64,000 nucleotides of DNA from an uncultured Hyphomonas sp. (GTDB lineage Bacteria > Pseudomonadota > Alphaproteobacteria > Caulobacterales > Hyphomonadaceae). The notes beneath the pieces are model-generated. The model worked only from the letters and a program-made list of their open reading frames with translations. It was not told the DNA's origin and did no database searches. Position numbers and translations under genes: made by a program. Shown one piece after another: positions 1-64,000 of this stretch. Each line of letters opens with the position of its first letter. Positions within the stretch are counted from its first letter, which is position 1. Where the stretch lies: the NCBI RefSeq assembly GCF_963976075.1, contig NZ_CAXBJH010000001.1. One strand, written 5' to 3'.

Positions 1-1
1 C

Positions 2-84
2 GCGCTCATGCTGAGCGAAGTCGAAGCACAGGCGCGGGCTGGGTCCCGGATATTTGCTGACGCAAATTCCGGGATGACAGGAAC
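2..84. repeat. REP-type palindromic composite (B-type hairpin plus A-type GTCATCCCGG hairpin), right half of a nested element cut by the window edge
   Basis: 37-84 is identical (48 bp) to 1839-1886. 2-79 is an inverted copy of 1690-1766 with conserved arms and different loops. Confidence 0.9.
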
Positions 85-93
85 GTAAGTTCC

Positions 94-119
94 GGAACCC
101 ATCCCCCGCTCCCCGCGTT
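94..119 (+). promoter_or_regulatory. EcfG/sigmaT-type general stress promoter GGAAC-N17-CGTT
   Basis: GGAAC 94-98 and CGTT 116-119 with a 17-nt spacer, 34 nt upstream of the DUF3008-type gene. Confidence 0.75.
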
Positions 120-153
120 CCTTCCGCAAACCTCAAGCGAGAAGGAGCCCCCA

Positions 154-339
154 ATGCCTGCCCAATCCGAAGCCCAGCAAAAGGCCGCCGGCGCGGCCCT
201 GTCCGCCAAACGCGGCGACACCAAGGTCAGCGACCTGCAAGGCGCCTCGAAAGAGATGTACGATTCGATGAGCGAGAAAGAACTCGAAGACCTCGCCTCG
301 ACGAACCATGACGACCTCCCCGAAAAGAAGGGGGACTGA
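154..339 (+). CDS. DUF3008-family small stress protein (61 aa)
   Basis: MPAQSEAQQKAAGAALSAKRG...SMSEKELEDLAST signature; GGAG RBS upstream. Confidence 0.85.
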   Translation: MPAQSEAQQKAAGAALSAKRGDTKVSDLQGASKEMYDSMSEKELEDLASTNHDDLPEKKGD

Positions 340-350
340 GTCTCCTCCGC

Positions 351-442
351 CCGCCTCCCCGGGCTCGACCCGGGGTCTCATGCGGCGGCTCCGCGCCCTC
401 AGCTGCAAGAGACTCCGGCGTTCGCCGGAGATACGGAATGGG
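351..442. repeat. 92-bp REP doublet (REPIN-like), copy 1
   Basis: Hairpins CCCCGGG-CTCGA-CCCGGGG and CTCCGGCG-TT-CGCCGGAG arranged as an inverted pair; 82/92 identical to 790-881. Confidence 0.9.
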
Positions 443-448
443 GGAAGT

Positions 449-733
449 TCAGAGCAGCGTTTCGGCGAGATCCCGCCACTGAGGATTGATCTCCTCCACC
501 AACTCGATCTTCCAGACACGTTTCCAGTTCTTGATCTGATGTTCCCGTGCGACGGCCTCCTCACGGGTATCGAGCACCTCATACCAGGCGAGAATCTCGC
601 AATTGTACTTGTCTGTGAAACCGGGGACCACATGGCAGCGATGCTCCCACGCCCGGCGGTTCAGATCATCCGTCTGCCCGCAATAGAGCGTGCCACGCGG
701 CTTGTTGGTCATGATGTAGGTGTAGAAAGCCAT
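449..733 (-). CDS. small GIY-YIG endonuclease (COG2827/UPF0213-like, 94 aa)
   Basis: FYTY...LYCGQT..L.RR..EH...GFT.KY...E...RE.Q.K.W motifs. Confidence 0.9.
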   Translation of the reverse strand: MAFYTYIMTNKPRGTLYCGQTDDLNRRAWEHRCHVVPGFTDKYNCEILAWYEVLDTREEAVAREHQIKNWKRVWKIELVEEINPQWRDLAETLL

Positions 734-749
734 GCCAATCCCCCGGATG

Positions 750-777
750 AGTTTGGCAATCCGGCTTCAAGTGTCAA
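750..777 (-). promoter_or_regulatory. sigma70-like promoter of the GIY-YIG gene
   Basis: TTGACA (777-772), 16-nt spacer, CAAACT (755-750) on the minus strand, lying between the two repeats. Confidence 0.55.
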
Positions 778-789
778 TATCCCCTCACT

Positions 790-881
790 CCGCCTCCCCG
801 GGCTTGATCCGGGGTCTCGTGCGGCGGCTCCGCGCTTCAAGCCGCAAGAGACTCCGGCGTGCGCCGGAGAAACGGAATGGG
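790..881. repeat. 92-bp REP doublet (REPIN-like), copy 2
   Basis: Direct repeat of 351-442 with 10 mismatches; both hairpins retained (one stem mismatch in the first). Confidence 0.9.
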
Positions 882-933
882 CATAGAGTCACCCCCAATC
901 CGTCTGAGACCCCGCGCCCCCATCCTGTTCCGC

Positions 934-1608
934 ATGAGCCATTCGCCTGCGGACCTTCTCTTTCATGCGGCCCGGTTCAGCCTTGAGCGGCTGGACTGGC
1001 TGGCCGGGGACATGCGCCGCGCGCTGGGGCTGGGCCGCCTGCCCTGCCTGCCTTTCCTCGCGCGCTGGCAACTCCGCCAGCTGACACGCTTCCTCGCCCA
1101 GGCCGAGCCGCTGCTGCGCCGCCTGATCGTGCTCATGGCCGCAGACCTTGGCGCGCTGCCCGCTCGTCCCCGCGGCGAGCCGGCCGCCCGCGTCGCTCCC
1201 AGCCAGAAACCACCCAACCGCCCCCTCTTCCCGCAGCCGCATTTCCGCCTCTGCGAAGCCGCCCCCAGCCAGACGCCTCGCACGCCGCCGCCGAAGCGCT
1301 TCCGCACCGGGCCGCGCATCCGCCGCCTCGATGTCGAGACGCCGGTCGATCTCTCCGACTATCCCCCAGATCCGCACGATATCCTGCCCGCCACGCGGCA
1401 GGTTCGCCGCCTGCTGGCGCTGGAGGATGCGCTGGAAAACCTGCCCCGCTATGTCGAGGCGATGCGCCGCCTTCTCGCCGGCCCGCGCCCTGTCATCGCC
1501 CGCGCCCTGCCGCCCGCCTTTTGCCGCTTGCCGGTGACGCAAGCCGAACAGGTGACGCTGACGGAGCTGCATGAGGCGGCCGTGCGCGAAACTCCGGATA
1601 CGTCCTGA
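934..1608 (+). CDS. hypothetical Pro/Arg-rich protein (224 aa from the ATG at 934)
   Basis: GC3-rich codon usage from 934; motifs AE..LRRLIV.MAA and RRLLALEDALE.LP. The upstream in-frame extension to 859 runs through the repeat. Confidence 0.65.
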   Translation: MSHSPADLLFHAARFSLERLDWLAGDMRRALGLGRLPCLPFLARWQLRQLTRFLAQAEPLLRRLIVLMAADLGALPARPRGEPAARVAPSQKPPNRPLFPQPHFRLCEAAPSQTPRTPPPKRFRTGPRIRRLDVETPVDLSDYPPDPHDILPATRQVRRLLALEDALENLPRYVEAMRRLLAGPRPVIARALPPAFCRLPVTQAEQVTLTELHEAAVRETPDTS

Positions 1609-1689
1609 GGCGGATCATGATTCCTGAAACCATGTTACCGGCCGGGCGGGCCCCGCGCCGGGGTCTGGTGCTGCACGCCTCTTATTTCT

Positions 1690-1886
1690 TGTCATCCCGG
1701 AAAGCGCCCCGCGCTTATCCGGGACCCAGCCCGCTTACATGCTTCGACTTCGCTCAGCATGAGCGCTCTTTTTTTGCGCCACATGCCGCACTCATCCTGA
1801 GCGAAGTCGAAGGATAATGAGTCTCCCGCAAAACCTGCGGCTGGGTCCCGGATATTTGCTGACGCAAATTCCGGGATGACAGGAAC
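1690..1886. repeat. nested REP composite A[B B']A'
   Basis: Outer inverted pair TGTCATCCCGG...CCGGGACCCAGC (1690-1730) and GCTGGGTCCCGG...CCGGGATGACA (1840-1881). Inner inverted pair CTTCGACTTCGCTCAG (1742-1757) and CTGAGCGAAGTCGAAG (1797-1812). Confidence 0.9.
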
Positions 1887-1898
1887 AGGGAAGCAGCC

Positions 1899-2618
1899 CT
1901 ATTCCAGCAAACTCAATCCCACGCCCGCAAAGCTGATCTCCCGCTCGTCCACATCGAGGCCCATCGCCTCGGCGCGCTCAAGAATCTCCTCCGCATCCGG
2001 CAAATAGAGCCCGAACGCGGCCAGCCGCTCTGTCTTGCCTTCCCGGAACACGATCGCGCCATCATCGAGATAGAGCACGCGCTCATCCACGGTCAGCCCC
2101 AGCGCCAGGGCCCAGCGCTGGGCGAGGCCGTCCGGGTCCGGTGATTCCATTGCGGCGCTGGCCAGCCGTCCCGGCACGGCCTGCTCGCGCCAGTGCGGCC
2201 CGCCCCAGCGCCAGCTGCCCGCCGGGCGCGCCTCATCGACGGAGACAATCGCCCCGCCAATATCGGCCGGATGAAGATGGCTCGCGGAAATGTCCGGCAG
2301 GTCTATGTTCCAGACGCGGCGAATGCCCATCCCGTCCACGCGGGCCCGCAGGGCATCAAGATCATCGGTCTGGAAGATCGCCATATAGCCGCCCTCCCCG
2401 CCCCGGTCGATGAAACGCTGGGCGGGCGCGGCCTCCGCGATCGGCACGACCACTTCCAGGAACTGGTCCCCAATCGCATAGACGCGGTTCTCAAGGCCAA
2501 ACTCCCGGACCCCCGGATCAATGAACGGCTCACCAAGGCCGAGCAGTTCGCCGAGTTGGTCCGCCGTCTCCAGTGTCGCCGCCGCAATCACCAGCTGGCG
2601 CAAGCGTGGTATCGTCAT
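1899..2618 (-). CDS. VOC/glyoxalase-like protein
   Basis: RLRQLVIAA...GLENRV..IGDQFLEVV.P...GEGGYM.I.Q...LHP.D.GG pattern. Confidence 0.75.
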   Translation of the reverse strand: MTIPRLRQLVIAAATLETADQLGELLGLGEPFIDPGVREFGLENRVYAIGDQFLEVVVPIAEAAPAQRFIDRGGEGGYMAIFQTDDLDALRARVDGMGIRRVWNIDLPDISASHLHPADIGGAIVSVDEARPAGSWRWGGPHWREQAVPGRLASAAMESPDPDGLAQRWALALGLTVDERVLYLDDGAIVFREGKTERLAAFGLYLPDAEEILERAEAMGLDVDEREISFAGVGLSLLE

Positions 2619-2726
2619 GCCGGTCTTCCCCCTGTTCTGGTTTCTCTGCCCAATACAATATCATAACAATCGCTACGCTATCACAGCGGAATTGACCTGA
2701 CCGCCCACACCCGCCATCAGGACGTC

Positions 2727-3701
2727 ATGAGCGATCACACACATTCCCCCGGCCACACGCACGAGCATGACCACGATCATGGCCACGGGCACAGCCATGA
2801 CCATGATGCCGACATGACGAGCGCCGATTCCCGCCGCCGCGTCGCGATTGCCGGCCTGCTGACAGCCGCCTTCATGTTCGCCGAAGTGGCCGGCGGCCTG
2901 ATCTCTGGCTCGCTGGCCCTCCTGGCGGACGCCGCGCACATGCTGACCGATGCGGGCTCGCTGGCCCTCGCCTGGGTCGGGTACAAGCTGGCCGAGCGCC
3001 CGGCCGACCCCCAGCGCACCTATGGCTTCGCGCGGATGAAGATCCTCGCCGCCTTCACCAATGGCATCCTTCTGGTCCTGCTCTCGCTCTGGATCGTCTG
3101 GGAAGCCATCCACCGCCTGCTCGACCCGGTCGAGGTGATGGGCAATGTGCTGATGGTCGTCGCCGTCGGCGGCCTGCTGGTCAACATTCTCGCCTTTGCC
3201 ATCCTGCATGGCGGCAGCAAGGATGACCTGAACCTGCAAGGCGCGCTCTGGCATGTGGCGGGCGACCTGCTTGGCTCCATCGCCGCCATAGGCGCGGCGA
3301 TCATCATCATGACCACGGGCTGGATGGCCGCCGACCCGATCCTGTCGGTGCTGGTCGCCCTGCTGGTCCTGTTTGCCGGCGTGCGCATCGCCCGCAAATC
3401 CGGTCACATCCTGCTCGAAGGCACGCCGGTCGGGCTCGACCCCGAGGATATCCAGGCAGACCTCGTCGCCGAAATCGAGGGCGTCGCCAGCGTCGCGCAT
3501 TTCCATGCCTGGGCCCTGACCGAGCAAAAGCCCCTGATCACGCTGGAAGTCACCGCCGCCCCCGGCGCCGATCCGGACCAGCTGCGCCGCGCGGTCAAGG
3601 AGCGCCTCGCCAGCCGCTTCAACGTCTCCCATGCCACCGTTGAGGTCGTCCGCGCAGGCAATGGCACCGGTTTGGACCCCGCCGGGCAGTGTTCACATTG
3701 A
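2727..3701 (+). CDS. cation diffusion facilitator (CzcD/ZitB-like Zn/Co/Cd exporter)
   Basis: His-rich N-terminus, SLALLADAAHMLTD, HVAGDLLGS, FHAWAL; six hydrophobic segments. Confidence 0.92.
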   Translation: MSDHTHSPGHTHEHDHDHGHGHSHDHDADMTSADSRRRVAIAGLLTAAFMFAEVAGGLISGSLALLADAAHMLTDAGSLALAWVGYKLAERPADPQRTYGFARMKILAAFTNGILLVLLSLWIVWEAIHRLLDPVEVMGNVLMVVAVGGLLVNILAFAILHGGSKDDLNLQGALWHVAGDLLGSIAAIGAAIIIMTTGWMAADPILSVLVALLVLFAGVRIARKSGHILLEGTPVGLDPEDIQADLVAEIEGVASVAHFHAWALTEQKPLITLEVTAAPGADPDQLRRAVKERLASRFNVSHATVEVVRAGNGTGLDPAGQCSH

Positions 3702-3706
3702 TCTGA

Positions 3707-4756
<1,050 letters not shown>

Positions 4757-4760
4757 CGCC

Positions 4761-5525
4761 TCAGAGCATCCCCGCCGCGATCTCTTCGGCGCGGCGGTCA
4801 TCTCTCAGCATCTCGGCCTTCAGCATGGCGGCCCGCGCCTGCATGACACGCTCCAGCTCTGTGTCCACGGGCGCGGCCAGCGCCGCATCGAGCGCGGACA
4901 GCACTTCATCATGATATTTGCGGGCATTCAGCGCCGCCAGCGCCCGCGCCCATTGCCAATGCACGGAGGCGTCATCCGACGCGGCGGCCGTAGCCGCCTC
5001 GTAATGCGCCCGGCCATCGGAGACCCCTGCCCCCAGGATCATGGCGCCGATCCGCCCGCCCCGGTGGACGACTTCCAGATTCCAGACCGACAGGAAGCCA
5101 TGCGCATAGACATTGCCGGGCTCATCCTCCAGCACGCCTTCGGCCAGATCCCGCGCCTCCTCGGCCCAGCCGGTCTTGCGCGCCTCGCGCACGCTCATCG
5201 GCCGAAGGATCAGGGACAAGGCAATCGCCCGCTGCAGGCGTGCTTCCGAATGGGACGGGTCCATGATGAGTGCGACATTGGCATCCTCCAATGCCCGGTG
5301 CAGCATATCCTCCGGTGGGTCAGCCGGCCCCGACATCGCCTCTGCCAGCAGCGCCCGCGCGCGAAAGGCCAGCGCATCCGCAGTTTTGCTATCCGACAGT
5401 TCCGTGAGGGCGGCATCATACTCCCCCCGGACAAAGGCCGCCTCCGCTGCCGCTTCGTCAGCCACCGCCAAGGGCGCAATGGCCAGGCCCGCCAGAACGA
5501 ATGCAAGGAAAACTGTTCGCCTCAT
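4761..5525 (-). CDS. exported all-helical (TPR-like) hypothetical protein
   Basis: Signal peptide MRRTVFLAFVLAGLAIAPLAVA; Ala-rich helical repeats. Confidence 0.7.
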   Translation of the reverse strand: MRRTVFLAFVLAGLAIAPLAVADEAAAEAAFVRGEYDAALTELSDSKTADALAFRARALLAEAMSGPADPPEDMLHRALEDANVALIMDPSHSEARLQRAIALSLILRPMSVREARKTGWAEEARDLAEGVLEDEPGNVYAHGFLSVWNLEVVHRGGRIGAMILGAGVSDGRAHYEAATAAASDDASVHWQWARALAALNARKYHDEVLSALDAALAAPVDTELERVMQARAAMLKAEMLRDDRRAEEIAAGML

Positions 5526-5590
5526 AGGTGAACATCATAGGGCGCCCAGCCCCGCAGGACCAGCCAAACCCCAAATTTTCAACTTGAAAA

Positions 5591-5667
5591 TGGTGGTTCG
5601 GGGGAGACTTGAACTCCCGACCTCGCGATTATGAGTCGCGCGCTCTAACCAGCTGAGCTACCGAACC
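5591..5667 (-). tRNA. tRNA with CAT anticodon (elongator Met or lysidine-modified Ile2; not the initiator)
   Basis: Cloverleaf GGTTCGG/CCGAACC, TAGCTCAG D arm, CGCGA-CTCATAA-TCGCG, GTTCAAGTC T arm, encoded CCA. Confidence 0.95.
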
Positions 5668-5758
5668 GTTTCGCATGTTGCGAAGCGCGCCTATTACACG
5701 CGGTTTCGCCCCTCTGCAACCATCTGACCTGCATGGGATGCAGGAGATTTCCGGGCCC

Positions 5759-6139
5759 TCAATCGGCCTCCCCTGCCCCACCGCCCAGACCCGACACCCA
5801 GAGCGCCGCGATGAAGGCGCCCTTGATGCGCGGGAGCAGCAGGAGGACCGCGCCGGTGACCGCGATCGCGGCCATTGGCAAGGCTGCCCAGAGGGGAAAA
5901 TGGCCAAACGAGACGAAGAAGGTGATCGCCACCAGGAACGGGCCGAGTGACAGGACGGTCAGCCAGGCCGGGCCATCATCCGCGCGGATCGCGCCCAATG
6001 GCTCGCCGCACTGGTCACACATATCCGCCTGTTTCAGATAGGCCCGGAAAATCCGCCCCTGCCCGCACTTCGGACAGCGAAAGCGCAGGCCGCGCCAGAT
6101 GGCGGTCATCAGGCTCGGCGCTGCATTGGGCACGGTCAT
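5759..6139 (-). CDS. DUF983-family membrane protein
   Basis: RCPKCGQG...CDQCG...ADDGPAW zinc-ribbon pattern followed by two TM segments. Confidence 0.85.
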   Translation of the reverse strand: MTVPNAAPSLMTAIWRGLRFRCPKCGQGRIFRAYLKQADMCDQCGEPLGAIRADDGPAWLTVLSLGPFLVAITFFVSFGHFPLWAALPMAAIAVTGAVLLLLPRIKGAFIAALWVSGLGGGAGEAD

Positions 6140-6146
6140 GCCCGCA

Positions 6147-7778
6147 TCAGGCCGTCTGGCGGTGGCCCGCCTCAGCCGCCGCCGCGCGGTCGGCCAGGAG
6201 GATATCGACCAGACTTGCGACCAGCGCACGCGGCCGGATCGGCTTTTCGATGATCGTGGTGAAGCCCGCCTGCTCGCAGGCCAGCCGCCGCTCGGGGCTG
6301 ACATCGGCGGTGACGGCAATGATCGGCGCCAGCGCATTTGGCCCGCGCGCGGCGCGAATGGCGGCCAGCACCTCGTCGCCACTTGCCCCCGGCAGGTGAA
6401 TGTCGGTCAGGATGGCCTGATAGGGATGGGTCGCGGCGCGGTCGATGGCGTCCTCGGCGGTCTGCACCGTGTCGACCTGCCAGCCGGCGGCCGACAGGGC
6501 ACGGGTCACGACCAGCGCGCTGACGGCATGGTCTTCGGCAAGCAGGATGCGGCCCAGCTCGAAGGCGCGCATGCGCGGCTTGGGCGGCGCGCCGGTAACG
6601 GCAAGGCGCGGACCCGCCCGTTCGACGGGCATGGTGACGGTAAAGATGGAGCCGCCTTCGGGATTGTCGGCAAGGGTGATCTCTCCCCCCAGCCGGCGGG
6701 CGAGCCCCTTGGCGATGGAGAGGCCAAGGCCAAAGCCGCCATGCGTGCCGGCGGTTGAGGGCCGGGCCTGTTCGAAGGCCTGGAACAGGCGCGCCTTGTC
6801 GGTATCGGTAATGCCACAGCCCGTGTCTTCCACCGTCATGCGCAGTTTCAGATTGCCGGCGGCCTCAAGGGTCGATAGCTCCACGCCGATATAGCCGCGC
6901 TCGGTGAATTTCAGCGCATTGCTCATCAGATTGAACAGGATCTGGCGGATGCGCATGGCATCGGCCTCAAGCCGCGCGACCGCGCCGCCCGCTACCTTGA
7001 TGCGCAGATCCAGACGCTTGCCGGCAATGCGGGACTGCCAGAGGTCCCGGGCGTCATTGGCGAATTCATGCAGGTCGAAGGGGGCATTGTTGACGGCCAG
7101 CTTGCCAGCCTCAAGGCGCGACAGGTCCAGCAGATCGGTCAGCAGCCGGTCGAGATGGTGCCCGCTTTCGGAAATCGTGCGCGCGAGGCGTTTCGGCTCG
7201 CCGCCATTCACGCTGTCCTGAAGCAGATCGGCCACGCCGAGAATGCCGGTCAGGGGCGTGCGGATTTCGTGGCCGACAAAGGCCAGGAAGCGCGCCTTTT
7301 CCTGATCGAAGGCCCCGGCGTCGTTCTTTGTCTTCTGCAAGCGTTTCTGGGCGACCTGCATCGCGCGGGCGCGGGCCGCATTTTCCAGCGCCACCGCAGA
7401 GAGCAGCGCAGACGGGCTGATCAGGCCGAGATATTTGCCCTCAGACAGGACGATCACCCCATCGGTCAGGGCCGAGGTCGAGCCGTCCGCCGCGAGTTTC
7501 GCGACCAGGCCCACCGGGGTGCCGGCCTCGCACATGACGGGCTGGTCGCGCATCAGGTCGGTGATGCGGGCCGCGCCGTTTGACTGGCGGCCACTGGGCG
7601 TGGCCAACGCTTCGATGACGGCGCGCCGCGTGACCATGCCAAGCGCGGCGCCATCGCTGACGATGGGCACGGCGAACTGGTCAGGATCGGCCAGCAATCG
7701 TGTAAACACCGCCGAGACGGTCACAGCTGTTGGAACAGGCCGCACGGCGACCGCAATGTCTTCTACGCGTACCGGCAT
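6147..7778 (-). CDS. hybrid histidine kinase with N-terminal CBS pair (CBS-HisKA-HATPase-REC)
   Basis: HEIRTPL H-box, NLMSNALKF, DTGCG, GFGLGL; REC domain LLAED..TDIHLP..KP. Start taken at the ATG at 7778 (ORF extends to 7850). Confidence 0.9.
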   Translation of the reverse strand: MPVRVEDIAVAVRPVPTAVTVSAVFTRLLADPDQFAVPIVSDGAALGMVTRRAVIEALATPSGRQSNGAARITDLMRDQPVMCEAGTPVGLVAKLAADGSTSALTDGVIVLSEGKYLGLISPSALLSAVALENAARARAMQVAQKRLQKTKNDAGAFDQEKARFLAFVGHEIRTPLTGILGVADLLQDSVNGGEPKRLARTISESGHHLDRLLTDLLDLSRLEAGKLAVNNAPFDLHEFANDARDLWQSRIAGKRLDLRIKVAGGAVARLEADAMRIRQILFNLMSNALKFTERGYIGVELSTLEAAGNLKLRMTVEDTGCGITDTDKARLFQAFEQARPSTAGTHGGFGLGLSIAKGLARRLGGEITLADNPEGGSIFTVTMPVERAGPRLAVTGAPPKPRMRAFELGRILLAEDHAVSALVVTRALSAAGWQVDTVQTAEDAIDRAATHPYQAILTDIHLPGASGDEVLAAIRAARGPNALAPIIAVTADVSPERRLACEQAGFTTIIEKPIRPRALVASLVDILLADRAAAAEAGHRQTA

Positions 7779-7927
7779 GGAGGCGGCGGTGTCCTTACAC
7801 AGGTTAAGAAGCCACCTTGCTTCATAAACCTTTACGCGCCGCAAACACATTCCTAACCAAAAATGAATGCCCGATCCCCTGAGAGGACCGGGCGTTCAAT
7901 TTGGTAACACTTCCGCGCGAAGTGCGC

Positions 7928-8527
7928 TTATTTGACGTCGCTGCGATGGTGCACGATCTGGCCGACCAGACCGTACTCGACAGCTTCGGCCGCGCTCATC
8001 CAGAAGTCACGATCGGTGTCTTCCTTGATCTTCGCGAGTGACTTGCCCGTGGCCTCCGCAAAGATGTTGTTGAGGCGTTCGCGCATCTTGATGATCTCGC
8101 GGGCCTGGATTTCAACATCCGTGGCCTGGCCGCCAACACCGCCCCGCGGTTCATGAAGCAGGAAGCGGGTGTTCGGCAGGCAGAAGCGATTTTCCTTCTT
8201 CGCCGCCGCATAGATCAGCGCGCCGGCCGAGGCGACCCAGCCGGTGCCGAGGATTTTCACGGGCGCTTCGACGAATTTGATCATGTCATGGATCATGTCG
8301 CCGCTTTCGACGTGGCCGCCGGGCGAAGACAGAACCAGCAGGATCGGCTCCTTGCTCTCGGCCGACAGGGCCAGCAGGCGCTGGCTGACGCGGCGGGCGG
8401 CATGGAAATCGATGCCGCCGGTCAGCAGGATGGTGCGGGCCTTGAACAGCGCTTCCTCAAGGAAGGCATTCGGCTCGGACTGGGGCTTTTCTTCTGTCTC
8501 GTCATCGAGGCGGTGCAAAAGGTTCAT
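7928..8527 (-). CDS. clpP: ATP-dependent Clp protease proteolytic subunit (stand-alone ClpP paralog)
   Basis: SSPGG, ASAG (Ser), LLHEP (His), DRD (Asp); no clpX adjacent. Confidence 0.9.
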   Translation of the reverse strand: MNLLHRLDDETEEKPQSEPNAFLEEALFKARTILLTGGIDFHAARRVSQRLLALSAESKEPILLVLSSPGGHVESGDMIHDMIKFVEAPVKILGTGWVASAGALIYAAAKKENRFCLPNTRFLLHEPRGGVGGQATDVEIQAREIIKMRERLNNIFAEATGKSLAKIKEDTDRDFWMSAAEAVEYGLVGQIVHHRSDVK

Positions 8528-8641
8528 GAGGACTCCGAAAGGCGGGAAATCTGGTTGAGCCTATAGGTGAGGTGCCACGCGCGCCGGGTCAAGGCTGGAC
8601 CTGCCTGTCTGCGGGAAAATCTGTGACAGCGGCCAGCGCGA

Positions 8642-8727
8642 TCAGGCCGCCTTACGATGATGCGGGAGACATCCTCGGCGTAGTGCTGGGCCTTTTTTTC
8701 GCCGACGCCGCTGATCAGGTGCAGATC
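8642..8727 (-). pseudogene. displaced degenerate copy of the recQ 3' end
   Basis: 8659-8724 matches 10193-10258 at 64/66 nt. It reads [23 protein letters not shown], then a 1-nt deletion, then KAA-TGA. Confidence 0.85.
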
Positions 8728-10075
8728 AGCGTGCGCAACAATACGTCATTACACGACCATCCCGGTTTAAAACCGGCCCAAAACCTGCGACAATAAACCA
8801 GGGTCCCGCCGCATTGTGCCTACGTGAGACCACGATCACGTCACCGCTCACCAGTCGTTCCGGCACCCACTCGCTCGCATGGGTTATTCCATTCGTTCTC
8901 TCAACGGTGTAGTCTGGTCGAAGCGTGTTAGTCCGCCCGTCGGCATAAGCAAGTAACTCGGCGCTCGAAGGGCTGGTGCGGCCGCAGATTCCAAATCCGC
9001 TCCAATTCTCGTCCAAGAGAATTTCATGCTGCCAGAAGGTGACTTTTCCAGACTGGGGATCTACCTGCGCGGGCTGGAATGGCACAACCGGAAAATAGTC
9101 GTGATAAGGATTGTGATAACCTGAGTGATCGAGCATGAAAGCCCCCCCACCGGACGCTTTCCTTATTCCAGTCTCGCGCTCAATTTTCCCATGAAAGCCC
9201 CACCTGACGCCGTTGAATTTCAACCCTCTGAGTATGTCCCGAATGCCATCCTGCATCTCGTCACTTAGATATTCATACGGCACCCAGGGCGCGCCATTCT
9301 GCGGCAAGAGCGGTAGAATCTCGGATTTCGTATCCTCCGGCAGATAAATGACCGTCGCAGCATTGCACTTGCCCGTGTCCACGCGTCTTCCATGATTTAT
9401 GGCATGTAGCCGTTTGTGCAATTTCACGGACGAGGAAATGGTTCCGGGGATCTGGTGGCCCCACGGCCCCGGCAGGGCGCCGACCTGTTCGAACTCGGCA
9501 GCGGCTTTCTCCCGCCAGGCCCGCCATTCCTCGAGGCTGGATCTGGCGATGCCGCTGTCCAGAACCTCGATCTTTGCATACGGGCTGTCATAGGCCTTGT
9601 CGGACAGGTAGCCGATGGCAAAGCCGATATCGTCCGCATTCGGATACCACATTAGCAGGGGCAGGAAGTCATCCGGCACCCGTTCCGTCACGATTTCCGG
9701 CTTGCCTTTCGGCGTGATGCGTTTCGGCTCCCACATGGAGGCATCGCACACTTCCGGCGTGCGGGCCCCGATCAGTTCCCCCGATTGCGTCGGCACAAGC
9801 ATGATCTGGGGCGCCATGCCGAATGTCACCGAAGGCGTCGTATAGGTCCAGTTTGTCACCTTGCCGCCGCAGGACACGACATAATCGAGCTTCACCAGCT
9901 CGCCCGTCTCTTTCACGCGAATGTCGGCATGCACCCGGAAAAACCCCTTCGGCAAATCCTTTACGCTCACGACAAATGGAGACCCGGCCCTGTCACAGGC
10001 CACGATGAGCAGGCTGGCAACCAGTCCCAAGGCACACTTGCGCACCGCCCCGCGCCACATCCGGCTGATCGTCAT
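8726..10075 (-). CDS. hypothetical lipoprotein (449 aa), apparently horizontally acquired
   Basis: Lipobox LLIVA-C; visibly more AT-rich codons than the neighbours; flanked by the recQ-end duplication. Confidence 0.8.
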   Translation of the reverse strand: MTISRMWRGAVRKCALGLVASLLIVACDRAGSPFVVSVKDLPKGFFRVHADIRVKETGELVKLDYVVSCGGKVTNWTYTTPSVTFGMAPQIMLVPTQSGELIGARTPEVCDASMWEPKRITPKGKPEIVTERVPDDFLPLLMWYPNADDIGFAIGYLSDKAYDSPYAKIEVLDSGIARSSLEEWRAWREKAAAEFEQVGALPGPWGHQIPGTISSSVKLHKRLHAINHGRRVDTGKCNAATVIYLPEDTKSEILPLLPQNGAPWVPYEYLSDEMQDGIRDILRGLKFNGVRWGFHGKIERETGIRKASGGGAFMLDHSGYHNPYHDYFPVVPFQPAQVDPQSGKVTFWQHEILLDENWSGFGICGRTSPSSAELLAYADGRTNTLRPDYTVERTNGITHASEWVPERLVSGDVIVVSRRHNAAGPWFIVAGFGPVLNRDGRVMTYCCAR

Positions 10076-10174
10076 AATGCCCTCCTGTCACACCTCCGGC
10101 GACCTCCTTTTAGGGAATGCGACGTTAACTTCAGGTTGCAGAAAGGATTGAAATTGCGGGAGCGTTGAGCGCCG

Positions 10175-12010
10175 CTACACCGCCTCGCCGACGATGCGGG
10201 AGACATCCTCGGCGTAGCGCTGGGCCTTTTTTTCGCCGACGCCGCTGATCAGGCGCAGCTCGTCGGCGTCGACGGGGCGCTCGCGGGCGATCTCGGCGAG
10301 GGTGCGGTCATGGAAGATGACATAGGGCGGCACGCCGCGCGTCTTGGCGGTTTCGGTGCGCCAGCTGCGCAGCATGTCGAACAGGATCTGGTCGCGCTCC
10401 GACATGTCGGCCAGGGCCTGCGCCGCCACGCGGCTCTTGCCTTTGGCGCGCTTGCGGGTGGCGGCGGGGTCAGCGCGCAGCATCAGGGTGCGGTCACCCC
10501 GGAACAGGGCGCGGGCGGCCTCGGCATCCGGCACCACGACCGCAGGCCGGTTCATCTCGCCGCCTTCGGCCAGCATGCCATCATAGAGCAAGGCATCGAA
10601 CACGCGGCCCCAGCCCTGTTTCGGCATGTCCTTGCCGATGCCATAGGTCGACTGGGTGGAGAGTTCCTCGTCGAAACTGTCCTTGGCCTGTCCGAGCAAG
10701 TGATTGATCAGGCGGCCGCGCCCGATCTTCTGGCCGCAGCGCAGCACGGCGGAGACCGCCATCTGCGCCCAGCGGGTGGCATCATAGGGCTCGCCGGTCT
10801 CGCCCCGGCAGGAATCACACGCACCGCAGGCCTCGACCCCCTCTTCCCCGAAATAGCGGCGCACGGCGGCGCGGCGGCATTCATCGCCATCGAAGAAGGC
10901 AAACAGCTGGCGGGTCTTGGTGATCTGCACGCGCTTGACCGCTTCGGGCGCGTCGCCCTCATAGGTCCAGCTGAGCGAGCGGCGCATGTCGGCGGGCCCA
11001 TAGAGCGCGACGCCTTCGGCAGGCTCGCTATCGCGGCCTGCGCGGCCGACTTCCTGCCAATAGGCTTCCATCGTCTTCGGCGGATCAGCATGGATGACGA
11101 AACGAACGTCCGGCTTGTCGACGCCCATGCCGAAGGCGACCGTCGCGCACATGACGAGGCCATCTTCCAGCAGGAAACGCCGCTGGCGCTCGGCCCGCAC
11201 ATCGGCATCGAGCCCCGCATGATAGGCCAGCGCGGTGATGCCCGCGCGCTCGATGGCCTCGGCGAGATCTTCAGTGGCGTTGCGGGTGGCGGCATAGACA
11301 ATGCCGGACAGGCCCGGACGCGCCTTGACGAGGGAGACGACCCGCTGGGCGCGGTTGCCCTCCTTGGGCTCTGCGGCGAGGGCAAGATTGGGCCGGTCGA
11401 AGCTCGCCACATGGACGGCCGGTTGGGTGAGGTCGAGCTGGGCGAGAATGTCATCGCGCGTGCGGGTGTCGGCGGTGGCGGTCACCGCGAGGCGCGGCAC
11501 GCCGGGGAACAGATCCTTCAGCCGCCCGAGGGCGCGATAGTCCGGGCGGAAATCATGGCCCCATTGGCTGACGCAGTGGGCCTCGTCCACGGCGATCAGC
11601 GAGACCTTCATCTGGGCGAGGCGCTGGGCCAGCCCCGTGCCCATGCCTTCGGGCGAGACATAGAGCAGATCCATCTCGCCGCGGGCGGCCGCCTCCAGCG
11701 CTTCGGCGCGGGCATTGAAGTCCATAGAGGAATCGAGCCGCTCGGCGCGCACGCCGACCTGTTTCAGCGCATCAACCTGATCGGCCATCAGCGCGATCAG
11801 CGGCGAGACGACAATGCCGATACCGTCGCGCAACAGCGCCGGGATCTGGTAGCAGAGCGACTTGCCGCCGCCGGTCGGCAGCACGGCGAGGCCATCCTTG
11901 CCCGCCAGCGTGTCGGCGATGACATCCTCCTGCAGCCCCCGGAAGGCGTCATAGCCATAGACGCGCTTCAGCAGCGCGCGGGCATCATCGAGAGTTGGCT
12001 GGGCAGACAT
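10175..12010 (-). CDS. recQ: ATP-dependent DNA helicase RecQ
   Basis: [47 protein letters not shown]; RQC and HRDC domains. Confidence 0.97.
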
Positions 12011-12059
12011 GTGTTTCTTGTGGCGACGCGAGTGAGTCGGGGCAAGAGCGCAGATGTCT

Positions 12060-12950
12060 TCACGCAGCTATATTCAGCGCCTCGACCAGAAATGTATGGC
12101 GGCGGGCGACAGCGCGGGCGTCGCGGGCATAGCCGCCGCCGAGGACGCCGCAGAGCGGGATGCCGGCTGAGCGGCAGGACCGTGCCACGAATGCGTCCCG
12201 GGCGCGCAGGCCTTCATCGCTGAGGGATAGCAGGCCCAGCCGGTCTTCTGCATGCGGATCGACCCCGGCATTGTAGAAAACGATATCCGGCGATGTGCCG
12301 AGCGCCGCCTCGACCAGGTCTCCCAGCGCCGCGAGATACTCCGCATCGCCCGTGCCCTTGGCGAGCCCCATGTCGAGATCAGACGGCGGCTTCTCGCGCG
12401 GCCAGTTCTGCTCGCAATGTAGCGAAGCGGTGAAGACGCGCGGGTCATAGCGGAAGATCAGCGCGGTGCCGTCGCCGTGATGCACATCGCAATCGATGAC
12501 CGCCACCCGGCGCACTTCCTTCGTTTCCAGCAAGAGCTTTCCGGCAACGCCGACATCATTGAACACGCAGAACCCTGCGCCGCCCTCTGGCCCGGCATGA
12601 TGACTGCCGCCGGCCAGGTTCACCGCCGCCCCCTGCTCCAGCGCAAGCCGCGCGGCAAGGCAGGTACCGCCGACCGAGGCAGCCGAGCGCCGGGCAATGG
12701 CGGGCGTGATCTCGAACCCGACCTTACGCGCCGCTTTCGCCTCCAGCGTCTGCGTCATGATGGCGGTGACATAGGCTTCGTCATGCGCGAGCTGCAGCCA
12801 GTCCTCGCTCGCCGCTTCAGGCTGGATGAAGGCGTGCCCCGCCTCCCGCAACAGATCAGCCACAAGCGCATATTTGCGCATCGGGAAGCGATGGTCATCG
12901 GCGACGGATTTCGCGTCATAATCGGCGTGGTGGACAATCGGCAAGGTCAT
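12060..12950 (-). CDS. histone deacetylase-family protein
   Basis: [32 protein letters not shown]...D.LG, GGGY. Confidence 0.93.
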
Positions 12951-13089
12951 CAGGGCCGGAACCTAGCGGGATTTCCGCCCGTTTCCACTTATGCGCAGCA
13001 TGCATAGGTGTGATGGCTCGCCGTCGCCTACAGGCCCGGCGGGAAAGCGTCATATTCGCTGCAACACACGAGCGCGAAAGGATATCGCC

Positions 13090-13785
13090 ATGATTGAACA
13101 CAGACCCTTCAAAGAGCTTGGCCGGTTCCACAATGACTGGCTGAACGCCAATTACCATTTTTCCTTTTCCGGATATCACGACCCGAAACGCATGGGTGAA
13201 GGCGCCCTGCGCGTCTGGAATGACGACACAATCCAGCCGCATACCGGCTTCCCCCCGCACGGACATCAGTCGATGGAAATCATCACCTATGTCCGCACCG
13301 GCGCGATCACGCACAAGGATTCCCTGGGCAATACCGGCCGCACCGAGGCGGGCGACGTCCAGGTGATGAGCGCCGGGGATGGCGTGCAGCATTCGGAATG
13401 GAATGCCGAGGATGAAGAGACCACGCTGTTCCAGATCTGGATCCTGCCACGTGCTGCTGGCGGCAAGCCCGGCTGGGGCGCCCGGAAGTTCCCGAAAGGC
13501 GAACGGTCCGGCAAATGGACGGTTCTGGCCTCTGGCAGCGGCGAGGAAGACAGCCTCGTCATCAATCAGGACGCCAATGTGCTGGGCGCGACTCTGAAGG
13601 AAGGCGAGACCCTGACCTATGAGGTCAAGCAGGGCCGCCACGGCTATCTCGTGCTTGCCGCCGGCTCCGTAGAGCTGAACGGCACGGTGTTGAACGGCCG
13701 CGACGGCGCCGCGATCACCGGCGCTGAGAGCCTGACGCTGAAAGGCATCGCCGACGCAGAGATCGTCTTCGTCGACACGGTTTGA
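13090..13785 (+). CDS. pirin-family protein
   Basis: HFSFSGY, LRVWNDD, GF..HGH..MEIITY, HKDS.GN, MSAG.GV.HSE; start at ATG 13090. Confidence 0.93.
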   Translation: MIEHRPFKELGRFHNDWLNANYHFSFSGYHDPKRMGEGALRVWNDDTIQPHTGFPPHGHQSMEIITYVRTGAITHKDSLGNTGRTEAGDVQVMSAGDGVQHSEWNAEDEETTLFQIWILPRAAGGKPGWGARKFPKGERSGKWTVLASGSGEEDSLVINQDANVLGATLKEGETLTYEVKQGRHGYLVLAAGSVELNGTVLNGRDGAAITGAESLTLKGIADAEIVFVDTV

Positions 13786-13815
13786 TCTTTGCCTCTTGCC
13801 ACGATACGTCGGAGA

Positions 13816-13847
13816 CCGGGCCGCAACACTCTGCGGCCCGGCTTTTT
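13816..13847 (+). terminator. intrinsic terminator after the pirin gene
   Basis: CCGGGCCGCA/TGCGGCCCGG 10-bp stem followed by C and TTTTT. Confidence 0.75.
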
Positions 13848-13866
13848 GCATTGGGGAACGACGACC

Positions 13867-14178
13867 ATGAAAGTCATCCGCGGCAAGGCATTTACCGCGC
13901 CCAAAGCCTGGGGTGCGGTCGATGTGGCGAATATGGGCGGGATCACGACGCGCCTGCACTGGACCGACCAGCCCTATATCTGGCACGTCAATGAGGGTGA
14001 GGAAGTGTTCGCCGTGCTCGATGGCGTGGTTGACATGCATTACCGCAAAAACGGCACCGAGAAGATCGTGACGCTGGAAACAGGAGACATCTTCTTCGCC
14101 GGGATCGGATGTGAACATGTCGCCCATCCCCGGGGTGAAGCCCGCATCCTGGTGGTCGAGCACGAAGGCAGTGTCTGA
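13867..14178 (+). CDS. small cupin-domain protein
   Basis: WH.N.GEEVF.VLDG.V.M...L..GD......EH.AHP cupin motifs. Confidence 0.85.
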   Translation: MKVIRGKAFTAPKAWGAVDVANMGGITTRLHWTDQPYIWHVNEGEEVFAVLDGVVDMHYRKNGTEKIVTLETGDIFFAGIGCEHVAHPRGEARILVVEHEGSV

Positions 14179-14268
14179 ACCTCGGGTAGGCGCGCTCACA
14201 GGCCTGTGACTTCTGCGGGCACGGGCGGCGTGTTATACCGGGGTCATAGCAGTTGTGGAGATATTCCA

Positions 14269-14760
14269 ATGAAACGACTTGTTCCCCTCGCCGCCCTTGC
14301 CCTTCTGGCCGCACCGGCCGCATTGGCAGGCCAGATCAATGTCACCTTCAGCCCGGAATTCACCGAAGAGCTGAATGATGAATATGGCATGCGCGAAGCC
14401 GATTACCTGATCGAGGAAGTGCAGGAAGACCTGACACGCGAACTCGAAAAGGCCGGGCTCGACATTGCCCGCATCGACGTGACCATCCTGGATGCCAAGC
14501 CCAACAAGCCGACCTTCAAGCAGCTGGGCGATACGCCCGGCCTTGATTATGGCGGCTCGAAAAGCATTGGCGGCATGAAATTGTCGGCGACGGCTTTCGA
14601 TGCCAGCGGCAACGCCACGGGCGAGCTGACCTATGACTGGTATGAAAATGATATCCGTTATGCCGGCATCTCGACCTGGCAGGATGCCAAGCGCGCGTCT
14701 GACCGGTTTGCCCGCAAATTCGTGAAAGAGCTGACAGCCGGGACGCCGTCCGGCAGCTAG
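14269..14760 (+). CDS. exported hypothetical protein
   Basis: Signal peptide MKRLVPLAALALLAAPAALA; GGAG RBS upstream of 14269. Confidence 0.75.
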   Translation: MKRLVPLAALALLAAPAALAGQINVTFSPEFTEELNDEYGMREADYLIEEVQEDLTRELEKAGLDIARIDVTILDAKPNKPTFKQLGDTPGLDYGGSKSIGGMKLSATAFDASGNATGELTYDWYENDIRYAGISTWQDAKRASDRFARKFVKELTAGTPSGS

Positions 14761-15176
14761 AGAACCAGCTCGCACCGTTCGTTGAGGCTTGGCCGGGAAA
14801 TGGCGACTTTCGTCAGGCCCGGCAGGCCTTCTTTCAGGTCGGCTGCTGCCCAGAGGCAGATCCGCTCCAGCGTCGGCACTTCAAGCCCATCAATATCGTT
14901 CAACAGCTTGTGGTCGAGCTTGGCGGCCGTGGCCTGCAGGCAAGCCGTCAGGTGCGAGAAATCCTCGACCCATTGCTCGCCTGGCTTCACCGTGCCGGCG
15001 ACGGTCGCTTCCAGCACGAAGGAATGGCCATGCACATTCCGGTATGGGTGGCCTTCGGGCTTGCCGCCCATATAGTGCGCAGCCTCGAAATTCACCGATT
15101 TCGAGATCGCAAACACGCGGCCTTCCGGGCTGGTCGCCGCGGGGGATGTGCTGGTGTGGTCGGTCTGTGTCGTCAT
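14757..15176 (-). CDS. queD: 6-carboxytetrahydropterin synthase family (COG0720)
   Basis: FEAAH...HGHSF...DH.LLND...PTLE; adjacent to queC. Confidence 0.8.
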   Translation of the reverse strand: MTTQTDHTSTSPAATSPEGRVFAISKSVNFEAAHYMGGKPEGHPYRNVHGHSFVLEATVAGTVKPGEQWVEDFSHLTACLQATAAKLDHKLLNDIDGLEVPTLERICLWAAADLKEGLPGLTKVAISRPSLNERCELVL

Positions 15177-15307
15177 CGGATTTCGTTCAAGTCTCTTGCT
15201 GGCCGGCCCCAGTCATTGCCCGAGGCGCGGATTGGGGCCCCAATTGCTGGAAAAAGCCTGACAAGTCCAGTTGATATGGCTGTTTCTTCTGCAAGAGAAA
15301 TAGGGTC

Positions 15308-16015
15308 TCAGGCCCCGGTTTTCCAGCGTTCCCAGCCCTTTGCCCGCAGCTCGCAGGCCGGGCATTCCCCACAGCCATAGCCCCATTCATGCCGCTGGCC
15401 CCGCTCGCCGAGGTAACACGTATGGGTATCTTCCGCGATCAGATCGACCAGCGCCTGGCCGCCCAACTCGTCTGCCAGCGCCCACGTCCCTGCCTTGTCG
15501 ATATACATCAGCGGCGCGTCGATCTGCATGGGAACATCCAGGCCCAGCCGCAAGGTCTCGGCCTGCGCCGCCATCGTCGCGGCCCGGCAATCCGGATAAC
15601 CGGAATAGTCGGTCTCGCACATGCCGCCGACCAGAACCGGAATGCCCCGGCGGCTGGCCAGGGCGCCCGCCAGGGTCAGGAACAGGAGGTTGCGGCCCGG
15701 CACGAAGGTGGACGGCAGGCCCGCTTCGGTCATCTCGATGCTGACATCATGCGTCATGGCGGTTTCGCCGAGCGATTTCAGCACTGTCGCATCCAGCATA
15801 TGGTCCGGCCCAAGACGGGTCTTCCAGTCGGCATCCAGAGCCCCCAATCCCTGCCGAATCGTGTCGCGGCATTCCAGTTCGATCCGATGGCGCTGGCCAT
15901 AATCGAAGCCGACAGTTTCAACACGGTCGAATCGGGAAAGCGCCCAGGCCAGACAGGTCGTGGAATCCTGTCCCCCGGAGAATAGAACAAGTGCGGATGT
16001 GGAAGAATGTGACAT
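15308..16015 (-). CDS. queC: 7-cyano-7-deazaguanine synthase
   Basis: [10 protein letters not shown]-loop, YGQRH, VPGRN, YPDC, TCY...CG.C..C..R. Confidence 0.96.
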
Positions 16016-16228
16016 GCCTGCGCCTGTAACAGGCATGGGAGAGGCGGCCAAGCAGGGGCGTTACATTTTTGACACCCGGATTTTAAAAGCCCTCATTACC
16101 CCAGCGTCATGTTGACAGACCCGTCACGAATGCATTCAGATGACACTTGAAGCAGGCCCGCAAGAGGCCGGCTCGGCTAAAATTGCTCGAGGCACGCACT
16201 AAAGCGGCCCGAGGGGAGGAAACAAAAC

Positions 16229-19168
16229 ATGCGAAATATCAGACACTCGAAATCCGTCTGGCTGGCTGGGGCATCCGCCCTCGTGGTTGGACTTGCGGCC
16301 CCTGTCGCCATTGCCCAGGAAGAGGCCGATGAGTCACCCCGCACCCTTTCAACAGTCACGGTGACGACCCAGAAGACGGAAGAATCCATTCAGGATGTTC
16401 CGATCGCGGTTTCAGCGTTCGACGAAGACGCGCTAAACCGGCTCCAACTCGCCGGTGGCCCTGACCTCGTGAAGTCCATTCCGAACGTCAGCTTCACCAA
16501 GGGCAACTTCACGTCGTTCAACTTCAAGATCCGCGGCATTGGCGCCGACGTGGTTGCACAGTCCGGGGATGCCGGCGTGGGTATCCACCAGAACGACATT
16601 CCGCTCACTGCCAACCGCCTCTTCGAAGCCGAGTTCTATGATGTCGAGCGCGTCGAGGTCCTGCGCGGCCCGCAAGGTACGCTTTATGGACGCAACGCCA
16701 CCGGCGGCGTGTTCAACCTGATCACCGCCAAGCCCGTGCTGGGCGAATTCCAGGCAGATGCCGAGCTGACCTATGGCAATTACAACACGTTCAAAGGCAA
16801 GGGCATGGTCAACCTGCCCTTGGGTGAAAACGCCGCCCTGCGCGTAGCTGGCTCCTATCTTGGCCGTGACGGCTATGTGGACAACCTTACAACCGGCAAT
16901 GATGTCGACGACCGTGACCTCTATAGTGTGCGGGCAACCCTGGCATTCGAGCCTACAGACTGGGCTCGTGGTTGGATTTCGGTTGAGCATTTCGAAGAAG
17001 ACGATTCCCGTCTCCGCTCCGGCAAGCAGCTGTGTGACAAGGATGAAGGCTTCGACACCTTCATGGGCATTCCGGTCTCAGCTGTTGACCAGTTGGCGAC
17101 ATCGGTCGGCTGTGTGGACGCTCCGCTCGATCAGTCCCGTGACCGCGTGAATTCGCAGGCCACCCTCGCTGGCGGCCTCGGCATCTTTGCCGGTCTCCTC
17201 AATGGTGACGTGAACCTGGCCCCGGCCATATCGGACCTGCGCAAGATCGAGTCGGCCTTCGATCCAATGTACCAGGCCGACCAGACGCTCTATTCGTGGA
17301 AGGCTGAAGCCGATATCGGCGACAATCTGCTGCTGACCTATCTCGGCAGCTATAGTGAGAGCTCGGTCGTATCCCGTGAGGATTACAACAAGGCCTCTGC
17401 ATCGCTGACCTTCAACACAACGGCCGGCCCCTTCATCAACCCGGCTCTGGCACCACTCTACCCCCTCCTGTTCCCAGGCGGCGTAGTGAACGATCCGGAA
17501 CTTGGCGCAGCCAATTCCTTCCGGACCTTTGACCTGTCTGGTGGCAACAGTGAGCAGACCAGCCACGAACTTCGTCTCCAGTCTGACTATGATGGTCCAT
17601 TCAACTTCAATCTTGGAGCCATCAAGGTCGATTTCGAATCCATCGATCCCTACAATGCTGAAGACGGTTATTACGTCCTGTCGAACGCGCTGACGGCCCT
17701 GACGCAAATCAACAATGCGGCCGGTGGCGCCCTGTTCGGCGGTAACGTTCCGCTTGATAGCGGCTCAACAACCTCCGAAGGCGCGTCCCTGTTCGACCTT
17801 TCGCTGAATGGCGACGGTGGCAACTATTTCCGCTCGCTGTCTCCCTACCAGCTGGAATCCTTTGCTGTCTTCGGTGAAGGCTACTATGACGTCTCTGATG
17901 ATCTCCAACTCACGCTGGGCCTTCGCTATACGGATGACCAGAAGGAACAGGATATCGTCTCGACCTTCCTGTTCACACCGCAACCAGCAGGCGCAGACCC
18001 ACTTGCGTCTCAGGGCAAGCTGAAAGCGGACTTCCAGGAAATCACTGGCCGTGTCGGTTTCGACTACACAGCTGATCTCGGCTTCACGGACGATACGCTG
18101 ATCTACGGCTTCTACTCCAAAGGCTACAAGGGCGGCGGCATCAACCCGCCACAGCCAGCAGGCGCAGACCTGTTCCCGCAAACCTTCGATCCGGAATTCA
18201 TCAACTCGTATGAAATCGGTACGAAGAACACGTTTGCAGGCGGCACAGCCCAGCTGAACCTGACCGGCTTCATGTATGATTATGAAGGCTATCAGATCAC
18301 GCAGATCATCAACCGCTCGTCGGTGAACATCAACGTGGACGCTGAGCTTCAGGGCATCGAAATGGAAGCCCTCTGGACGCCAGCCGACAATTGGCTGCTG
18401 ACGGCCAATCTCGGCCTGCTGAATGCTGAGGTCGTGGATACCTACGGCATCGACGTACTCGACCGGTCCAATGGCCGGGCTGACCTCGTCACGCTGAAGA
18501 ATTCCAGCTCCTACTCCAACTGTGTCGTGTCCGCTCAGGGCTATGCCACGGTGCTGGGAGCCATTGCTGGCAACCCGGCCTTCACCGGCGCCACGCTGCA
18601 GCTGTGTAACAACCAGTTCGGCACGACGCTTTATGATGCGCTGAACAGCACGGATGGGGGATCCGGTGATCCAGCCGCCGACCGGGCCTTTGCGGAGGCC
18701 GCTCTTGGACTTACCGGGGTGACAATCACCTACACGGACTCCAATGGCGACACGCAAACGGCCACGGCCCTGCAGCCTATCGAAGGCGACGCCAAGAATC
18801 TGGATGGAAACTCCATGCCCGGTGCGCCGGACATGACGTTGAACCTGGCGGCGGAATACACTTTCCAAGCCATCAACAACTCCGATTGGGATCTCACGAT
18901 CCGCGGTGACTACTACATGCAGTCGGAAAGCGAGAGCCGGATCTGGAACACGCCGCGCGATGGACTGGACTCCTGGTCCAACGTGAACCTGTCCATCCTG
19001 CTCAACAATGACCAGAGCGGTTGGGGCGTAGAGGTCTTCGCCAAGAATTTGACCGATGAAGAAGTCATCACCGGCACGTACCTGACCGATGACTCTTCCG
19101 GCCTGTTCACCAATGCGTTCCTGACGGAGCCGGCCCTGTACGGCATCACCGTCAAGAAGTCCTGGTAA
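16229..19168 (+). CDS. TonB-dependent receptor (979 aa)
   Basis: Signal peptide, TVTVT TonB box, VEVLRGPQGTLYGRNATGG plug motif, aromatic C-terminus (KKSW). Confidence 0.95.
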   Translation: MRNIRHSKSVWLAGASALVVGLAAPVAIAQEEADESPRTLSTVTVTTQKTEESIQDVPIAVSAFDEDALNRLQLAGGPDLVKSIPNVSFTKGNFTSFNFKIRGIGADVVAQSGDAGVGIHQNDIPLTANRLFEAEFYDVERVEVLRGPQGTLYGRNATGGVFNLITAKPVLGEFQADAELTYGNYNTFKGKGMVNLPLGENAALRVAGSYLGRDGYVDNLTTGNDVDDRDLYSVRATLAFEPTDWARGWISVEHFEEDDSRLRSGKQLCDKDEGFDTFMGIPVSAVDQLATSVGCVDAPLDQSRDRVNSQATLAGGLGIFAGLLNGDVNLAPAISDLRKIESAFDPMYQADQTLYSWKAEADIGDNLLLTYLGSYSESSVVSREDYNKASASLTFNTTAGPFINPALAPLYPLLFPGGVVNDPELGAANSFRTFDLSGGNSEQTSHELRLQSDYDGPFNFNLGAIKVDFESIDPYNAEDGYYVLSNALTALTQINNAAGGALFGGNVPLDSGSTTSEGASLFDLSLNGDGGNYFRSLSPYQLESFAVFGEGYYDVSDDLQLTLGLRYTDDQKEQDIVSTFLFTPQPAGADPLASQGKLKADFQEITGRVGFDYTADLGFTDDTLIYGFYSKGYKGGGINPPQPAGADLFPQTFDPEFINSYEIGTKNTFAGGTAQLNLTGFMYDYEGYQITQIINRSSVNINVDAELQGIEMEALWTPADNWLLTANLGLLNAEVVDTYGIDVLDRSNGRADLVTLKNSSSYSNCVVSAQGYATVLGAIAGNPAFTGATLQLCNNQFGTTLYDALNSTDGGSGDPAADRAFAEAALGLTGVTITYTDSNGDTQTATALQPIEGDAKNLDGNSMPGAPDMTLNLAAEYTFQAINNSDWDLTIRGDYYMQSESESRIWNTPRDGLDSWSNVNLSILLNNDQSGWGVEVFAKNLTDEEVITGTYLTDDSSGLFTNAFLTEPALYGITVKKSW

Positions 19169-19190
19169 GCCCGGATTTCACCCATTCAGG

Positions 19191-19220
19191 AGGGCGGCCT
19201 TTCGAGGCCGCCCTTTTTGT
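19191..19220 (+). terminator. intrinsic terminator after the TonB receptor
   Basis: AGGGCGGCCT-TTCG-AGGCCGCCCT followed by a T run. Confidence 0.9.
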
Positions 19221-19287
19221 TTGGCCAATCCGGGGCCGCGCCTTATGATCCCGCCAGACTGCCCTGCCCCAAACCGGAGGACGCCTG

Positions 19288-20430
19288 ATGCGCCATCTCA
19301 CCCCCCTTGTTCCGCTCGCCCTGTTGATCGCCGCTTGCGGAGGGCCGGCCGAAACCACCCCTGTCGCCACGAGTGATTTCGAGGTGAAACTCACCCCCGT
19401 TGTGACCGAGACCGAATGGCCCTGGGGCCTCGCCTTCCTGCCGAATGGCGACCTGCTCTTCACCGAGAAGGAAGGCGGCCTGAAATTCGTGGCTGGTGGC
19501 GAGGGCACCCCCTCCTCCGTGACCGGCCTGCCGGAAGCCTTCATCGAGGGTCAGGCGGGATATCTTGGCCTTGTGCTGGATCCGGACTTCGAGACCAACC
19601 GCATGGTCTATATCTCCTATTCCAAGGGCGACGGCGACGCGAATGCCGCGGCCGTCATCAAGGGCCGCCTCAGCGACGATTCCAGCGCGCTGGAAAATGT
19701 CGAGGAAATCTTCTGGGCCGATGCGCGCGATACCGCCTATCATTATGGCTCGCGCCTGCAATTTGCGAATGACGGCACCCTGTTCGTTTCCCTCGGCGAA
19801 GGCTTCAGCTTCATGAAGGATGCGCAGGACCCCATGAATACGCACGGCACCATCGTCCGCATCAACACAGACGGCTCAATCCCCGCAGACAATCCGTTTG
19901 CCGATGGTGAAGCCGGCGCGCCAGCGGTCTGGTCGTATGGCCACCGCAACGTCCAGGGTCTCTATTATGATGCCGCGACCGGTACGCTGTACGAGACCGA
20001 GCACGGCCCCAAAGGGGGCGACGAACTCAACCTCGTCACGCCGGGCACGAATTATGGCTGGCCGGAAATCACCTATGGCGTGAACTATGACGGCACCATC
20101 ATCACCAACAAGACCGAAGCCGAAGGCATGGCCCAGCCCCTGACCTATTGGGTCCCATCGATTGCCCCGTCCGGCCTCGTCATGCTGACCAGCGATGTCT
20201 ATCCCGGCTGGAAGGGCGACCTGTTCACCGGCGGCATGAACGGCCCGGCCGGTCTCGAACTGACCCGGATCGACATGGAGAATGGCGAAGTCGTCGGCAA
20301 GCAATCCCTGTTCGACGGTGAGTATCCGATCCGTGACGTTGTGCAGGGCCCGGACGGCCACCTCTATGTGGCAACGAAGGATTTTGACGGCATCTTTCGC
20401 GTGGACATTGCCGAAGCCGAAGCGGAATAG
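19288..20430 (+). CDS. PQQ-dependent aldose sugar dehydrogenase (YliI/GSDH family), lipoprotein
   Basis: LIAAC lipobox, PWGLAFLP, HYGSRL.F, SYGHRN.QG, EHGP.GGDELN, NYGWP. Confidence 0.92.
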   Translation: MRHLTPLVPLALLIAACGGPAETTPVATSDFEVKLTPVVTETEWPWGLAFLPNGDLLFTEKEGGLKFVAGGEGTPSSVTGLPEAFIEGQAGYLGLVLDPDFETNRMVYISYSKGDGDANAAAVIKGRLSDDSSALENVEEIFWADARDTAYHYGSRLQFANDGTLFVSLGEGFSFMKDAQDPMNTHGTIVRINTDGSIPADNPFADGEAGAPAVWSYGHRNVQGLYYDAATGTLYETEHGPKGGDELNLVTPGTNYGWPEITYGVNYDGTIITNKTEAEGMAQPLTYWVPSIAPSGLVMLTSDVYPGWKGDLFTGGMNGPAGLELTRIDMENGEVVGKQSLFDGEYPIRDVVQGPDGHLYVATKDFDGIFRVDIAEAEAE

Positions 20431-20436
20431 CTGCGG

Positions 20437-21051
20437 CTAGATATCCCGGCGGGACCGGAGAGCGGCGGCGAGCGTGCCATCATCAAGATGGTCCAGTTCG
20501 CCGCCCACCGGGACGCCATGCGCCAGCCGCGTGACGCTGACGCCCTTTCCTTCGAGAAGCTCGGCCACGTAATGCGCCGTGGTCTGGCCATCGACCGTGG
20601 CGTTCAGCGCCAGGATGACCTCGCGGATGCCGCCAGCCTCGACCCGCGCGACCAGGGACGGAATGTTCAGATCGTCCGGCGTGATCCCGTCAATGGCGGA
20701 GAGAACCCCGCCAAGCACATGATAGCGGCCGCGAAATGCGCCCCCACGCTCCAGCGCCCAGAGATCCGGCACATCCTCCACCACGCAGACGAGCGCATCA
20801 TCGCGCCCGTCGGCCTGACACACCGCGCAGGGTTGGACCGTGTCGAAATTCCCGCAGACCTTGCACCGCTCGATCTTCTCGCCCGCCTCTGCCAGCGCGT
20901 CGGCCAGCGGTTTCAGCAATGTGTCACGACGCTTCAACAGGAACAGGGCAACGCGCCGCGCAGAGCGGGGCCCGAGGCCCGGCAGGCGCGAGATCAGCTC
21001 AATCAGGCGAAGGATTTCAGGACCGGCAGAATTCTGGGACATGGTGTCCAA
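20437..21051 (-). CDS. recR: recombination mediator RecR
   Basis: [11 protein letters not shown] HhH, C4 zinc finger, Toprim CVVE...ATVDG. Confidence 0.97.
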
Positions 21052-21104
21052 TGTCAGCTATTTGCCTGCGGTTGCAAGCACCAACGTGCGAAAGCAACAT
21101 CACG

Positions 21105-21137
21105 AAAAACAAAAACCCCGACCTTTCGGCCGGGGTT
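21105..21137 (-). terminator. intrinsic terminator after ctrA
   Basis: Minus strand AACCCCGGCC-GAAA-GGTCGGGGTT followed by a T-rich tail. Confidence 0.85.
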
Positions 21138-21171
21138 CGGGAAGCACTCTTAAAGCTTCAGATCGAGGGCG

Positions 21172-21885
21172 TCAGGCCGCCTCTTCGACTTCCGCCGTCT
21201 TGGAGCTAGGGCGTGGATCCCGCAGCACATAGCCGCGGCCCCAGACCGTCTCGATATAGTGATTGCCGTTGGTGGCATTCTGCAGCTTCTTGCGCAGTTT
21301 GCAGATGAAGACGTCGATGATCTTCAGTTCCGGCTCGTCCATACCGCCATAAAGGTGGTTGAGGAACATTTCCTTGGTCAGCGTCGTGCCCTTCCGGAGG
21401 GAGAGCAGTTCGAACATCTGGTATTCCTTGCCGGTCAGGTGAACGCGCTCTTCGTCCACTTCCACCGTCTTGGCGTCCAGATTGACAATGATCTCACCCG
21501 TGCGGATCACGCTCTCGGCATGGCCTTTGGAGCGGCGCACAATGGCGGTGATGCGGGCGATCAGCTCGTCCTTGTTGAACGGCTTGGTGAGATAGTCATC
21601 GGCGCCGTAGCCGAGCGTCTTCACCTTCGCTTCAATGTCCGGATTGCCGGAAAGGATCATCACAGGCGTGTTCACACGGCCCATGCGCAGCTGTTTGAGC
21701 ACTTCGTACCCGGAAATATCAGGCAGGGAGAGGTCGAGCACGATCATGTCGTACTCATACACTTTGCCAAGATCCACGCCCTCTTCGCCGAGGTCGGTGG
21801 TGTAGATGTTGAAGCCTGCAGCCTTCAGCATCAACTCGATGGAACGAGCCACCGCACTATCGTCTTCAATCAGCAGGACGCGCAT
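21172..21885 (-). CDS. ctrA: cell-cycle master response regulator CtrA
   Basis: MRVLLIEDD...TTDLGEEG...[51 protein letters not shown]. Confidence 0.98.
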
Positions 21886-21897
21886 CTCTCGTCTCCC

Positions 21898-21975
21898 GAA
21901 TCATCATTACGACCAAGCTAGCCGCATTTCCTGTCAATGTGAATCCTACGAGCTGTTCCTTTAACGAAGGTTAAC
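21898..21975. promoter_or_regulatory. ctrA promoter region with two GANTC sites and a TTAA-N6-TTAAC box
   Basis: GAATC at 21898 and 21941; TTAA-CGAAGG-TTAAC at 21961-21975. Confidence 0.65.
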
Positions 21976-22020
21976 AAGCCGTACGATCCGCCCCCAAAAC
22001 TTCTACTTTCTTCACACAGA

Positions 22021-22860
22021 TTAATAGCCAAGATCAGCACCCTGGCGGCTACCAATCAGCATCTGTGAGATGGCGATTGCGTCCTGGATCGGCTGTGCCT
22101 GCTGGTCTGTGGAGATCAGCGTCTTCTGGCAGCGGATCGCATCACGCACCTTTGGATCCCGCATCACGGTCCCTGCCAGGTGAGGACGGAAGCCGAGGAA
22201 TGTCTGACAAGCACGGGCAATCGCTTCATAGGTGCGCTGACCTGCGGCCCGGGACTCGGCCTGGTTGATACAAATGACGGGTTCGACGTTCGGCGCATAG
22301 CCGCGCAGGACCTTGATGAAGGCATACGCATCCGTCATCGAGGTCGGCTCGTCGGTAATCACCATGAGCGCCTTGTCGGCAGCCCGTGCGAGACGCATGC
22401 AGTTCGCTTCGATCCCGGCGCCGAGATCGACCACCACTTGATCGTATTGCAGCGCCAAAGCAGACAGGCCCGCGGCGAGGCGGGCAACTTCTTCGGGGGG
22501 CAGTTCAGCCAGCGCACCGGAGCCGGATCGGCCCGGCAGCACGTCAAAGCCGCCATCCGCCGCGCCGCCATCAACTGGCGTCACCGCATCATCCAGTTCG
22601 ACCCAGCCGGCGATCACCGCAGCGAGGTCTGTTTCCGGTGCAATACCCAGCTGGACGTCGACATTGGCCAGGCCAAGGTCGCCATCCACCAGCAGCGTGC
22701 GCTTGCCGGCCTGTGCGAATGCGGAGGCCAGTGTGATGGCCATGAAGGTCTTGCCAACACCGCCCTTGCCACTGGCAACGGCAATGATCGAGGCTGGCGC
22801 GACGCGCGGAGTCGGGCGTTGGGACGGCCGTTCCTGCGATTTTCGAAGCATGAAGCTCAT
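22021..22860 (-). CDS. flhG: MinD/FlhG (FleN/MotR)-type ATPase
   Basis: Deviant Walker A GKGGVGKT, DGDLGLANVD, VVDLGAG, EPTS.TDAY; directly downstream of flhF. Confidence 0.8.
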   Translation of the reverse strand: MSFMLRKSQERPSQRPTPRVAPASIIAVASGKGGVGKTFMAITLASAFAQAGKRTLLVDGDLGLANVDVQLGIAPETDLAAVIAGWVELDDAVTPVDGGAADGGFDVLPGRSGSGALAELPPEEVARLAAGLSALALQYDQVVVDLGAGIEANCMRLARAADKALMVITDEPTSMTDAYAFIKVLRGYAPNVEPVICINQAESRAAGQRTYEAIARACQTFLGFRPHLAGTVMRDPKVRDAIRCQKTLISTDQQAQPIQDAIAISQMLIGSRQGADLGY

Positions 22861-22864
22861 AAGT

Positions 22865-23875
22865 CTACGCAGCTCCTTTCAGGGCGATGACATCGCCTGG
22901 GGCGTCTTCCATCAACAAGGCAGCCAACCGGGAAGGCGCTGCCGGCACCAATCCGCCGCCGATGAAAGGCGTAACGGCAAGGTGTGAGAAGGCGATGCCC
23001 GCCGAGGACAGGGCGGAGATGGCCCCTCCCCGTCTGCGGGCGATATCGAGTTTTGTGAGAATGGCGCGGCGAATGCCGGCGCGGGCAAAGATGCGGGCTG
23101 CATCTGCCTGATCTTCCGGATGGCCTTCGGCCGACATGACGAGCACGGGCTCGGCGCGCACGACCTGGATCAGGTCCTGCAGGCTGTCCATGTCGTCCTG
23201 GTCGAATGGATTGATCGAGGGCAGGTCGATGACGCAGCGATGTCCGGCGTCGCGCGCGGCGCGCAGCATGTCGAACAGGGCATCCGGCGTGGTGGCGGTG
23301 CGGATCTGGCCCCGCTCTTGCTCCAGATAGGCGGCCAGCTGTGCACCGCCGGCCGTGCCGTCGAGGTCAGCTGCCACCGGCAGGATGGCCGTGCGGGCCA
23401 CAGCCGCGCGACGGGTCAGCTTGGCCGCGGTTGCGGTACGGCCATGCCCCGGAGGGCCAATCAGGATGATATCTTTTTCCATACGCGCCGCGATGGGGTC
23501 GCAGGTCACGATGCGCTCAAGTCCGGCGGCAATCGATTCCTCTGGCGAATCGCCTGGAATGGCGTTCTGGCCAGCGCCTTCATGCGCCACTCGCTCGGCA
23601 AAGCGTTTGGGCGCACCATGCCATAGCAGGGCGTCGCGCACACGACTGTAGAGGGGGTTTTCGGATCCGCGGCCATGTCCGGCGCCACGCGCCTCTCGCA
23701 GGAACAGCGGCTCGCTTGGAACCACGCCGCCTCCGAGTTTGTCGGTTGCCGCGCGAACTTCCACCCCACCCTCGATCTCCCGTTCGGACAGGATGACGGC
23801 GTCAGCTCCCATTTCGGCAAAAATCATCGCTTTGGCGGCCTCAAGGGACTCCGCGGCGAACATCTTCATGCGCAT
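22865..23875 (-). CDS. flhF: FlhF-like SRP-family GTPase with degenerate G motifs
   Basis: FlhF-type N-terminus (F.A.S...A...I..EMG.DAVILS.R), GPPGHGRT, TKLD. Confidence 0.8.
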   Translation of the reverse strand: MRMKMFAAESLEAAKAMIFAEMGADAVILSEREIEGGVEVRAATDKLGGGVVPSEPLFLREARGAGHGRGSENPLYSRVRDALLWHGAPKRFAERVAHEGAGQNAIPGDSPEESIAAGLERIVTCDPIAARMEKDIILIGPPGHGRTATAAKLTRRAAVARTAILPVAADLDGTAGGAQLAAYLEQERGQIRTATTPDALFDMLRAARDAGHRCVIDLPSINPFDQDDMDSLQDLIQVVRAEPVLVMSAEGHPEDQADAARIFARAGIRRAILTKLDIARRRGGAISALSSAGIAFSHLAVTPFIGGGLVPAAPSRLAALLMEDAPGDVIALKGAA

Positions 23876-23955
23876 GTCTGCATGTTCCCTTTGTGTTGAT
23901 CACCCCGCCGATTGCCACCCCAATAGGCCGGCAGGACATGCTTCCGTTGGAGGCA

Positions 23956-23977
23956 GTTAACACCGTGAAAGGTTAAC
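23956..23977. promoter_or_regulatory. paired GTTAAC (CtrA half-site-like) elements upstream of flhF
   Basis: GTTAAC at 23956-23961 and 23972-23977 in the AT-rich fliN-flhF gap; spacing is non-canonical. Confidence 0.45.
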
Positions 23978-24041
23978 AACTTCCTTTCTTCCGTTAGGAA
24001 TTGGGCGGTGTTGCAGGGATTTAATGATATTTGCCTGAAGG

Positions 24042-24308
24042 TCAGGCAGCAGCGCGATCGTCGACGATTTCCGACAGAGTCACGCCCAATTGGCCATCGG
24101 CTATGACCAGCTTGCCCCGCGCCATCAGGCGATCCGACAGATAGATATCGACCGGCTCATCGGTATGGCGCTCCAGCGCGACGATGTCGCCTTCGGCCAT
24201 CGCCATCAATTCCTCGATCGGCATGCGCATTTCGCCGAGAACCACATCCACCCGGACAGGCACATCCATCAGGCTTTTCTTCAGCGCGGGATTGGCAGAA
24301 TCAGTCAT
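24042..24308 (-). CDS. fliN: flagellar C-ring protein FliN (SPOA domain)
   Basis: DVPVRV.VVLG..RM.I.EL.....GD.V.L.R...EPVDI......ARG..V...GQLGV.L.EI. Confidence 0.88.
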   Translation of the reverse strand: MTDSANPALKKSLMDVPVRVDVVLGEMRMPIEELMAMAEGDIVALERHTDEPVDIYLSDRLMARGKLVIADGQLGVTLSEIVDDRAAA

Positions 24309-24709
24309 GGCTTTCCTTCAGGTGCAACACGCTTCAGGGATTGCTGGGCATCGAACAGATCGCCCTGCCCGTCGAGAATGGTGCGGGCTGTAGCCCTTAT
24401 TAACGCATGGGCCCGGTCACTGAAACCCTCGTCATACGCGCAGGCCTCCAGATGGCCGGTCAGCGCCACCAGATTGGCGAGCGCCTCGTTGAGCGCATTC
24501 GTGACGCCTTGCAAGCGTTCGGTTTCGGCGCGGGCCTCTTCTGTCCGCACAGAGGCGGCGCCCTCAGCCCGGGCTTCGGCCAGCATGTCCAGCAATTCCG
24601 GCGTGGTCAGCTTCACCGGCGGGTCGATCTCGACCGGGGCCGGCGCGCTTGCGCTGAAATCGCTGCGGAAGTCGAAAGGGGTCACGGATTTGACGGCGCG
24701 ATGGATCAT
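24305..24709 (-). CDS. short FlbE/FliH-like protein (N-terminal part only)
   Basis: Position between fliG and fliN; N-terminal FDF motif and AEARAEG coiled coil; only 134 aa. Confidence 0.6.
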   Translation of the reverse strand: MIHRAVKSVTPFDFRSDFSASAPAPVEIDPPVKLTTPELLDMLAEARAEGAASVRTEEARAETERLQGVTNALNEALANLVALTGHLEACAYDEGFSDRAHALIRATARTILDGQGDLFDAQQSLKRVAPEGKP

Positions 24710-25635
24710 TCGACGAGTTCGTCCTCGTCTTGCGGGCGTCCGGCGCGAATGTCTCCGCGCTCGATCAGGGTGCGGGCCAGATCGACCAGTTCCATCCGGG
24801 CGGTCTCGATCTCGCTGCGACGCACCGCGCCGAGCATGTCGATTTCCTCGCGCAGCAATTCGCCCGCGCGCTGCGTCATGTTGCGGAAGAAGGCCGCACG
24901 GGTTTCCTCGCGCGCGCCCTTCAGCGCATAGGTAAGGCGCGTCCGGTCCGCAGCCGACAGCAGGGTCTGCAGGCCGCCGGCGTCCAGATGAGCGAGATCA
25001 TCAAAGGTGAACATCAGCGCACGGACCCGCTCGCCGGATCCCGGCACGGCGGATTCAAGCGCAGACAAGAGGCTCTGTTCGGCGCGGCTGTCCATCCGGT
25101 CGAAAATGCGGGCGACGCCTTCATGGCCCCCGGTGCGCGCAGCTGGCGCAGCGCTTGTCATCCAGGCCGACACGGAGGCTTCGAGCGCAGCGATGGCACT
25201 GGCATGGGCAGGCCCGAGATGCAGCAGGCGTTGCATCACATCGACGGCCACAGGTTTCTCAATGGCCTTAAGGAGGCGTGCAGAGGCCTTGCCGTCCAGA
25301 CGCGACAGCATCAGGGCAAGCGCCTGAGGGTGTTGTCCCTGTGCCAATTGCAACAGGTCGCGCGTTTCCAGGGCGGACACTTTCGCCCAGACCGGCGCCT
25401 CGGGCGTGGCCTGCGCGCCGGTGCGCTCATGCGCCTGTTTGTAGCTCGCCAGCGTGTCTGCTTCATCGCGAAGATCGTCGTCGAGCGCGTCCATTGCCGC
25501 CGACAAAGCGCGGGCTTCCTGCGGGCTCAATTCGTTCCAGACGGGCGCGGCTTCCGGACCAAGCGCACGCATCAGGCGAGCGGACTTGGCGAGGCCAGTC
25601 GCGCCGCTCGGACGGGCAATCGCCAGCACGCTCAT
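24706..25635 (-). CDS. fliG: flagellar motor switch protein FliG
   Basis: HPQ..AL.LS.L, MFTFDDL..LD, ALKGA, F.RNM.QRAGELLREEI...G.VR. Confidence 0.9.
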   Translation of the reverse strand: MSVLAIARPSGATGLAKSARLMRALGPEAAPVWNELSPQEARALSAAMDALDDDLRDEADTLASYKQAHERTGAQATPEAPVWAKVSALETRDLLQLAQGQHPQALALMLSRLDGKASARLLKAIEKPVAVDVMQRLLHLGPAHASAIAALEASVSAWMTSAAPAARTGGHEGVARIFDRMDSRAEQSLLSALESAVPGSGERVRALMFTFDDLAHLDAGGLQTLLSAADRTRLTYALKGAREETRAAFFRNMTQRAGELLREEIDMLGAVRRSEIETARMELVDLARTLIERGDIRAGRPQDEDELVE

Positions 25636-26315
25636 GCGGCGTCTCCTTCACCGCGCATCCAGCTGCGCAGGATCGAGGCTGTGCGGGCCGGATCCTTTCG
25701 GACCAGCGACGCGGCATCCGGGTCTGGCTGGCGAACAGGACGGGGCTTGGGCGCAGAGATGATATCTGCCGTATCGACGCGCGCGGGCTTTCGCTCGGCA
25801 GGCGCACCAGCGCCCTTCCCTTCCGGCGCGATCTCAAGCGGGGCGCGAAACCCGACCCAGGCCAGCAGGCCGCAGAGCAGCGCATAGAGACCAAGCTCTG
25901 TCCAGCCGGTCGCATCGGGGCGCCCGGCGACGCCGCGGGCAAAATCGGCCTGTTCAATGATCAATTGGTCACCGGCTTCCGGCGATAGCAGGATGGCCGA
26001 CGTTGCGAGGCGTTGCAGGGTGGGGGCGGTCTCGCTCGCATCAGAGGCCAGCAGGATCAGGACTGACCGGCCAGAGCCGCCAGTGCCCATCACAGACAGG
26101 CGGATGTTTCCCTTGCCGGCAACCGGTTCGAGGATGCCCATCAGGGAGGTCTCGACGGCTGAGCCCGGCACCCAGGCCTCAACCGGCTGGGTAAACAGGT
26201 CGCTGGCGCGCCAGCTGCCCAGCACGCCTGCGATCACAAGCGCAAACAGCGCGACTGCTCGTGTGGAGAGCATCGCGCTGCCTTGGAATTTCGCAAGCCT
26301 GTGGTCCATCAGCAA
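25632..26315 (-). CDS. miniature FliF-like MS-ring protein (227 aa)
   Basis: Two TM helices; ILEPVAGKGNIRLSV and LATSAILLSPEAGDQLII (RBM3-like halves); C-terminal DPARTASILRSW; overlaps the fliG start. Confidence 0.75.
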   Translation of the reverse strand: MLMDHRLAKFQGSAMLSTRAVALFALVIAGVLGSWRASDLFTQPVEAWVPGSAVETSLMGILEPVAGKGNIRLSVMGTGGSGRSVLILLASDASETAPTLQRLATSAILLSPEAGDQLIIEQADFARGVAGRPDATGWTELGLYALLCGLLAWVGFRAPLEIAPEGKGAGAPAERKPARVDTADIISAPKPRPVRQPDPDAASLVRKDPARTASILRSWMRGEGDAA

Positions 26316-26381
26316 CTCCCGGCGCCGGGTACATTTCCGGCATTCAGGACCATTGATAGGCGCTGGCGTGTAAATTTGTGT

Positions 26382-26403
26382 TTAACGGAAAGGATTCCGT
26401 TAA
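26382..26403. promoter_or_regulatory. palindromic operator upstream of mini-fliF
   Basis: TTAACGGAA-AGGA-TTCCGTTAA perfect 9-bp inverted repeat containing GATTC (26393-26397). Confidence 0.55.
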
Positions 26404-26415
26404 CCGTAAAGCGTC

Positions 26416-26688
26416 CTAGCGGCGATATTGCTGCAGACGGGTGGTCCGCAGACCCTTGGTTCCGTGACGGGAGTAAAGCTTCTCCCAGGTCTCGAATTCT
26501 TCATCGCTCAGGCTATAGCGATCGCAGGCTGCCTTGCGGGTCAGAAGACCGCCGGAAACTGCTGCAACGACTTCAGCCTTGCGACGGGTAACCCAACGGG
26601 AAATGTTGGGTGACGGAAGATCCGCCAGGGTCAGCATCTGGCCATCCGGGCCCGGGACGCTGAGGTTACGTGCATTGTGCTGTTCCAT
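26416..26688 (-). CDS. sciP: CtrA inhibitor SciP (DUF1153)
   Basis: GPDG..LTLADLP.P...RWV.RRKAEVVAAV.GGLL...AC.RY.LS.EEF..W......G..GLR.TR.Q.YR. Confidence 0.95.
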   Translation of the reverse strand: MEQHNARNLSVPGPDGQMLTLADLPSPNISRWVTRRKAEVVAAVSGGLLTRKAACDRYSLSDEEFETWEKLYSRHGTKGLRTTRLQQYRR

Positions 26689-26898
26689 GTCCACACCATT
26701 CTTGTTGTCGTGACAGGACTGCCCGGCTTCTCCGGGCGCCATGTCGTCCAACATACAGTGTGGGTTTTAAGCCGAGGCATAAGCGACCTCGTCAGTTTCA
26801 CTCCCCGGGTTAGAAGAATGTTTGTAAAGCTGTACCGGGCCGGGACAATCACCGGGAATCAGCTGGATTCATTACAGAAAATATAATTTACGCCCGGA

Positions 26899-27981
26899 TT
26901 ACGCCAACAATACCAGCGCATCATTCTCCCGCGCCTGAGCCGCATGACGGCGCAGCATGGTGAGGAACATCTCGTCGCCCCGCTCGGTCTGTTTCACCAG
27001 CATCGCCGCCCCGAAGGCCACCGACATCCCGTAGAAACTGAACCAGCGATAATGCCGGTAGAGTTCATCGAACGAATAATCGGTGATGCCCTCTTCCGTC
27101 AGCCGGGCATGATAGTAGCGAAGCAATGCCTGTTCATGCCTGGGCCGGTCCTCGCGGGTCAGGCCCGCCCCGATGAAATAGGCAACATCCCCCGCAGGAG
27201 CGCCCTTGCCAGCCGTTTGCCAGTCCACGACGGCCAGCGGCTTGGGGGCGGACTCGGCGCCGAACAGCATATTGTCCAGCCGGAAATCATTGTGCGTCAG
27301 CGCGTGCGGGCCATCATAGCCTTCGCTCCAGGCTGGCAACGCGGCCGCATAGGCATCACCGACAAGGATGTCGGCAGCCTCCAGCCTTTTACCATACCGC
27401 TCCTTGAATCCCTGCCACAGGCCGGACACCGCTTCCGGACCAAGGGCGGGCGGCGGGGCCAATTCACTGCCCTGCAACCAGGCATAATTGTCGAGCGACG
27501 GGTCATTCCAATGCGCCGCATGCAGCACAGCGGCCGCCGACAGCGCCCGCTCGGCCTCGGCCACGCTGCAGCCCTGCAACTGGTCGCCCTGCTCGGACGG
27601 CGCCATGTCTTCCATGATCAGGGCGAACCGGTTCGTGTCCGCATCATAGTCGGTGTAGAACGCCGCTGGTGTGATCACACCCGCCACTTTCGGAAAGGTG
27701 CGATAGAATTTCACTTCGCGCTCATAATGACCAAGCAGCTTGGCTGTCATCAGGCTTTCAGGGCTGTCGGACGGAAACTTGCCAACCAGCGTCGACGGCG
27801 CATCCGCACCCTTGCGGGCATAGTCGAACACGAAACGGACATTCTCGCCGATCTGGCCGGTCCCGATGGATTTCGCGGTGAGGCTGGCGACTTCGGCATC
27901 AATCCCGATTTCTTCAAATAGCGCATTGAACCATTCCGCTCCAAGTGAGAGCGGGTCCGCGTCGAGGCCTGGTCGGCTCAT
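26899..27981 (-). CDS. phosphotransferase (EcKL/DUF1679, APH-like kinase fold)
   Basis: IGTGQ, RE..FY, MED, LTHNDFRLDNMLF, VVDWQ. Confidence 0.85.
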   Translation of the reverse strand: MSRPGLDADPLSLGAEWFNALFEEIGIDAEVASLTAKSIGTGQIGENVRFVFDYARKGADAPSTLVGKFPSDSPESLMTAKLLGHYEREVKFYRTFPKVAGVITPAAFYTDYDADTNRFALIMEDMAPSEQGDQLQGCSVAEAERALSAAAVLHAAHWNDPSLDNYAWLQGSELAPPPALGPEAVSGLWQGFKERYGKRLEAADILVGDAYAAALPAWSEGYDGPHALTHNDFRLDNMLFGAESAPKPLAVVDWQTAGKGAPAGDVAYFIGAGLTREDRPRHEQALLRYYHARLTEEGITDYSFDELYRHYRWFSFYGMSVAFGAAMLVKQTERGDEMFLTMLRRHAAQARENDALVLLA

Positions 27982-28620
27982 TCATGTTTCCTCCGGTTTC
28001 GTTTCCTCGTCGGCAGTGTTGTCCTGCCGTGTTTTATTCTTTCCCCAGCCGGTGAAGCGCTGCAGCTGCTCCATCCGGTCTTCGGCGTCGCGCAGGCCCT
28101 TGTCGAGCGCAGCCATGGTGCGCGCGAAATCTCCGCTGGTTTCCTTGCGCCAGGCGCGTTCAGCCTTGGCAATCACATAGCCGATGGCGACGGATTTGAG
28201 GCCCACCGGTGCGCCGGAGCGATTGTCGAGGCCGGCCGAAACGAGCGCCCAGTCCGCACTGCGCTTGCGGGCCAGCGGCAGAGTGAGCAAGAGCGAGGGT
28301 GTACGGTCGCGATAAGCCATCAGGGACATGAGGCCGGCGCGAGATTCTTCCATCGCCTCGAAGCGCAGCATGATGACATCGAACAGGCGTTCACGCGGGA
28401 TTTCGTCGCGCGATGCCCCCTCTTCCGACATGGCCTTGTCGAAATAGGGGTCGGCATGTGCGGCAAGGTCATCCTTGCCGGCAAGGCCATGAAACTCTGA
28501 CAGGGGAATGTCGGCAGCGCCTGCAATGTCTGCGAGCGTCAGATCGGCCCAGGCCGTCTCGGCGGCGAGACCCAGGGCGGCGAGCAGGCCTTTATCCAGT
28601 ATGCCTGCCTGCATCGTCAT
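27982..28620 (-). CDS. TetR/COQ9-like helical protein
   Basis: N-terminal HTH (LTLADIA.AA.I.LSE); RERLFDVIM.RFEAM; TMA.LD..L. Confidence 0.7.
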   Translation of the reverse strand: MTMQAGILDKGLLAALGLAAETAWADLTLADIAGAADIPLSEFHGLAGKDDLAAHADPYFDKAMSEEGASRDEIPRERLFDVIMLRFEAMEESRAGLMSLMAYRDRTPSLLLTLPLARKRSADWALVSAGLDNRSGAPVGLKSVAIGYVIAKAERAWRKETSGDFARTMAALDKGLRDAEDRMEQLQRFTGWGKNKTRQDNTADEETKPEET

Positions 28621-28634
28621 CTGATCGTTGTCCT

Positions 28635-29444
28635 CTAATCCGGCTCTCTGGAAAGCTCCCGGTCGCGGGTAACAGCGGCGCGCAGGGCCTTCCTCATCAA
28701 GATAGGCATCCCACCGTCATCCATGAGGATGTCAAGGGCGGCCTGGGTGATGCCGCCGGGGGAAGTGACCATTTTTCTGAGTTCGTTCGGGGTCTGTCCG
28801 GATTGCTCCATCAGGGCCGCCGCGCCGATGATCGTCTCGATGGCAAGGCGTGCGGCCATGTCCTTGGGCACGCCTTCGGCCTCGCCGGCCTCGGCCATCA
28901 CTTCTGCCAGCAGGAAGACATAGGCCGGGCCGCAGCCGGAAATGCCGGTCGCGGCAACCATGGTCTTTTCGTCCATCGGGCCTTCCACGAGGCCGAGCGG
29001 GGTGAGCAGCTTGCGGGCCGCCTCGATGTCAGCCGCGTCCAGAGACGAGGCCACCGACAGCAGCGTGACGCCCTTGCCGATGGAACCGGGTGTGTTCGGC
29101 ATCGCGCGGATGACATGCGGCGTGCCGAGCCGGTCTTCGAGCTGGCTCAGCTTGACGCCGCCCATTACGGACACGACCAAAGTCTTCTCGCCGATGAACT
29201 CCTTCACGCCTTCTGCGGCGCGGGCGAATTGCTGGGGCTTGATGCCCAGAACGACAATATCGGCGGGAGCGGGCTCGGGGTTCAGCGTGATCTGGCCCGC
29301 CTCGGCCCATTCCCGAACTTGCGGGGTCGGGCGCGGCGCGATGATGGAAAGGTTCGGCTTTGCCCGACCGGACAGCCAGCCTGATGCGAGGGCGCCGCCC
29401 ATGCGGCCAGCCCCGATCAGGACAATCGATTGTGCCCCCGCCAC
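28635..29444 (-). CDS. proC: pyrroline-5-carboxylate reductase
   Basis: IGAGRMG, KPQ, RAMPNTP, SGCGPAY, VTSPGG.T. Confidence 0.96.
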   Translation of the reverse strand: MAGAQSIVLIGAGRMGGALASGWLSGRAKPNLSIIAPRPTPQVREWAEAGQITLNPEPAPADIVVLGIKPQQFARAAEGVKEFIGEKTLVVSVMGGVKLSQLEDRLGTPHVIRAMPNTPGSIGKGVTLLSVASSLDAADIEAARKLLTPLGLVEGPMDEKTMVAATGISGCGPAYVFLLAEVMAEAGEAEGVPKDMAARLAIETIIGAAALMEQSGQTPNELRKMVTSPGGITQAALDILMDDGGMPILMRKALRAAVTRDRELSREPD

Positions 29445-29454
29445 GCGCCGGGAC

Positions 29455-29958
29455 TCAGGCTTCGCCCTGGGTTTCGAACATGACCGCGTCGATGGCCTCG
29501 CGCGGGCTCTTGCCGGCCCAGATCAGGAAGTTGAAGGCCGGCACGAACCGGTCCACGGCGCTCACAGCTGCCGCGATGGTGGAGCGGATTTCGCCCAGAG
29601 AGGCTTCGTCCCGGTCCATCATGGAGAAGGTATAGCGGAAGATCACGACGCCTTCGTCGGCCCAGTAATCGAAATGGCCGAGCCAGAGACGCTCATTCGC
29701 CATGATAATCAGCTCGGACAGCTGGCGGCGCTTGTCGGCAACCGGCTTGATGTCGAGTGTGACAGAAAAGTGGATCGCCGCAGGCTCGGGACGAAACGCA
29801 AACAATGCGCCCATATCGCCCCAGCGGGTCTCGGCCACGGCCTGGATTGTCCCCTCTTCATCGCGTTCGTGTTGCCACCCTGCGATTTCGAGCGCCTCTT
29901 CGACGCGGTCGAGCGGATCAATCCCTTCGAATTCTTCGCGTGAAAGATCAAGGCTCAT
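29455..29958 (-). CDS. YbjN-domain protein
   Basis: NERLWLGHFD.W..EG.V.FR and P.EA.....FET.GEA, in the usual proC-adjacent position. Confidence 0.85.
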   Translation of the reverse strand: MSLDLSREEFEGIDPLDRVEEALEIAGWQHERDEEGTIQAVAETRWGDMGALFAFRPEPAAIHFSVTLDIKPVADKRRQLSELIIMANERLWLGHFDYWADEGVVIFRYTFSMMDRDEASLGEIRSTIAAAVSAVDRFVPAFNFLIWAGKSPREAIDAVMFETQGEA

Positions 29959-30087
29959 GAAAGTCTCCCCTTCTTTCTGAAGTCATGGACACAGGATTCG
30001 TGCCCAATGGCCATCCCCGTTGAAACGCGGCAACACGCCCGCGTCCACCCTGATCAACAGGTAGGCAGATAAAGTCTGTGGGTTGCG

Positions 30088-30339
30088 CTATTTGGATTTT
30101 GCGGCCGTTTCGAGCTCTGCCACACGCGCTTCCAGCGCTTCGACACGCTCCAGCGCCGCCGTGGCAAGCGTCTTCAGCGCCTCGACTTCGTCGCGGCCCG
30201 CCAAGTCCATATCGGCGATCAGGCCCTTCACCCGGGCTTGCGCTGCGGTCTTCGCTTCTTCGCTTGCGGCCCGCGCAGCGCCCATTGCACCGGTCATCAG
30301 GCCGGCAATGTCATCTAGCAGTGGATTTGTTGTGGCCAT
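30088..30339 (-). CDS. UbiK/BMFP-family accessory factor
   Basis: LDD.A.LMTGA.G...DL..R.E.E.L...A......E.LEAR...LE coiled coil; GGAG RBS. Confidence 0.85.
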   Translation of the reverse strand: MATTNPLLDDIAGLMTGAMGAARAASEEAKTAAQARVKGLIADMDLAGRDEVEALKTLATAALERVEALEARVAELETAAKSK

Positions 30340-30423
30340 GCGGCTACTCCTTCGCGGCATCGGGCGGACAGGTTTGGTTCCCCTAACAGATAGGTCCTTA
30401 TCCATACAGGGAAAAGACGCTGC

Positions 30424-31380
30424 ATGCTGGATATGATGAGCTTCGCCGCACCCCTTCTGCCCGCCGCGGCGCTGACCTTTCCGGATGTCAGCCCGGCGCT
30501 GGTGTCGATTGACCTCGGCTTCCTCGGGCTCGGCACCTTCCATTTGCGCTGGTACGCGCTCGGCTACATGGCCGGCATCGCGCTCGCCTGGTGGTATGCC
30601 AGCACCATGATCCGGCGCCCGCGCCTGTTCGGCGGCAAAAGCCCGCTGACCAAGGACCAGCTCGACGACATCATGTTCTGGATCATTGTCGGCATCATCC
30701 TCGGCGGACGCTTCGGCTATGTCCTGTTCTACATGGTGCCCTACCAGTTCGACGTGATCGCAGCGAACCCGCTGACCATCTTCAAGATCTGGGATGGCGG
30801 CATGGCGTTTCATGGCGGCATTCTGGGCGTTACAATCGCGCTTATCCTGTTCGCGCGCCGTCGCAAAGTGTCACTGCTTTCCATCGGCGACATTGCCGGC
30901 GTGGTCGCGCCGATCGGCATCGGCCTCGTCCGCCTCGCCAATTTCGTGAACGCCGAACTCTATGGCCGCCACACCGACGCGCCCATCGGCATGGTCTTCC
31001 CGGAAGGCTACGTGCGCGGCTCCACGCCTCCTGCCTATAATTGGGAAACCGGCGAATGGGTCAGCACCGGATTTGAGACAGCACGCCATCCGAGCCAGCT
31101 GTATGAAAGTGTGCTGGAAGGCTGGCTGCCGCTGCTTGTGCTATCGGTCCTGATCTGGCGCTTCGGCGCGCTGAAGCGCCCCGGCCTCGTCGCCGGCCTG
31201 TTCCTGCTGATGTATGCTGCGGGCCGCACCATCGTCGAAAATTTCCGTATGCCGGACAGTTTCGCGACCAGCCTGCCGGACTGGATCACGATGGGCCAGC
31301 TGCTTTCCATCCCGATGTGGATCGGCGGCATCTGGCTGGTCTGGAATGCGCTGAAGAAAAAGCCTGCGACTGCGGACTGA
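30424..31380 (+). CDS. lgt: prolipoprotein diacylglyceryl transferase
   Basis: RWYAL.Y, GGRFGYV.FY, W.GGM.FHGG, R.ANF.N.EL.GR, RHPSQLYE. Confidence 0.97.
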   Translation: MLDMMSFAAPLLPAAALTFPDVSPALVSIDLGFLGLGTFHLRWYALGYMAGIALAWWYASTMIRRPRLFGGKSPLTKDQLDDIMFWIIVGIILGGRFGYVLFYMVPYQFDVIAANPLTIFKIWDGGMAFHGGILGVTIALILFARRRKVSLLSIGDIAGVVAPIGIGLVRLANFVNAELYGRHTDAPIGMVFPEGYVRGSTPPAYNWETGEWVSTGFETARHPSQLYESVLEGWLPLLVLSVLIWRFGALKRPGLVAGLFLLMYAAGRTIVENFRMPDSFATSLPDWITMGQLLSIPMWIGGIWLVWNALKKKPATAD

Positions 31381-31387
31381 TCTGCCC

Positions 31388-32434
31388 ATGACCCTCAAGG
31401 AACGCATCATCCGCCTGATCGAAACCGGCGGCCCCATCCCGGTTTCAACTTACATGCAACTCGCCCTGCATGACGCCAGCCAAGGCTATTACGCCACGCG
31501 CCCCGGCCTCGGCACGGATTTCATTACGGCGCCGGAAGTCAGCCAGGTATTCGGCGAACTGATCGGCCTGTGGGTCGTGCATGAATGGCGGACCATGGGC
31601 GCACCGTCCGACTTCCATCTCGTTGAAATCGGTCCCGGTCGTGGCACGCTGATGGCGGATGCGCTGCGCCTCGCCTATGTCGCGGGCGACCGCGAGTTTG
31701 CCGATGCCGCCAAACTCACCCTCGTCGAGCCGAGCCCGGAATTGCGCAAGGTGCAGGCCGAGCGTCTCAGCGATTATACGCCGTCCTTTGCCGATACGCT
31801 CGGCAATGTGCCCGCCGGGCCGATGATCCTGGTCGCGAATGAATATCTCGACTGCCTGCCCGCCCGCCAGTTCCGCAAGGCGGAGGACCAATGGCGTGAA
31901 TGCGTGGTCGGGCTGGATGCGGACGGGGCGCTGGCCTTCGGCCTCGCCGCCGACGAGCAGCGCGCCCCCGATGGCGCCGCCGAAACATCAGAGGCGGTCG
32001 AGGTCCAGATCGGCTTCGACCTGTTGATTGCAGACCTCCTCACCCGCCCCGCGCCGATGCGCGCGCTGTTCATCGATTACGGCCCCGCCGATGCCACGCC
32101 GGGCGACAGCCTCCGCGCCTTCAGCCAGGGCAAGCAGGTCTCCCCCCTCGCCCAGCCGGGCGAGACCGATTTGACCGTGGACGTTGATTTCGGTCGCCTG
32201 AAACGGCTCGCTGCCCGCATGGGACTGGATGTGGCCGGGCCGACACCGCAGGGCATGTTCCTGATGGGGCTCGGCGCGCAGGCCCGTCTCAACCAGCTGG
32301 TCGAGGCCAACCCGGACCATGCCGACGCGATCTTCAACAATGCCCAGCGGCTGATCGACCCGAAAGACATGGGCAGCCGCTTCAAGGCGATCTGCCTGTC
32401 GAGTAGCGGCCTGCCCGCGCCGGTTGGGTTCTAG
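31388..32434 (+). CDS. SAM-dependent methyltransferase, MidA/NDUFAF7 family
   Basis: GYY..R...G.DF.TAPE.SQ.FGE, VEIGPGRG.L, ANE..D.LP, DLT.DVDF. Confidence 0.92.
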   Translation: MTLKERIIRLIETGGPIPVSTYMQLALHDASQGYYATRPGLGTDFITAPEVSQVFGELIGLWVVHEWRTMGAPSDFHLVEIGPGRGTLMADALRLAYVAGDREFADAAKLTLVEPSPELRKVQAERLSDYTPSFADTLGNVPAGPMILVANEYLDCLPARQFRKAEDQWRECVVGLDADGALAFGLAADEQRAPDGAAETSEAVEVQIGFDLLIADLLTRPAPMRALFIDYGPADATPGDSLRAFSQGKQVSPLAQPGETDLTVDVDFGRLKRLAARMGLDVAGPTPQGMFLMGLGAQARLNQLVEANPDHADAIFNNAQRLIDPKDMGSRFKAICLSSSGLPAPVGF

Positions 32435-32440
32435 GCGCCC

Positions 32441-34402
32441 CTACTCGGCTTCGGCGCCGATGTGCTGGTCCACGAAGCTGGCCATCGCGCCCAACGCTTC
32501 AATTCGCGTATCGCCATCCGACATCCAGTGATCCTCACCTTCCAGTTCGAGGAAGGTGACGCTCTTGCCGGCTCTCTTCAGCGCATCTTCCATAATGCGG
32601 CTTTGCTTGATCGGCACCACAAGGTCGTCCTTGCCGTGGATCAGCAGGACAGGCGCCGTGAAATTTTCCGCTGCATTGGCCGGAGAGATCGCATCGAGCT
32701 TTTCACGCTCAGCCTGGGGATCCCCGATCACCTCATGCCAATAGTCGAGCACCCAGTGATTCTTGCCAAGATCCCATCTCTCATCGCTCAGCATACGTCT
32801 CAAATCCGTCACCGGCGCAATCGCCACGACACATTTGTAGAGATCCGGCGTATAGGCGCCGCCCGCCAAGGCGGAGTATCCACCATAGCTGGCGCCGACA
32901 ATGCAGACGCGATCCGGATCGGCCAGTCCCTCCTTCACGAGCATGTTGACGCCGTCCGTGACATCATCCTGCATCTTGAGGCCCCACTCGCCATGCCCAA
33001 GCTCTTCAAACTCGTTGCCATAGCCGGTCGATCCACGAAAATTCGGTTGCAGCACGAGATAGCCGCGATTGGCGAAGTATTGTGCCCGCCAGTGAAAGCC
33101 AACGCCGCTGTACGAGGCGGGCCCGCCATGCGGCATCACGATAAGGGGCAAATTGTTTGCTGACGCCAGGTCCACACCGGCTGGCCACGTCACGATGGCG
33201 GGGATTTTCAATCCGTCCCGCGCGACATAGCTGACGGCAACGGCTTGGCCGAGCGCGTCAGGCGGGATGTTGTCCCGCGTGTCTGCAATCAATGTCAGGG
33301 CACCGGTGGTCCGGTCCTGCAGCACAAAGCTGCCCGGCGTGTCGCTCGCATAAAACCTGTACAGGATTTTGGTCCAGTCATCGCTCCAGGAATCGACATG
33401 GATCGCAGCATTCGGGAACCGGGCCACGACCTCCGCCACCGCAGCATCGACCTCCGGATCAAAAAACTTGTAGGCGGGAACCGCACCCGAATATCTCACG
33501 CCCACCATGAAGCGGTTGCCATCGGTATAAACGCCCTGAATATCGGCGTCGTCTCGCTCGAGATTCGCGGATGTTATGTTTCCCGAGAAATCCATTTCAT
33601 AGAGTTCGTTGAAGCCGGTTTCGCTGTCAGTATCATCCATGATGATCAGTCCAGACCGGTCCGGTTTCACCCCTATGAGAGAGAAAGGTATCCGCGGAGA
33701 CTCCGCCTCGTATACGAGTTCACGGTTGCCATTGATATAGGTGTAGATCTTGTACGCATCATACTGGTTGTTGTAATCCTCTCGGGCGAGCACGGTGCCG
33801 TCAGTGTCCACGAACCAGTCGATCGTGTCACCATTCCCACTCTTGAAGCGGCGCCCCTTCCCCGTCTTCATATTGACCCGCAATAGACTGTAGTTCGGGT
33901 CGGAATACCGGTCCCCCATCCAGGCTGGCATGAATATGTAGCCCGACTCATCATCATGGCCGACAATTTTACCGAGCCCGCCCTGCGCTGGATAAATGTT
34001 ATCCGTTCCACGCAACAGGAATTTGAGCTTCTTGGTTTTCAGATTGTATCCATACGCACCTGAATACAGGAATTCGCCGCGATATCCCGGCACGAATTTC
34101 GTGTCAGACGCTCGGATAATAATATTCTCACTGTCCGCAAAAAAGACGCCTCGCGTTTCGACCTCGTCGATATTGAGCAGGTAAGTCCTCTCCTTCGTGA
34201 CGGTGTCGAACAGCGCCACGTAGTCGGCCCCTTCATGGCGTTGAACATACGCAACCTTCGAACCATCCGGAGAGATGTCCATGTACCGGATTGAGGGCAG
34301 GTCTCCATAAGCCTCCAAGGGCGGGTGGGTTACCTCGGCGCTGGCCGTACTGAAGCCAAAGCCGAGCCATGCCGCCAGAACGGCCAGGACAAATACTCTC
34401 AT
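32441..34402 (-). CDS. S9 (prolyl oligopeptidase-family) exported peptidase
   Basis: Signal peptide, PHGGP, NFRGS.G.G, GASYGGY (Ser), HG.DD, EDH; start at ATG 34402. Confidence 0.93.
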   Translation of the reverse strand: MRVFVLAVLAAWLGFGFSTASAEVTHPPLEAYGDLPSIRYMDISPDGSKVAYVQRHEGADYVALFDTVTKERTYLLNIDEVETRGVFFADSENIIIRASDTKFVPGYRGEFLYSGAYGYNLKTKKLKFLLRGTDNIYPAQGGLGKIVGHDDESGYIFMPAWMGDRYSDPNYSLLRVNMKTGKGRRFKSGNGDTIDWFVDTDGTVLAREDYNNQYDAYKIYTYINGNRELVYEAESPRIPFSLIGVKPDRSGLIIMDDTDSETGFNELYEMDFSGNITSANLERDDADIQGVYTDGNRFMVGVRYSGAVPAYKFFDPEVDAAVAEVVARFPNAAIHVDSWSDDWTKILYRFYASDTPGSFVLQDRTTGALTLIADTRDNIPPDALGQAVAVSYVARDGLKIPAIVTWPAGVDLASANNLPLIVMPHGGPASYSGVGFHWRAQYFANRGYLVLQPNFRGSTGYGNEFEELGHGEWGLKMQDDVTDGVNMLVKEGLADPDRVCIVGASYGGYSALAGGAYTPDLYKCVVAIAPVTDLRRMLSDERWDLGKNHWVLDYWHEVIGDPQAEREKLDAISPANAAENFTAPVLLIHGKDDLVVPIKQSRIMEDALKRAGKSVTFLELEGEDHWMSDGDTRIEALGAMASFVDQHIGAEAE

Positions 34403-34566
34403 GAAGAACCTCCCCGAAGTTTCCGGGCAGGCTATTTTGGATGGAATGGAGAGGCAATGCCTCAACTGCCCCGGTGCGGCTTATTCTCCCTTCCGCTGCG
34501 AAAGACAGGCTTGGCTTTGACGGCGCGGTCCCCATGTCTTGGGAACGCAATGCAGAGGGCTTTGAT

Positions 34567-35550
34567 GTGGCTGAACTTTCGATCCTGGAACTCGGACGCG
34601 TGCGCGAGGGCTTTACCCGCGCCGATGCCCTGAATGAGGCCCGCCGGCTTGCCCAGCATGCCGAGACATGGGGCTACAAGCGGCTCTGGGTCGCCGAGCA
34701 TCACAATATGCGGGCCGTCACCACGGCGGCGACCTCGCTGGTCGTCTCGCATATCGCGGCTGGCACGAAGACGATCCGCGTCGGCGCTGGCGGCATCATG
34801 CTGCCCAATCACGCGCCCTATATCATCGCCGAACAGTTCGGCACGCTGGAGGCGCTCTATCCGGGCCGCATCGACCTCGGCCTTGGCCGCGCCCCCGGCA
34901 CGGACCAGATGACCCTCCGCGCCCTGCGGCGTGACCCGACCAGCGCCGACCGTTTCCCACAGGATGTTCTGGAACTGCAGGCCTTTCTCGGTCCGGTCGA
35001 GCCCGGCCAGAAGATCGAGGCTGTGCCCGGCTCCAATTCGAATGTCCCGCTCTGGATCCTCGGCTCCAGCCTTTTCGGCGCGCAGGTCGCGGCCGCCTAT
35101 GGCCTGCCCTATGGCTTTGCCTCCCATTTCGCCCCGCAGGCGCTGGATGATGCGCTGGCTACCTATCGCGCCAACTTCCAGCCATCAGATCAGCAGAAGA
35201 CCCCCTATGCCCTGATCGGGGTGAACATCATTGCGGCGGAAACGAATGAGGAAGCGAAATTTCTCGCGACCTCACAGCAGATGTCGTTCGCGAACCTCGT
35301 GCGCGGCGACCGCAAGCTGACCCAGCCGCCCATCGACGACATCGACACATACTGGACGCCGGAAGAGAAACTGCGCGCTTCCCACATGCTGAATTTCAGC
35401 ATCATCGGCGACCGCGAGACGGTGAAACGCGGCGTCGACGCCCTGCTTGCGCGCACAAACGCTGACGAGTTGATGATCGTGTCCGACATGTATGATCCGG
35501 ACAAGCGCCTGCGCTCCTTCGAGATCATCTCGGAGGTTCTGAAGGGCTGA
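34567..35550 (+). CDS. luciferase-like (LLM class) flavin monooxygenase
   Basis: W.AEHHN, GAGGIMLPNH.P...AEQFGTL, GRIDLGLGRAPG; GTG start at 34567 (ATG at 34534 is the alternative). Confidence 0.92.
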   Translation: MAELSILELGRVREGFTRADALNEARRLAQHAETWGYKRLWVAEHHNMRAVTTAATSLVVSHIAAGTKTIRVGAGGIMLPNHAPYIIAEQFGTLEALYPGRIDLGLGRAPGTDQMTLRALRRDPTSADRFPQDVLELQAFLGPVEPGQKIEAVPGSNSNVPLWILGSSLFGAQVAAAYGLPYGFASHFAPQALDDALATYRANFQPSDQQKTPYALIGVNIIAAETNEEAKFLATSQQMSFANLVRGDRKLTQPPIDDIDTYWTPEEKLRASHMLNFSIIGDRETVKRGVDALLARTNADELMIVSDMYDPDKRLRSFEIISEVLKG

Positions 35551-35577
35551 ATTCAATGGGTGCGGGTCAGGCCCGGA

Positions 35578-35934
35578 TCAGACGGGACGCTTGATCTCGT
35601 TATTGTCGCCCAGCAGCACAACAGTCGGGGCATGCTGGCGCGCCTTGTCGGCGTCGACGCCGGCAAAGGCCGCGATGATGACCTTGTCGCCAGCCGCAAA
35701 GTGGCGGGCAGCCGCGCCGTTAACACCGATGGTCCTGGAGCCACGCGGCGCTTCAAGGGCATAGGTTTGGATGCGGGCGCCATTGGTGACGTTCCAGATA
35801 TCCACGCGCTCATTCGGCAGGATGCCCGAAGCGTCGAGCAGGTCCTGGTCAATCGAGACCGAGCCTTCATAGTGAAGGTCGCACTGCGTGACGGTTGCAG
35901 AATGCAGTTTGGCTTTCAGCATGTTGAGCAACAA
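35578..35934 (-). CDS. panD: aspartate 1-decarboxylase
   Basis: LKAKLH.A.VT..DL.YEG|S.SID, NG.R..TY, NGAAAR. Confidence 0.97.
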
Positions 35935-35971
35935 GGATGTATCCTCCCGGATTTATTTTATGAGCGCTTAA

Positions 35972-35992
35972 TTATGCTCACAATGAGCATAT
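35972..35992. promoter_or_regulatory. NadQ-like palindromic operator over the panD promoter
   Basis: TATGCTCA-CAA-TGAGCATA; overlaps the -10 of a minus-strand TTGCGC-N17-TATATG promoter. Confidence 0.6.
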
Positions 35993-36165
35993 AGGAAGAC
36001 CCACGGCCTTGCGCAAGGCGCTTATTGCATTGCAGCAAATGTGAGTAAAGACGGTATTGGACGTTGCCGGCTCCCCTTCCCGCGAGGTCAGGTCATGGTG
36101 CCGCTCACATACGCCTCACCCGCGAAATCTGTCTCAAAATGGCTCGCTTTGCGCGAATCCGTCTG

Positions 36166-36180
36166 TTAACAATCTTTAAC
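36166..36180. promoter_or_regulatory. TTAA-N6-TTAAC box with an adjacent GANTC
   Basis: TTAA-CAATCT-TTAAC 20 nt upstream of the lipoprotein start; GAATC at 36155. Confidence 0.5.
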
Positions 36181-36200
36181 GCTGGGGAGAGACAAAGGGG

Positions 36201-37547
36201 ATGAATGGCATGAAACAGGTGTCTGCAGGCGGTATTGTAATCGCCATGATCTTGGCGGGGTGCGCCTCAAGTCCGGAGCCGGCCCCGGCCTCTCCGCCCC
36301 CCGCAACTGGGCAGGCTCCGAATGGCCCCGTGCGCGGCATTCCCAATCCGAGCGATGATGATTTCCTCGGCGCGCCAACCCCGACCGTACGTCGTCATAC
36401 CGGCCGTGCCAGCACCGGCGCCGTACCCGCCAAGGACTATCTCCCCTACATTGATGTCGCGATTGACGAGTCGGCCGTTTATTCCGAGTTCGGAGACATG
36501 TTGCAGGACCGCTATACCCGCATCCAGATCGTCACGCTGAAGCCTGACGCCTATGACATGGAGGGGGTCACATCCGGTGTCCGCAGCCAGGAAGTCGAGG
36601 CACGCAATTATGACAAGGAAAGCCGGGGCTGGCTCTCCCGCATGATGTCATCGCGCAGCATCACCCGCACACTGATCGCCGAATTCGACGTCGCCAAGCC
36701 CGACATCACGGCAACCAATGCGCTATTCTCGTCTACCTTTTCCTCAAACAACCGCGAAGGTGAGAGCTGGACGACGAATGAGAGCATTTCGGTCTATGCC
36801 ACGCCCTATTTCAAGGTAGGCCCGAACACGACCATCGAGGCGCGCTTTCGCCTTCAGTTGTCGGATGAAAAGGAATCCTCTGCCAGCGCGAATGTGATGG
36901 GCGCGCTGACCACGGCGGCGAATTTGATTGCACCGACCTCCACACTGGTGACCTACTTCAACGCACCGCTGATGATGGAAGCCTCCAACTTCCTGAACAA
37001 TTCGACCAGCACCCTGTTCGGTCAGTCGATCACGGAGCAATCGGTCAGCGCCTTTTCCGTGAAGGCCTGGAGCGACAAGCCGATCCTCGTTGTGTCGGCC
37101 CAATTGCCTGACACGGACGACATCAAGGATACGCGCGGCAAGGGCGCCATCGGCCAATGGGCCGTCTATCTTGACCAGCCCATCCCGTCGATCTTCACCG
37201 CCGGTGTCTCCGATGCAGGCTTTCCGGATTATACGGGCGTCACGTCCGGGGATATTCTGGCGTTCGATGTGGGCGAGGATCTCACCGTCTACGATTATGT
37301 CTTTTCCCGCCTCGATCTGGCAGACCGCATTTCATATTTGAACAATACGGCCGACCCGGACGTGGCCGGTCTGATCTGCAACCGGATCGAACGCGGCCTG
37401 TCCGAAATCGGCTTCACCTCCTATGACGCCGCCGCCGCGGTCTGGGCGGCGTCGGTCTCTGACCAGTTCAATGGCAACGCCAAGGCCGCTTTCCAGGGCG
37501 AGAACACTTGCGAAGCCATGATCCGCTGGAAAGCGCTCGGCGGCTGA
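36201..37547 (+). CDS. hypothetical lipoprotein (448 aa)
   Basis: Lipobox LAG-C, Pro-rich tether, coding-type codon usage; no recognised domain. Confidence 0.8.
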   Translation: MNGMKQVSAGGIVIAMILAGCASSPEPAPASPPPATGQAPNGPVRGIPNPSDDDFLGAPTPTVRRHTGRASTGAVPAKDYLPYIDVAIDESAVYSEFGDMLQDRYTRIQIVTLKPDAYDMEGVTSGVRSQEVEARNYDKESRGWLSRMMSSRSITRTLIAEFDVAKPDITATNALFSSTFSSNNREGESWTTNESISVYATPYFKVGPNTTIEARFRLQLSDEKESSASANVMGALTTAANLIAPTSTLVTYFNAPLMMEASNFLNNSTSTLFGQSITEQSVSAFSVKAWSDKPILVVSAQLPDTDDIKDTRGKGAIGQWAVYLDQPIPSIFTAGVSDAGFPDYTGVTSGDILAFDVGEDLTVYDYVFSRLDLADRISYLNNTADPDVAGLICNRIERGLSEIGFTSYDAAAAVWAASVSDQFNGNAKAAFQGENTCEAMIRWKALGG

Positions 37548-37553
37548 TCCGCC

Positions 37554-37967
37554 TCAGCCGAGAAGATGCGCCACCACGCGGCGCGTGTGCGGGGCATCCC
37601 GATGCTCGAACAGGTAAATGCCCTGCCACGTGCCGAGTGCCATACGCCCGCCGGAAACGGGGATCGAGAGCGAAGTCTGCGTCAGGGCCGCCTTGATATG
37701 GGCCGGCATGTCGTCCGGCCCCTCCGTGCGATGAACCAGATAGCTCATGGACGGGTCGTTGGCGGGCGGCGCGAGGCGGCGGAAGAAAGCCTGCAGATCG
37801 CGCTGTACGTCCGGATCGGCATTCTCCTGCACCAGCAGCGAACAGGATGTGTGCTGGCAGAACAGGGTCAGCAGGCCGTCGCCCTGCCCTGCCACGAAGC
37901 GCTCCACCTCGCGGGTGAACTCATAGAGGCCGGAACCCCGGGTCGGGATGGTGAGTTGGGTCTGCAT
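37554..37967 (-). CDS. YjbQ (UPF0047) family protein
   Basis: HTSCSL..QENADP.V..DL, H..EG.DDM.AHIK, LGTWQGIYLFEHR. Confidence 0.93.
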   Translation of the reverse strand: MQTQLTIPTRGSGLYEFTREVERFVAGQGDGLLTLFCQHTSCSLLVQENADPDVQRDLQAFFRRLAPPANDPSMSYLVHRTEGPDDMPAHIKAALTQTSLSIPVSGGRMALGTWQGIYLFEHRDAPHTRRVVAHLLG

Positions 37968-38055
37968 GCCCTCCGATTACCTTCCTCCGCCCGGGCGGGC
38001 AATCACTAGATGAGTTTCATGGGTGACGGGTCGGGCCCTGACCTGTATTTCAGAA

Positions 38056-38070
38056 TTAACCTGCATTAAC
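38056..38070. promoter_or_regulatory. TTAA-N6-TTAAC box
   Basis: TTAA-CCTGCA-TTAAC 20 nt upstream of the metallopeptidase ATG. Confidence 0.5.
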
Positions 38071-38090
38071 TGGCAAGAACGGAGTGGGAC

Positions 38091-38930
38091 ATGCGCTGGA
38101 AAGGTGGACGCAGAGGCGGAAACGTCGAGGACAGGCGCGGCATGAGCGGCGGCAAGCTCGCCGGCGGCGGTATCGGCTTTGTCCTGATCGCGCTGGTTGT
38201 GTCCTATTTCCTCGGCATTGATCCCCAGCCCCTGCTTGAAGCTGGCAGCGGCATGTCTTCCGGCCAACAGCAATCCGGCGAAGTCGGCACGCCCGAAGAT
38301 GAAGCCGGCCAGTTCGTTGATGTGGTCGGCACCAATGTGAATGATGTCTGGGCCGAACTGCTCGACGGCTACAAAAAGCCGAATACCGTCATCTACACGC
38401 AAGGCACGGGCACCGGCTGCGGCTATGGCCAGGCCGCGATGGGGCCTTTCTACTGCCCGGCCGACCAGACCATCTATCTTGATCTCTCCTTCTGGCAGCA
38501 GATGGAAACCCAGCTTGGCGCGTCCGGCGCGGATTTCGCACGCGCCTATGTCATCGCGCATGAATTCGGCCACCATGTGCAGACACTGACCGGCGCTTCG
38601 CAACAGGTTCGCAAGGCCCAGCAACAGGCGCGCAGCAAGGCCGAAGCCAACAAATATTCCGTCGCTCTGGAGCTGCAGGCCGACTGCTATGCCGGCGTCT
38701 GGGCCGCTCGTGCCGCAACGGCATCGAACGGAAAGGTTGCACTGGAGCGCGGCGACATGGAAGAAGGTCTGAAAACGGCCAATGCCATTGGCGACGACAT
38801 GCTGCAGAAGCGCTCCCAGGGTCGCGTGACGCCTGAAGCCTTCACCCACGGCTCTGCCGAGCAGCGCATGGAATGGCTGAGCCGCGGCTATCGCACGGGC
38901 GATCCACGCCAGTGTGACACGTTCAACTGA
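38091..38930 (+). CDS. neutral zinc metallopeptidase (YpfJ family)
   Basis: NVEDRRG, GPFYCPAD..IYLD, AHEFGHHVQ (HExxH), ELQADCYAG, FTHGS..QR..W. Confidence 0.93.
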   Translation: MRWKGGRRGGNVEDRRGMSGGKLAGGGIGFVLIALVVSYFLGIDPQPLLEAGSGMSSGQQQSGEVGTPEDEAGQFVDVVGTNVNDVWAELLDGYKKPNTVIYTQGTGTGCGYGQAAMGPFYCPADQTIYLDLSFWQQMETQLGASGADFARAYVIAHEFGHHVQTLTGASQQVRKAQQQARSKAEANKYSVALELQADCYAGVWAARAATASNGKVALERGDMEEGLKTANAIGDDMLQKRSQGRVTPEAFTHGSAEQRMEWLSRGYRTGDPRQCDTFN

Positions 38931-38977
38931 GCCCATCCGTCTCGGCGGAGGGCCGAGACAGGAAGGGAAAGGCCGAC

Positions 38978-40261
38978 ATGACCGACGGCAAGCCAATGGG
39001 GTTCGACACCCTGCAAATTCACGCGGGCGCAACCCCGGACCCGGCCACCGGCGCGCGCCAGGTGCCGATCTACCAGACGACAGCCTATGTCTTCCGCGAC
39101 GCTGACCACGCCGCCGCGCTCTTCGGCTTGCAGGAAGTCGGCTACATCTATTCTCGCCTGACCAATCCGACGGTCGCGGCGCTCGGCGACCGGATTGCCG
39201 CGCTCGAAGGCGGCGCAGGCGCAGTTTGCTGTTCCTCCGGCCATGCGGCGCAGATCATGGCCCTCTTCCCGCTGATGGCGCCGGGGCGCAACATCGTTGC
39301 CTCGACCCGCCTCTATGGCGGCACGATCACCCAGTTCAGCCAGACCTTCAAACGCTTCGGCTGGTCGGCCACCTTCGTGGACTTTGATGATCTCGACGCC
39401 GTGAAGGCCGCGATTGACGACGATACGCGCGCCATCTTCTGCGAGACCATCGCCAATCCGGGCGGTTATATCACAGATCTCGACGCGATTGCCGAAATCG
39501 CCGAGGGCGCGGGTATCCCGTTGATCGTCGATAATACGACGGCCACACCGTATCTCTGCCGCCCGATCGAGCATGGCGCGACCCTGGTCGTCCATTCGCT
39601 GACGAAATACATGACCGGCAATGGCACGGTGACCGGCGGCGCGATTGTCGATTCCGGCAAATTCGACTGGTCGGCCTCTGACAAATTCCCGTCCCTCTCC
39701 CAGCCGGAACCGGCCTATCACGGCCTGAAATTCCACGAGACGTTCGGCCCGGCCGCCTTCATGTTCCACGGCATCGCCGTGGGCCTGCGCGACCTCGGCA
39801 TGACGCTGAACCCGCAAGCGGCGCACTATACGCTGATGGGCATCGAGACGCTCTCCATGCGGATGGACAAGCATGTCGCCAATGCCAAGAAGATCGCGGC
39901 CTGGCTGGAGGGTCATGACGCGGTTTCCGGTGTCACCTATGCCGGGCTCGACTCCTCCCCCTACAAGGATCGCATCCCGAAAATCTGCCCGAAGGGCGCC
40001 GGAGCGCTGTTCACGGTCCAGCTGAAAGGCGGCTATGAAGCCTGCACAAAATTTGTCGGTGGCCTGAACCTGTTCAGCCATGTCGCAAACCTCGGCGACG
40101 CGCGCAGCCTGGTCATCCACCCCGCCTCGACTACGCACCGCCAATTGACCGAAGAACAGCAGATCGCCGCTGGCGCCGCGCCCAACACGGTCCGCCTCTC
40201 CATCGGCATCGAAGACGCCGATGATTTGATCGCAGATCTTGATCAGGCGCTGAAGGCTTAA
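38978..40261 (+). CDS. metY: O-acetylhomoserine aminocarboxypropyltransferase/sulfhydrylase
   Basis: PIYQTTAY, YSRLTNPT, DNT.ATP, HSLTKY (PLP Lys), NLGDA.SL..HPASTTH. Confidence 0.93.
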   Translation: MTDGKPMGFDTLQIHAGATPDPATGARQVPIYQTTAYVFRDADHAAALFGLQEVGYIYSRLTNPTVAALGDRIAALEGGAGAVCCSSGHAAQIMALFPLMAPGRNIVASTRLYGGTITQFSQTFKRFGWSATFVDFDDLDAVKAAIDDDTRAIFCETIANPGGYITDLDAIAEIAEGAGIPLIVDNTTATPYLCRPIEHGATLVVHSLTKYMTGNGTVTGGAIVDSGKFDWSASDKFPSLSQPEPAYHGLKFHETFGPAAFMFHGIAVGLRDLGMTLNPQAAHYTLMGIETLSMRMDKHVANAKKIAAWLEGHDAVSGVTYAGLDSSPYKDRIPKICPKGAGALFTVQLKGGYEACTKFVGGLNLFSHVANLGDARSLVIHPASTTHRQLTEEQQIAAGAAPNTVRLSIGIEDADDLIADLDQALKA

Positions 40262-40282
40262 GGCACGCCTTTGACCCAAAAG

Positions 40283-40312
40283 AAAAGGCGTCCCATCTGG
40301 GGCGCCTTTTTT
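40283..40312. terminator. bidirectional intrinsic terminator
   Basis: AAAAGGCGTCCC-ATCT-GGGGCGCCTTTT between convergent genes. Confidence 0.88.
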
Positions 40313-40324
40313 GGAGCTGACGAT

Positions 40325-40972
40325 TTACATCAAGGCATTCACGTCCGGAAACACATGATGAATATAGGGGCGCAATGGGTGTCGTTTTGGAAGGCCCAAT
40401 GCATAGTCAGCAGCCCGAAACACTCCTGACCATTCGACCGATGAATTTGGTCCATTCATGTCTTCGTCATTGATAAAGCTGACGAAGAGAAGATGAGCAT
40501 CAACGTTGTGAGCCCTCAAAAAGTCTAGATGCGCTATACGATTGGCATACTGAAAGAAAACTTTCGTCCAGTCGGATACCTCACGCGCTCCAAGTCTGGC
40601 GGAAACGCTCTCGAGAGCGGTATGGATCTTCGCCAAAGAACGTTCTGAAGCTTGCGATGCGGGCGAGAAAAATTCGTCGATATGCGCTTTGGCTTCCACC
40701 AAGATCGGCTTGTCACCCATGAGTCCTAGTGCGTCCCATTGAGGACCGCCTCTTGGCCAGAAATCCGCCAACGCCGTCTTGAGATGCCCTTGCCCTATGA
40801 CATCCAGAAAAGCAGCATCCCTGTACTCAGCGAAATTATCTACGCGTAGAGGCGACACCCAACGAATGTCCCCTGAAAGTGAAACAGGACGAAGCATCGC
40901 TCCGTCCTGTTCAATTGCTCTTTGCAGCCACTTCAGGCTTCCGCGAGTTCCCTCTGGTTGGGCCACCCGCAC
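40325..40972 (-). CDS. putative PD-(D/E)XK-fold nuclease (215 aa)
   Basis: PQWDALG...ILVEAKAHIDE motif; AT-richer codons; 6 nt downstream of the rpoD stop. Confidence 0.65.
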   Translation of the reverse strand: MRVAQPEGTRGSLKWLQRAIEQDGAMLRPVSLSGDIRWVSPLRVDNFAEYRDAAFLDVIGQGHLKTALADFWPRGGPQWDALGLMGDKPILVEAKAHIDEFFSPASQASERSLAKIHTALESVSARLGAREVSDWTKVFFQYANRIAHLDFLRAHNVDAHLLFVSFINDEDMNGPNSSVEWSGVFRAADYALGLPKRHPLRPYIHHVFPDVNALM

Positions 40973-40978
40973 GGGAGG

Positions 40979-42934
40979 CTACGTATCCAGGAAGCTGCGC
41001 AGTTTGCGGCTGCGGCTCGGATGCTTCAGCTTGCGGAGCGCTTTCGCCTCGATCTGGCGGATACGTTCGCGGGTTACCGAGAATTGCTGGCCGACTTCTT
41101 CCAGCGTGTGATCCGTGTTCATACCGATACCGAAGCGCATGCGCAGGACGCGTTCTTCGCGCGGCGTGAGCGAGGCGAGCACGCGAGTCGTCGTTTCGCG
41201 CAGATTCGACTGGATCGCGGCATCAACGGGCAGAAGCGCCATCTTGTCCTCGATGAAGTCGCCGAGGTTTGAATCCTCGTCGTCGCCAATCGGCGTTTCC
41301 AGGCTGATCGGTTCCTTGGCGATCTTCAGCACCTTGCGGATCTTCTCCAGCGGCAAGCCCAGCTTTTCGGCCAGTTCTTCCGGCGTCGGCTCGCGGCCGA
41401 TCTCGTGCAGCATCTGGCGCTGAGTACGGATGATCTTGTTGATCGTCTCTATCATGTGCACCGGAATACGGATCGTGCGGGCCTGGTCCGCGATAGACCG
41501 CGTGATCGCCTGACGAATCCACCATGTGGCATAGGTCGAGAATTTGTAACCGCGGCGGTATTCGAATTTGTCGACCGCCTTCATCAGGCCGATATTGCCT
41601 TCCTGGATGAGATCCAGGAATTGCAGGCCACGGTTTGTGTATTTCTTCGCGATGGAGATCACGAGGCGGAGGTTTGCCTCGACCATTTCCTTCTTGGCAA
41701 TACGCGCTTCGCGCTCGCCCTTCTGCACCGTCTGCACGATACGGCGGAAATCATCGATCGGAATACCGATTTCCTGCGCGATCTCGGAAATGTTGTCGCG
41801 GGACTCGGTGATCTCGGCTTCCTTGCCTTCGGCAAAGCGCTTCCACTTGGCCGACAGGCCCTTGACCGCGTCCAGCCAGTCCGGCTCCAGTTCGCGGCCG
41901 AAATAGTTCTCGAGGAATTCCTTGCGCGGCACGCCATAGGCATCGCCCATGCGCATCAGCTTGCCTTCCATGCCCATCAGCTTCTTGTTGATGGCATAGA
42001 GCTGTTCGACCAGCGCTTCGATCCGGGCATTGTTGATGTGGATCGTCTTCAGGTTTTCGACGATCGAGTTTGACAGCGAGTCATACTCTTCCTGAGCCTT
42101 CGGCGTCAGGTCCTTGCCTTCGAGGCGGCGGTTGACGAGCTTGTCCTGCAGCTTGCGGTATTTCGCAAAATCGTCGGCGATCTCGTCCAGCTTGGCCAGA
42201 ACGCCATCGCGCAGTTCGGCTTCCATGGCGGACATGGACATTGCCGCAGCATCATCCTCGTCCTCGTCGTCATCATCGTCAGACGATTCTTCGCCTTCGG
42301 CCTTGGCTTCGTCGGCTTCGTCTTCCTCTTCCTTGGGCTTTGGCTCAGGCGGCGGGTTTTCCGCGCCATATGTCGCCTCAAGGTCGATCAGGTCACGCAG
42401 CAGGATGCGCTCGTTCACAAGCTCGTCGCGCCACACCATCATGGCTTCGAAGGTCAGCGGGCTTTCGCACAGGCCGCGGATCATCGCGTCCCGGCCGGCC
42501 TCGATGCGTTTGGCAATCGCGATCTCGCCCTCGCGGGACAGCAGCTCGACGGCGCCCATTTCGCGAAGATACATACGGACCGGGTCATCGGTCCGGTCAG
42601 AGCCGCGCGCATTGCCCTTCTTGGCAACGACTTTCTTGTCTTCGATCTTGGTGAGGGCCTTGCCTTCGGCTTCGGCCTCTTCTTCGCTCTCGACGACGGC
42701 AATGCCCATTTCCGAGATCTGGGACATCACGTCCTCGATCTGGTCAGAGGTCATCTCGTCATTGGGAAGGAGAGCGTTGATCTCTTCATGGGTAATGAAG
42801 CCGCGCTTCTGAGCGCGCTTCAGGACCTTCTTGACGTCCGTCGCGTTGAAATCGACCAGGCCGTTTTCATTGTCCTTGTCGTCATCGCGGTCGCCGTCGC
42901 CTGAGACGTTCTTCTTCTTGGTGGCTGTTGCCAT
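40979..42934 (-). CDS. rpoD: RNA polymerase sigma factor RpoD
   Basis: [48 protein letters not shown], region 4 HTH. Confidence 0.98.
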
Positions 42935-42999
42935 TCAAATCTCTCCTGTGAGGAACCGGCTGCGCCTGCCGGGACCCTCCCAAAATAATGCCTGCCCTG

Positions 43000-43269
43000 T
43001 TAGCTTTCGCTGACTGTTCCTGCTGCCTCGTTCATGCGGTCCCGTAGGACCGTTCGGTTCTCAACGGGCTGGAGACGCCTGTGCCACATGCGTGACCGCA
43101 GGGTCGATCCCTCACTCGCAGCTTCCATGCCACGGTCAGGACCAGCCTCGTGTGAACGTCCGTCTACCAGATGATGCTCGGTGGCCTTGGGCCAGTCCAT
43201 TGCCTCGGGTTCAAAGACCGCGTTCAGAGGCGTTTCAGGATCGTTATTGAGCAGTTTGGCAGCGCGCAT
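43000..43269 (-). CDS. possible small protein in the dnaG-rpoD spacer (89 aa)
   Basis: ATG preceded by GGCAGGGAAC and an upstream TTGACC; no recognisable motif. Confidence 0.3.
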   Translation of the reverse strand: MRAAKLLNNDPETPLNAVFEPEAMDWPKATEHHLVDGRSHEAGPDRGMEAASEGSTLRSRMWHRRLQPVENRTVLRDRMNEAAGTVSES

Positions 43270-43343
43270 GTTCCCTGCCTACAGTAAATGGGCACGGAAT
43301 GCGTTGCGGTCAATAGGTTTTCCTGCGTTTGCGGCCGCATTGC

Positions 43344-45251
43344 CTACTTGTTGGAGCCATCCGGCTTGAACCAGGGGTTCTTCTCCTCGAACCGTTTCCA
43401 GAAATCGCCGATATTGGCCTTTCCCATCGCCTTTTCCTGCTGGTCGACCAGGACCCGCTCCTCATAGGCCTTGCGCTTCTCGGCCACGAGGCGGCGTTTC
43501 AGTTTGAGACGCCGCACCTCGTCATCCGCAGATGGGGCCGTATCGACCGGAATGAACACTTCGATCGCAGCTTTCCAGGACCGATAGGCCGGATCCTCGA
43601 CATTGATCCGCGACACCTGGCTCATATCGATATGGGACACCTCGCGCTCATGCCCTTCCCGCGCCAACAGTGCCAGCACGGCCTCGAAAGTAAGCTCCCT
43701 GTTTTCAATCAGGAAATCCACGATCAGGTCGCGCAGCCGGTTGGACATCGCATTGCGAAAATCGGCCGCAATCAGCGTTTCTTCCATGCCGGAGAGGATA
43801 CCCGGGCTGGCAATGGCCTGCATCAGCAACATCACGCCGGGGCTCTGCCGACCGCCGGTTTGCGGGCCCGTTGCCGTGATGCCGCCATAGGGGGATGCGC
43901 CGCCGTGCCCCCGTCCGCCGGGTTTGCCCTTGGTAAATGAAGTCTGACGCTTGGCCTGACGAATTTGCCAGAAATGATCCTTCATGCGGGCACGCAAGTC
44001 GCGCTCATAGGCGGCCTTCACGCCGGGATGCTTGATCTGCGCAGCGGCCTGCATCAGGCGCGCTTCCAGCCCGGCCTGACGTTCCGGTGTGTCCAGCGGC
44101 TCGGCATCGCGCTCGCGCAGCCAGAGCAGTTCCGACAGGGCGATTCGTCCGTCCAGCGCCTCGCCCATCGCCATCGGGCCGCGCTCACGGATGAGGTCAT
44201 CCGGGTCCATGCCGTCTGGCAACAGGACAAAGAACAGGGACCGGCCCGGCTCGACATGCGGCAGGGCGCGATCGACGGCGCGATAGGCCGCGCCCAGGCC
44301 TGCCCGGTCGCCATCGAAGCACAGAACGGGTTCGGGGCCGGCGCGCCAGAGCAAGCTGATCTGGTCCTCCGTCAGCGCCGTGCCCAACGGGGCCACGGCC
44401 TGCCCGAAGCCGGCCTCGGTCAGTGCAATGGCATCCATATAGCCTTCGCAGACAATCAGGCCGCCGCCCTCACCATGCCCCAGCGCCTCGCGCGCCGCCT
44501 TGTAGCGATAGAGCACCCGCGATTTGTGGAAGAGTGGTGTGTCGCCGGAATTGAGATATTTCGGCTTGGCATCCGGCGTCAGCCCCCGCCCGCCAAAGGC
44601 AATGATCCCGCCCCGGCTGTCCGGGATCGGAAACATCAGGCGCCCCCGGAAGGCATCATAGGGCTCGCCGCCCTTGTCGCTTTCCTTGGTCAGGCCCGCT
44701 TCAAGGATTTCGGCGGGCGTGAATCCTTCCGCTTTCAGGTGCGCGCTCGTCTTGCGCCAATCATCCGGCGCATAGCCGAGCCTGTGGCGCTTCCAGGCAG
44801 CAGGTTTTAATCCCCTGCCCTCAAGATACTCGCGCGCGGCGGCCCCTTCAGACGATTGCAGCCGTTCTTCGAAATACGACGCTGCTGCCTCGCAGACTTC
44901 CTGCAACCGTTTGCGATGATCATAGGCTTCGGCGGCGCGCGGATCGGACTTCGGCAATTCCATGCCGGCCTCTTCGGCGAGCTTCTCGACCGCCTCCATG
45001 AAGGAAAGCCGCTCGGTCTCCATCACGAAGCTGATGACGTCTCCGCCCATGCCGGAGGAGAAGCATTTGAAGATGCGTTTCTGGTCGTTGACGTAGAAGC
45101 TTGGCGTCTTCTCCGCGGTAAATGGCGACAGGCCGACCCATTCCTTGCCCTTCTTGGTCAGCTTCACCTTGCGGCCGATCACGTCCGAAGGCCGGATGCG
45201 GGCCTTCAGTTCATCAACGAAACCATCGGGAATGCGAATGGGCGAACTCAT
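43344..45251 (-). CDS. dnaG: DNA primase
   Basis: Alphaproteobacterial SPF..EKTPSF zinc-binding variant, KYLNS, CEGYMD, FDGD.AG, PDG.DPDD. Confidence 0.96.
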   Translation of the reverse strand: MSSPIRIPDGFVDELKARIRPSDVIGRKVKLTKKGKEWVGLSPFTAEKTPSFYVNDQKRIFKCFSSGMGGDVISFVMETERLSFMEAVEKLAEEAGMELPKSDPRAAEAYDHRKRLQEVCEAAASYFEERLQSSEGAAAREYLEGRGLKPAAWKRHRLGYAPDDWRKTSAHLKAEGFTPAEILEAGLTKESDKGGEPYDAFRGRLMFPIPDSRGGIIAFGGRGLTPDAKPKYLNSGDTPLFHKSRVLYRYKAAREALGHGEGGGLIVCEGYMDAIALTEAGFGQAVAPLGTALTEDQISLLWRAGPEPVLCFDGDRAGLGAAYRAVDRALPHVEPGRSLFFVLLPDGMDPDDLIRERGPMAMGEALDGRIALSELLWLRERDAEPLDTPERQAGLEARLMQAAAQIKHPGVKAAYERDLRARMKDHFWQIRQAKRQTSFTKGKPGGRGHGGASPYGGITATGPQTGGRQSPGVMLLMQAIASPGILSGMEETLIAADFRNAMSNRLRDLIVDFLIENRELTFEAVLALLAREGHEREVSHIDMSQVSRINVEDPAYRSWKAAIEVFIPVDTAPSADDEVRRLKLKRRLVAEKRKAYEERVLVDQQEKAMGKANIGDFWKRFEEKNPWFKPDGSNK

Positions 45252-45322
45252 ATGAGCCGAGTGTAGCCCCATTGGGGAATTGGGGAAACGCTCCCCTGCC
45301 TGTCTGGGCGGTGGAAAAGCAC

Positions 45323-45348
45323 AAAAAAGGCCCCGCGCGAGCGGGGCC
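45323..45348 (-). terminator. intrinsic terminator after the PRC-barrel gene
   Basis: GGCCCCGC/GCGGGGCC stem followed by six T on the minus strand. Confidence 0.85.
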
Positions 45349-45371
45349 AGATCTGCTGCTATGGAATTGGC

Positions 45372-46154
45372 TTAGTCGATGTCAGCCGTGAACCCCATTG
45401 CGGAGTTGAATTCCTGTTCGGTGAGGTCAATCACGACTTCACCATCGCTGTCGCCTTGGGCAACCATGATCTTGGCCGGATCGATCAGAAAGCGCTGGTC
45501 AGTCACAGCTTCCACGATGCCATCAGAGACGACCGCATATTTGGCTTGGCCATCGGTCCTCACGATCAGGTCGGTGACGCGCACGTCCTTGTCGTTGAAG
45601 GCCAGATTGACGTTCGTGCCGGTCAGCTCCGAAGCCAGACGGTAGTCGTTCATGCCGTTCTGCTCGAACTCCTGGAGGTCATCCAGCATCTCTTCGGTCA
45701 GATCCATACGGGCAGCGGGCTCGCCTTCCTCGTCGAACCAGATCGTAGCCTGTTCAAAGGAGACAGCGTGCAGTTCGCCAGCAAAGCCATCGCGGATGAT
45801 GAGCATGGGCTGTTCGCCGCCAGAGGCCAGCATCACGTCTTCAATCTCGCCGACTTCCTCGCCATTCGAATCCACGACTTCTTCGCCAATCAGGTCGGAA
45901 GTCAGGAATTCACCGGAGGTCAGGACGTAATCATCGCGATCCATGTCCGCCATCCGGGCGTTGTCGGTACGGTCCTCCACGGCTGCATCACCATAAGCCG
46001 CATCGTCATTCTCGTAATCACGATCATAGGTGGCGGTTTCGGTCATCGCCGTCGTATCGGTTTCTGCCGTCTGGGTATGGGTATCAGCGCCGGAACAAGC
46101 GACCACACCCATCATCAGGGCAACCGCACTCGTAGTCAGAAAAAGCCGTTTCAT
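45372..46154 (-). CDS. PRC-barrel domain lipoprotein
   Basis: VVA-C lipobox; S.LIGEEVV...GEEVGEI.DV and ASEL.G.NV tandem PRC-like repeats. Confidence 0.8.
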   Translation of the reverse strand: MKRLFLTTSAVALMMGVVACSGADTHTQTAETDTTAMTETATYDRDYENDDAAYGDAAVEDRTDNARMADMDRDDYVLTSGEFLTSDLIGEEVVDSNGEEVGEIEDVMLASGGEQPMLIIRDGFAGELHAVSFEQATIWFDEEGEPAARMDLTEEMLDDLQEFEQNGMNDYRLASELTGTNVNLAFNDKDVRVTDLIVRTDGQAKYAVVSDGIVEAVTDQRFLIDPAKIMVAQGDSDGEVVIDLTEQEFNSAMGFTADID

Positions 46155-46188
46155 TTCAAAGTCCTTTCGTTGTAATCAACGTACAACC

Positions 46189-46214
46189 AACGGACCCATC
46201 AAGGGCTTTGTTCC
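46189..46214 (-). promoter_or_regulatory. EcfG/sigmaT-type promoter GGAAC-N17-CGTT
   Basis: Minus strand GGAAC (46214-46210), 17 nt, CGTT (46192-46189), upstream of the PRC-barrel gene. Confidence 0.78.
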
Positions 46215-46247
46215 AACCTTTCGCAGAATTAACCAGCGTGTCGCTGC

Positions 46248-46760
46248 TTACTTGGCGGCGGCCTTCTGGCCGGTCAGCGCCTTGCGCATCACCTTGCCGG
46301 CCGTGCCGGATTCGATCTTGCCGGGATAACGCTGTTTCAGCGCCGACATGCACCGGCCGATATCCTTCAGCTTGGTGGCGCCAAGGTCATCGACCACTTC
46401 TTCCACAGCGGCTTCCAGCGCCTTTGTCCCGAGGGGCTCCGGCAGGAATTTTCGTATAATCTCGATTTCTTCGCGCTCACGGATCGCATCCTCGATCCGG
46501 CCGGCATCGTCATGTTCACGCGCGGCGGTCTCGCGCTGCGCAATCATGGTATCGAGCACATTGCGCACATCGGCATCCGGACAGCCTTCACTGTCGCCAC
46601 GCCCACGGGCACACACATCCCGGTCACGAATAGCCGCATCAATCAGGCGCAAGGTCGACAGGCGGGTGGTACAGCCCTCGTCCTTTTCGCGCTCGGCATT
46701 CAATGCCTGAGCCACACGCGCTTTCAGCGACATCATGTCAGATTTATCTTCCTGGCCCAT
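46248..46760 (-). CDS. GatB/YqeY domain protein
   Basis: RLSTLRLI.AAI.DR, MI.QR, E.EII..FLP, KD.G..M..LK..Y.G; next to carA. Confidence 0.88.
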   Translation of the reverse strand: MGQEDKSDMMSLKARVAQALNAEREKDEGCTTRLSTLRLIDAAIRDRDVCARGRGDSEGCPDADVRNVLDTMIAQRETAAREHDDAGRIEDAIREREEIEIIRKFLPEPLGTKALEAAVEEVVDDLGATKLKDIGRCMSALKQRYPGKIESGTAGKVMRKALTGQKAAAK

Positions 46761-46890
46761 TCAAAATACGCCTTTCACACCAGCAACGTTCGACTATGCT
46801 TGACGTTGCAGGGACTCAGTCCCATTACCCGGAAAAATGTCGGCGGAGAGAGTTAACCGTCTGACAATGATCCCGGAAGGCAAGCCAAAT

Positions 46891-48072
46891 ATGTCCGAAC
46901 ACAGCAAAAAGCAAGCCAGCTCAACTGCGACGGGAGCTATTGCCTTGGCAGACGGCACTATTTTCCTGGGGAAAGGGGCCGGCGCCGAGGGGGTTCATGT
47001 CGGGGAATTGTGTTTCAATACAGCGATTACCGGCTATCAGGAGATCCTGACCGACCCCTCCTATTCATCCCAGATCGTGCTGTTTACCTTTCCGCATGTC
47101 GGAAATGTGGGCGCAAACCCGGATGACCATGAGGAATCTTCGGTGCCGGGCGCAAATGGCGCCTGTGGCACGATTTTCCGCGAGCCGATCACGGCGGCCT
47201 CGAACTGGCGCTCCGGCGAGGAATTCGGCGACTGGCTGACCCGCCGCAACATTGTTGCCCTGTCGGGCGTCGACACCCGCGCCATCACGCGGATCGTGCG
47301 CGAAAAGGGCATGCAGAAAGCCGCCATCTGCCACAAGCCGGATGGCAATATCGACCTCGATGCCCTGATCGAGACCGCCCGCGCCTGGAATGGTCTGGAA
47401 ACGGCCGATCTCGCGGCAGATGTCGATACGGAGGCCCCCTTCGAGAATGCCCAGCGCCTCTGGCAAATTTCCGGCGGCTATAGCGACATGGCCGATGCCA
47501 AGCATCACGTCGTGGTGGTCGATTTCGGCGTGAAAAAGAACATCCTGCGCAATCTGGCCCAGGCGGGCATCCGCGCCAGCATCGTCAATGGCGATTCCAC
47601 GGCAGACGAGATTTTCGCCCTCAATCCCGATGGCGTGGTCTTTTCCAATGGTCCGGGCGACCCGGCAGCGACGATTGCCCGCTCCGGCGACATGATCCGC
47701 GCGGTCATTGACAAGGGCCTGCCAATCCTCGGCATCTGCCTCGGTCACCAGCTGCTCGCCCTCGCACTCGGCGCCAAGACGATGAAGATGAGCCAGGGCC
47801 ATCATGGCGCCAACCATCCGGTGAAAGACCTCGTCACCGGCAAGGTCGAGATCGTGTCGATGAATCATGGCTTCACCGTCGACCCGGCAACCCTGCCGGA
47901 GGGCGTGCAAGAGAGCCATCGCTCCCTGTTTGACGGCACCAATTCCGGTCTCGCCGTGAAGGACCGCCCAATCATCTCTGTGCAGCACCATCCCGAGGCC
48001 AGCCCCGGCCCGCAGGACAGCTTCTACCTGTTCCAGCGCTTCGCGGACCTGATGGCGGACCACAAGGCCTGA
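46891..48072 (+). CDS. carA: carbamoyl-phosphate synthase small subunit
   Basis: [42 protein letters not shown]. Confidence 0.97.
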
Positions 48073-48106
48073 TCCGGGCCTGCGCGCCCTGACAATCGAA
48101 CCAGAC

Positions 48107-48769
48107 ATGATCGCCCCCCTCCCCCCGACGGGTGACAACCGTCTCGGCTGCGTGGCCGAAGATCTCGCCAGCAAGGGCTGGTCGTGGCAGCCCGGCCTGT
48201 TGCCGGAGGCCCTGCTGACCGCGCTGCGCAACGAGATTCAGGCGCTGGACGCTGACGCCGTCCTCGCCCCGGCCGGCATTGGCCGGGATGACGCCTTCCA
48301 GGTCGACCGTTCCATCCGCAAGACCCGCATTACCTGGCTGAGCGGTGCCAGCCCTGCCCAAATCGCCTTCGCAGACTGGGCCGAAGGCTGGCGGGAATCC
48401 CTCAATCGCGCGCTCCTGCTGGGCTTGTTCGAATTCGAGGCCTGTTATGCCGTCTATCCCGAAGGCGGCTTCTATGACCGCCATCTCGACAGTTTTGAAG
48501 GCGCCCGGAACCGCATCGTCTCCATTGTGGTCTATCTGAATGAAGACTGGGGCCCGGAAGATGGCGGAGCGCTGGTGGTCTGGCCGGAAGGCGCCGCCGC
48601 AAGCGATGCCCCCGCCGCCTGCATCGTGCCTGAAGGGGGCGGCGTGGTCTTCATGCTGTCGGAAACCATTCCCCACGAAGTCCAGCCGACCACACGCCTC
48701 CGCTTTGGCATTGCGGGCTGGTGGCGGGTCAATCCGGCAATTGACGGACGGGCCATCCCGATTGACTGA
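48107..48769 (+). CDS. 2OG-Fe(II) oxygenase (EglN/prolyl-hydroxylase-like)
   Basis: FYDRHLD (HxD), YLN..W, HEV, R...AGW. Confidence 0.9.
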   Translation: MIAPLPPTGDNRLGCVAEDLASKGWSWQPGLLPEALLTALRNEIQALDADAVLAPAGIGRDDAFQVDRSIRKTRITWLSGASPAQIAFADWAEGWRESLNRALLLGLFEFEACYAVYPEGGFYDRHLDSFEGARNRIVSIVVYLNEDWGPEDGGALVVWPEGAAASDAPAACIVPEGGGVVFMLSETIPHEVQPTTRLRFGIAGWWRVNPAIDGRAIPID

Positions 48770-48787
48770 TTGGCGCGCGGGGGCGGA

Positions 48788-49372
48788 TCAGGACAATTTC
48801 CGCAACAGGCGCTCAATGGTCTTGTAGATGGTATCGACCGACACGCCGGGAACTTTCCGGCTCAGCGCCACACCGGCCCCATTGAGCGCGCCCTGCATGA
48901 TGACAGCGGCTGAGGCGGCATTTTCCGGCGCGATAAACCTCTTCTGGACAAGGTATTCGACCCCGATCCGCACGCTGCGCTGGCTGAGGTCGAAATCGGC
49001 TTCATACCAGTCGAGGCCCAGAGCGGCCCGGCCATCGATCAGGACAATTCTCTGATAATCCGGCCGCGCGGCCCATTCCAGGTAACGCCTCGCCCCTGCC
49101 AGCATGGCTGCATACGGGTCATCCAGTGACCGGCCTTCAAGGGCAGCCTGCTGGGTATCCTGGATCATTTCCCTCTGAAGTTCCTGCCAGACCTCATGAT
49201 AGAGGGCCTGCTTGTTTTCAAAATGGTGGAACAAGGCGCCCTTGGTGATGCCAGCATCTTCCACAATGCTGGAAAGGCTTGCCTCAAAGCCTTCATGGGT
49301 AAAGCGCTGCCGTGCCGCATGAAGGATTGCGGCGCGGGTTTCGCTTGCCTTTTTTGCTCGACGATTGGCCAT
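48788..49372 (-). CDS. TetR/AcrR-family regulator
   Basis: TR.AIL.AA...F...GF...S...IVE.AGITKGALFHHF.NK. Confidence 0.92.
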   Translation of the reverse strand: MANRRAKKASETRAAILHAARQRFTHEGFEASLSSIVEDAGITKGALFHHFENKQALYHEVWQELQREMIQDTQQAALEGRSLDDPYAAMLAGARRYLEWAARPDYQRIVLIDGRAALGLDWYEADFDLSQRSVRIGVEYLVQKRFIAPENAASAAVIMQGALNGAGVALSRKVPGVSVDTIYKTIERLLRKLS

Positions 49373-49396
49373 GCTAGCTTTTCGGTTGTCGATCTA

Positions 49397-49413
49397 ACAT
49401 ACCAGTGGTATGT
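49397..49413. promoter_or_regulatory. TetR-type operator palindrome
   Basis: ACATACC-AGT-GGTATGT, 24 nt upstream of the tetR start. Confidence 0.7.
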
Positions 49414-49721
49414 AAAAACACCAATGTGGATATTCGGGAACGCTTCGTTCCTGAAAAGGTACCACCAACTAGATACCAGGCTGGGTGGCATTCCATTACC
49501 GCATTGCCAAAGTGGGACGCGAGACGGTTACGGAGACGGGCAGATTGCCAGCCACCGTAACCGTCTTTCCATTTGCGGGCGAAGTTGATGACGCTCAGCA
49601 CTCAGAACCCCCAAATATCCCAAATGTTTTCCACGCCATATCTGTAGTAATCATTACAGAATAACGCATTTCTTGCAAGTCATTCTCAAGAAAGTCCTGT
49701 TCAAATTCCATGTAAACGAAA

Positions 49722-49745
49722 TGGGCCTGCTCGAGAGCAGGCCCA
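49722..49745 (-). terminator. terminator hairpin after the GH3 gene
   Basis: TGGGCCTGCT-CGAG-AGCAGGCCCA with AT-rich flanks. Confidence 0.7.
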
Positions 49746-49776
49746 AATTAACTATGCAGTGCGTTGCGAACTATAA

Positions 49777-52509
49777 CTATTCGCTGGAAACGAAGCGGAC
49801 ATTACTTTCCTCAATCGAGTCTTCGTCAACATAACCCGGCTGGCCACTGCCCAGGGTCAACACGGCTTCCGTACCCTCCGGCGTGACGAAGTTTCCGTCC
49901 GTATCGTAATAGCCGATCCGCTCCGGGGAGAGATCGAAACGAATCGTTTGACGCTCTCCGGGTGCCAGTTCGACCACTTCAAACGCCACCAATTCGATCC
50001 GCGGCACGGCGGCATGCGCCCGGTCCTTGTGCTGGATATAGGCCTGCACCACTTCCCGGCCCGGCATGTCGCCCGTATTCGTCACCGTCACGCTGACCGG
50101 CAGAGACTCGGCGGCGTCATGCGCCTCCGGCACTGACAGGCCGCTATAAGCGAAGCTCGTATAGGAGAGGCCGTGACCGAACGGATAGAGCGGTTCGCCC
50201 TCGTAATATTTGTAGGTCCGGTTCGCCATGGAATAGTCACCAAAGTCCGGCAGGTCATCGACCGATTTGTAGAAGGTCACCGGCAGGCGGCCCGACGGGC
50301 TGTATTCGCCCCAGAGCAGGTCTGCGATGGCCTTGCCGGCCTGTTCGCCCGGATAGAAGGCCTGCACGATGGCCGGCAAATTCTCATTCTCCCAGTTCAG
50401 CCCCATGGCCGAGCCGGAGAAGTTCACCATCACGACGGGCTTGCCCGTGGCGTGCAGTGCTTTCAGCAGCGTCTCCTGGCTTTCCGGCAGATTGATGTGT
50501 GTGCGATCGCCGCCCAGGAAGCCGTCGAGTTCAACGCCCATTTCCTCGCCTTCGAGATTGGCATCAATGCCGCCGAAGAACAGGATCACGTCTGCATCTT
50601 CTGCCGCCGTCATGGCTTCGGCCTTAAGGTCGCGGGAAACGTCGGTCCAGTTGAGATAGGCGTACTTGTCCAGCTGGTCGCGCGGCCAGCCGCTGTCGAA
50701 TTTCAGCACCATATGGACCGAATAGGCCTCACCCGCCTGCATCTCGATGCCGTCCATCTCGCCGACGGGCTCGCCATTGATCTCGACCTCGCTCCAGCGC
50801 GACGGCTGGAAGCGGTAGACGCCATCGGTCTCCGGGACGATCACACCATCCCAGGTCGCACTGAATTCGTCATTCAGGCCGTCCGTGCTCGGCGTGCGGT
50901 CCCAGTAGAAGTCGATCTTCTCTTCGACCTGTTCCAGCGTCGGCTCGCCTTCGAGCGTCTTGTTGGGATAGTAAGCGGCCTTCACACCCGGCACGAGATT
51001 GCCGTCGGCATCCTCATGGAACAGAGCGGCCGCCGGAATTGGCTTGTAATTGGAGTAATTGTCGCCTGCGATGGTCGAGCCGACCGCATAGGTGACATTC
51101 TCCGCGCCGATCTTGGCCTTCACGCCTTCCAGCGCCGTGACGGGCTGGGTCGGGCGGCCATAATAGTTTGCCACCAGCGTCCACCAATTGTCGGCATTCG
51201 GACCGATCACGGCGACCTTTGTCTCAGGTGCCAGCGGCAGGATGCCGTCATTCTTCAACAGGACCAGCGACTGGCGCGCGGCCTGTTCGGACAGGGCGAT
51301 ATGATCATCATTCGCCACGATGTCGATTGGCGTATCGGCCCACGGCACCAAGGAGGGATCATCATACATGCCGAGGCGGAACAAGGCCGTGTATAGCCGC
51401 TCCACTGCCTGGTCGATGGTGGCTTCGTCGATCAGGCCCTGCGCCACGGCGTCCGGCAGGGCATCCATCTTGTTGCCCTCGCCATCTCCGCAATTGAGGT
51501 CCGTACCCATCTTCACAGACAGGGCCGCGGCTTCGGCGCGGGTGTCGACATAATCATGCGCCGCATAAGGCGCTTCGCCTGCGGCCTTTTTCTCTTCATC
51601 GTAGTAGAAATCGCCAATCGCGCCGCAATCGGAGACGACATATCCGTCGAATTTCAATTCATCCCGCAGCAGATCCACCATCAGGCGCTCGCTGCCACAG
51701 GCCGGCGCGCCCCAGACGGCGTTATAGGCACACATGACGGAGCCGACGTCGGTTTCGTCGAACGCCATCTTGAAGGCCGGCAGATAGGTTTCCCAGAGAT
51801 CGGCATCAGTGGCGTGATAGTCGTCGCGGTGGCGCGACGGCTCAGGGCCGGAATGAACGGCATAGTGTTTCACCGTTGCGATGGCCTTGAGGTATTTCTC
51901 GTCATCGCCCTGGATGCCGTTGACGAAATTCACCGCCATACGGCCCGTCAGGAACGGATCCTCGCCATAGGTTTCCTGTCCCCTGCCCCAGCGCGGGTCA
52001 CGGAAGATGTTGATGTTCGGCGACCAGAAGGTCAGCCCGCCATACATGGCATAGACGTCTTCGGAGGCGTAATAATGATGCTTGGCGCGGCCCTCGTCGG
52101 AAATCGTCGTGGCGATCTCCAGCATCAGGTCCTCATCCCAGGTCGAGGCAAGGCCAATGGCCTGCGGGAAGACCGTCGCATGGCCCGCGCGGGCCACCCC
52201 GTGCAGGGCCTCGTTCCACCAATTGTATTCGTGCAGGCCAAGGCGCGGAATGCTGGCGGCCTTGTCGTACATTTGCGCGGCTTTCTCTTCCAGCGTCATG
52301 CGGCTGACGAGATCTTTCGCGCGCGCTTCCGGGCTCAGGGACGCGTCCATATAGGGCGGAGTCTGCGGCGCGGCATCGGCCGTGGCCTCCGCCAGCTCAG
52401 CCGGCGCCTCTTCCGCCTGCAAACTCGCGCAGCCAGCCAACAGCGCAATCGACGCCGCAGCACCCAAAAGGTTGAATTTGTTCAGAATTCCATGCTTACG
52501 CATAGCCAT
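49777..52509 (-). CDS. glycoside hydrolase family 3 (beta-glucosidase/xylosidase) with PA14 and Fn3-like domains, lipoprotein
   Basis: LAG-C lipobox, WNEALHG, WSPNINIFRDPRWGRGQETYGEDP, KHY, VVSDCGA, LLKN. Confidence 0.95.
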   Translation of the reverse strand: MAMRKHGILNKFNLLGAAASIALLAGCASLQAEEAPAELAEATADAAPQTPPYMDASLSPEARAKDLVSRMTLEEKAAQMYDKAASIPRLGLHEYNWWNEALHGVARAGHATVFPQAIGLASTWDEDLMLEIATTISDEGRAKHHYYASEDVYAMYGGLTFWSPNINIFRDPRWGRGQETYGEDPFLTGRMAVNFVNGIQGDDEKYLKAIATVKHYAVHSGPEPSRHRDDYHATDADLWETYLPAFKMAFDETDVGSVMCAYNAVWGAPACGSERLMVDLLRDELKFDGYVVSDCGAIGDFYYDEEKKAAGEAPYAAHDYVDTRAEAAALSVKMGTDLNCGDGEGNKMDALPDAVAQGLIDEATIDQAVERLYTALFRLGMYDDPSLVPWADTPIDIVANDDHIALSEQAARQSLVLLKNDGILPLAPETKVAVIGPNADNWWTLVANYYGRPTQPVTALEGVKAKIGAENVTYAVGSTIAGDNYSNYKPIPAAALFHEDADGNLVPGVKAAYYPNKTLEGEPTLEQVEEKIDFYWDRTPSTDGLNDEFSATWDGVIVPETDGVYRFQPSRWSEVEINGEPVGEMDGIEMQAGEAYSVHMVLKFDSGWPRDQLDKYAYLNWTDVSRDLKAEAMTAAEDADVILFFGGIDANLEGEEMGVELDGFLGGDRTHINLPESQETLLKALHATGKPVVMVNFSGSAMGLNWENENLPAIVQAFYPGEQAGKAIADLLWGEYSPSGRLPVTFYKSVDDLPDFGDYSMANRTYKYYEGEPLYPFGHGLSYTSFAYSGLSVPEAHDAAESLPVSVTVTNTGDMPGREVVQAYIQHKDRAHAAVPRIELVAFEVVELAPGERQTIRFDLSPERIGYYDTDGNFVTPEGTEAVLTLGSGQPGYVDEDSIEESNVRFVSSE

Positions 52510-52646
52510 GTCGCTCTCCCTGTGACGTTTCTCAGGGGCCGCGATCTTGCGCAGTCGCCCCCTTATTGAGGCGCATTGTTGCACGCTAACATTTTTTGCG
52601 CCAGACGCTTTTTAGGCTTTTTTGGGCCCGGCAATCTGACCCGTAA

Positions 52647-53084
52647 TCAGACCGGCTTCAGCGTCTTCGGATCGAGCCCGCCCATGCGGCAGACTTCCTT
52701 CCATTCATTCGGCTTGACCGGTTGGACGGACAGGCGGAATGAGGTGACAAGGCTCATCTCTTCCAATTTCGGATTGGCCTTCACATCCTTCAGCTTCACC
52801 GGCTTGGGCATGTCCGCCAGCGCGCGCAGGTAGACGCAATCCCAACGTTCATCATCGGTCGTGGAATCCGGCGCGCTCTCGGCACAAACCTCCACAACAC
52901 CAACGACCTCCAGCCCCTTGTTGGAGTGATAAAAGAAGGCGCGGTCACCGATCTTCATGTCGCGCATGAAATTGCGGGCCTGGTAGTTGCGGATGCCGGA
53001 CCATTCCTCGCCCTCATCGCCCTTGGCCTTCTGCTCGTCCCAGCTCCAGGCGTCGGGTTCGGATTTGAACAGCCAGTATTTCAT
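52647..53084 (-). CDS. EVE domain protein
   Basis: YWLFKSEP..WSW, W.G.RNYQARN, GD..FFYHS, RLSV.PV...EW. Confidence 0.95.
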   Translation of the reverse strand: MKYWLFKSEPDAWSWDEQKAKGDEGEEWSGIRNYQARNFMRDMKIGDRAFFYHSNKGLEVVGVVEVCAESAPDSTTDDERWDCVYLRALADMPKPVKLKDVKANPKLEEMSLVTSFRLSVQPVKPNEWKEVCRMGGLDPKTLKPV

Positions 53085-53944
53085 TTATCCTGCCTCGTCT
53101 TTTTGCTGCCTTCGGAAGTAACGGGATTCCGGCGCGCGTCCAGTGCAGTGCCCACCAGCCGGTCATAAGCGGCCCAGCCCTTGTAGCGGTGCATCGCCGG
53201 ATCAACGCCCTGCCACGCCGCCGCAAAGGCTTCCACATGGCGCGGCGTGGAGAGCGCCGCGCGCAGCGGATCAATCACGATACGGATGGTAAAGAGCAGC
53301 GCGCCGGTCTGCGGCAATTTCCGGATCGTCTGGCGCTCGACGCGCAGATGCAGCACGTCCAGCGCCGCCGCATCGGGCGTTGCCGTGGCAAGGTCTTTCA
53401 AAGGCCCGGAATCGGGCGTGAATCGCGCCTCCCCCGCCTGAACAGTCCAGTTGAACCGTTCCAGCACGCGCCCCGGTTGCAGCCCGTCAAAGATGCGGGA
53501 AATGCGCGCCGCAAGGCCGGGGTCGCCGCCGGGAACAGGCCCATGCACGCCGCCGAGCGGCTGGCCGATCTTCTCCGCAAGCCGCCAGTAGGTCGGCGCG
53601 CAAAGACTTGCCGCCCTGAGCCGCCAGAGGCCCTCACCGTCGCGAAGCATGAGGCAAAGATCGTCGGAGACCATTGAAGCGGCGGCTTCCAGCGGGGTGG
53701 GCCAGTCCTCGTCCGCCGGTCCGGTGACCGCCAGAATAGCTGCAGCCGCTTCCGCCATTTCGGCTTCGGCATCCTGCGCCGCGAACACCTCGCTCCGGCG
53801 CGCGCGCATCAGCTGGCGCTTGGGGGCCAGCCCTGCCGCGGCCTCGCTGTCCGGCAGCAACCACGCCTCCGGCGCAATCGGCTTCAGCCCCGGCGCGATG
53901 CCGGGCGGACCGTCAAGGAATGGCAGATAGGGCGGCGTTCGCAT
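53081..53944 (-). CDS. DUF3445 (heme-dependent oxidative N-demethylase alpha-like) protein
   Basis: DDLCLM, LCAP.YW...K.G.PL..VH.PVP, R.NW, LRVERQT.RKLP.TGA.LF.IR. Confidence 0.88.
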   Translation of the reverse strand: MRTPPYLPFLDGPPGIAPGLKPIAPEAWLLPDSEAAAGLAPKRQLMRARRSEVFAAQDAEAEMAEAAAAILAVTGPADEDWPTPLEAAASMVSDDLCLMLRDGEGLWRLRAASLCAPTYWRLAEKIGQPLGGVHGPVPGGDPGLAARISRIFDGLQPGRVLERFNWTVQAGEARFTPDSGPLKDLATATPDAAALDVLHLRVERQTIRKLPQTGALLFTIRIVIDPLRAALSTPRHVEAFAAAWQGVDPAMHRYKGWAAYDRLVGTALDARRNPVTSEGSKKTRQDK

Positions 53945-53953
53945 CGCCGCGTG

Positions 53954-54580
53954 TCAGACCGGAACCGCGCTGCCCCAGCTGACAAAGCCAGCCACTTTGG
54001 GCGTCGACGGCAGATACATCGTCTCCGCCTCATCCAGCCGGAACCCGGCCGAGGCAAACATCGCTTCGGTATCGCGCGTCAAATGGCAGCCGCCTGCCAG
54101 AGGCTTCCAGATCGGCTCGATCCGGCGCTGCCATTTGGCGACGCCTTCATCGGGCGCAAGGCCATGCTCGGAGAACAGGATCTTCCCGCCGGGTTTCAGC
54201 ACACGGCGCACTTCCTTCAGCGAAGCTTCCCAATCAGGAATGGTGCAGAGCACGAAGGTAATCACGGCGGTGTCGATGGAATCGTCTTCCAGCGGAATGG
54301 ATTCCGCACCCGTCTGCAGGAAATCGATATGATGGCCAATGCCAAGACGCCCGGCCTCGCGGCGGGCCTTGCCCACCATCACCTCTGAGGGCTCCAGCGC
54401 ATAGAGATGGTCCACCTTGTTGCCATCATAGAGCGCGAAATTCGTGCCCGAGCCAGCGCCGATCTCCAGCACCTGCCCCTCAGCTTGCGGAACGACTTTC
54501 TCGCGCTGTTTCATGATCGGCTTCGTGCTGCAGGCGCACGACACCAGATGCGGTACGACGTAGCGGTCCCACGGATTCAC
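53954..54580 (-). CDS. class I SAM-dependent methyltransferase
   Basis: VLEIGAGSG.N, LCTIPD, LKPGG...F.EHG, GGCHL.R. Confidence 0.92.
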   Translation of the reverse strand: MNPWDRYVVPHLVSCACSTKPIMKQREKVVPQAEGQVLEIGAGSGTNFALYDGNKVDHLYALEPSEVMVGKARREAGRLGIGHHIDFLQTGAESIPLEDDSIDTAVITFVLCTIPDWEASLKEVRRVLKPGGKILFSEHGLAPDEGVAKWQRRIEPIWKPLAGGCHLTRDTEAMFASAGFRLDEAETMYLPSTPKVAGFVSWGSAVPV

Positions 54581-55296
54581 TGTTCCGGCTCCTCGGTCAT
54601 GCTGTATCCCGGATAGCGCTGTTTCTGGATCAGAGTCTTGGTCGCCTCGGTCGGCCGGGCGATCAGCGCATCCTGCGTGATGTTCACGACATATTCGAAC
54701 CGGTCGCCCATGGGCTGGTAGGAGGCTGAGCCATATTGCGCGTCAATCCCGAACCGGCCGCCCTGCTCCTGGGCCAGCCGGTGCACGTCGAGGCCCGGAT
54801 TGGTCGCCAGCGCGATGCCGTTCGTCGTCGCCTCGGTCACCGCATCCGGCGTGAACCGGCGTGACAGGCGGCCTTCGATGAAATCGAGCCGGTAGATCGA
54901 GTCATAACCCAGCATGTTGGCCACCGGCTTGAACTTGATGACCTGTGCGCCGATCTCGAATTCATTGCCGCGCAGCACGGGCTGGGCGCCGTTGGCTTCA
55001 ACCAGCTTGCGACCATCGGAAAAGGTCAGATCCAGCGTATAGGCATTCTCTTCGCCCTCAACCGCTTCGAATTTCACATTCGCGGCGTAGCGTTCCTTGG
55101 TCAGGCGCTTGTAGGTCTGCAAATTGAGGCCGGCAAAGGCCACGACACCTGCAAGGGCGAGGAACCCGGCGCCAAAGGTCAGCCGCACTGCGCCGGACCC
55201 GGCTTTCAGCCGCGCAAGTTTCCCGAAGCCTGCAAACAGCAGCATCAGGCCGATCACGGCCGCAATTGCTGGCAAAATCCACCAGATCAGTCCCAT
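54577..55296 (-). CDS. hypothetical membrane protein
   Basis: Two N-terminal TM helices, then NLQTY.RL..E and YRL motifs; coupled to the methyltransferase start. Confidence 0.75.
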   Translation of the reverse strand: MGLIWWILPAIAAVIGLMLLFAGFGKLARLKAGSGAVRLTFGAGFLALAGVVAFAGLNLQTYKRLTKERYAANVKFEAVEGEENAYTLDLTFSDGRKLVEANGAQPVLRGNEFEIGAQVIKFKPVANMLGYDSIYRLDFIEGRLSRRFTPDAVTEATTNGIALATNPGLDVHRLAQEQGGRFGIDAQYGSASYQPMGDRFEYVVNITQDALIARPTEATKTLIQKQRYPGYSMTEEPEQ

Positions 55297-55366
55297 ACAA
55301 CCACACCTCCTGATAACAGGTCCGGATCGGCCCCGCCTTCCACCTGCTAATGACTATAACAGCTTC

Positions 55367-55381
55367 TTAACGATTGTTTAG
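55367..55381. promoter_or_regulatory. near-consensus CtrA box TTAA-N7-TTAG
   Basis: TTAA-CGATTGT-TTAG, 70 nt upstream of the 55296 start. Confidence 0.5.
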
Positions 55382-55524
55382 CGCGTCCCGCAGCACTCGG
55401 TTCCCTGGCAGGCCGCACCTGACCCCAAGCTGAATAAGGCGATTTTCCCTGCGAATGGCTGCCTGGCAAGAGAAAGTCCAAAGCCCCCTGCCCAGCCCGG
55501 ATAAATCCTGCTAACGGCGAAGAC

Positions 55525-56427
55525 ATGTCCTTTCGCGATTTCGTCCTTCTGTTCGCCGTGTGCCTTGTCTGGGGCCTCAACATTGTCATCACACGCTGGG
55601 TGGTTGCGGATTTGGGCGTGCCGCCGATCTTCTTCGCCGCGACCCGTTTTGCCGGCGTCGCCCTCCTGCTCCTCGCCTTCCTCCGGCCGAAGCCCGAAGA
55701 CCTGAAGATGCTGTTCCTGATCGCCATGTTCATTGGCGCGGTGCATTTCTCGCTCCTCTTCCTCGGCCTGAAGAATGCCGAAGCGTCCGCCGCCTCGATC
55801 ACCGGCCAGCTCGGCGCGCCCTTCTCGACATTGATGAGCATGGCCTTCCTGGGCGAGACCATTGGCTGGCGCCGCGGCCTCGGCATCATGCTGTCCTTTG
55901 CCGGTGTCGTGCTGATCGCATTCGACCCGGCGAGTTTCACCATTTCCATCGGCCTCATCTATATCACCATCGCCGCCTTTGTCGGCTCGGTCGGCGGCAT
56001 CCTGATGAAGCGCTTGCCGCCTATCAAGGCGCTGCGCCTGCAGGCCTGGGTCGGCCTGTTCAGTTTCGCGCCCCTCTTCATCACGTCCGGCCTGATCGAG
56101 ACCGGCCAGATGGAAGCGCTCGCGCGCGGTGGCTGGCAGCTTGGCCTTGCCTGGCTGTTCGCCGTGGTCGGCGTCTCCATCTTCGGGCATGGCGGCTTCT
56201 ACACCCTGATCAAGAAATACGACATTTCGCTGCTCTCGCCGCTTACCCTGATGACCCCGGTCTGGGGTGTGGTCTTCGGCATAGCCCTGCTGAATGAGCC
56301 GATCACGGCGCGGCTCGTGCTGGGCTCGGTGATCTCCCTGTCCGGTGTGTTCGTGATCGCCGTGCGTCAGAACCGGACGCTGCCGGACGCGGCCATCGTC
56401 AAGAAGATGGGCGCAGGAGGCAGCTGA
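55525..56427 (+). CDS. EamA/DMT-family transporter
   Basis: About 10 TM helices; VWGLN, RF, P.......FLGE repeats. Confidence 0.92.
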   Translation: MSFRDFVLLFAVCLVWGLNIVITRWVVADLGVPPIFFAATRFAGVALLLLAFLRPKPEDLKMLFLIAMFIGAVHFSLLFLGLKNAEASAASITGQLGAPFSTLMSMAFLGETIGWRRGLGIMLSFAGVVLIAFDPASFTISIGLIYITIAAFVGSVGGILMKRLPPIKALRLQAWVGLFSFAPLFITSGLIETGQMEALARGGWQLGLAWLFAVVGVSIFGHGGFYTLIKKYDISLLSPLTLMTPVWGVVFGIALLNEPITARLVLGSVISLSGVFVIAVRQNRTLPDAAIVKKMGAGGS

Positions 56428-57176
56428 TGGACATCACCCGCGCCGAAAGCCCGAACTTCAATGAGCGCAAGCACAAACTCGACATGCTGGTGCTGCACTA
56501 TACCGGCATGGCCACCGGCGAAGAGGCCCTGGAGCGCATGTGCGATCCCGTCGCCGAGGTCTCCGCGCACTATATGGTCTGGGAAGATGGCCGCATCGCC
56601 CAACTGGTCGATGAGGACAAACGCGCCTGGCATGCGGGCGTCTCAAGCTGGCAGGGCCAGCAGGATCTCAACTCCCGCTCCATCGGCATCGAAATCGTCA
56701 ATGGCGGGCATGACTTCCCCCTGCCCGATGGCAGCCTGCCGCCTTATCCGCGTCCGCAGATCCATGCCCTGCTGGACCTGATCCACGACATTCTCGCCCG
56801 CCATGAGATTCCGGCCACCCGTATTCTCGGCCATTCCGACATCGCGCCCCTGCGCAAGCAGGACCCTGGAGAGCACTTCCCGTGGGAACGGCTGGCCCGC
56901 GCCGGCATCGGCCACTGGCCGCAGATCGAAGGCACGACACAGGAGATCATCGGCAAGGGGCTGGAACGCGGCGCGTCCGGCTCCAGCGTCTGGCGCATGC
57001 AGACCATGCTGTCTGAGATCGGCTATGGCTTCGATGTTACCGACATTTATGGCGAGACCTGCGAGAAAGTGGTCACCGCCTTCCAGCGCCGTTGGCTGCC
57101 GGACCATGTCACCGGCCAGGCCGACCTCGACACGCTGCGCCACATCGGCGTCATTCACGCGCTCTACACGGCCTGA
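56427..57176 (+). CDS. N-acetylmuramoyl-L-alanine amidase (AmpD/AmiD type) with a peptidoglycan-binding domain
   Basis: VLHYT, VSAHY, AWHAG.S.W, N.RSIGIE, GHSDIAP.RK.DPG, AFQRR. Confidence 0.95.
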   Translation: MDITRAESPNFNERKHKLDMLVLHYTGMATGEEALERMCDPVAEVSAHYMVWEDGRIAQLVDEDKRAWHAGVSSWQGQQDLNSRSIGIEIVNGGHDFPLPDGSLPPYPRPQIHALLDLIHDILARHEIPATRILGHSDIAPLRKQDPGEHFPWERLARAGIGHWPQIEGTTQEIIGKGLERGASGSSVWRMQTMLSEIGYGFDVTDIYGETCEKVVTAFQRRWLPDHVTGQADLDTLRHIGVIHALYTA

Positions 57177-58099
57177 GTGACTTCGGCGTCCAATTCTTCT
57201 TCGTCAGCTTCTTCAATCACTTCCTCGCGCTGCATCCGCGCGGCCCACTCCACCGCCAGCGCCGCGCCGAAGAGAAGTGCCGAGACCGACACCGATAGCC
57301 AGATGAAGCCGAGGATCACCGAAGCCAGCGCGCCGTAGAATGTGTCGAGCGCGCTGAATTTCAGGTAGAGGTGATAGCCCCAGGTCGCGACAAGCCAGGC
57401 CAGCGCCCCGGCCGCCGCGCCCATTGCCTTCGCCCGGTGCCCCTTGACGCGGCCATGCAGGGACAGGGCGATGATCAGGTAGAACACCGCGAAACACGCA
57501 ATCCCTTTCCCGAGCCAGAGGGTCGAGGCAATGTCGGAAATGGTCTGCGCTACATCATAGGCAACATAGCCTTCGCGCTCGGTAATCAGCGACAGGATCA
57601 TCTGCAACGCGCCCAGAATCCAGACTGACAGGATCAGCAACGCCGTCATCAGGATCGACACGCCCTGAAACCGGATGATCCGCGTGCGCCGCTCGCTGCC
57701 GGCCACCATGCGGATGCCGGTGATCGCCGCCTTGGCGCCGGAACTCGCCGTGTAGAAGACCACCAGCACCGCCAGCAATGCCCGGAACGTCACGCCCTGC
57801 GGCGTCGATTCATGGATCACATCCAGATCCGCCTTGCTGAGCGGCGCCACAGCCGAGACCAGAACCTGGTCCACCGTATCGCCCAGCTGACGGCTGAGAT
57901 CAGCCGGCAACAGCGCGAACAACAGGGTCAGCGTCAGATAGATGATCGGGAAGATCGAGAAAAGCGCGTAGAAACTGATGCCCCCGGTCACGATCCGCAC
58001 TTCCGGCTTGGACAGGCGCACGATGGCACACCAGAGCGGCGAGATCACCCAATGACGCACCGGCTGGGGGACGGGCAGCTTCTTGATCCAACTCAGCAT
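57164..58099 (-). CDS. YihY/BrkB-family membrane protein
   Basis: ISFYAL.SIFP, YGAL..V...FIW...S....L.GA. Confidence 0.85.
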   Translation of the reverse strand: MLSWIKKLPVPQPVRHWVISPLWCAIVRLSKPEVRIVTGGISFYALFSIFPIIYLTLTLLFALLPADLSRQLGDTVDQVLVSAVAPLSKADLDVIHESTPQGVTFRALLAVLVVFYTASSGAKAAITGIRMVAGSERRTRIIRFQGVSILMTALLILSVWILGALQMILSLITEREGYVAYDVAQTISDIASTLWLGKGIACFAVFYLIIALSLHGRVKGHRAKAMGAAAGALAWLVATWGYHLYLKFSALDTFYGALASVILGFIWLSVSVSALLFGAALAVEWAARMQREEVIEEADEEELDAEVTQAV

Positions 58100-58268
58100 G
58101 CGGCCTCCATTGCACCTTATCTATATGGGGCAATTCGCGCGCCCAACCCAATATTTCCTTTTGGCGTTCGCTGGCTCTGCTTGCCGCTAACCCCCAATCC
58201 GGGGTATATGCGCCTCACTCCTCGTATTGCCGCGGCTGCTGACCCGCACACTATGAGGACCAAGCATC

Positions 58269-58808
58269 ATGACACACCCACAGGATCGTGGGGCGCGTCG
58301 GCGCATCGATCGCCTGCGCCCGGACTCCCACCTTTCCCGCAGCCAGCGGATCGACCGCTATGGCGTTGAGAAGCAATGGAAATACCTTTATGGGCGGAGC
58401 GTGAAACTTCGCCGCGCACAACAGCTCGGCAAGCTGTGGCCCCGCCGCGAATGGGAGAAGCTGATGGCCGAGGCCGACCCGGTAAAGGTGCTGTTCGTCT
58501 GCTCGAAGAACCAGTGGCGCAGCCCCACCGGCGAGGCGATCTTTGCCGAAACCGACGGCGTCGCCACGCGCTCTGCCGGCACCGCCCGCAGCGCACGTCG
58601 GCAGGTCTCGCTGGAAGACATTCGCTGGGCCGACCTGATCCTCGTCATGGAGGACAAACATGCCGCGCGCCTGAAAGCCGATTTCCGTCAGGACCTCCGC
58701 TTCAAGCGCCTGCACGTGCTGGGCATCCCGGACGACTATCAATTCATGGCTGACGATCTGGTCACCCGGCTCCGCACGGCGGCAGAGCCCCTGATCTTCG
58801 GGGCGTAA
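58269..58808 (+). CDS. LMW protein-tyrosine-phosphatase-like protein (COG4551 type) with a 65-aa basic N-terminal extension
   Basis: VLFVCSKNQWRSPT (Cx5R), RSAGT, WAD.I.VME..H, L.IPDDY..M; internal ATG at 58464. Confidence 0.85.
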   Translation: MTHPQDRGARRRIDRLRPDSHLSRSQRIDRYGVEKQWKYLYGRSVKLRRAQQLGKLWPRREWEKLMAEADPVKVLFVCSKNQWRSPTGEAIFAETDGVATRSAGTARSARRQVSLEDIRWADLILVMEDKHAARLKADFRQDLRFKRLHVLGIPDDYQFMADDLVTRLRTAAEPLIFGA

Positions 58809-58822
58809 GGACACGGGGGACG

Positions 58823-59305
58823 TTACGGACCGCAGGTCCAGACGCCCTCATAGGCCTGCTGGCTGCCTTCAGGCCGTTGCACTTTCAGCGTGGCGGCCTG
58901 AACAACGCTCTCACTCATCTCTCCCGCGACCTCTTCGCCGGGCGTGACCGTGACGGTGACGTCATCGCCAGAAAAGATGCCGCCGGTTTTCTCAAGCGCG
59001 CCGAACCCACCCTGGCCGCGCCCGGCCAGTTTGCGTCCCATGCCCTCCAGCGTAATGGCAGCGCTGGCGCGTGCCGCGTCACCGACATTTGCGGCCGCCA
59101 TCAACAATACCGTGTTGTCGTCGCCGCGTTTGAAACTGCAACGCAGTTCCCCCTCCAGCTGGTTCACACTGTCCGCCGTCACCGCCTCCAGCTGGATATC
59201 CGGTTCATCGGCGGCAGGGTCCGGCGCTGCTTGCGGCGGGTCCGCGGGCGAACAGGCCGTGGCGAGGGCGAGCGACAGGGCGAAGGCGGCAGCAGGTTTC
59301 ATCAT
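58823..59305 (-). CDS. hypothetical lipoprotein
   Basis: LATA-C lipobox; ends G.WTCGP. Confidence 0.75.
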   Translation of the reverse strand: MMKPAAAFALSLALATACSPADPPQAAPDPAADEPDIQLEAVTADSVNQLEGELRCSFKRGDDNTVLLMAAANVGDAARASAAITLEGMGRKLAGRGQGGFGALEKTGGIFSGDDVTVTVTPGEEVAGEMSESVVQAATLKVQRPEGSQQAYEGVWTCGP

Positions 59306-59360
59306 CCCGATGAAACGCCCCGCGTCCGACCCGGTTCCCCGGCCCGATTGCCTGATCGGC

Positions 59361-60539
59361 TCAGACCATGCCCGCATCCGTCGGCAGGTCGAGCAGGAGC
59401 CGTCCGGTCAGCTCCCATGTCGCCGGCGCCGTCACGATATGCTGCGTCATCGCATGCGCATCGCGAAAGCGACGCTGCAGGTCAGAGGACTCAAACAGGG
59501 CCGCCCCGCCGCCAAGATCATACAGGGTACGGCAGATATCCGCCCCGGTCCGCGTCATGTGCGTACAGGCCATGCGCAGAGCCGCGCGCCGCTCCACCGG
59601 GATGCCCTCGCCCGGCTTCACGCGGTTCGCAATGGCCCAGGTCTCGTCCAGTTCGGCCAGGAGATAGGCTCGCGCCGCGCGCCAGCTCGCTTCGGCTTCG
59701 GCAAAATTCGCCTGAATGGTCTGGCGTTCCGCGAGCGTCTTCTTGCTGCCCTGGCTTTTCTTGGCTGAGGCCAGCTCCTTGAACGCATCAAGGCTTGCCC
59801 GCGCATTGCCCATCGCCACGGCCGAGACGCCCAGCGACAACAGGCCAAAGGCCGGGAAGGTGTAGAGCGGCCCGGTCTCGCGGGGAACATCCGTGATCAG
59901 AGAAACCGAGCGCGCGCGCGGCACAAGGATGTTCTCGACCGAAATGTCGCCGCTGCCCGTGCCCTTCAGGCCCATCACATGCCATGTGTCGTGGAGGGTC
60001 GCCTCGCTCGCCGGGAAGACCATCATGCGCTGGTCCGGCGCGCCGGAGGGCAGGCGCTTCAGCTCGCCATCCTCGAACACCATGCAGCCGCCCGCCAGCC
60101 AGCTGCAATTGGCGGAGCCGGAGCCCCATTGCCAGCGCCCAGAGACGCGATAGCCATCGCCCTCAATGTCGGCCCGCCCCATCGGCGCGAAGACGCCGCC
60201 GGTAATCGTCAGGGGCGCGCTGTATATCTCCGCCGCCACCTCCGGCGCCATATAGGCTGCATTCATCGACGTGGTGCAGGCAATCATCGAACACCAGCCG
60301 GCACTGGCATTGGCTTCTGCCACCTGCGCGACGCCCTCGACGAATTCCCGCGCCGTCAGCTCCAGCCCGCCATAGGCCTTGGGCGTCATCATGCGGAACG
60401 CGCCCGCCGCCGCCATCTTCCCGGCAAGGTCCGCCGGCAGCCGCCGCGCGTCTTCCATCTCCGCCGCCCGGTCGGCCAATTCCGGTGCCAGCGCGCCCAG
60501 CGCCGCCTGCAAGGTCTCGTAAGTCGTGATCTCAGTCAT
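59361..60539 (-). CDS. acyl-CoA-dehydrogenase-fold flavin hydroxylase (HsaA/IacA-like)
   Basis: E..RRLP, SAGWC, G.W.WGSG...C.W, W.V.GL.GTGS.D, LQRRFRD.H...QH. Confidence 0.88.
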   Translation of the reverse strand: MTEITTYETLQAALGALAPELADRAAEMEDARRLPADLAGKMAAAGAFRMMTPKAYGGLELTAREFVEGVAQVAEANASAGWCSMIACTTSMNAAYMAPEVAAEIYSAPLTITGGVFAPMGRADIEGDGYRVSGRWQWGSGSANCSWLAGGCMVFEDGELKRLPSGAPDQRMMVFPASEATLHDTWHVMGLKGTGSGDISVENILVPRARSVSLITDVPRETGPLYTFPAFGLLSLGVSAVAMGNARASLDAFKELASAKKSQGSKKTLAERQTIQANFAEAEASWRAARAYLLAELDETWAIANRVKPGEGIPVERRAALRMACTHMTRTGADICRTLYDLGGGAALFESSDLQRRFRDAHAMTQHIVTAPATWELTGRLLLDLPTDAGMV

Positions 60540-60688
60540 GGCTCACGCTACCCCAGCCCGCCTTCCCTTGCCCAGTCCTGACGTGGCGCGATGGAGGCCG
60601 GAAGGACGTGAGGCCCGTCCGGCGCCAGCAAACAGGCCACGCACGCGCCCCACTGGCTATTTCCGGATTCCACGCTTATATCCCCCTT

Positions 60689-61063
60689 AGACCAGACGGC
60701 CGGGCAGCCGCTGGTGCGCGGGTAACTGCGTACTGGAGGAAAGTCCGGGCTCCAGGGAAACAGGGCGACGGCTAACGGCCGCCCGGCGTGAGCCGAGGGA
60801 AAGTGCCACAGAAAGCAAACCGCCTCCCCTTCGGGAGAGGTAAGGGTGAAAGGGTGGGGTAAGAGCCCACCGCAGGCCTGGCGACAGGACTGGCACGGTA
60901 AACCCCGCCCGGAGCAAGACCGAATAGGGGGCACATATGGGCTGTTTCACGCCCGTGCCCCGGGTGTGTCGCGTGAGGTGCCTGGCAACAGGCATCCCAG
61001 AGGAATGGCTGCCAGACCGTGGCAACACGGCGAACAGAACCCGGCTTACAGGCCGTCTGGTCT
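60689..61063 (+). ncRNA. rnpB: RNase P RNA (type A)
   Basis: P1 AGACCAGACGGCC/GGCCGTCTGGTCT, GAGGAAAGTCCGGGCTCC, AGTGCCACAGAAA, ACAGAACCCGGCTTAC. Confidence 0.97.
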
Positions 61064-61169
61064 TACTTCCCGGTGCCGCTGCGCGTCATTATTTGATCGA
61101 GGATCAAACGCAGGGAAGTAAGGCCCGCAGCGCAAGCAAGGGCTTCGGCCCCCTGGAGCAGAGACCCGC

Positions 61170-62216
61170 TCAGTCCCCCGCCAGACAGAAATTCCCGCCC
61201 TGCATCCGGTCCCGGACAAAGTCCGACACCGCCCCGGCCTCCATCGCGCCCTCATAGGGCAGCGCCGCCCAGTATTGCTCGGCCTGCATCGCCTCGCCCG
61301 GCGCGAGCGTCTTGTAGGCTGCATGCGTTTCCATCTCGATCATGCTGGTGGCGGGATCCTCTGCCTTCTGAGTGAAATAGAGCTCCACCTGTCCCTGCTC
61401 CGGATGGATGGCATCTGCGGGCAACAGATCGAACATGATGACAAACACCTGGCCATCCCGGATCGCGGCCAGCCAGCCTTCGGAGGGATCCATGAAGGCT
61501 TTGCCCTGGCGCCCTGCGACCCCTTTTTCCAGGGAGGGATCGGCCAGCGCCATCCCGTCCGCGACCTGGATATCCGGCGCCTCGAACACGGTCAGGTCTA
61601 CCATGTCCAGCCGGATCGAGTCTTCGCCGGCCACCGGCACGGCAACCCAGGAATCCGACTCGATGCGCGTGTTGAACCAGATGTCCCACGCCACCGCCTC
61701 GTCCCGCGTGTTCACCGCCTCGGCGCTGACGCGCAGGCAGCCGGACGGCAACATGTCGTAGCGCTGGGTCATGGCCAGGCCGGTATAGGGGCTCGCTTTG
61801 CCCGAGAGGGTCAGACTGCCTGCCCCTGAATCTGCCTTCATGGCCTGCAGGGTGAGGTAGGGGTCCGGCGGCCACATCTCGCCTCGCATCTCTGGCAAGA
61901 GATCCTGATGAATCCACCACTCGCTTTGCGGCCCAACCCAGAAGGAGTGGCCGTAATAGGCCGCCGCCGACAGATCGGTGTCGAGTGCGGGCGCGGGCTG
62001 GCTGGCCGCCAGAGCCGCGTCGAACTTGATAAGATCGTCCTTGCCGACCAGGCCGAACCCAGTGACCCGTCCACCGAAAGAGGAGGTGATGGTGGCGGCG
62101 ACGCCCTTGGCTTCCAGCGTATGGGAGCTGGGTTCAGCCGCCTCTGGGAGCGCCTGCGTCGCACAGCCGGTCAGGGCCAGTGCGAGCACGCCCAATACGG
62201 TTTGCTTCATGGTCAT
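61170..62216 (-). CDS. DUF4380-like lipoprotein (galactose-mutarotase-type beta sandwich)
   Basis: LTG-C lipobox, GGRV..F, GH..W.GPQS.WW, WPPDP, QGQVELY, E.E.H..Y..L.PGE. Confidence 0.7.
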   Translation of the reverse strand: MTMKQTVLGVLALALTGCATQALPEAAEPSSHTLEAKGVAATITSSFGGRVTGFGLVGKDDLIKFDAALAASQPAPALDTDLSAAAYYGHSFWVGPQSEWWIHQDLLPEMRGEMWPPDPYLTLQAMKADSGAGSLTLSGKASPYTGLAMTQRYDMLPSGCLRVSAEAVNTRDEAVAWDIWFNTRIESDSWVAVPVAGEDSIRLDMVDLTVFEAPDIQVADGMALADPSLEKGVAGRQGKAFMDPSEGWLAAIRDGQVFVIMFDLLPADAIHPEQGQVELYFTQKAEDPATSMIEMETHAAYKTLAPGEAMQAEQYWAALPYEGAMEAGAVSDFVRDRMQGGNFCLAGD

Positions 62217-62364
62217 GCCTGGTACGCCTCCCGGATTGCAGGGACGGATGCCCTGCTGCCCGCCCGGTATAGCCGCGGCGCTGGCCGGTCACAATCTCAG
62301 GCGGCGTATCCCACAAGAAACCCGGCGCATCCTGCGGCCACGACTGATCCGACAGGAAACTTAT

Positions 62365-62392
62365 CCGACACCCCCAAAGGGGCGCGTATAAT
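62365..62392 (+). promoter_or_regulatory. sigma70 promoter giving a leaderless transcript
   Basis: CCGACA-N16-TATAAT (62387-62392), ATG 6 nt downstream. Confidence 0.6.
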
Positions 62393-62398
62393 GAGGGC

Positions 62399-62791
62399 AT
62401 GAATGACGCCTTCGCCACCTTGCGAAACCTGCCGCCGCATCTCCAACCCTACCGGGTCTGGATCTGGCTGCAGATCATGATGCTGACCTTCTATGTCCGC
62501 CATGTCCGGCGGGATGCACGGCAGATGCTGGTGCGTATCACGCCCACGGGCGAGGTCCATCTTGCCGCGATTGGCGATGTGCCGGGCGCAGCGGGCCATG
62601 ACCCGCTCGCCTTCACGCCGTCGCGCGCATTTCAGATGGCCATGTCGGGAATCGCTCCGGCAGCGGCCGGCATCCGCTCGCCCCGGATGCACCCGAGGCC
62701 TGGAATTGAACTTGTTGTCCCCTCAATTCCAGATTCCGGCCGAGGCCGGAATGAGCAGACTTCGGTGAGCTTGCCCCTGCCAGAGACGTGA
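62399..62791 (+). CDS. hypothetical protein (130 aa)
   Basis: Leaderless promoter geometry; hydrophobic WIWLQIMMLTFYV segment and Pro-rich tail. Confidence 0.55.
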   Translation: MNDAFATLRNLPPHLQPYRVWIWLQIMMLTFYVRHVRRDARQMLVRITPTGEVHLAAIGDVPGAAGHDPLAFTPSRAFQMAMSGIAPAAAGIRSPRMHPRPGIELVVPSIPDSGRGRNEQTSVSLPLPET

Positions 62792-62883
62792 ATAGAACTC
62801 GCGCCCCACAATTCGGTTCCCAAAAAAAGCGCCTTTTCCGGCGTCATTTGTGCTGCCGCATCAACAGGATGCCCCTGACAGCC

Positions 62884-63276
62884 CTATTTCGCTTTTCGCT
62901 TGAGAAATTTCAGCCCGGACCAGTCTTCATCAACCGCGCAGACCTTCACATCGACCCAGCCTGTGGGAAGGATCGCGTCACGCAAATCCTGCTCCGTCAG
63001 GTCGATATGGAGTTTTGAGGATTTCTTTGGCCACGACACCCACAGCATGCCGCCCTCGGCCACGTGTCCCAAGGCGTCCTGCAGGCCGCTCGCAAATGCG
63101 GCCCGGTCCGGACAGAACAGATGCACGTGGTCCGCAGGGCCGCCTGTCACGAAGTCGATCCCCGCGGCCCCTGCCACCAGGCTGGAATAATCCCTTGGCG
63201 GATTGACCGGCAGGCAGCGCATCCCGGGCTTGAGGCCGAGTTTCTGGTAGAGCGGTTTGCCGGAATATCCTGCCAC
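62884..63276 (-). CDS. DUF3052-family protein
   Basis: AGYSGKPL.QKLG.K, LWVSWPKK.S, G.VDVKVCAVD..WSGLK; GTG start. Confidence 0.9.
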   Translation of the reverse strand: MAGYSGKPLYQKLGLKPGMRCLPVNPPRDYSSLVAGAAGIDFVTGGPADHVHLFCPDRAAFASGLQDALGHVAEGGMLWVSWPKKSSKLHIDLTEQDLRDAILPTGWVDVKVCAVDEDWSGLKFLKRKAK

Positions 63277-63289
63277 CGCGCCCGCCTCG

Positions 63290-63952
63290 CTAGACCGCAC
63301 CAGCCTGCATTTCCTGGATGAAGGCATCGGCTTCGGCGATGGAACGCTCCATTTCCTCGATCAGCGCAGCCACATCGGTTTCGATATTGCGCGTCTCGTC
63401 GCCCAGTGCCGCAATCGCGCGGGCATTCAGATTATGCTTCAGGAACAGGACACGATCCTTGAACACGGTCAGAACCGGGTCCATCGACGCCGCGGCCCGG
63501 TCCATCTTCTCGACCAGCACGGCATAGCGGTCGCGCGTTGCTTCCAGCTGCTCGGCCGAGGCCCGGCGCAGGCCCGGATCGGAATATTCTTCCAGTTCCT
63601 TGCGCCACTCCACGAACAGGTCGCGGGAAACATGTTTCATGTCCTTGATACGCTCGCGCACGCGTTCGGCCTTGTCCTCGGACCGTTCATAGGCGCGGTT
63701 CAGCGTGTCATAGGAGGCTTCGAGTTCACCGCCATCAATCGCCACAACAGACCGGAAAGCATCCAGCGCGCTGGCAAATTCCGTCTTCGCATCCGCCTGC
63801 GCATCGGCCGCATCATTGACCCGGGACACCAGCAGATCGCGCTTCTGGTATCCGAACTGCTCCATCGCGCCATAATAGGCCGTCGAGCAGGCTGACAATG
63901 TGGAGGTGGCGAGAGCTGCTGCAAGCATTGCAGCGCGGATGCGACTGGACAT
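63290..63952 (-). CDS. DUF2959-family lipoprotein
   Basis: LSAC lipobox, YY.AME..G..KRD.LV.RV, VL.LKHNLNA.AI..L. Confidence 0.9.
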   Translation of the reverse strand: MSSRIRAAMLAAALATSTLSACSTAYYGAMEQFGYQKRDLLVSRVNDAADAQADAKTEFASALDAFRSVVAIDGGELEASYDTLNRAYERSEDKAERVRERIKDMKHVSRDLFVEWRKELEEYSDPGLRRASAEQLEATRDRYAVLVEKMDRAAASMDPVLTVFKDRVLFLKHNLNARAIAALGDETRNIETDVAALIEEMERSIAEADAFIQEMQAGAV

Positions 63953-64000
63953 GATGGACACGAAACCCCTTCCCCGTGAATTCAATCGCCCCTTCTTTGC

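Follow-up and report, generated by a model that had tools for sequence, protein, structure and literature searches.

The Ssn family of GIY-YIG nucleases (CDD cd10448) was described in 2025 by Chenal et al. (PMC11893778). Ssn proteins are ssDNA endonucleases that bind and cut beside the NTS or SRM hairpins flanking their genes, and for four homologs biochemical assays have demonstrated hairpin-specific cleavage of ssDNA (PMC11893778). In N. meningitidis, SsnA is a single-domain GIY-YIG protein of 94 aa. Its target, the 28-nt NTS hairpin (CGTCATTCCCGCGMAVGCGGGAATCYRG), is bound in the form of ssDNA only, and the cut falls a few nt upstream of the hairpin; the RNA form of the motif is not bound, and cleavage is abolished in the mutants Y6A, Y17A and E64A (PMC11893778). 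The Ssn-related motif (SRM), HGTCWYN(0-2)YYVSBRHN(0-5)WNVSBRGN(0-2)RNCYNB, is found within 5 kb of 71% of the homolog genes and on both sides of the gene in 42% (PMC11893778). The authors pointed out that the arrangement 'NTS-ssnA-NTS' resembles an insertion sequence, and compared it with IS200/IS605 and with RAYT-REP systems (PMC11893778).

A 2013 survey described the CGTC-tagged REPs, short GC hairpins with a 5' CGTC, TGTC or CCTC tag, an 8-9-bp stem starting with AT, a 4-5-nt loop and a CCA-type tail. These elements are predominant in Alphaproteobacteria, are often arranged as head-to-head or tail-to-tail dimers, and 'apparently lack a dedicated transposase' (Di Nocera et al. 2013, PMC3733652). 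Evidently, this survey and the Ssn study (PMC11893778) deal with the same elements, called CGTC-tagged REPs in the one and Ssn-related motifs in the other; the Ssn study does not cite the survey and does not make the link.

The locus considered here lies at the start of a 64-kb stretch of DNA, which was analysed as a whole (the window). The window begins just downstream of gyrB, and its DNA is also present in the MAG Hyphomonas sp. 3NakV-07 and in many marine metagenomes. The gene order is gyrB-DUF3008-ssnA-ORF243-Glyoxalase_3 (Table 1); the conserved ORF downstream of ssnA is without Pfam or PADLOC match. An earlier note on this DNA had described a GIY-YIG nuclease gene bracketed by two 92-bp repeats, and pairwise comparison together with a pattern search of the 64 kb confirmed this arrangement. 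Positions 351-442 and 790-881 are identical at 82 of 92 positions, and the copies lengthen to the limits given in Table 1 for D_L and D_R, with 86% identity over 102 nt. D_R is a direct repeat of D_L at a start-to-start spacing of 439, and the two are the sole copies within the 64 kb when searched with two 23-nt sub-patterns, 3 mismatches being allowed in each (chance expectation 0 in shuffles). D_L begins 2 nt past the DUF3008 stop codon and finishes 7 nt before the stop codon of ssnA, which is the one ORF with a Pfam family match between the two repeats. A homing-endonuclease-style insertion of the gene that split one repeat was rejected, because both flanking doublets are complete.

Table 1. 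Coordinates of the features at the ssnA-type locus, counted from the first nucleotide of the window (a dot stands for no strand).
Feature	Position	Strand	Remarks
Family-2 right half	1..84	-	cut by window edge; fits SRM motif except for a 16-nt loop insert
DUF3008 gene, 61 aa	154..339	+	Pfam PF11450, E 5e-31; upstream neighbour
D_L, left doublet	341..442	.	tail-to-tail SRM-like hairpin pair and central stem
Hairpin A of D_L	352..380	+	CGCCT-CCCCGGG-CTCGA-CCCGGGG-TCTCA; tag CGCC; SRM regex with 2 mismatches
Hairpin C of D_L	408..435	-	CGTAT-CTCCGGC-GAAC-GCCGGAG-TCTCT; tag CGTA; SRM regex with 1 mismatch
ssnA-type gene	449..733	-	94-aa single-domain GIY-YIG nuclease; Pfam GIY-YIG E 7e-15
TTGACA hexamer, possible -35 box	772..777	-	39 nt upstream of ssnA ATG
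D_R, right doublet	780..881	.	hairpin A 791-819 (+), hairpin C 847-874 (-)
Conserved ORF, 243-249 aa	877..1608	+	downstream neighbour; predicted start overlaps D_R end
Third-doublet remnant, degenerate	1640..1680	+	best-matching part 1658-1674
Complete family-2 composite repeat	1686..1886	.	about 200 nt, MITE/REPIN-like
Glyoxalase_3 gene	1899-2618		

The GIY-YIG domain spans residues 3-75 of the 94-aa protein (Pfam), a separate domain for DNA binding is absent, and the AlphaFold model is a single compact domain with the GIY-YIG fold (pLDDT 94.5). The protein is part of a very large family with members of about 95 aa, and an alignment of 43 sequences showed Y6, Y17, G19, R27, H31 and E64 (window-protein numbering) to be invariant. 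Foldseek returned UPF0213, Slx1 and UvrC-N as the best PDB fold matches to the model, while a sequence search of PDB chains gave UPF0213 relatives only (profile E 3.6e-9 to 1ZG2). Proteins of the UPF0213/YhbQ type (PDB 1ZG2, 1YWL) and the Slx1 nuclease domain share the fold and the core catalytic residues with the window protein, but are only about 25% identical to it and belong to a separate subfamily. We know of no flanking-repeat association described for these proteins. NCBIfam holds no specific model for the ssnA-type protein, PADLOC was likewise uninformative, and PHROGs yielded a weak homing-endonuclease match only. No second ssnA copy was found within the 64-kb window.

For comparison with Neisseria, the ortholog was taken from gonococcal chromosomes that are mislabelled as plasmids in PLSDB. 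The window protein and the N. gonorrhoeae SsnA ortholog are 48% identical over 85 residues without gaps (E 3e-32, pairwise BLASTP), and tblastn gave E 6e-22 against a 7.3-Gb database. The Ssn paper delimits the family by similarity to Neisseria SsnA at E < 1e-10 (PMC11893778), and the similarity seen here, in a comparison made with the N. gonorrhoeae ortholog, is stronger than that. Y6, Y17 and E64 stand in register in the two proteins, both of which have 94 aa. The gonococcal gene lies in a stretch of 3.3 kb that holds 16 NTS copies, several of which form -> <- pairs of about 104 nt. Arrays of Neisseria-type NTS also flank the gene of a more closely related protein (57% identical, locus L027); used as the seed of a homology search, this protein returned no Neisseria among the 120 matches listed of more than 8000.

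Folded as ssDNA, each doublet of the window forms hairpin A, a central stem, hairpin C and a short outer closing stem, with energies of -29.5 and -27.9 kcal/mol (z about -2.1 to -2.25). The outer hairpins A and C represent a single kind of unit, inverted and read from opposite strands, 5'-CCG-Y-N-T / 7-8-bp GC stem / loop CTTGA or GNAN / stem / YCTC-NN-GCG-3', and this single consensus (family 1) fits both halves of 25 doublets. The central stem arises by pairing between the tails of the hairpin A and hairpin C units, hence the doublet is arranged tail-to-tail (-> <-), and the doublet profile gives nearly equal scores on both strands. RNAalifold applied to the 25 doublets preferred cross-hairpin pairing over the three-hairpin fold. 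For this reason the three-hairpin structure was tested explicitly on a 17-sequence subset from relatives, in which 88.5% of the cells were paired versus at most 50% when the partners were slid. The stem of hairpin A was 100% paired with 3 compensatory pairs, and that of hairpin C was 93% paired, 8 of the 17 sequences showing T-A to C-G covariation. The ssDNA folding and these compensatory changes bear out the description of each repeat as an inverted pair of REP-like hairpins. A tRNA-like cloverleaf was also considered for the doublet and was rejected; a tRNA scan of the repeats was without result.

The units of the window and of Neisseria are built alike, with an unpaired tag at the 5' end, a GC stem closed by a loop of 4-5 nt, and a tail that contains C, and in both cases ssnA is bracketed by such tagged hairpins, some of them as -> <- doublets. 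They differ in the tag (CGCC and CGTA in the window, consensus CCG-Y-N-T, versus CGTCAT in NTS) and in the tail (YCTC versus ATCYRG). The window tags also deviate from the HGTC of the published SRM motif. None of the four window hairpins matched the SRM regex exactly; in the expected register, three matched with 1 mismatch and one with 2, the deviations lying in the tag. The lone exact match (824-853, - strand) is not a hairpin. Compared with CGTC-tagged REPs, the family-1 doublets deviate in the tag, have 7-bp stems that do not start with AT, and end in a TCTC tail. The flanks of orthologs at L016, L094 and L101 are intermediate forms, CGCTCAT-CCCGGC-GAAG-GCCGGGAT-CTC.

The association between gene and repeat extends well beyond the window. 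Hyphomonadaceae orthologs with 67-97% identity are flanked by the window-type doublet whatever the context. Gene and doublets are present at the equivalent locus in L004, L006 and L008, between gyrB and the glyoxalase gene in L099 and L100, beside uvrD in L097 and beside polA in L101-L103. The order in L010 is gyrB-doublet-gene-doublet, with the gene in opposite orientation relative to the doublets. Among orthologs of 67-84% identity, doublets flank the gene in L008, L010, L014, L015, L097 and L099-L103 in any orientation and with any neighbours, and the H. beringensis ortholog has one doublet. When 638 kb of fetched loci were searched with the doublet profile, about 47 sites were found, and about 39 of them fell within 150 nt of ssnA, a zone that makes up less than 5% of the sequence searched.

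More distant homologs were examined by aligning the 270 nt upstream of the gene to the 270 nt downstream. A repeat score of at least 20, direct or inverted, was obtained in 57 of the 72 evaluable metagenome loci (48-69% identity), while the 99th percentile of a control of 771 window pairs was about 15. The flanks of these homologs contain short tagged GC hairpins, e.g., CGTCATTGCCGGGCTTGACCCGGCAATCCAT and GTCGTCCCCGCGAAAGCGGGGACCCAG, and many of the flanks, such as that with CGTCATTGCCGGGCTTGACCCGGCAATCCAT, agree with the description of the CGTC-tagged REPs. Across 80 loci the density of exact SRM matches was 1.08 per kb within 300 nt of the gene and 0.045 per kb beyond 1 kb, a 24-fold difference, and the matches near the gene were mostly on the '+' strand upstream and on the '-' strand downstream.

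Because of the identity to the gonococcal protein, the register of Y6, Y17 and E64, the near-SRM hairpins, the SRM enrichment and the NTS-flanked relative at L027, we file the window gene, on sequence grounds, as a putative member of the Ssn family with a divergent cognate motif. We put the probability at roughly 85% that the locus as a whole is an Ssn-family module, comprising an SsnA-type GIY-YIG endonuclease and its cognate tail-to-tail doublets. The earlier note had proposed a functional pairing of the nuclease with the flanking hairpins and stated that no characterised example was known. The proposal was essentially right and is supported by the enrichment, by the empty sites described below and by the published cleavage of homologs; the statement is outdated, since the Ssn/NTS system, with biochemistry on four homologs that answers the question of hairpin-specific cleavage, was published in 2025 (PMC11893778). 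The biochemistry has so far been restricted to Neisseria and Wolbachia, and the window contributes an example from a free-living marine alphaproteobacterium, a host unlike that of the Neisseria system. Its divergent motif, with the CCG-Y-N-T tag and the YCTC tail, should be useful for mapping the specificities of Ssn proteins and for ssDNA tools.

By analogy to the enzymes of Neisseria and Wolbachia, the window SsnA would bind each tagged hairpin only when the DNA is single stranded, for example during replication, repair or DNA entry. It would read the stem together with the short unpaired tag and tail, and would hydrolyse the strand a few nt 5' of the tag. The same analogy suggests a cellular role in the control of recombination of motif-bearing ssDNA.

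The note had also credited the gene with its own promoter. A TTGACA hexamer is indeed present upstream of ssnA, but no acceptable -10 follows it, and a consensus promoter scan made no call there. The hexamer is kept only in the closest relatives, L006 and L008. The doublet of several orthologs directly adjoins the ribosome-binding site, and there is therefore no room for such a promoter. The hexamer is a weak candidate for a promoter of ssnA.

Closely related Hyphomonas lineages lack the gene at this site and keep exactly one doublet there. Contigs join position 339 to 786 (446 bp skipped) in three runs and 400 to 840 (439 bp skipped) in one contig (runs X12, X16 and X20). At L104-L109, from a very common Hyphomonas lineage with 95% identical DUF3008, the DUF3008 stop codon is followed by a single doublet and ORF227, and no ssnA is present within 5 kb. 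Single-doublet alleles without the gene, as the earlier note had anticipated, thus exist, and the missing unit of 439-446 bp corresponds to the gene and one doublet. The left flank of the solo doublet is L-type, its loop and right flank are R-type, and such a mosaic is the expected product of recombination within the doublets, in either direction. We infer that the 439-bp unit was gained or lost by recombination within the doublets. Gene loss or gain would most simply occur by deletion, RecA-type or through slippage, between the direct repeats, which are 86% identical, and nicks made by SsnA possibly stimulate recombination between the doublets. Since the doublet and its reverse complement are almost alike, such recombination could also invert the gene. 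An anatomy of direct repeats that are also near-palindromes may thus allow ssnA to be deleted, re-inserted or inverted, which would explain why some sites are empty and why the gene of L010 has the opposite orientation. The 2025 paper is slightly extended by a naturally occurring allele whose empty site retains exactly one doublet, and which points to a module that is gained or lost through recombination in its repeats. This allele and the link between SRM and CGTC-tagged REPs are modest additions and leave the basic picture unchanged.

The family-1 doublets are rare. A strict two-hairpin pattern had 3 matches in 185,579 species genomes, all beside ssnA: 2 flank the gene in the species of the window and 1 lies upstream of the H. 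beringensis ortholog. In metagenome assemblies the word depth of the doublets was about 1-2x the flanking baseline, and unitigs passed straight through. The idea of a dispersed REP/REPIN population did not hold for these elements, which are low-copy by both the pattern search and the word depth; about 2-4 window-type doublets per genome compare with hundreds of NTS copies in Neisseria. Strains differ in how many doublets the neighbouring spacers contain, and L008 carries an intact doublet at the position of the degenerate third remnant of the window. Doublets were also found in the same region of Hyphomonas genomes without ssnA within 5 kb, and are therefore not strictly dependent on the adjacent gene.

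The likeness to REPtrons, to which the locus had been compared, is partial. In both systems a single-copy nuclease gene is flanked by inverted, REPIN-like hairpin doublets and is vertically inherited, and recognition of ssDNA hairpins is probably shared as well. But the window enzyme is predicted to act by GIY-YIG hydrolysis, while RAYTs use an HUH tyrosine with a covalent intermediate. The only Pfam match and the fold are GIY-YIG and not those of an HUH/Y1 (IS200/IS605-type) transposase. The window tags CGCC, CGTA and TGTC are CGTC-like and not GTAG, and the doublets are not dispersed, with 2 in the 64 kb and 2 strict matches in the representative genome of the species.

An alternative is that the locus is an autonomous mini-mobile element. 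According to this reading, the 439-bp unit mobilises itself, with SsnA acting like a RAYT or the TnpA of IS200/IS605: the enzyme would cut 5' of the same-strand hairpins in ssDNA, free the gene with one doublet and let it re-enter at another doublet. The empty sites would be its targets, and the spread of solo doublets or family-2 elements (described below) would also be due to the enzyme. The repeat-gene-repeat architecture is IS-like, and the presence/absence polymorphism has the doublets as its exact limits. The gene is located at different intergenic sites of the gyrB-glyoxalase region and in both orientations (L010 and L011 versus the window and L099); elsewhere it lies beside uvrD or polA, and the doublet count in adjacent spacers differs among strains, all of which fits movement. 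However, ssnA is present in one copy per window and per locus and is syntenic, the doublets are low-copy, and the empty site is explained by simple homologous deletion between direct repeats. The identity to the window doublets within each position is 94-95% for L006 and 79-88% for L008, versus 86% between the L and R copies of the window; the L and R copies of the window, L006 and L008 are positional orthologs, which indicates an old occupied state with vertical inheritance. No junction of a 439-bp circle, nor one that 'goes back', was found among the assembled contigs, which drop rare forms, of 11 metagenome or unclassified runs. DNA hydrolysis by GIY-YIG nucleases involves no covalent intermediate between enzyme and DNA, and for that reason a GIY-YIG enzyme alone would be incapable of strand transfer. 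To our knowledge, no transposition-type activity has been demonstrated for any Ssn protein, and we know of no proof of a RAYT-like mobilising role of Ssn anywhere. We regard a self-mobilising unit as unlikely.

A related and broader idea is that ssnA and a doublet form a minimal self-propagating cassette, in which nicks made by SsnA drive excision, inversion and re-insertion at solo doublets, and that Ssn nucleases generate and spread the CGTC-tagged REPs of Alphaproteobacteria. We consider this doubtful. If it were true, Ssn nucleases would be the long-missing 'dedicated enzyme' for CGTC-tagged REPs, and the GIY-YIG counterpart of the RAYTs.

The doublets could also act at the RNA level, as bidirectional terminators, mRNA stabilisers or sRNA that insulate a small gene and have no specific link to its product. 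They begin right after the stop codons of DUF3008 in the window and of gyrB in L010 and L011, their stable structure is kept by compensatory change, and many REPs are located downstream of ORFs and are probably transcribed (Di Nocera 2013, PMC3733652). But neither hairpin is followed by a T-run, the terminator scan made no call there, and an Rfam search of the repeats at permissive E-values gave no family above threshold, the best being BjrC68 with 17.7 bits versus a gathering score of 39. Moreover, the doublet is close to a palindrome, and both of its orientations with respect to the neighbours are seen. The conserved unpaired bases of tag and tail are those that SsnA reads in ssDNA, while the RNA form is not bound (PMC11893778), and a family-wide tie to one protein family would be unexpected for generic terminators. 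In our view a role of this kind, in place of the Ssn-family module, is quite improbable.

Alphaproteobacterial genomes can hold many intergenic CGTC-type REPs (PMC3733652) and the repeats of family 2 lie nearby, but a chance juxtaposition, with generic intergenic REPs in both spacers of a short gene, is already effectively refuted by the strict matches (3 of 3 beside ssnA), the flank repeats, the local SRM enrichment and the doublet profile, as well as by the restriction of the two copies in 64 kb to the sides of ssnA and the recurrence of the pairing in orthologs with different neighbours.

A second repeat family is present on both sides of the Ssn-type module. On the left, a hairpin at 37-84 (- strand) reads TGTCAT-CCCGGAATTTGC-GTCA-GCAAATATCCGGG-ACCCAG and is adjoined by the arm CTGAGCGAAGTCGAAG at 11-26. 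The complete composite repeat on the right has inverted TGTCAT-tagged hairpins at both ends (1690-1731, +; 1839-1881, -) with inverted CTGAGCGAAGTCGAAG arms inside, and folds into one long ssDNA hairpin (-70.8 kcal/mol, z -12.3). The end hairpins, TGTCAT-CCCGGA...TCCGGG-ACCCAG, are canonical SRMs save for a 16-nt loop insert (the SRM maximum is 5), so that the family-2 hairpins on both sides of ssnA agree with the motif at every position but loop length. They also resemble the CGTC-tagged REPs, with TGTC, AT, a stem and ACCCAG, but have a longer stem-loop. Family 2 is multi-copy, with a word depth of 8-30x the baseline in metagenome assemblies, where unitigs break at position 55. As these more canonical, multi-copy repeats are clustered around ssnA, they could be the real or an additional target of the enzyme. 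Every SRM-like element of the 64-kb window that forms a hairpin is located in the first 1.9 kb.

A second family of repeats (family 2) occurs close to ssnA, the 94-aa GIY-YIG nuclease gene at 449-733 (minus strand), with elements clustering to its left and to its right. It is a MITE/REPIN-like composite with TGTCAT-tagged hairpins in inverted orientation at its ends and CTGAGCGAAGTCGAAG arms inside, and as single-stranded DNA it folds into one hairpin (-70.8 kcal/mol, z -12). Family 2 is multi-copy, at 8-30x depth, and may be an additional or even the main target of SsnA.

SsnA of N. meningitidis binds the NTS hairpin repeat as single-stranded DNA and cuts a few nucleotides upstream of it. The ssnA locus of N. 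gonorrhoeae (NZ_CP119140.1, 1880775-1884041) contains 16 NTS copies in 3.3 kb, several of which are arranged as -> <- pairs of about 104 nt, the same layout as that of the doublets, the tail-to-tail hairpin pairs on both sides of ssnA in the window. Whole N. gonorrhoeae chromosomes (2.17 Mb) are entered in PLSDB as 'plasmids'. Tandem arrays of Neisseria-type NTS units, repeating every ~30-60 nt, flank a Usitatibacter-like ssnA homolog (L027, 4100-4700) whose product shares 57% identity with the window protein.

Variation is locally concentrated in the spacer between gyrB and the DUF3008 gene. Depending on the Hyphomonas strain, it carries repeats alone, an ORF of 268 aa or of 253 aa, a methyltransferase, or PadR together with an ORF, and often a doublet is present there as well. 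To the right of ssnA, the downstream ORF has two predicted starts, GTG 859 and ATG 877, both of which fall within the right doublet (overlap 859-881 or 877-881); the true start probably lies further downstream, e.g., at ATG 935.

DNA replication and repair genes (gyrB, uvrD, polA) recur as neighbours of ssnA orthologs in the Hyphomonadaceae. This could be chance, or the module could favour surroundings of this kind.

Locations of the repeats and genes discussed (window coordinates unless a fetched locus, L, is named)
Feature	Location	Strand	Remark
Family-2 repeat	1-84; 1686-1886		composite, ~200 nt
gyrB-DUF3008 spacer	1-153; L004 5688-6494; L104-L109 (one doublet after the DUF3008 stop, no ssnA within 5 kb) about 1470-2360; L113 1133-2244		
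recQ	10175-12010	-	3' end (HRDC region) is one copy of the 73-nt repeat
449-aa ORF	8726-10075	-	other repeat copy just beyond its stop
73-nt direct repeat	8655-8727; 10189-10261		
ssnA ortholog neighbour gyrB	L010, L011, L099		
ssnA ortholog neighbour uvrD	L097		
ssnA ortholog neighbour polA	L101-L103		
ssnA ortholog neighbour 536-aa GIY-YIG protein	L094		

Elsewhere in the window, two copies of a 73-nt direct repeat (95% identity) lie 1534 bp apart at the recQ 3' end. Pfam and PHROG searches gave no match for the 449-aa ORF located there, and the arrangement looks like a 1.5-kb insertion that duplicated or restored the tail of recQ.

Follow-up and report, generated by a model that had tools for sequence, protein, structure and literature searches.

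The locus studied here raises the question of how a single gene comes to lie between two copies of the 3′ end of recQ with no recombinase beside it. In the window, by which we mean the whole 64,000-nt stretch of DNA from an uncultured Hyphomonas sp. that was analysed, a repeat scan of positions 6000-12500 gave a single outstanding direct repeat, 8655-8727 and 10189-10261, which is 73 nt in length with 95% identity and a spacing of 1534. The repeat core is 64/66 identical with an E value of 3e-29 (blastn, identical metagenome contig L001), so the repeat is not a product of chance. An earlier note on this DNA had described direct repeats from the end of the RecQ HRDC domain, one gene without any recombinase between them and a lipoprotein stop codon abutting the repeat edge; each of these points was borne out, the second by the ORF list and Pfam.

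All features given below are on the (-) strand unless stated otherwise. The recQ gene (10175-12010; ORF and Pfam) is intact and encodes 611 aa with the Pfam domains DEAD, Helicase_C, RecQ_Zn_bind, RQC and HRDC, the repeat being at the HRDC end. Its last 24 codons are inside the proximal repeat copy (R1, 10189-10261; repeat scan), which is the functional recQ 3′ end and falls within a 45-nt block that is 88-93% identical over 20 Hyphomonas-clade recQ genes, with a variable linker immediately upstream of the block. Alignments revealed that the insert-type sequence of the window starts at the final five bases of recQ, TGTAG (10175-10179), which are CCTGA in the empty-site allele. An insert-borne spacer follows (10076-10174; sequence and alignment), containing a ribosome-binding site, AGGAGGG (~10080-10086), and homologous to the spacer of locus L012 (CAACCTGAAGTTAAC / CAACCTCAGGTTAAT). 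Between the repeat copies a single ORF has coding support (8726-10075); it encodes a predicted lipoprotein of 449 aa belonging to an orphan Hyphomonadaceae family, and its TGA (8726-8728) touches the distal copy. The GC content of this islet is 0.53-0.61, versus 0.65-0.73 in the flanks.

The lipoprotein, hereafter the cargo, has the lipobox LLIVAC with Cys27, a residue nearly invariant in the family. Its AlphaFold model (pLDDT 80.8, pTM 0.82) gives a confidently predicted fold that, judged from this model, is unlike anything solved. As no Pfam match to the cargo and no PDB fold match for its model (Foldseek; best E 0.08, TM ~0.1) was found, its function is left unassigned. The C-terminal half of this orphan lipoprotein appears to have been swapped between strains.

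Which of the two recQ ends is the newcomer can be read from the clpP side. The clpP gene (7928-8527; 199 aa; ORF and Pfam) is the right-hand conserved flank, and an identical ClpP protein adjoins empty and filled sites alike (seven empty and three filled contexts). Upstream of it lies the native recQ-clpP spacer (8528-8641; alignments), which includes a conserved clpP upstream element (TTGACC at 8587-8592; CCTATAG near 8560) and is colinear in alignments with the empty sites L110, L098, L101 and L014. The distal repeat copy (R2, 8655-8727; repeat scan and alignments) is continuous with this native intergenic DNA, and is therefore the displaced, non-coding copy of the native recQ 3′ end. The target-end geometry put forward in the earlier note thus stands, with the recQ-attached copy as the incoming one. 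The distal copy also reaches a degenerate recQ stop, as that note had it (..CGCATCATCG-TA-AGGCGGCC-TGA, 8642-8664), but what had been taken for a 1-nt deletion is better described as a junction scar (8642-8656; sequence and alignment), composed of CG-TA and the terminal 11 nt, TGA included, of the native recQ end after displacement (AGGCGGCCTGA), since the TA-AGGCGGCCTGA remnant is also present behind a different insert elsewhere. That insert, cargoZ, carries the remnant at its 3′ side in L107 and in Logan contigs, which part from the window exactly at 8656/8657; the window and L007 have the scar in common. The flawless retention of AGGCGGCCTGA in several remnants could reflect a preferred junction or some constraint.

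The displaced recQ ends are short fragments without a start codon. The length of the distal copy is ~111 nt in L012, ~90 in the window and L007, 78 in L094 and L114, ~36 in L107 and ~11 in L010, its right end being retained in every haplotype compared. The copy in the window is 95-97% intact and that of L007 has decayed with indels. The switch from native-type to insert-type sequence occurs 5 nt before the stop in the window and at ~25 nt in L007 and L114; given that the insert-type tail of these two starts ~25 nt earlier than that of the window, the breakpoint inside the repeat varies between strains. When the L012 copies are compared over their last 29 codons, 8 codons differ, and 8/8 of these differences are synonymous, which indicates two separately evolved functional recQ ends rather than a decayed duplicate. 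Comparison of insert-type and native tails in L007 and L114 gave 7-8 synonymous codon differences versus 1 non-synonymous. The likeness of the incoming to the native recQ end extends ~25 nt beyond the stop codon into the spacer and fades gradually, as in homeologous DNA. Intragenomic gene conversion, considered as a source of the lineage-specific bases common to both copies, was rejected: empty alleles also vary at these bases (L098 vs L101), and recombination with population alleles therefore explains the shared bases equally well.

Aligning the recQ-clpP intervals of relatives, the comparison that the earlier note had called for, brought to light both empty sites, some of them in near-identical strains, and alternative contents, namely geneX, cargoZ and two-gene arrangements. 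In 48/48 loci the slot lies between recQ and clpP, whose order is constant. About 25 of these are empty, 11 contain the cargo, 9 geneX, 2 the cargo together with geneX, and 1 cargoZ; the opposite case that the note had envisaged, one and the same arrangement in all relatives, gives way to a slot that is empty or differently filled. geneX is a membrane-protein gene unrelated to the lipoprotein cargo, and in the strains that have it runs into the repeat, while cargoZ is a third unrelated insert. Each insert gene forms an ORF of its own without relationship to recQ or to the other inserts, and neither geneX nor cargoZ has a Pfam match or a recombinase domain. A 739-nt stretch of cargoZ is 93% identical to a gene in an unrelated context of 52% GC, which marks cargoZ as a recent import. 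Empty and filled alleles are found in backgrounds that are 99-100% identical (L007 vs L098); the empty alleles have spacer variants of their own, and hence none of the observed empty sites represents a newly made deletion between the repeats or an excision product of a filled allele. A tandem array in the order recQ-cargo-R2-cargoZ-remnant-clpP is suggested by short-read data of four runs, namely by unitig links, loose ends and depths. A reading of the 989 letters from the recQ end to 8656 (runs X16-X20) as a divergent geneX allele was rejected, the loose-end sequences being those of cargoZ.

Given the empty sites and the alternative single-gene cargo, the claim that the recQ end is a capture site for single-gene cassettes is borne out for this clade of Hyphomonas. 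It is not a general site: in a set of 111 recQ loci of diverse bacteria, the duplicated recQ end is confined to the Hyphomonas loci described here. A set of 80 recQ loci, collected with universal helicase motifs as patterns, is mostly distant and serves as a negative control, with L014 and L015 as its only useful relatives, and the alignment of L012 with L123 is too divergent for placing insertion borders. No flanking duplication is present where a cargo homologue lies at another locus, in Hyphomonas sp. WL0036, or at a second indel, between the deacetylase gene and recQ, so the duplication is not a property of the cargo gene.

For a slot with the architecture, polymorphism, alternative cargo and mosaic breakpoints observed here, we think it probable, though well short of certain, that the sequence record reflects integrase-free, homology-anchored displacement of the recQ 3′ end, after which ordinary homologous recombination spread, exchanged and removed the inserts, and not site-specific integration. 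One alternative is that there was no capture at all, the lipoprotein gene being an old vertical resident next to one local duplication, with the present diversity due to lineage-specific losses. Homologues of the cargo with 81%, 59% and 49% identity are each sited behind recQ, the divergence of the cargo roughly follows that of RecQ, and one scar is common to the window and L007, all of which fit vertical descent. Against it stand the coexistence of empty and filled alleles in nearly identical backgrounds, the two further unrelated genes in the slot, one of them recently imported, and the purely synonymous differences between the L012 copies, pointing to two lineages of origin. The cargo itself also argues against it. 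Its N-half (~9341-9994) is conserved, and its C-half (8726 to ~9340) is a deeply divergent allele; relative to L007 the two halves are 97.7% and 60% identical, with dS values of 0.10 and 1.72 and an omega of ~0.2. Across recQ, the N-half of the cargo and clpP, dS stays within 0.10-0.22, and the neighbouring kinase has 0.67, so that the C-half far exceeds the background. Diversifying selection on the C-half was rejected on account of the low omega and this excess dS, which instead indicate an imported old allele, and the uneven dS over recQ, cargo, clpP and kinase indicates a recombination mosaic. The mosaic in identity and dS is, at the sequence level, consistent with homologous recombination in the flanks. 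Taken together, vertical residence without capture is unlikely.

CIMEs are cis-mobilisable, att-flanked elements without an integrase, as at the fda site of Streptococcus thermophilus, and have exact att sites in common with a co-resident ICE, which mobilises them. The recQ islet resembles them in being a small integrase-free unit with gene-3′-end repeats at its borders and tandem accretion, and could be a decayed site-specific integrative element, its repeats being attL and attR and its integrase lost or borrowed in trans. Direct repeats of the 3′ end of the target gene do flank the insert, with recQ intact. The geometry is that of e14/phage 21 in E. coli icd, which leaves the pseudo-3′-end icdC (Hill et al., 1989, via PMC13626634): the insert there too supplies a substitute 3′ end, the native end stays as a direct-repeat pseudogene, and recombination between the copies yields a chimeric, functional gene. 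However, e14 is a prophage of 15 kb that encodes an integrase of its own and uses a defined att site, whereas the recQ insert is one gene without a recombinase and with variable repeat length and breakpoints. Inserts are stacked in tandem, as are islands at one att site, and the last 11 nt are common to several remnants, both of which would suit an att site. Yet precomputed Pfam matches revealed no recombinase at ~45 occupied or empty sites or in their ~5-kb flanks, and neither a mobilising ICE nor a fixed att core, as CIMEs require, was found in the related loci and flanks of this size. Nor does the insert contain an integrase of its own, and no transposase, integrase or terminal inverted repeat was found at the slot by repeat scan and Pfam. 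The search for the 66-mer in mobile elements proposed in the earlier note came out empty, neither islet nor repeat matching anything among the viral contigs of IMG/VR, the phages of INPHARED or the plasmids of PLSDB; thus no att site was seen on a phage, plasmid or other free form. In addition, the repeat ranges from 11 to 111 nt with variable breakpoints, and the similarity past the stop fades as in homeologous DNA. Such an element therefore seems quite unlikely. Nor does the slot fit an integron cassette array, as there is no integrase in the flanks, the cassette borders are recQ-end copies, and a general repeat scan gave no imperfect inverted repeats at these borders. Where the earlier note had allowed recQ to be an att-like or a homology-driven capture site, the homology-driven half is retained and the att-like half given up, in view of the missing recombinase and the variable repeat and breakpoints. 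Our literature search found no paper on recQ as an integration site.

It is very unlikely that the distal copy is retained for a function, for example as a terminator or in clpP regulation. Each repeat copy does contain a terminator-like hairpin with a T-run on the + strand (8674-8690 and 10208-10224), geneX runs into the repeat, and the copy in the window is nearly intact, but cargo and clpP are on the other strand than the hairpin, indels have degraded the copy in L007, it is shortened in L107 and nearly gone in L010, and empty sites do without a second one. That the arrangement is an assembly artefact, a duplicated or collapsed repeat as the earlier note had considered, has practically no chance of being right: repeats are a general risk in metagenome assemblies, but the exact cargo protein occurs in the same arrangement in 68 blocks of independent assemblies made by different pipelines, the 73-nt repeat is shorter than a read, and Logan unitigs extend from the cargo into both repeat copies.

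Under homology-anchored displacement, a segment carrying the strongly conserved final ~90 nt of recQ and a foreign gene would enter the cell and pair with the resident recQ end, to be resolved as an insertion either by illegitimate joining of the other side (homology-facilitated illegitimate recombination, HFIR) or by circularisation and a single RecA crossover. HFIR is the mechanism put forward for displacement in T6SS and Rhs arrays (PMC5361080), and linear DNA is able to circularise and then enter by a RecA-dependent single crossover (PMC3240628). The incoming end would remain on recQ, and the resident end, attached to the clpP promoter region, would be shifted downstream as a pseudo-end that is functionless yet recombinogenic, so that further incoming DNA could pair there and add or replace a downstream gene. 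Recombination between the two recQ-end copies would delete the insert, later events would erode the left side of the pseudo-end, and ordinary double crossovers in recQ and in clpP or the histidine kinase could carry whole haplotypes (empty, one-gene and two-gene) to other strains and to sister species. RecA dependence, how the DNA enters and the succession of these steps are here as we infer them. The slot may go back to one ancient duplication with later turnover or to several independent insertions.

The recQ-clpP slot adds a new example to known kinds, that is, the minimal mobile elements of Neisseria, Rhs/T6SS displacement and the icd/e14 geometry. As in rhs/CDI/T6SS arrays (Jackson et al., 2009; Kirchberger et al., 2017, PMC5361080), the upstream stretch that serves as anchor is conserved, old 3′ ends and the genes behind them lie as orphans further down than the new end, and the array is built up without an integrase, a process for which HFIR with later homologous spread was proposed (PMC5361080). 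What is displaced in those arrays are toxin domains accompanied by immunity genes, and they are kept because immunity is selected for (PMC5361080); here, in contrast, a housekeeping helicase provides the anchor with its 3′ end, the displaced ends are functionless and provide no alternative functional modules, and the cargo is unrelated to recQ. With the minimal mobile elements of Neisseria (Saunders and Snyder, 2002; PMC1797815, PMC3787668) the slot has in common conserved flanking genes with small alternative gene sets or none between them and the absence of mobility genes; those elements are exchanged by homologous recombination in the flanks, which may hold for the slot as well. No duplicated end of a flanking gene is described for them, and Neisseria is naturally transformable, whereas for Hyphomonas natural transformation would be only one conceivable route of entry.

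In summary, the recQ-clpP slot offers a clear case from nature of small accessory genes coming into a chromosome, stacking there and leaving it without mobile-element machinery. On the homology-driven reading, a duplicated gene end, commonly attributed to an integrase, can form and last by homology-anchored recombination alone, which is a caution for annotators who call integrative elements from flanking 3′-end repeats. With several alleles in one abundant marine genus, isolates included, the locus is a workable test system. A further reading, which we offer tentatively and regard as possible rather than probable, is that the final ~90 nt of recQ are a reusable, recombinase-free docking sequence, behind which tail-bearing fragments from relatives stack, displacing the earlier tail and its cargo. 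If true, this would be a homology-driven counterpart of the integron or of Rhs displacement for ordinary accessory genes, in which the RecA machinery of the cell builds, reshuffles and trims a small cassette array, and the same may be common behind other conserved genes.

The helicase gene recQ (10175-12010, minus strand; an ORF of 611 aa with DEAD, Helicase_C, RecQ_Zn_bind, RQC and HRDC domains) is followed by a second copy of its own last codons. A repeat scan placed the last codons of recQ (R1) at 10189-10261 and the second copy (R2) at 8655-8727, both on the minus strand. The copies are 73 nt long, 95% identical and spaced 1534 nt apart, by far the strongest repeat of the region, and 64 of the 66 core positions are identical (blastn, E = 3e-29). 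The copies enclose a 99-nt spacer, which contains a ribosome-binding site, and a single minus-strand ORF (8726-10075) that encodes a 449-aa predicted lipoprotein (lipobox LLIVAC), has no Pfam match and ends in a stop codon abutting the distal repeat; clpP (7928-8527, minus strand) comes next. The GC content is 0.53-0.61 in the interval versus 0.65-0.73 in the flanks. These results confirm the duplicated recQ end and the one-gene interval described in the earlier note. The structure is real, since the exact lipoprotein is indexed, with its arrangement unchanged, in 68 blocks of independent assemblies. Judging by the names on related proteins and loci, the host organism belongs to marine Hyphomonas.

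Among 48 related loci that extend from the recQ end to the clpP start (about 45 distinct contigs, two having been fetched twice: L001=L127 and L110=L129), the gap is empty in about 25, holds the lipoprotein gene in 11, an alternative gene, geneX, alone in nine, both of these in two (L012 and L114) and a further unrelated gene, cargoZ, in one (L107). The locus L094 is of the two-gene type, without the recQ end. One filled and one empty locus (L007 and L098) are 99-100% identical over kilobases on both sides, and contigs with a ClpP identical to the window's comprise seven empty and three filled contexts. On this comparison, empty and filled alleles coexist within one population.

GeneX (L116:5001-5765, L094:1457-2239, L012:6587-7378) encodes a multi-pass membrane protein of 254-272 aa that is unrelated to the lipoprotein and has no Pfam family; it is convergent with recQ. 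Its stop codon overlaps that of recQ by 4 nt in L116, and its reading frame in L094 extends antisense through the recQ-end copy. Each repeat copy in the window carries, on the plus strand (8674-8699 and 10208-10233) and antisense to recQ, a terminator-like hairpin followed by a T-run, which would face the end of geneX in geneX strains and faces nothing in the window. CargoZ (L107:250-1134, minus strand) encodes a 294-aa membrane-anchored protein. Its body is 93% identical over 739 nt to a gene in an unrelated context of 52% GC (L135:1461-2381), and it is a recent import. The gene is chimeric: its N-terminal membrane anchor and last ~10 codons differ from the low-GC relative, behind which lies a second ORF that overlaps it. 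The search detected 23 relatives of the lipoprotein family, which is apparently confined to Hyphomonadaceae and shows a nearly invariant lipobox cysteine and further conserved cysteines, including a C-terminal CC-x-R. Its AlphaFold model is confident (pLDDT 80.8, pTM 0.82) and a structure search of the PDB returned no neighbour, suggesting that the fold may be undescribed. Hyphomonas sp. WL0036 carries a 46% homologue at another locus, without flanking repeats.

At empty sites, seen in Hyphomonas johnsonii and many metagenome contigs, clpP lies 115-272 nt after recQ. Alignment with the empty-site sequence (..CGCATCGTCGGCGAGGCGGCCTGA-TCGCGCTGGCCGCTGTCACAG..) revealed that R2 of the window continues unbroken into the empty-site tail and spacer, down to the conserved element upstream of clpP; this colinearity identifies the distal copy as the displaced native recQ end. 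Insert-specific sequence follows the proximal stop codon, its first ~25 nt still similar to the native spacer. A distinct tail, TCGCGAATTGTGTCCGAGGCGGCCTAG, forms the last 25 nt of recQ in L007 and L114 and differs from the native tail by 7-8 synonymous codon changes and only one non-synonymous change, whereas insert-type sequence in the window recQ is limited to the last five bases. The native-to-incoming switch point inside the repeat thus varies among strains.

RecQ had been proposed as an att-like or homology-driven capture site. The recQ end as a capture site stands, but its att-like character does not: three tested features of a site-specific integrative element, an integrase, a fixed core and a free form, were all lacking. 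No recombinase is present in any insert or flank of the loci examined, and the search suggested for the repeat, run on viral contigs, phage genomes and plasmids, gave no match to repeat or islet. The length of the distal copy differs among loci: L012 has about 111 nt, the window and L007 about 90, L094 and L114 78, L107 about 36 with small deletions, and L010 about 11. All retain the right end, beside the clpP promoter region, as if the copy were being eroded and replaced from the cargo side. The two copies in L012 show only synonymous differences over their last 29 codons, at eight codons in all (stop codon included), while the preceding 22 nt are decayed. The distal copy there is contiguous with geneX, an arrangement shared with geneX-only strains. 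It is a recently functional recQ end of another lineage; probably, DNA carrying recQ and geneX came in and paired with the pseudo-end instead of recQ itself. The repeat falls on a recQ block of 88-93% nucleotide identity across the clade, with a variable linker (0.69-0.77) on its upstream side; this block would be where pairing between diverged relatives starts or stops. A second, downstream recQ end occurs in none but these Hyphomonas loci when 111 recQ loci of many bacteria are compared.

In four sequencing runs (X16, X18, X19 and X20), one Logan contig joins a recQ-end copy, 989 letters and the window from 8656 into clpP; the loose ends at the two borders, 30 letters each, correspond to L107 just past the recQ stop and to the cargoZ 3′ end. 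A second contig from the same runs has the lipoprotein gene with the repeat core at either end. The window-type junction at 8656 is absent from all contigs of X16, X19 and X20; one further X18 contig does extend into a repeat copy at this point, and more than one strain is therefore probably present in that sample. Depths are similar for recQ, the lipoprotein gene and cargoZ-clpP (11.9, 10.8 and 9.8 in X16; 15.2, 17.1 and 14 in X20) and about twofold for the repeat core (29.8 and 28.9). The simplest reading is a single genome with the order recQ-R1-cargo-R2-cargoZ-remnant-clpP. The remnant after cargoZ ends ..CCGTAAGGCGGCCTGA and the window's distal copy ..CATCGTAAGGCGGCCTGA; compared with each other, these endings indicate that what the earlier note took for a 1-nt deletion at the R2 end is instead a junction scar common to the window and cargoZ haplotypes. 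Two histories fit this: loss of cargoZ from the array, giving the window type, or entry of cargoZ into a window-type allele at its pseudo-end.

Divergence between the window and L007 is mosaic along the locus, with dS of 0.10 in the N-terminal half of the lipoprotein gene, 0.16 in recQ, 0.22 in clpP, 0.67 in the neighbouring histidine kinase and 1.72 in the C-terminal half of the lipoprotein gene, where an omega of about 0.2 points to purifying selection on the gene. Identity within the gene is 97.7% in the N-terminal half and 60% in the C-terminal half (8726-9340, ~200 codons). A deeply diverged C-terminal allele has been swapped in, with the left breakpoint near 9277-9340 and the right at the distal repeat. 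From recQ to clpP, ~4 kb (8050-12040) are 92-100% identical to L007, compared with 71-91% for neighbouring genes, the sole exception being the 3′ third of the lipoprotein gene (56-67%), a pattern suggesting that recombination recently brought in a segment of roughly this length. The gap between a deacetylase-like gene and recQ (12011-12059) holds about 930 extra bp in many relatives (L003, L007, L098, L110, L125 and others), where the opposite strand carries two paralogous small ORFs (160 and 175 aa) and no flanking duplication was found; the deacetylase C-terminus differs in these relatives (301 vs 296 aa). With this indel and the recQ-clpP slot, recQ is flanked by variable DNA on both sides. 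Right beside tRNA-Met (CAT; 5591-5667), the only tRNA in 64 kb, similarity to L007 and L114 drops to 40-60% below about 5565, so that a strain-variable region adjoins the tRNA; L007 encodes a 947-aa BACON-like protein there.

We observed the architecture, the polymorphism, the alternative cargo and the mosaics, and propose a 3′-end displacement in which DNA carrying the conserved recQ tail and a neighbouring gene would pair with the resident tail and be inserted; RecA dependence, the route of DNA entry and the order of events are what we infer. Insertion might proceed by homology-facilitated illegitimate recombination, anchored upstream and joined illegitimately where homology ends, or by circularization of the fragment and a RecA single crossover that duplicates the homology, both routes being documented in other systems (PMC5361080 and references therein; PMC3240628). 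The pseudo-end could afterwards serve as an additional homology arm to add, swap or delete genes, and whole alleles could spread via ordinary double crossover in recQ and clpP/kinase. Speculatively, the ~4-kb raised-identity tract (12040-8050) would suit short-fragment transfer, for example by a gene transfer agent.

In geometry, the recQ slot corresponds to e14/phage 21 at icd and the icdC pseudo-end there (PMC13626634), although it is without phage, integrase or fixed att site. The dynamics match those of the C-terminal displacement arrays of rhs and T6SS genes (PMC5361080); however, the displaced recQ ends have no function and the cargo genes bear no relation to the anchor gene. At the population level, the pattern matches that of the minimal mobile elements of Neisseria (PMC1797815, PMC3787668). 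We class the recQ-clpP slot as an integrase-free variable slot with a displacement scar, a well-documented case with a somewhat unusual anchor that works through known processes.

Follow-up and report, generated by a model that had tools for sequence, protein, structure and literature searches.

A reduced flagellar rotor, switch and placement locus between sciP and ctrA in marine Hyphomonas

What does a flagellar locus build when it encodes rotor, switch and placement proteins and carries none of the genes for export or the rod? The question is raised by a gene cluster in a 64-kb stretch of DNA (referred to as the window) from a marine Hyphomonas. The closest named matches of the cluster are Hyphomonas, and its FliF-like protein X shares 100% identity with a protein labelled 'Hyphomonas sp.' at NCBI; an origin in Sphingomonadales/Erythrobacter, which the ctrA context had suggested, is rejected on these grounds. 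A literature search found no description specific to this module.

Layout of the locus

The minus strand of the window encodes sciP, X (227 aa), FliG (309 aa), Y (134 aa) and FliN (88 aa), followed after 166 bp by FlhF, FlhG and ctrA. The features are as follows.

26416–26754, minus strand: sciP, DUF1153 CtrA inhibitor (Pfam DUF1153, 4.2e-37); upstream boundary
26371–26403, no strand: sciP–X intergenic elements, a palindrome and an overlapping one-mismatch CtrA-type box, read from the sequence
25632–26315, minus strand: X, 'mini-FliF', 227 aa, assigned from hhalign to FliF, AF2 secondary structure and the C-tail motif
24706–25635, minus strand: short FliG, 309 aa, M and C domains complete, torque helix included, N-domain about 28 residues short
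24305–24709, minus strand: Y, 134 aa, N-terminal part of FlbE/FliH, with a PFxFxSDF motif and a helical coiled-coil region
24042–24308, minus strand: FliN, 88 aa, SpoA/FliMN_C domain only (Pfam, TIGR02480)
23876–24041, no strand: fliN–flhF spacer, 166 bp, with two TTAAC half-sites (23956–23976)
22865–23875, minus strand: FlhF-like SRP-type protein (Pfam SRP54, 7.6e-13), with degenerate GTPase motifs
22021–22860, minus strand: FlhG/MotR, a MinD-type ATPase (Pfam CbiA/ParA/AAA_31; alignment)
21172–21885, minus strand: ctrA (NCBIfam CtrA, 408.9 bits, above 350); downstream boundary

Gene callers place the start of X at 26309, giving 225 aa. Reading the coding strand revealed 4-bp ATGA start/stop overlaps at all three junctions, GCATGAGC between X and fliG, GAATGATC between fliG and Y, and CCATGACT between Y and fliN. 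The initial annotation had described fliG, the flbE-like gene and fliN as translationally coupled, with 166 bp between fliN and flhF; the overlaps bear out the coupling, and the gap is exactly 166 bp. Its statement that flbD and flhA are missing also holds, relative to the canonical alphaproteobacterial locus (locus comparison and Pfam), in which these two genes (about 3.6 kb) occupy the place of the spacer (Pfam scan of L047). In Henriciella-type genomes, unrelated genes are inserted in the spacer, which therefore marks a boundary between transcription units. Published data on H. neptunium place a CtrA ChIP peak upstream of the FlhF homologue.

Within the annotated parts of the window, we found no flagellar genes beyond the cluster, and neither there nor in the cluster itself are there genes for the export gate (FlhA/B, FliPQR), the ATPase, the rod, the hook or the stator. 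No FliM or stator gene linked to the module was seen in the window, and stator linkage is missing from most of the compared alphaproteobacterial loci as well. Fragments of the module genes are present in marine, low-depth metatranscriptome contigs, which is weak RNA evidence; runs X10, X13, X17 and X18 were rejected as such evidence because they are DNA assemblies.

The assignment of sciP is further supported by NCBIfam CtrAInhibSciP (127.9 bits; cut-off 100), and all genomes examined have sciP beside the module. In the sciP–X gap, a perfect palindrome with 9-bp arms, TTAACGGAA-N4-TTCCGTTAA (26382–26403), overlaps a candidate CtrA-type box, TTAA-N7-TTTA with one mismatch (26371–26385). Another candidate CtrA box with one mismatch locates in the ctrA promoter (21960–21974). 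A pattern search for CtrA boxes in the window returned one-mismatch matches only, five against 1.9 expected, a weak signal without enrichment over chance.

Descent of the locus and selection

The ancestral layout, sciP-fliF-fliG-flbE-fliN-flbD-flhA-flhF-flhG...ctrA, is represented by about 45 other alphaproteobacterial loci. These carry sciP, a FliF of 537–594 aa, a FliG of 337–355 aa, an FlbE of 203–244 aa and FliN. FlhF and FlhG lie within the 10-kb flank in about half of them, and CtrA is reached in about a dozen. The full form from sciP to ctrA is seen in Parvibaculum, Rhizomicrobium, Sneathiella, Kiloniella and others, and a Pfam scan of the Parvibaculum locus places FlbD and FlhA between fliN and flhF. 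In most loci compared, sciP lies upstream of fliF or X; in R. capsulatus, sciP presumably adjoins ctrA.

The window shares with the canonical class II locus (Caulobacter fliF-fliG-flbE-fliN-flbD/flhA beside sciP) its gene order, its translational coupling and its flanks, namely sciP upstream and flhF-flhG followed by ctrA downstream. X, FliG, Y and FliN are the positional counterparts of FliF, FliG, FlbE and FliN, with homology at the profile level. In contrast, X has 227 aa against about 560 in FliF, without RBM1/2 and the beta-collar; Y has 134 aa against about 215 in FlbE, without the FliH C-domain; FliG and FliN are shorter by about 28 and 30 residues; flbD and flhA are absent; and the GTPase motifs of FlhF are degenerate.

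The locus comparison, hhalign and Pfam thus agree with the initial annotation, which had read the cluster as a reduced derivative of a fliF-fliG-flbE-fliN-flbD-flhA type operon. It had further supposed that export-related parts were shed; indeed, FlhA and FlbD are gone, FliF has lost RBM1/RBM2 and its beta-collar, and FliH has lost the half that binds FliI. Judged by gene order and homology, the window locus is the ancestral sciP...ctrA flagellar locus after reduction.

Over the six module genes, dN/dS ranges from 0.02 to 0.14, like that of the flanking housekeeping genes (X, 0.05; short FliG, 0.07; Y, 0.14; FliN, 0.02; FlhF, 0.04; FlhG, 0.02). The most divergent clade members, with 30–35% FliG identity, carry the same module. 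Our comparison establishes the anatomy, descent and conservation of the module and the purifying selection on it.

Anatomy of the module proteins

X starts with TM1, one periplasmic domain that resembles a ring-building motif (the core of RBM3, with the beta-collar missing) and TM2. A variable linker then leads to a conserved helix at the C-terminus, KDPARTASILRSWM, which corresponds to the tail by which FliF binds FliG. Aligning 21 X orthologues with 41 canonical FliF sequences (hhalign) gave a probability of 98.5% and an E-value of 3.3e-15, with X 53–229 matching columns 264–583 of the 587-column FliF profile. The match begins at column 264, so RBM1 and RBM2 are not covered. Only the flanks of RBM3 align, and the collar columns form a gap of about 50–80 profile columns; X therefore departs from an RBM3 with the beta-collar insertion (Pfam YscJ_FliF_C). 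A Pfam scan of X gave no match, and the RBM1–RBM2 region (Pfam YscJ_FliF) is missing, which in Parvibaculum FliF is matched by PF01514 at 39–211. TM2 and the tail, DPARTASILRSWM, align to HPEEAxAIIRTWL of FliF (hhalign).

X is thus predicted to have two TM helices and a C-terminal helix of the FliG-binding type. Its AF2 model is poor (pLDDT 43), with helices at 15–42 and 135–157 and secondary structure in the order TM-a-b-b-a-b-TM-helix. The C-tail motif is kept in 20 of 21 loci, and orthologues are named FliF/YscJ or 'M-ring C-terminal domain' in JGI and UniRef. In one lineage (L090), the periplasmic domain is wholly missing, so that ring-building by X is not universal. We also notice that the reading frame of X is possibly broken in H. 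oceanitis SCH89 (L018).

The short FliG is matched by Pfam FliG_C (6.5e-33), FliG_M (2.7e-10) and FliG_N (1.9e-07), the last over positions 3–52 of 104 only. TIGR00207 scores 147.9 bits, below its cut-off of 226.7, and matches residues 83–307 alone; many family members carry the NCBI name 'FliG C-terminal domain-containing protein'. Alignment with canonical alphaproteobacterial FliG (hhalign, E 3.5e-67) revealed one deletion of about 28 residues in the N-domain, and PDB FliG chains match by sequence at 1e-30. In the AF2 model (pLDDT 72.5), the N-domain is modelled in part, with residues 53–79 below pLDDT 50. The top 20 Foldseek matches are all FliG, with TMt 0.89–0.93 and rmsd 1.2–1.5 Å for the C-domain and TMt 0.81–0.88 for the M-domain, and they include the MotAB-bound FliG_C 8ucs_H (rmsd 1.5 Å). 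At the level of the predicted model, the three-domain FliG fold is confirmed.

The torque-helix peptide reported by the initial annotation, NMTQRAGELLREEIDMLGAVRR, is present at residues 252–273 and aligns with the T. maritima torque helix NMSKRAAALLKDELEYMGPVR. We take K239, R256, E263, E264 and R272 of the short FliG to correspond to K264, R281, D288, D289 and R297 of E. coli/Salmonella. The stator-contact charges had been described as kept, and they are conserved among orthologues across 175 family members: K239 is K in 169, R256 is R in 174, E263 and E264 are acidic in 164 and 175, and R272 is R in 162. The EHPQR FliM-binding motif reads QHPQ...R in the window. At its positions, the same 175 sequences have E in 160; H in 93, R in 47 and S in 30; P in 133 and A in 41; and R at R136 in 169. 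The MFxF motif and the hinge glycine are conserved in the family. The short FliGs (297–323 aa, one of 346 aa) form a clade apart from canonical FliGs, and its members named so far come only from Hyphomonas, Henriciella and related MAGs.

Y fits its initial description as a FlbE/FliH-like ORF of 134 aa with an N-terminal FxF-type motif and no C-terminal FliI-binding domain. The motif reads PFDFRSDF, and F14, D17 and F18 are invariant in 14 orthologues. Aligning Y with the positional FlbE set (hhalign) gave a probability of 95.5% and an E-value of 1.6e-8, Y 1–115 matching FlbE 1–122 of 258; a second run gave 92.7%, with Y 7–78 on FlbE 5–82 of 225. Y therefore stops at FlbE column 82–122. Its PFxFxSDF compares with kFtFDtxF of FlbE, and it has both the N-terminal aromatic motif and the coiled coil of FliH/FlbE. 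The best PDB match of the FlbE profile is the FliH C-fragment 5b0o_E (E 0.013, profile 71–192), which is the part that Y lacks, and the Y profile searched against the PDB returned designed helical bundles only. Y ends in a family-specific DGQGDLF motif, and a variant with a 12-bp in-frame deletion occurs in two runs.

FliN scores 87.5 bits with TIGR02480, above the cut-off of 84.05, and 8.3e-23 with Pfam FliMN_C. Its N-terminus is about 30 residues shorter than that of the 117-aa Parvibaculum FliN, and identity across the family is 67–97%.

FlhF retains an NG-type SRP54 domain and the FlhF N-terminus (PF00448, 7.6e-13; TIGR03499), the latter profile matching residues 1–46 and the G domain with 65 bits, below the cut-off of 174. 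Its GTPase motifs, on the other hand, depart from G1 (GxxGxGK[ST]) and G3: the P-loop is GPPGHGRT, with Lys replaced by Arg, and DTAG is replaced by DLPS. GHGRT with DLP[AS], DMPA or DIPA is present in all 15 aligned Hyphomonadaceae-type orthologues and in the divergent L090 copy, whereas 29 canonical alphaproteobacterial FlhF sequences have GxGK[TS] and mostly DTxG. Since the P-loop lysine and DTAG are both lost, the FlhG-driven GTP-hydrolysis switch has probably gone. FlhG itself has an intact deviant Walker A motif, SGKGGVGKT, and a conserved DGDLGLAN (alignment), and its identity across the family is 73–98%.

A possible polar complex and competing explanations

The initial annotation had raised the case that these are the only fliG and fliN of the genome. 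In H. neptunium, a congener of the window's organism, they are not, as published tables list a separate flagellar cluster; the coexistence of module and full cluster is documented from these tables for this one species. HNE_0241–0248 comprise fliL, fliF, a hypothetical gene, fliN, fliP, a COG1536 FliG gene, flgI and flgL. The order in this cluster (fliL, fliF, hypothetical, fliN, fliP, then flgI, flgL ... motB) is similar to that of Rhodobacterales fla1. The fliF is of full length, the FliG has 362 aa, and export, rod, hook and stator-type genes also lie away from the module. Separate from this cluster are HNE_1390–1393 (sciP, hypothetical, FliG, hypothetical) and HNE_0942–0944 (FlhF, MotR, CtrA). 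The module orthologues are HNE_1391–1394 and HNE_0942–0943, with the FlhG counterpart HNE_0943 annotated as 'motR'. The module is therefore a second, partial set. The published expression data on HNE_1391–1393 are weak (about 2-fold, p 0.1–0.23).

With all export and rod parts lost yet selection strong, the module probably builds a polar rotor-like complex, for which a non-flagellar job is plausible. The cluster descends vertically from the early (class II) flagellar locus of ancestral alphaproteobacteria and is what remains of it after removal of the export-serving and rod-housing parts; the cytoplasmic-face rotor and the site-selection network were kept. We infer its physical assembly, location and role as follows. 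X may act as the membrane anchor, its conserved C-terminal helix holding the shortened N-domain of FliG, whose canonical M and C domains would still present the five stator-contact charges. The lower layer would consist of FliN and the N-terminal part of FliH, which may supply FliN binding and the coiled coil. The GTPase-dead FlhF and the FlhG ATPase would put the assembly at the pole. At the pole there would then be a complex that resembles the MS/C-ring but lacks axle and export, beside the ordinary flagellum encoded, as in H. neptunium, by a separate complete cluster. It would not be a secretion-competent basal body. Most probably, it may serve as a polar platform tied to the swarmer/bud-pole programme, with tasks that could be the marking or seeding of the flagellar site or the capture of MotAB-type stators. 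We give this explanation as a whole a probability of roughly 55%.

Trimmed or exapted flagellar cores are known from Buchnera basal bodies, the chlamydial FliF/FlhA/FliI orphans and injectisome SctJ/SctQ/SctL. Those sets keep export and lose rotation or the filament, whereas the module keeps rotor, switch and placement and loses export. In the FlhF/FlhG polar placement system, FlhG also binds C-ring proteins. According to three papers, FliF is brought to the pole by FlhF and in turn recruits FliG, with FlhG acting against FlhF (PMC11236974, PMC7226244, PMC12826062). The retained module proteins match this early network of the system, which is that of Vibrio, Pseudomonas, Shewanella and Campylobacter. 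In contrast to that system, FlhF of the module is without the P-loop lysine and DTAG, and X would be unable to form an MS ring that houses an export gate. A single genome likewise encodes two FliG homologues, FliG1 and FliG2, in Borrelia burgdorferi; flagellum building needs one of them, and the other is dispensable for assembly and asymmetrically (polarly) localised (PMC7225975). Borrelia FliG1, however, is an additional FliG that stands alone and acts in the same motors of the flagella, whereas the short FliG of Hyphomonas comes with FliF-, FliH- and FliN-derived partners and with FlhF/FlhG.

Alternatively, the module may supply working parts of the ordinary flagellum, with the short FliG and FliN (and FlhF/FlhG) as main or exchangeable subunits of the real motor and X and Y as accessory assembly factors. 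The retained set of FlhF, FlhG, FliF tail, FliG and FliN coincides exactly with the network known to select the flagellar site and initiate assembly, which makes this role a live rival, although we consider it unlikely. It accommodates the conserved torque charges, MFxF motif, hinge glycine and R of EHPQR, as well as the canonical M and C folds of the FliG model, including the match to the FliM-binding M domain. FlhF and MotR by ctrA are also the only such genes in the H. neptunium tables searched. On the other hand, the fliF operon in the flagellar cluster of that species already encodes FliN, a full FliF and a COG1536 FliG whose length is canonical. The FliG-binding tail of X would compete with this FliF. 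The shortened N-domain of FliG and the fast evolution of X and FliG within the cluster are compatible with a private pair. In Phaeobacter, a fliG outside the flagellar cluster is essential for motility, a parallel in favour of a motor role. This gene, however, is solitary, flanked by purB, a hypothetical gene and an acyltransferase gene; with no X/Y/FliN neighbours and not adjoining ctrA, it was rejected as the same module.

A further alternative, which is the strong form of the initial annotation's reading and which we regard as improbable, is an independent axle-less rotor, driven by a spare MotAB-like stator for a non-flagellar job, e.g. polar signalling by rotation or mechanosensing. Near-perfect conservation of the stator-contact charges would be expected of a working torque generator and fits a real motor part or such a rotor better than a passive scaffold; this rotor is also favoured by the complete loss of export and rod parts under strong selection. 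Among the genes in the H. neptunium tables are HNE_0894, the second of the COG1360 (MotB) type, and HNE_0504, an orphan of the COG1868 (FliM) type. In one MAG (L023), the operon contains inserted genes for a coiled-coil protein and an OmpA-domain protein. Against it, a stator gene is linked neither in the window nor in most loci, there is no known precedent, the evidence is all indirect, and a two-TM anchor without a periplasmic ring, as in L090, would make a poor bearing. Last, massive gene and domain loss and the possibly broken X frame of H. oceanitis might suggest that the module is decaying and functionless, left over from a flagellar system since replaced. The dN/dS values, however, effectively rule this out, and ORFs that stay intact and constant in length even in lineages with only 30% identity, invariant short motifs at the ends of X and Y, retained translational coupling and exclusively in-frame indels make it extremely improbable.

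Beyond the polar remnant that we favour, a bolder statement is that budding Hyphomonadaceae run a second flagellum-derived machine, a membrane-anchored FliG/FliN ring without axle or secretion channel, placed by a GTPase-dead FlhF and FlhG and able to engage MotAB-type stators by means of the conserved charges of the torque helix. We hold it to be doubtful. If true, it would be a polar device of a new kind, one that is rotary or captures stators, e.g. for mechanosensing or as a hub of cell-cycle/polarity signalling with links to sciP and ctrA, and a mirror image of the injectisome, in which export is kept and rotation lost. Known flagellar derivatives, such as injectisomes and Buchnera basal bodies, keep the secretion core. 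With a derivative that has rotor, switch and placement only and is strongly selected alongside a complete flagellum, evolution would have taken another course.

The module is also a natural dissection of which FliF/FliG/FliH/FliN contacts suffice alone. It suggests that the tail of FliF may suffice to hold FliG; it also retains the N-terminus of FliH together with FliN, and an FlhF that has lost the GTPase motifs. It draws attention to a so far unstudied polar complex in a bacterium that serves as a model for budding. In many alphaproteobacteria, moreover, the early flagellar locus in its ancestral form lies between sciP and ctrA, which supports the idea that motility control was the original job of CtrA.

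A reduced rotor cluster between sciP and ctrA

Features of the module and its neighbors in the window
sciP, 26754-26416, minus strand: CtrA inhibitor SciP, above the curated cut-off
X, 26315-25632, minus strand: candidate mini-FliF of 227 aa, no Pfam or NCBIfam assignment
FliG-like gene, 25635-24706, minus strand: 309 aa, Pfam FliG_M, FliG_C and partial FliG_N
Y, 24709-24305, minus strand: FlbE/FliH-derived protein of 134 aa, no Pfam or NCBIfam assignment
FliN-like gene, 24308-24042, minus strand: 88 aa, above the curated FliN cut-off
fliN-flhF spacer: 166 bp
FlhF-like gene, 23875-22865, minus strand: SRP54-type domain
MinD/FlhG-like gene, 22860-22021, minus strand: MinD/ParA
ctrA, 21885-21172, minus strand: CtrA, above the curated cut-off
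recR, minus strand: next after ctrA

ATGA overlaps join X to fliG, fliG to Y and Y to fliN. The initial annotation had described this cluster, accurately in all details checked. Housekeeping genes flank it (lgt, proC, an APH-type kinase, a TonB-dependent receptor, rpoD, dnaG, carA and clpP), and the annotated parts of the 64-kb window hold no rod, hook, export or stator genes. Next to clpP (6147-7850, 7928-8527), we notice a hybrid histidine kinase that combines a CBS domain, HisKA/HATPase and a receiver domain. Directly past the sciP stop codon, a perfect palindrome, TTAACGGAA-N4-TTCCGTTAA, overlaps a one-mismatch CtrA-type box upstream of X (both within 26371-26403). A second such box lies in the ctrA promoter (21960-21974); one-mismatch boxes are not enriched over chance in the window (5 found, 1.9 expected).

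Long marine metagenome scaffolds (TARA and others) carry a cluster identical to that of the window, and an NCBI 'Hyphomonas sp.' protein matches the window X at 100% identity. Among the matches listed, Hyphomonas sp. L-53-1-40 is the nearest species representative (FliG identity 87%), and H. chukchiensis, H. oceanitis, Henriciella species and Hyphomonadaceae MAGs share the module with largely equal flanks. Our genome scan was pattern-limited and its locus counts are lower bounds, the named holders being Hyphomonas, Henriciella and related MAGs. The sciP-X-fliG-Y-fliN unit also occurs in the most divergent clade members (30-35% FliG identity); locus L090, the most divergent lineage, additionally has flhF-flhG-ctrA. 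The two blocks lie apart in H. neptunium and some other genomes, and unrelated genes separate them in Henriciella-type genomes. Being separable across genomes, they therefore form two transcription units.

One Hyphomonadaceae MAG (L023:11424-14383) has two same-strand genes between Y and fliN, encoding a 416-aa protein with a C-terminal OmpA domain (peptidoglycan-binding, MotB-like) and a 562-aa coiled-coil protein. This pair may hint at a linked component of stator-like or anchor type.

Domain content of the module proteins

An exhaustive, profile-free search of 1.84 billion representatives returned about 35 representative clusters of short FliGs, 297-323 aa long (one of 346 aa), which align end to end at 33-59% identity. 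Canonical FliGs (330-350 aa) align only from residue ~80 onward, and the short FliGs form a separate clade. Relative to canonical alphaproteobacterial FliG, the one large difference is a deletion that removes ~28 residues from the latter half of the N-domain. The AF2 model (pLDDT 72.5) matches FliG structures only, including the MotAB-bound C-domain 8ucs_H (rmsd 1.5 Å) and FliM-bound M-domains. Although the score falls below the FliG equivalog cut-off (147.9 against 226.7 bits), the short FliG has the fold, domains and functional residues of FliG, with an incomplete N-domain. FliN and FlhG qualify as members of their families.

The torque-helix charges were proposed to be kept, and they are conserved across 175 distinct family members. 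Window residues K239, R256, E263, E264 and R272, which we take to be the equivalents of the E. coli stator-contact charges K264, R281, D288, D289 and R297, are kept as K in 169, R in 174, acidic in 164, acidic in all 175 and R in 162 members, respectively. Conservation extends to the MFxF motif, to the second hinge glycine and to the EHPQR Arg, but not to the His of EHPQ (H in 93, R in 47 and S in 30 of the 175).

Compared profile to profile, 21 X orthologues match 41 canonical FliFs at 98.5% probability (E 3.3e-15), which supports the suggested mini-FliF. X 53-229 aligns with FliF columns 264-583 of 587, from both RBM3 flanks through TM2 to the C-terminal helix; RBM1, RBM2 and the β-collar insertion are absent. 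The X tail DPARTASILRSWM aligns with the FliF tail HPEEAxAIIRTWL. A poor AF2 model (pLDDT 43) gives the order TM, α-β-β-α-β, TM, helix, that is, one ring-building motif. The tail motif is kept in 20 of 21 loci. In L090, X (L090:9628-10008) has 126 aa, two TM helices and almost no periplasmic loop, and still carries the tail, so that the RBM domain is dispensable for whatever role X has there. What stays constant in X is thus a membrane anchor with a putative FliG-binding tail. In H. oceanitis SCH89 (L018:9328-10001), the X frame seems shifted ahead of the C-terminal motif, which lies in another frame; either the draft assembly is in error here or the strain has a true frameshift.

The Y profile matches the positional FlbE profile over the N-terminal 80-115 residues only (95.5% and 92.7% probability), including an aromatic motif (PFxFxSDF in Y, kFtFDtxF in FlbE), which supports the suggestion that FliH was cut to its N-terminus. 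The best PDB match of the FlbE profile, a C-terminal piece of Salmonella FliH co-crystallised with FliI (5b0o_E, E 0.013), covers FlbE columns 71-192, the part missing from Y. The helical region of Y ends with an invariant DGQGDLF (residues 113-119), which has no counterpart in canonical FlbE/FliH. Since X lacks RBM1/2 and the collar and Y lacks the FliH C-domain, the proteins are best called FliF-derived and FliH-derived.

The window FlhF (22865-23875) reads GPPGHGRT in Walker A and DLPS at G3. Across the loci compared (the window, L006-L025, L030 and L090), the P-loop is GHGRT (Lys to Arg) in 15 of 15 aligned Hyphomonadaceae-type orthologues and in the divergent L090 copy, and DTAG is replaced by DLP[AS], DMPA or DIPA. 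In 29 aligned canonical alphaproteobacterial FlhFs, GxGK[TS] is kept and DTxG mostly so. The module FlhF thus lacks the catalytic motifs of its family; outside them it is 63-95% conserved. With the P-loop Lys and DTAG gone, its nucleotide binding is probably poor or hydrolysis abolished. The deviant Walker A of FlhG is retained, and the window FlhF would be a conserved pseudo-GTPase beside an intact FlhG.

Descent from the canonical locus and the second flagellar set

The scan recovered at least ~60 canonical alphaproteobacterial fliG loci. At least ~45 of them have sciP ~2 kb upstream of fliG with a 537-594-aa FliF in between, in taxa including Parvibaculum, Rhizomicrobium, Sneathiella, Kiloniella, Iodidimonas, Pedomonas, Zavarzinia, Fodinicurvata, Pleomorphomonas and Devosia. 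Downstream of fliG (337-355 aa) come an FlbE/FliH-like gene of 203-244 aa and then fliN. About half of these loci continue with flhF and flhG after some 3.5-4.5 kb, and about a dozen have ctrA a few kb beyond flhG, within the 10-kb flank. In Parvibaculum sedimenti, a Pfam scan identified the 3.6 kb between fliN and flhF as flbD (a sigma-54 activator) and flhA (FHIPEP). Caulobacter has the same sciP-fliF adjacency, judging from the numbering CC_0903 (sciP) and CC_0905 (fliF) in the tables of Leicht et al. (PMC7200025).

From this gene order and the flbD/flhA content, the window locus is the positional counterpart of the canonical ancestral locus. In comparison, fliF is reduced to X and flbE to Y, FliG and FliN are both shortened, 166 bp stand where flbD and flhA sit, and ctrA is drawn up to 135 bp behind flhG. 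No intermediates with a full FliF or with FlhA were found among the loci compared.

In many alphaproteobacteria outside the Hyphomonadaceae, sciP lies directly upstream of fliF and ctrA a few kb downstream of flhF/flhG (L029, L038, L043, L044, L047, L049, L055, L063-L065, L068, L075, L082, L083, L086 and L088), so that two CtrA-circuit genes bracket the early flagellar locus. We did not find this bracketing spelled out in the literature examined.

According to supplementary tables published by Leicht et al. (2020; PMC7200025), the direct CtrA regulon of H. neptunium includes a flagellar cluster. The tables list HNE_0241 (fliL), HNE_0242 (fliF; 32% identity to Caulobacter FliF, 70% coverage), HNE_0243 (hypothetical; 2.2 kb together with HNE_0242), HNE_0244 (putative FliN), HNE_0245 (fliP), HNE_0246 (COG1536 'motor switch' protein, ~362 aa), HNE_0247 (flgI) and HNE_0248 (flgL), with HNE_0251 (motB), HNE_0268 (fliI) and HNE_0269 (flgB) farther along. 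Apart from HNE_0241-0248 stand HNE_1390 (sciP), 1391 (hypothetical), 1392 ('putative FliG') and 1393 (hypothetical), and a third site holds HNE_0942 ('FlhF homolog'), 0943 ('MotR') and 0944 (CtrA). With HNE_0241-0269 set apart from HNE_1390-1393, these published tables for a congener show the module, within the genus, as an additional and partial set alongside a complete one. CtrA ChIP peaks are tabulated for sciP, for ctrA and for the region upstream of the FlhF homologue. In the same tables, HNE_1391-1393 rise ~2-fold in a divJ deletion, a weak change (p 0.1-0.23). Transcription of the module genes is weakly indicated by gene fragments in marine metatranscriptome contigs.

In the published tables, the gene order of HNE_0239-0251 resembles the fla1 type of Rhodobacterales. 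A 2025 Phaeobacter paper describes fla1 as absent outside Rhodobacterales, and the H. neptunium cluster, unlike fla1, has a COG1536 FliG after fliP. Motility in Phaeobacter requires its sole fliG, which is encoded away from the flagellar cluster; we rejected this gene as an instance of the same module, since it is solitary.

Possible function of the module

The analysis establishes descent, domain content, conservation and selection; beyond these, we infer a likely mechanism. X would anchor a ring or patch of short FliG in the inner membrane through contact between its tail and the N-domain, and FliN and the FliH N-terminal fragment would bind below. The polar position would be set by the locked FlhF and by FlhG, and the assembly would be unable to export or to hold a rod. 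The parts kept are exactly the early network of polar flagellates (FlhF, FliF, FliG and FlhG); FlhG also acts on the C ring. In published work, FlhF acts on FliF and FliF in turn on FliG, and FlhG acts on FlhF (PMC11236974, PMC7226244, PMC12826062). We therefore prefer, with a probability of roughly 0.55, a polar platform linked to the swarmer/bud-pole programme, which would mark or seed the flagellar site or else capture stators.

Because the torque charges are conserved, two other readings stay alive. That the proteins work inside the ordinary flagellar motor seems unlikely to us. We are more doubtful of an independent stator-engaged rotor, the strong version in the initial annotation; no FliM or stator gene was found linked to the module.

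Compared with their counterparts in Hyphomonas sp. L-53-1-40, the window genes give dN/dS values of 0.05 for X, 0.07 for FliG, 0.14 for Y, 0.02 for FliN, 0.04 for FlhF and 0.02 for FlhG, with 0.01-0.06 for the flanking housekeeping genes APH, proC, recR and ybjN and 0.13 for a TetR-like gene. Two public assemblies of a related organism (X17, X18) carry a 12-bp deletion within Y (window 24479), which is in frame. These low ratios, the in-frame deletion and the retention of the unit in divergent members argue for a functional rather than a decaying module, and a dead relic is excluded in practice.

The searchable literature yielded no description of this module. An extra FliG with polar localisation has its closest precedent in Borrelia FliG1 (PMC7225975), which comes alone, whereas the short FliG here is encoded together with X, Y and FliN. 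The module descends from the flagellar MS/C-ring layer and would work in a similar way. The reduced flagellar systems known to us have kept export and lost the rotor; the module is the opposite, with the rotor kept and export lost.

Follow-up and report, generated by a model that had tools for sequence, protein, structure and literature searches.

A family of miniature FliF homologues in Hyphomonadaceae-like genomes keeps the S-ring core and the C-terminal helices and is encoded with trimmed flagellar partners

The building of a flagellum begins with FliF, which in its canonical form makes a ring of some 34 subunits bearing the rod and the export gate. In the window studied here, a 64,000-nucleotide stretch of DNA from an uncultured Hyphomonas sp., one open reading frame had been interpreted from the letters alone as a FliF cut at its domain boundaries, reduced to a single ring domain and a FliG anchor, and produced by redesign rather than by decay. 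Is this mini-FliF a genuine gene, which parts of FliF does it retain, and what could such a protein build in the inner membrane?

What mini-FliF retains of FliF

The ORF lies on the minus strand (25632..26315); its 227 codons are counted from a TTG at 26315, its stop occupies 25632-25634, and all the sequence features named in the sequence-only reading are present in it. A GGGAG ribosome-binding site (26320-26316) is located 6 nt ahead of an ATG at 26309 and 0 nt ahead of the TTG, and because of this spacing we prefer the ATG, which is probably the start and gives a protein of 225 aa, the size of the database orthologues. The composition of the ORF is coding-like (GC3 of 0.74 vs GC2 of 0.56) and its dN/dS is 0.051 against Hyphomonas sp. 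L-53-1-40; mini-FliF is a real gene under purifying selection. There is no room for an upstream extension or a frameshifted N-terminal half, the end of sciP being only about 100 nt upstream, and the long antisense ORFs across the locus (e.g. 24730-25887, plus strand) are artefacts of the high G+C.

The Pfam models, PF01514 and PF08345 included, and the NCBIfam FliF models return nothing for mini-FliF, which stays below every threshold. When 142 mini-FliFs are compared by hhalign with 57 canonical FliFs of alphaproteobacteria, a single collinear match results (98.4%, E 9.5e-15). It pairs residues 53-227 with FliF 261-594 and is interrupted by one large gap, at the position of the β-collar: RBM3a is matched by residues 53-76 and RBM3b by 83-125, and the match continues through TM2 and the FliG-binding helices at the C-terminus. 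Taken separately, RBM3a and RBM3b reach E-values of 2e-6 and 6.6e-8, and upstream of each canonical FliG the mini-FliF HMM picks up the full-length FliF (E 1e-7 to 1e-17). As had been proposed, mini-FliF is homologous to the S-ring core (RBM3a and RBM3b), TM2 and C-terminal helices of FliF. Residues 52-76 align to Salmonella FliF 245-269, and the β-collar of the latter comprises residues 271-381 (PMC11739650); the gap thus falls at the RBM3a/β-collar border. The expected absence of RBM1 and RBM2 agrees with the search for PF01514, the model of these two domains, which has no match at E<=1 in mini-FliF and none in four further orthologues; canonical neighbours score 206-210 bits. From synteny and alignment we infer that RBM1, RBM2 and the β-collar would have been deleted.

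The AlphaFold model, built on a 123-sequence alignment (17 close homologues alone gave a pLDDT of 43), has an overall pLDDT of 82.4 and runs through a TM helix, an α-β-β-α-β domain, a second TM helix and C-terminal helices. Both TM helices are predicted at a pLDDT of about 90: TM1, residues 13-41 (26193..26279, minus strand, as are all the following segments; pLDDT ~93), and TM2, residues 135-156 (25848..25913), which is aligned to the TM2 of FliF. TM1 forms the N-terminus, which has no lipobox cysteine, and only about 11 residues separate this helix from the periplasmic S-ring (RBM3 core) domain, residues 53-123 (25947..26159), on which hhalign to RBM3a/RBM3b, AlphaFold (pLDDT 87-96) and Foldseek converge. 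This domain is composed of α1 (53-66), β1 (71-77), β2 (83-90), α2 (91-108) and β3 (117-123), and its two halves read MGILEPVAGKGNIRLSV, then MGTGGSG, then RSVLILL..., continuing to ...LQRLATSAILLSPEAGDQLIIEQADF. The short β1-β2 turn MGTGGSG (residues 76-82, 26070..26090) coincides with the single large gap of the profile alignment, and this turn of 5-7 residues stands where canonical FliF has a β-collar of about 110 aa, so that the collar is indeed missing between the RBM3 halves. Beyond TM2, a variable cytoplasmic linker of low confidence (residues 157-199, 25719..25847; poorly conserved columns, pLDDT 56-69) leads to the C-terminal helices (residues 200-220, 25656..25718), which align to Salmonella FliF 491-556 and to alphaproteobacterial FliF C-termini. 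These helices, the best conserved part across the family, contain DPARTASILRSW at residues 208-219 and display the motif AAxLxxxDPxxxAxxxRxWM in the predicted FliG-binding region.

FliF S-rings are the best Foldseek matches of this RBM fold, modelled at a pLDDT of 82: the top PDB matches are all FliF (6sd3, 7cg7, 6scn, 8z5v, 7d84, 8z4g, 8ftf), with modest E-values of 4e-3 to 2e-2 and with generic α-β-β-α-β folds (KH domains, CDF C-terminal domains, EscJ, PrgK) close to them in score. The injectisome ring lipoproteins SctJ/YscJ/PrgK/EscJ share the α-β-β-α-β RBM fold, EscJ and PrgK being lower-ranked in Foldseek; SctJ, however, has RBM1, RBM2 and a lipobox, and neither an RBM3 nor a FliG-binding tail, whereas the mini-FliF domain aligns to RBM3, unlike the SctJ RBMs, in a protein devoid of lipobox and PF01514. 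With FliF (PF01514 + PF08345; Salmonella P15928; PDB 6SCN/6SD3/7CG7) mini-FliF has in common the two TM helices around a periplasmic region and a homologous, collinear S-ring core and C-terminal helices; it differs by its size (225 aa vs ~535-595 aa) and by the lack of RBM1, RBM2 and β-collar, that is, of anything for the export gate or the rod.

A trimmed operon in the ancestral fliF neighbourhood

Mini-fliF opens a translationally coupled operon, mini-fliF, fliG', fliH'-like, fliN', whose genes are joined by ATGA overlaps and whose four products are all trimmed. The overlap with the fliG start, already noticed in the sequence, is the ATGA at 25632-25635 shared by the mini-FliF stop and the fliG-like start. 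FliG' (309 aa, 24706..25635, minus strand) matches Pfam FliG_N over half of the model (PF14842, 32 bits), FliG_M (PF14841, 41 bits) and FliG_C (PF01706, 114 bits); it scores 148 bits against TIGR00207, under the cutoff of 227, and in a global hhalign to canonical FliG it lacks about 28 aa at the end of the N domain. The next product, X (134 aa, 24305..24709, minus strand; 4-nt overlap with each neighbouring gene), has no Pfam match, and hhalign to the FliH proteins (PF02108) of canonical loci gives 78.8% and E 1.6e-5, X 1-129 corresponding to FliH columns 6-138 of 239, the N-terminal part only. On this profile match X is probably an N-terminal FliH fragment, an assignment in which we have moderate confidence. 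FliN' (88 aa, 24042..24308, minus strand; PF01052, TIGR02480) consists of the SpoA core only, which corresponds to the last 77 residues of canonical FliN.

On the same strand follow FlhF' (336 aa, 22865..23875), with an SRP-type GTPase fold and a variant P-loop, GPPGHGRT, whose K-to-R change is conserved in 16/16 orthologues; the FlhG'/MinD-like ATPase (279 aa, 22021..22860), 73-98% identical across the family; and ctrA (21172..21885; NF045991, 409 bits), the last gene of the conserved block, after which a terminator scan finds a terminator-like hairpin (21113-21138). Immediately upstream of mini-FliF lies sciP (DUF1153; 26416..26754, minus strand; NF051866, PF06627), and the intergenic region between them (26371..26403) carries two elements: at 26371-26385 a near-CtrA box, which departs from TTAA-N7-TTAA by 1 mismatch, and at 26382-26403 a perfect inverted repeat of 9 bp, TTAACGGAA/TTCCGTTAA.

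The order sciP, mini-FliF, FliG', X, FliN' recurs in every locus examined, usually followed by FlhF', FlhG' and ctrA, and wherever the contig extends far enough, a mini-FliF ORF immediately precedes the FliG' gene. Hyphomonas, Henriciella and unclassified MAGs all share this gene order, even where identity falls to 21-27%. Canonical loci present sciP, FliF (535-595 aa), FliG, FliH and FliN, and sciP adjoins a full-length fliF in Bradyrhizobium, Pleomorphomonas and others. The vicinity of sciP and fliF is an ancestral neighbourhood, and the mini-FliF operon is the positional descendant of the alphaproteobacterial sciP-fliF-fliG-fliH-fliN cluster; like fliF in other alphaproteobacteria, mini-fliF stands beside sciP, directly upstream of a fliG homologue to which it is coupled.

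Mini-FliF is not special to the source genome and defines a family with trimmed FliG, FliH-like and FliN partners. Word-index homologue searches reached Hyphomonas and a few others only; the exhaustive HMM search uncovered the whole family, 124 clusters of orthologues at 50% identity, nearly all of 205-235 aa, which is larger than the sequence-only reading had assumed and which we encountered only in Hyphomonadaceae-like genomes. Neither Pfam nor NCBIfam has a model for this family, and literature searches on short, truncated or paralogous FliF/FliG in alphaproteobacteria yielded no description of it.

Could the ORF be a functionless relic of the ancestral fliF, a pseudogene in progress? The operon is a remnant, the other flagellar partners having disappeared from around it, one frameshifted copy exists (1 nt, in H. 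oceanitis SCH89), and evolution is faster in mini-FliF, FliG' and X than in FliN', FlhF', FlhG' and CtrA. The analyses nevertheless argue strongly against decay: that copy is the only frameshifted one seen, the dN/dS is 0.05, the length is kept despite strong divergence, with the same architecture and constant truncation points across the 124 clusters, the motifs are conserved, and the gene remains translationally coupled and expressed. We give the relic next to no credence, and the proposal of a redesign holds.

The expression data are thin: in H. neptunium, HNE_1391-1393 are expressed in the motile organism with modest RNA-seq counts, and the remaining data are low-depth metatranscriptome contigs. 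In this species mini-FliF coexists with the canonical FliF: the motility island contains a full-length fliF (HNE_0242), fliN (HNE_0244) and fliG (HNE_0246), and a second locus contains HNE_1390 (sciP), HNE_1391 (mini-FliF) and HNE_1392 (FliG), the gene order of locus L015 matching HNE_1390-1396. A full-length fliF thus exists elsewhere in the H. neptunium genome, and in this species a separate full gene set builds the canonical flagellum. That mini-FliF would be the only MS-ring protein of the organism, building a working flagellum from the ancestral fliF position beside sciP and fliG, is accordingly hard to believe, since it has neither RBM1/RBM2 for FliPQR nor a collar for the rod, and since in H. 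neptunium the island supplies canonical FliF, FliG and FliN. Two FliF, FliG and FliN sets per genome, one of them CtrA-linked, also occur in Cereibacter/Rhodobacter sphaeroides as fla1 and fla2, but there both are complete and each builds a flagellum, whereas the mini-FliF set consists of four trimmed proteins with a variant FlhF and FlhG. The H. neptunium island itself resembles fla2 in its flgB-fliI arrangement (PMC6180460). A 'hat-like' fT3SS-related structure has been seen in H. neptunium (PMC9380563); we rejected a link between it and mini-FliF, as this structure is independent of FliF and present in many species outside the alphaproteobacteria, whereas mini-FliF is confined here to Hyphomonadaceae-like genomes.

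Proposed model for the mini-FliF assembly

The model that we propose, with a probability of roughly 70% for the whole, is that of a four-module FliF-derived protein on which the products of the trimmed operon would build a rod-less and secretion-less platform. Mini-FliF is an inner-membrane protein cut to TM1, one periplasmic S-ring domain, TM2 and the cytoplasmic C-terminal helices, without the export-gate housing (RBM1, RBM2) and the rod grip (β-collar). In FliF, these C-terminal helices are the part that docks with the FliG N domain. For mini-FliF we infer ring formation, FliG' binding and function as follows: the S-ring domain would drive its oligomerisation in the inner membrane, and the protein would tether FliG' and, via FliG', also FliN' and the FliH fragment, thereby giving an MS/C-ring-like assembly. 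FlhF' and FlhG' may position or regulate this platform, and as its candidate outputs we consider scaffolding, either polar or for the placement of flagella, and the engagement of stators. The mini-FliF cluster encodes no FliM, and therefore a canonical C-ring is impossible from these genes alone; the 'rod-less C-ring machine' suggested by the sequence-only reading is plausible.

RBM3 by itself forms rings and drives MS-ring assembly (PMC8786727). In the SpoIIIAG/SpoIIIAH sporulation channel a single membrane-attached RBM forms rings, a precedent showing that one RBM can suffice, although these proteins have no sequence relation to mini-FliF, another context and no FliG partner; SpoIIIAG has a β-triangle insertion, whereas mini-FliF has lost its insertion. 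Against the oligomerisation of a collar-less S-ring, however, much of the inter-subunit contact in FliF comes from the collar barrel (PMC11739650). The loss of this major source of contacts, the conservation of the FliG-binding tail and the small domain above other parts, and the lack of FliM in the cluster would suit a protein that makes no ring and acts as a tether or regulator, a monomer or small oligomer holding or sequestering FliG' or the island FliG, maybe as an assembly checkpoint or an anti-FliG factor. We consider this rather improbable, because the domain that has been kept is precisely the S-ring core, which builds rings and is conserved rather than degenerate, because a conserved periplasmic RBM would be needless for a simple tether, and because the co-conserved FliN' and FliH fragment suggest a larger assembly.

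FlhF is known to capture FliF/FliG, and FlhG to bind C-ring proteins (PMC12826062); the module retains exactly these interactors. In 21 orthologues of FliG' the five stator-contact (torque-helix) charges are kept, as is most of the EHPQ motif that binds FliM. Together with the expression of HNE_1391-1393 in a motile organism, these observations could indicate that mini-FliF and FliG' serve the real flagellar motor as accessory subunits, co-assembling with or docking beside the island MS and C rings, for example by adding a stator-contacting FliG' or by coupling FlhF'/FlhG'. This is unlikely: the β-barrel of the canonical S-ring/collar cannot admit a collar-less subunit, and the H. neptunium mini operon is not in the CtrA regulon list alongside the motility island. 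Moreover, to our knowledge fla2-type and rhizobial flagellar systems work without a mini-FliF module, which we also count against it.

The platform of our model might even be an autonomous second, miniature rotor-like organelle of the Hyphomonadaceae, an extension that we advance only tentatively. An S-ring-only ring with FliG', FliN' and the FliH fragment, without secretion or rod, would be positioned by FlhF' (possibly GTPase-impaired) and FlhG', and would engage MotAB-type stators or serve as a polar, cell-cycle-linked landmark, e.g. for flagellum placement or bud polarity.

Significance for the Hyphomonadaceae

Structural biologists are actively studying the division of labour among the three RBMs and the collar of FliF in assembling the ring, housing the gate, holding the rod and docking FliG. 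Mini-FliF is a natural deletion experiment on this division, in which the S-ring core and the FliG anchor only are left, under purifying selection across a bacterial family. It offers a minimal system to ask whether the S-ring domain alone sets the ring size and nucleates FliG, and since H. neptunium can be manipulated genetically and has already been the subject of cryo-ET, the predictions of the model are directly testable. The mini-FliF set is a probable example of a flagellar core repurposed beyond secretion or propulsion; if the rotor-like organelle is true, it would be such a core with a non-motility function. More generally, the locus is a family-level marker of the replacement of an ancestral flagellar system by an island-encoded one.

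The mini-FliF gene and its relation to FliF

The minus-strand ORF that encodes mini-FliF (25632-26315) is present as the sequence-only reading gave it, and its composition is coding-like (GC3 0.74 versus GC2 0.56). Because the ribosome-binding site GGGAG abuts the TTG at 26315 and lies 6 nt 5' of the ATG at 26309, the protein is most likely 225 aa long, which is also the length of its database orthologues. Its stop codon overlaps the FliG' start in the sequence ATGA, and FliG', the 134-aa ORF X and FliN' are coupled by identical 4-nt overlaps. A lost N-terminal half 5' of the gene is ruled out, since the end of sciP, about 100 nt upstream, leaves no space for it. The long antisense ORFs spanning the locus (24730-25887 on the plus strand and similar ones, up to 385 aa) show no GC3 bias of the coding kind and arise as artefacts of the 62% G+C. 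The rest of the window is housekeeping chromosome (recR, recQ, clpP, rpoD, dnaG, carA, proC, lgt), and no further flagellar genes were found within its 64 kb beyond the mini-FliF locus.

No family was recognised in mini-FliF by Pfam or NCBIfam, and the sole match of the family profile to PDB sequences was a weak one (E 0.09) to Salmonella FliF, in two collinear stretches (mini-FliF 52-76 with FliF 245-269, and 157-220 with 491-556). When 1.84 billion representatives were searched exhaustively with the profile, a family of 124 clusters emerged, nearly all of 205-235 aa and matching end to end, with a few full-length FliFs in its tail. Compared profile to profile with four full-length FliFs, mini-FliF 99-227 matched RBM3b, TM2 and the C-terminus (97.8%, E 7.6e-13); in a separate alignment, the N-terminal part of its periplasmic domain matched RBM3a (E 2e-6). 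With larger profiles, built from 142 mini-FliFs and from 57 canonical alphaproteobacterial FliFs drawn from genome loci, one alignment paired mini-FliF 53-227 with FliF 261-594 (98.4%, E 9.5e-15), and its sole large gap coincides exactly with the canonical β-collar. Salmonella FliF comprises RBM1 (60-124), RBM2 (125-215), RBM3a (228-270), the collar (271-381) and RBM3b (382-438) (PMC11739650); set against these boundaries, the alignment places the mini-FliF junction at the RBM3a/collar border. Neither RBM1 nor RBM2 is present: TM1 and the S-ring domain are only about 11 residues apart. The profile evidence argues firmly that mini-FliF is a FliF derivative and bears out the earlier proposal that it combines the two RBM3 halves, TM2 and the C-terminus, with RBM1, RBM2 and the collar lost.

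The AlphaFold model likewise supports this anatomy. The pLDDT was 43 when 17 close homologues were supplied, and the input of 123 diverse family members gave a confident model (mean pLDDT 82.4; 87-96 across the periplasmic domain) with a predicted TM1 (residues 13-41), α1 (53-66), β1 (71-77), β2 (83-90), α2 (91-108), β3 (117-123), TM2 (135-156), a low-confidence linker and two C-terminal helices (200-220). In the Foldseek search of the PDB, the top ranks were occupied by FliF MS-ring/S-ring chains (6sd3, 7cg7, 6scn, 8z5v, 7d84, 8z4g, 8ftf; probability about 1.0, E 4e-3 to 2e-2), followed by generic α-β-β-α-β folds and EscJ/PrgK. The E-values are modest, in line with a domain of 70 residues, and the likeness to FliF that the sequence-only reading expected of the fold offers support, not stand-alone proof. 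The identification of mini-FliF as SctJ was rejected, as it has no lipobox and no PF01514 domain; that as a SpoIIIAG-like protein was also rejected.

Probable descent of the locus, and its trimmed neighbours

The genome scan for related loci, seeded with the FliG' alignment, resulted in two classes. In Class 1 (Hyphomonas, Henriciella, Hyphomonadaceae and unclassified marine MAGs), wherever the contig reaches, a mini-FliF of 211-233 aa lies directly 5' of a FliG' of 302-317 aa, which is followed by an ORF of 116-141 aa and a FliN' of 84-109 aa; sciP precedes this group, and FlhF', FlhG' and ctrA follow it in most cases. Two members at the far edge of the family have the identical core order. 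The short ORF, whose survey in Hyphomonadaceae had been suggested, recurs at near-constant length in the same locus order. The Class 2 loci (Bradyrhizobium, Pleomorphomonas, Terasakiella, Rhodopseudomonas and others) carry sciP, full-length FliF (535-595 aa, with PF01514 and PF08345), FliG (334-364 aa), FliH (about 206 aa, with PF02108) and FliN (110-144 aa), and their FliFs are matched by the mini-FliF HMM (E 1e-7 to 1e-17). The comparison of the two gene orders indicates that the Hyphomonadaceae locus is the positional counterpart of an ancestral sciP-linked fliF operon.

The invariant core across mini-FliF loci is sciP, mini-fliF, fliG', X, fliN'. The downstream flhF'-flhG'-ctrA block is missing in four loci of other genomes (L015, L021, L025, L089) and likewise in H. 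neptunium, whose FlhF homologue is HNE_0942; in L016-L018 and L024, 1-3 kb of DNA is inserted between the operon and this block. In L089, the most distant family member examined, a MotA-family gene (1-827; MotA_N and MotA_ExbB) lies about 8 kb 5' of the operon, a link that may be coincidental.

The neighbours of mini-FliF are trimmed or altered too. FliG' (24706-25635, minus strand) lacks about 28 residues from the final part of the FliG N domain; its five stator-contact (torque-helix) charges K239, R256, E263, E264 and R272 and most of the EHPQ motif, which reads QHPQ/EHPQ, are kept in 17-21 of 21 orthologues. X (24305-24709, minus), between FliG' and FliN', has no match in Pfam; it aligns (78.8%, E 1.6e-5) to the FliH that occupies this position in canonical loci, over the N-terminal two-thirds of that protein. 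In canonical FliH the C-terminal region binds the FliI ATPase, and X would be devoid of it. FliN' is the SpoA core alone. FlhF' (22865-23875, minus), beside the operon, has the P-loop GPPGHGRT, identical in 16/16 Hyphomonadaceae orthologues, the form in canonical alphaproteobacterial FlhFs being GPPGxGKT. A DTAG motif was not found in it, and this FlhF may have an impaired GTPase or be altered in some other way.

Selection, expression and regulation

With Hyphomonas sp. L-53-1-40 as the counterpart of the window, the Nei-Gojobori dN/dS of mini-FliF is 0.051. For the same pair, the values are 0.070 for FliG', 0.138 for X, 0.023 for FliN', 0.019 for FlhG' and for CtrA, and 0.036 for FlhF', highly conserved despite its Lys to Arg change; against H. 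beringensis, for which dS is saturated, mini-FliF gives 0.25. Its conservation is focused on the S-ring domain and the C-terminal motif, and the linker varies freely. The only disrupted copy found is that of H. oceanitis SCH89 (L020 6328-7004), where a 1-nt deletion just after TM2 divides the gene between two ORFs. The shifted frame still encodes the whole C-terminal motif, which suggests that the mutation is recent or that the sequence is in error. These data favour a functional rather than a decaying mini-FliF, in agreement with the redesign that had been proposed.

Leicht et al. 2020 list, in their supplementary data, the H. neptunium motility island and a second locus comprising sciP (HNE_1390), a hypothetical gene (HNE_1391), a 'putative FliG' (HNE_1392) and another hypothetical gene (HNE_1393) (PMC7200025). 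The L015 order (sciP, mini-FliF, FliG', X, FliN', an aromatic amino-acid hydroxylase, pth) fits the numbering from HNE_1390 to HNE_1396, which is pth, and thereby identifies HNE_1391 as mini-FliF. HNE_1391-1393 are expressed at modest levels and rise 1.5- to 2.1-fold, with weak p-values, upon divJ deletion; they are not listed in the direct CtrA regulon, and the adjoining sciP is strongly CtrA-dependent (PMC7200025). A full-length fliF elsewhere in the genome, raised by the sequence-only reading, is found in the H. neptunium motility island (PMC7200025) and would also exist in the window's own genome. Parts of mini-FliF and FliG' are represented by low-depth contigs in marine metatranscriptome data, ctrA being far deeper in the same run, which is supportive but not conclusive.

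The gap between sciP and mini-fliF contains, within 26371-26403, a near-CtrA box (TTAA-N7-TTAA, 1 mismatch) and a perfect 9-bp inverted repeat, TTAACGGAA-AGGA-TTCCGTTAA. A second such box lies 5' of ctrA (21960-21974); the whole 64 kb holds 5, versus 1.9 expected by chance. The sciP ORF (26416-26754, minus) is listed as 112 aa, and its true start is probably internal, since gene callers and orthologues give 88-108 aa.

Proposed working of the mini-FliF assembly

Mini-FliF retains the modules with which FliF builds the S-ring and docks FliG, and lacks those with which FliF houses FliPQR and holds the rod. RBM3 suffices for ring formation and drives the oligomerisation of the MS-ring, and in polar flagellates FliF requires helper proteins, for example FlhF (PMC8786727). 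FlhF, which binds to FliG, captures FliF at the cell pole, and FlhG is a binding partner of C-ring proteins (PMC12826062). In the model we propose, mini-FliF would oligomerise in the inner membrane and present its C-terminal helices to FliG', which would recruit FliN' and the putative FliH fragment X, while FlhF' and FlhG' would position or regulate the assembly. Such an assembly would be incapable of secretion or of bearing an axial structure. The model calls for caution, mainly because the cluster has no FliM gene and the inter-subunit contacts of the collar are lost.

Mini-FliF resembles the S-ring-plus-FliG-anchor part of FliF but fails three defining features, namely RBM1/RBM2, the collar and the curated family thresholds, and is therefore treated as a FliF-derived variant family and not as an ordinary FliF. 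No description of this family was found in a literature search, and some databases loosely label individual members 'FliF/YscJ' or 'M-ring C-terminal domain'. The assembly might serve as a scaffold at the pole or for placement, as a platform linked to the cell cycle, or as a ring that engages stators, and the family is of clear interest to cell biologists who work on flagella or on alphaproteobacteria.
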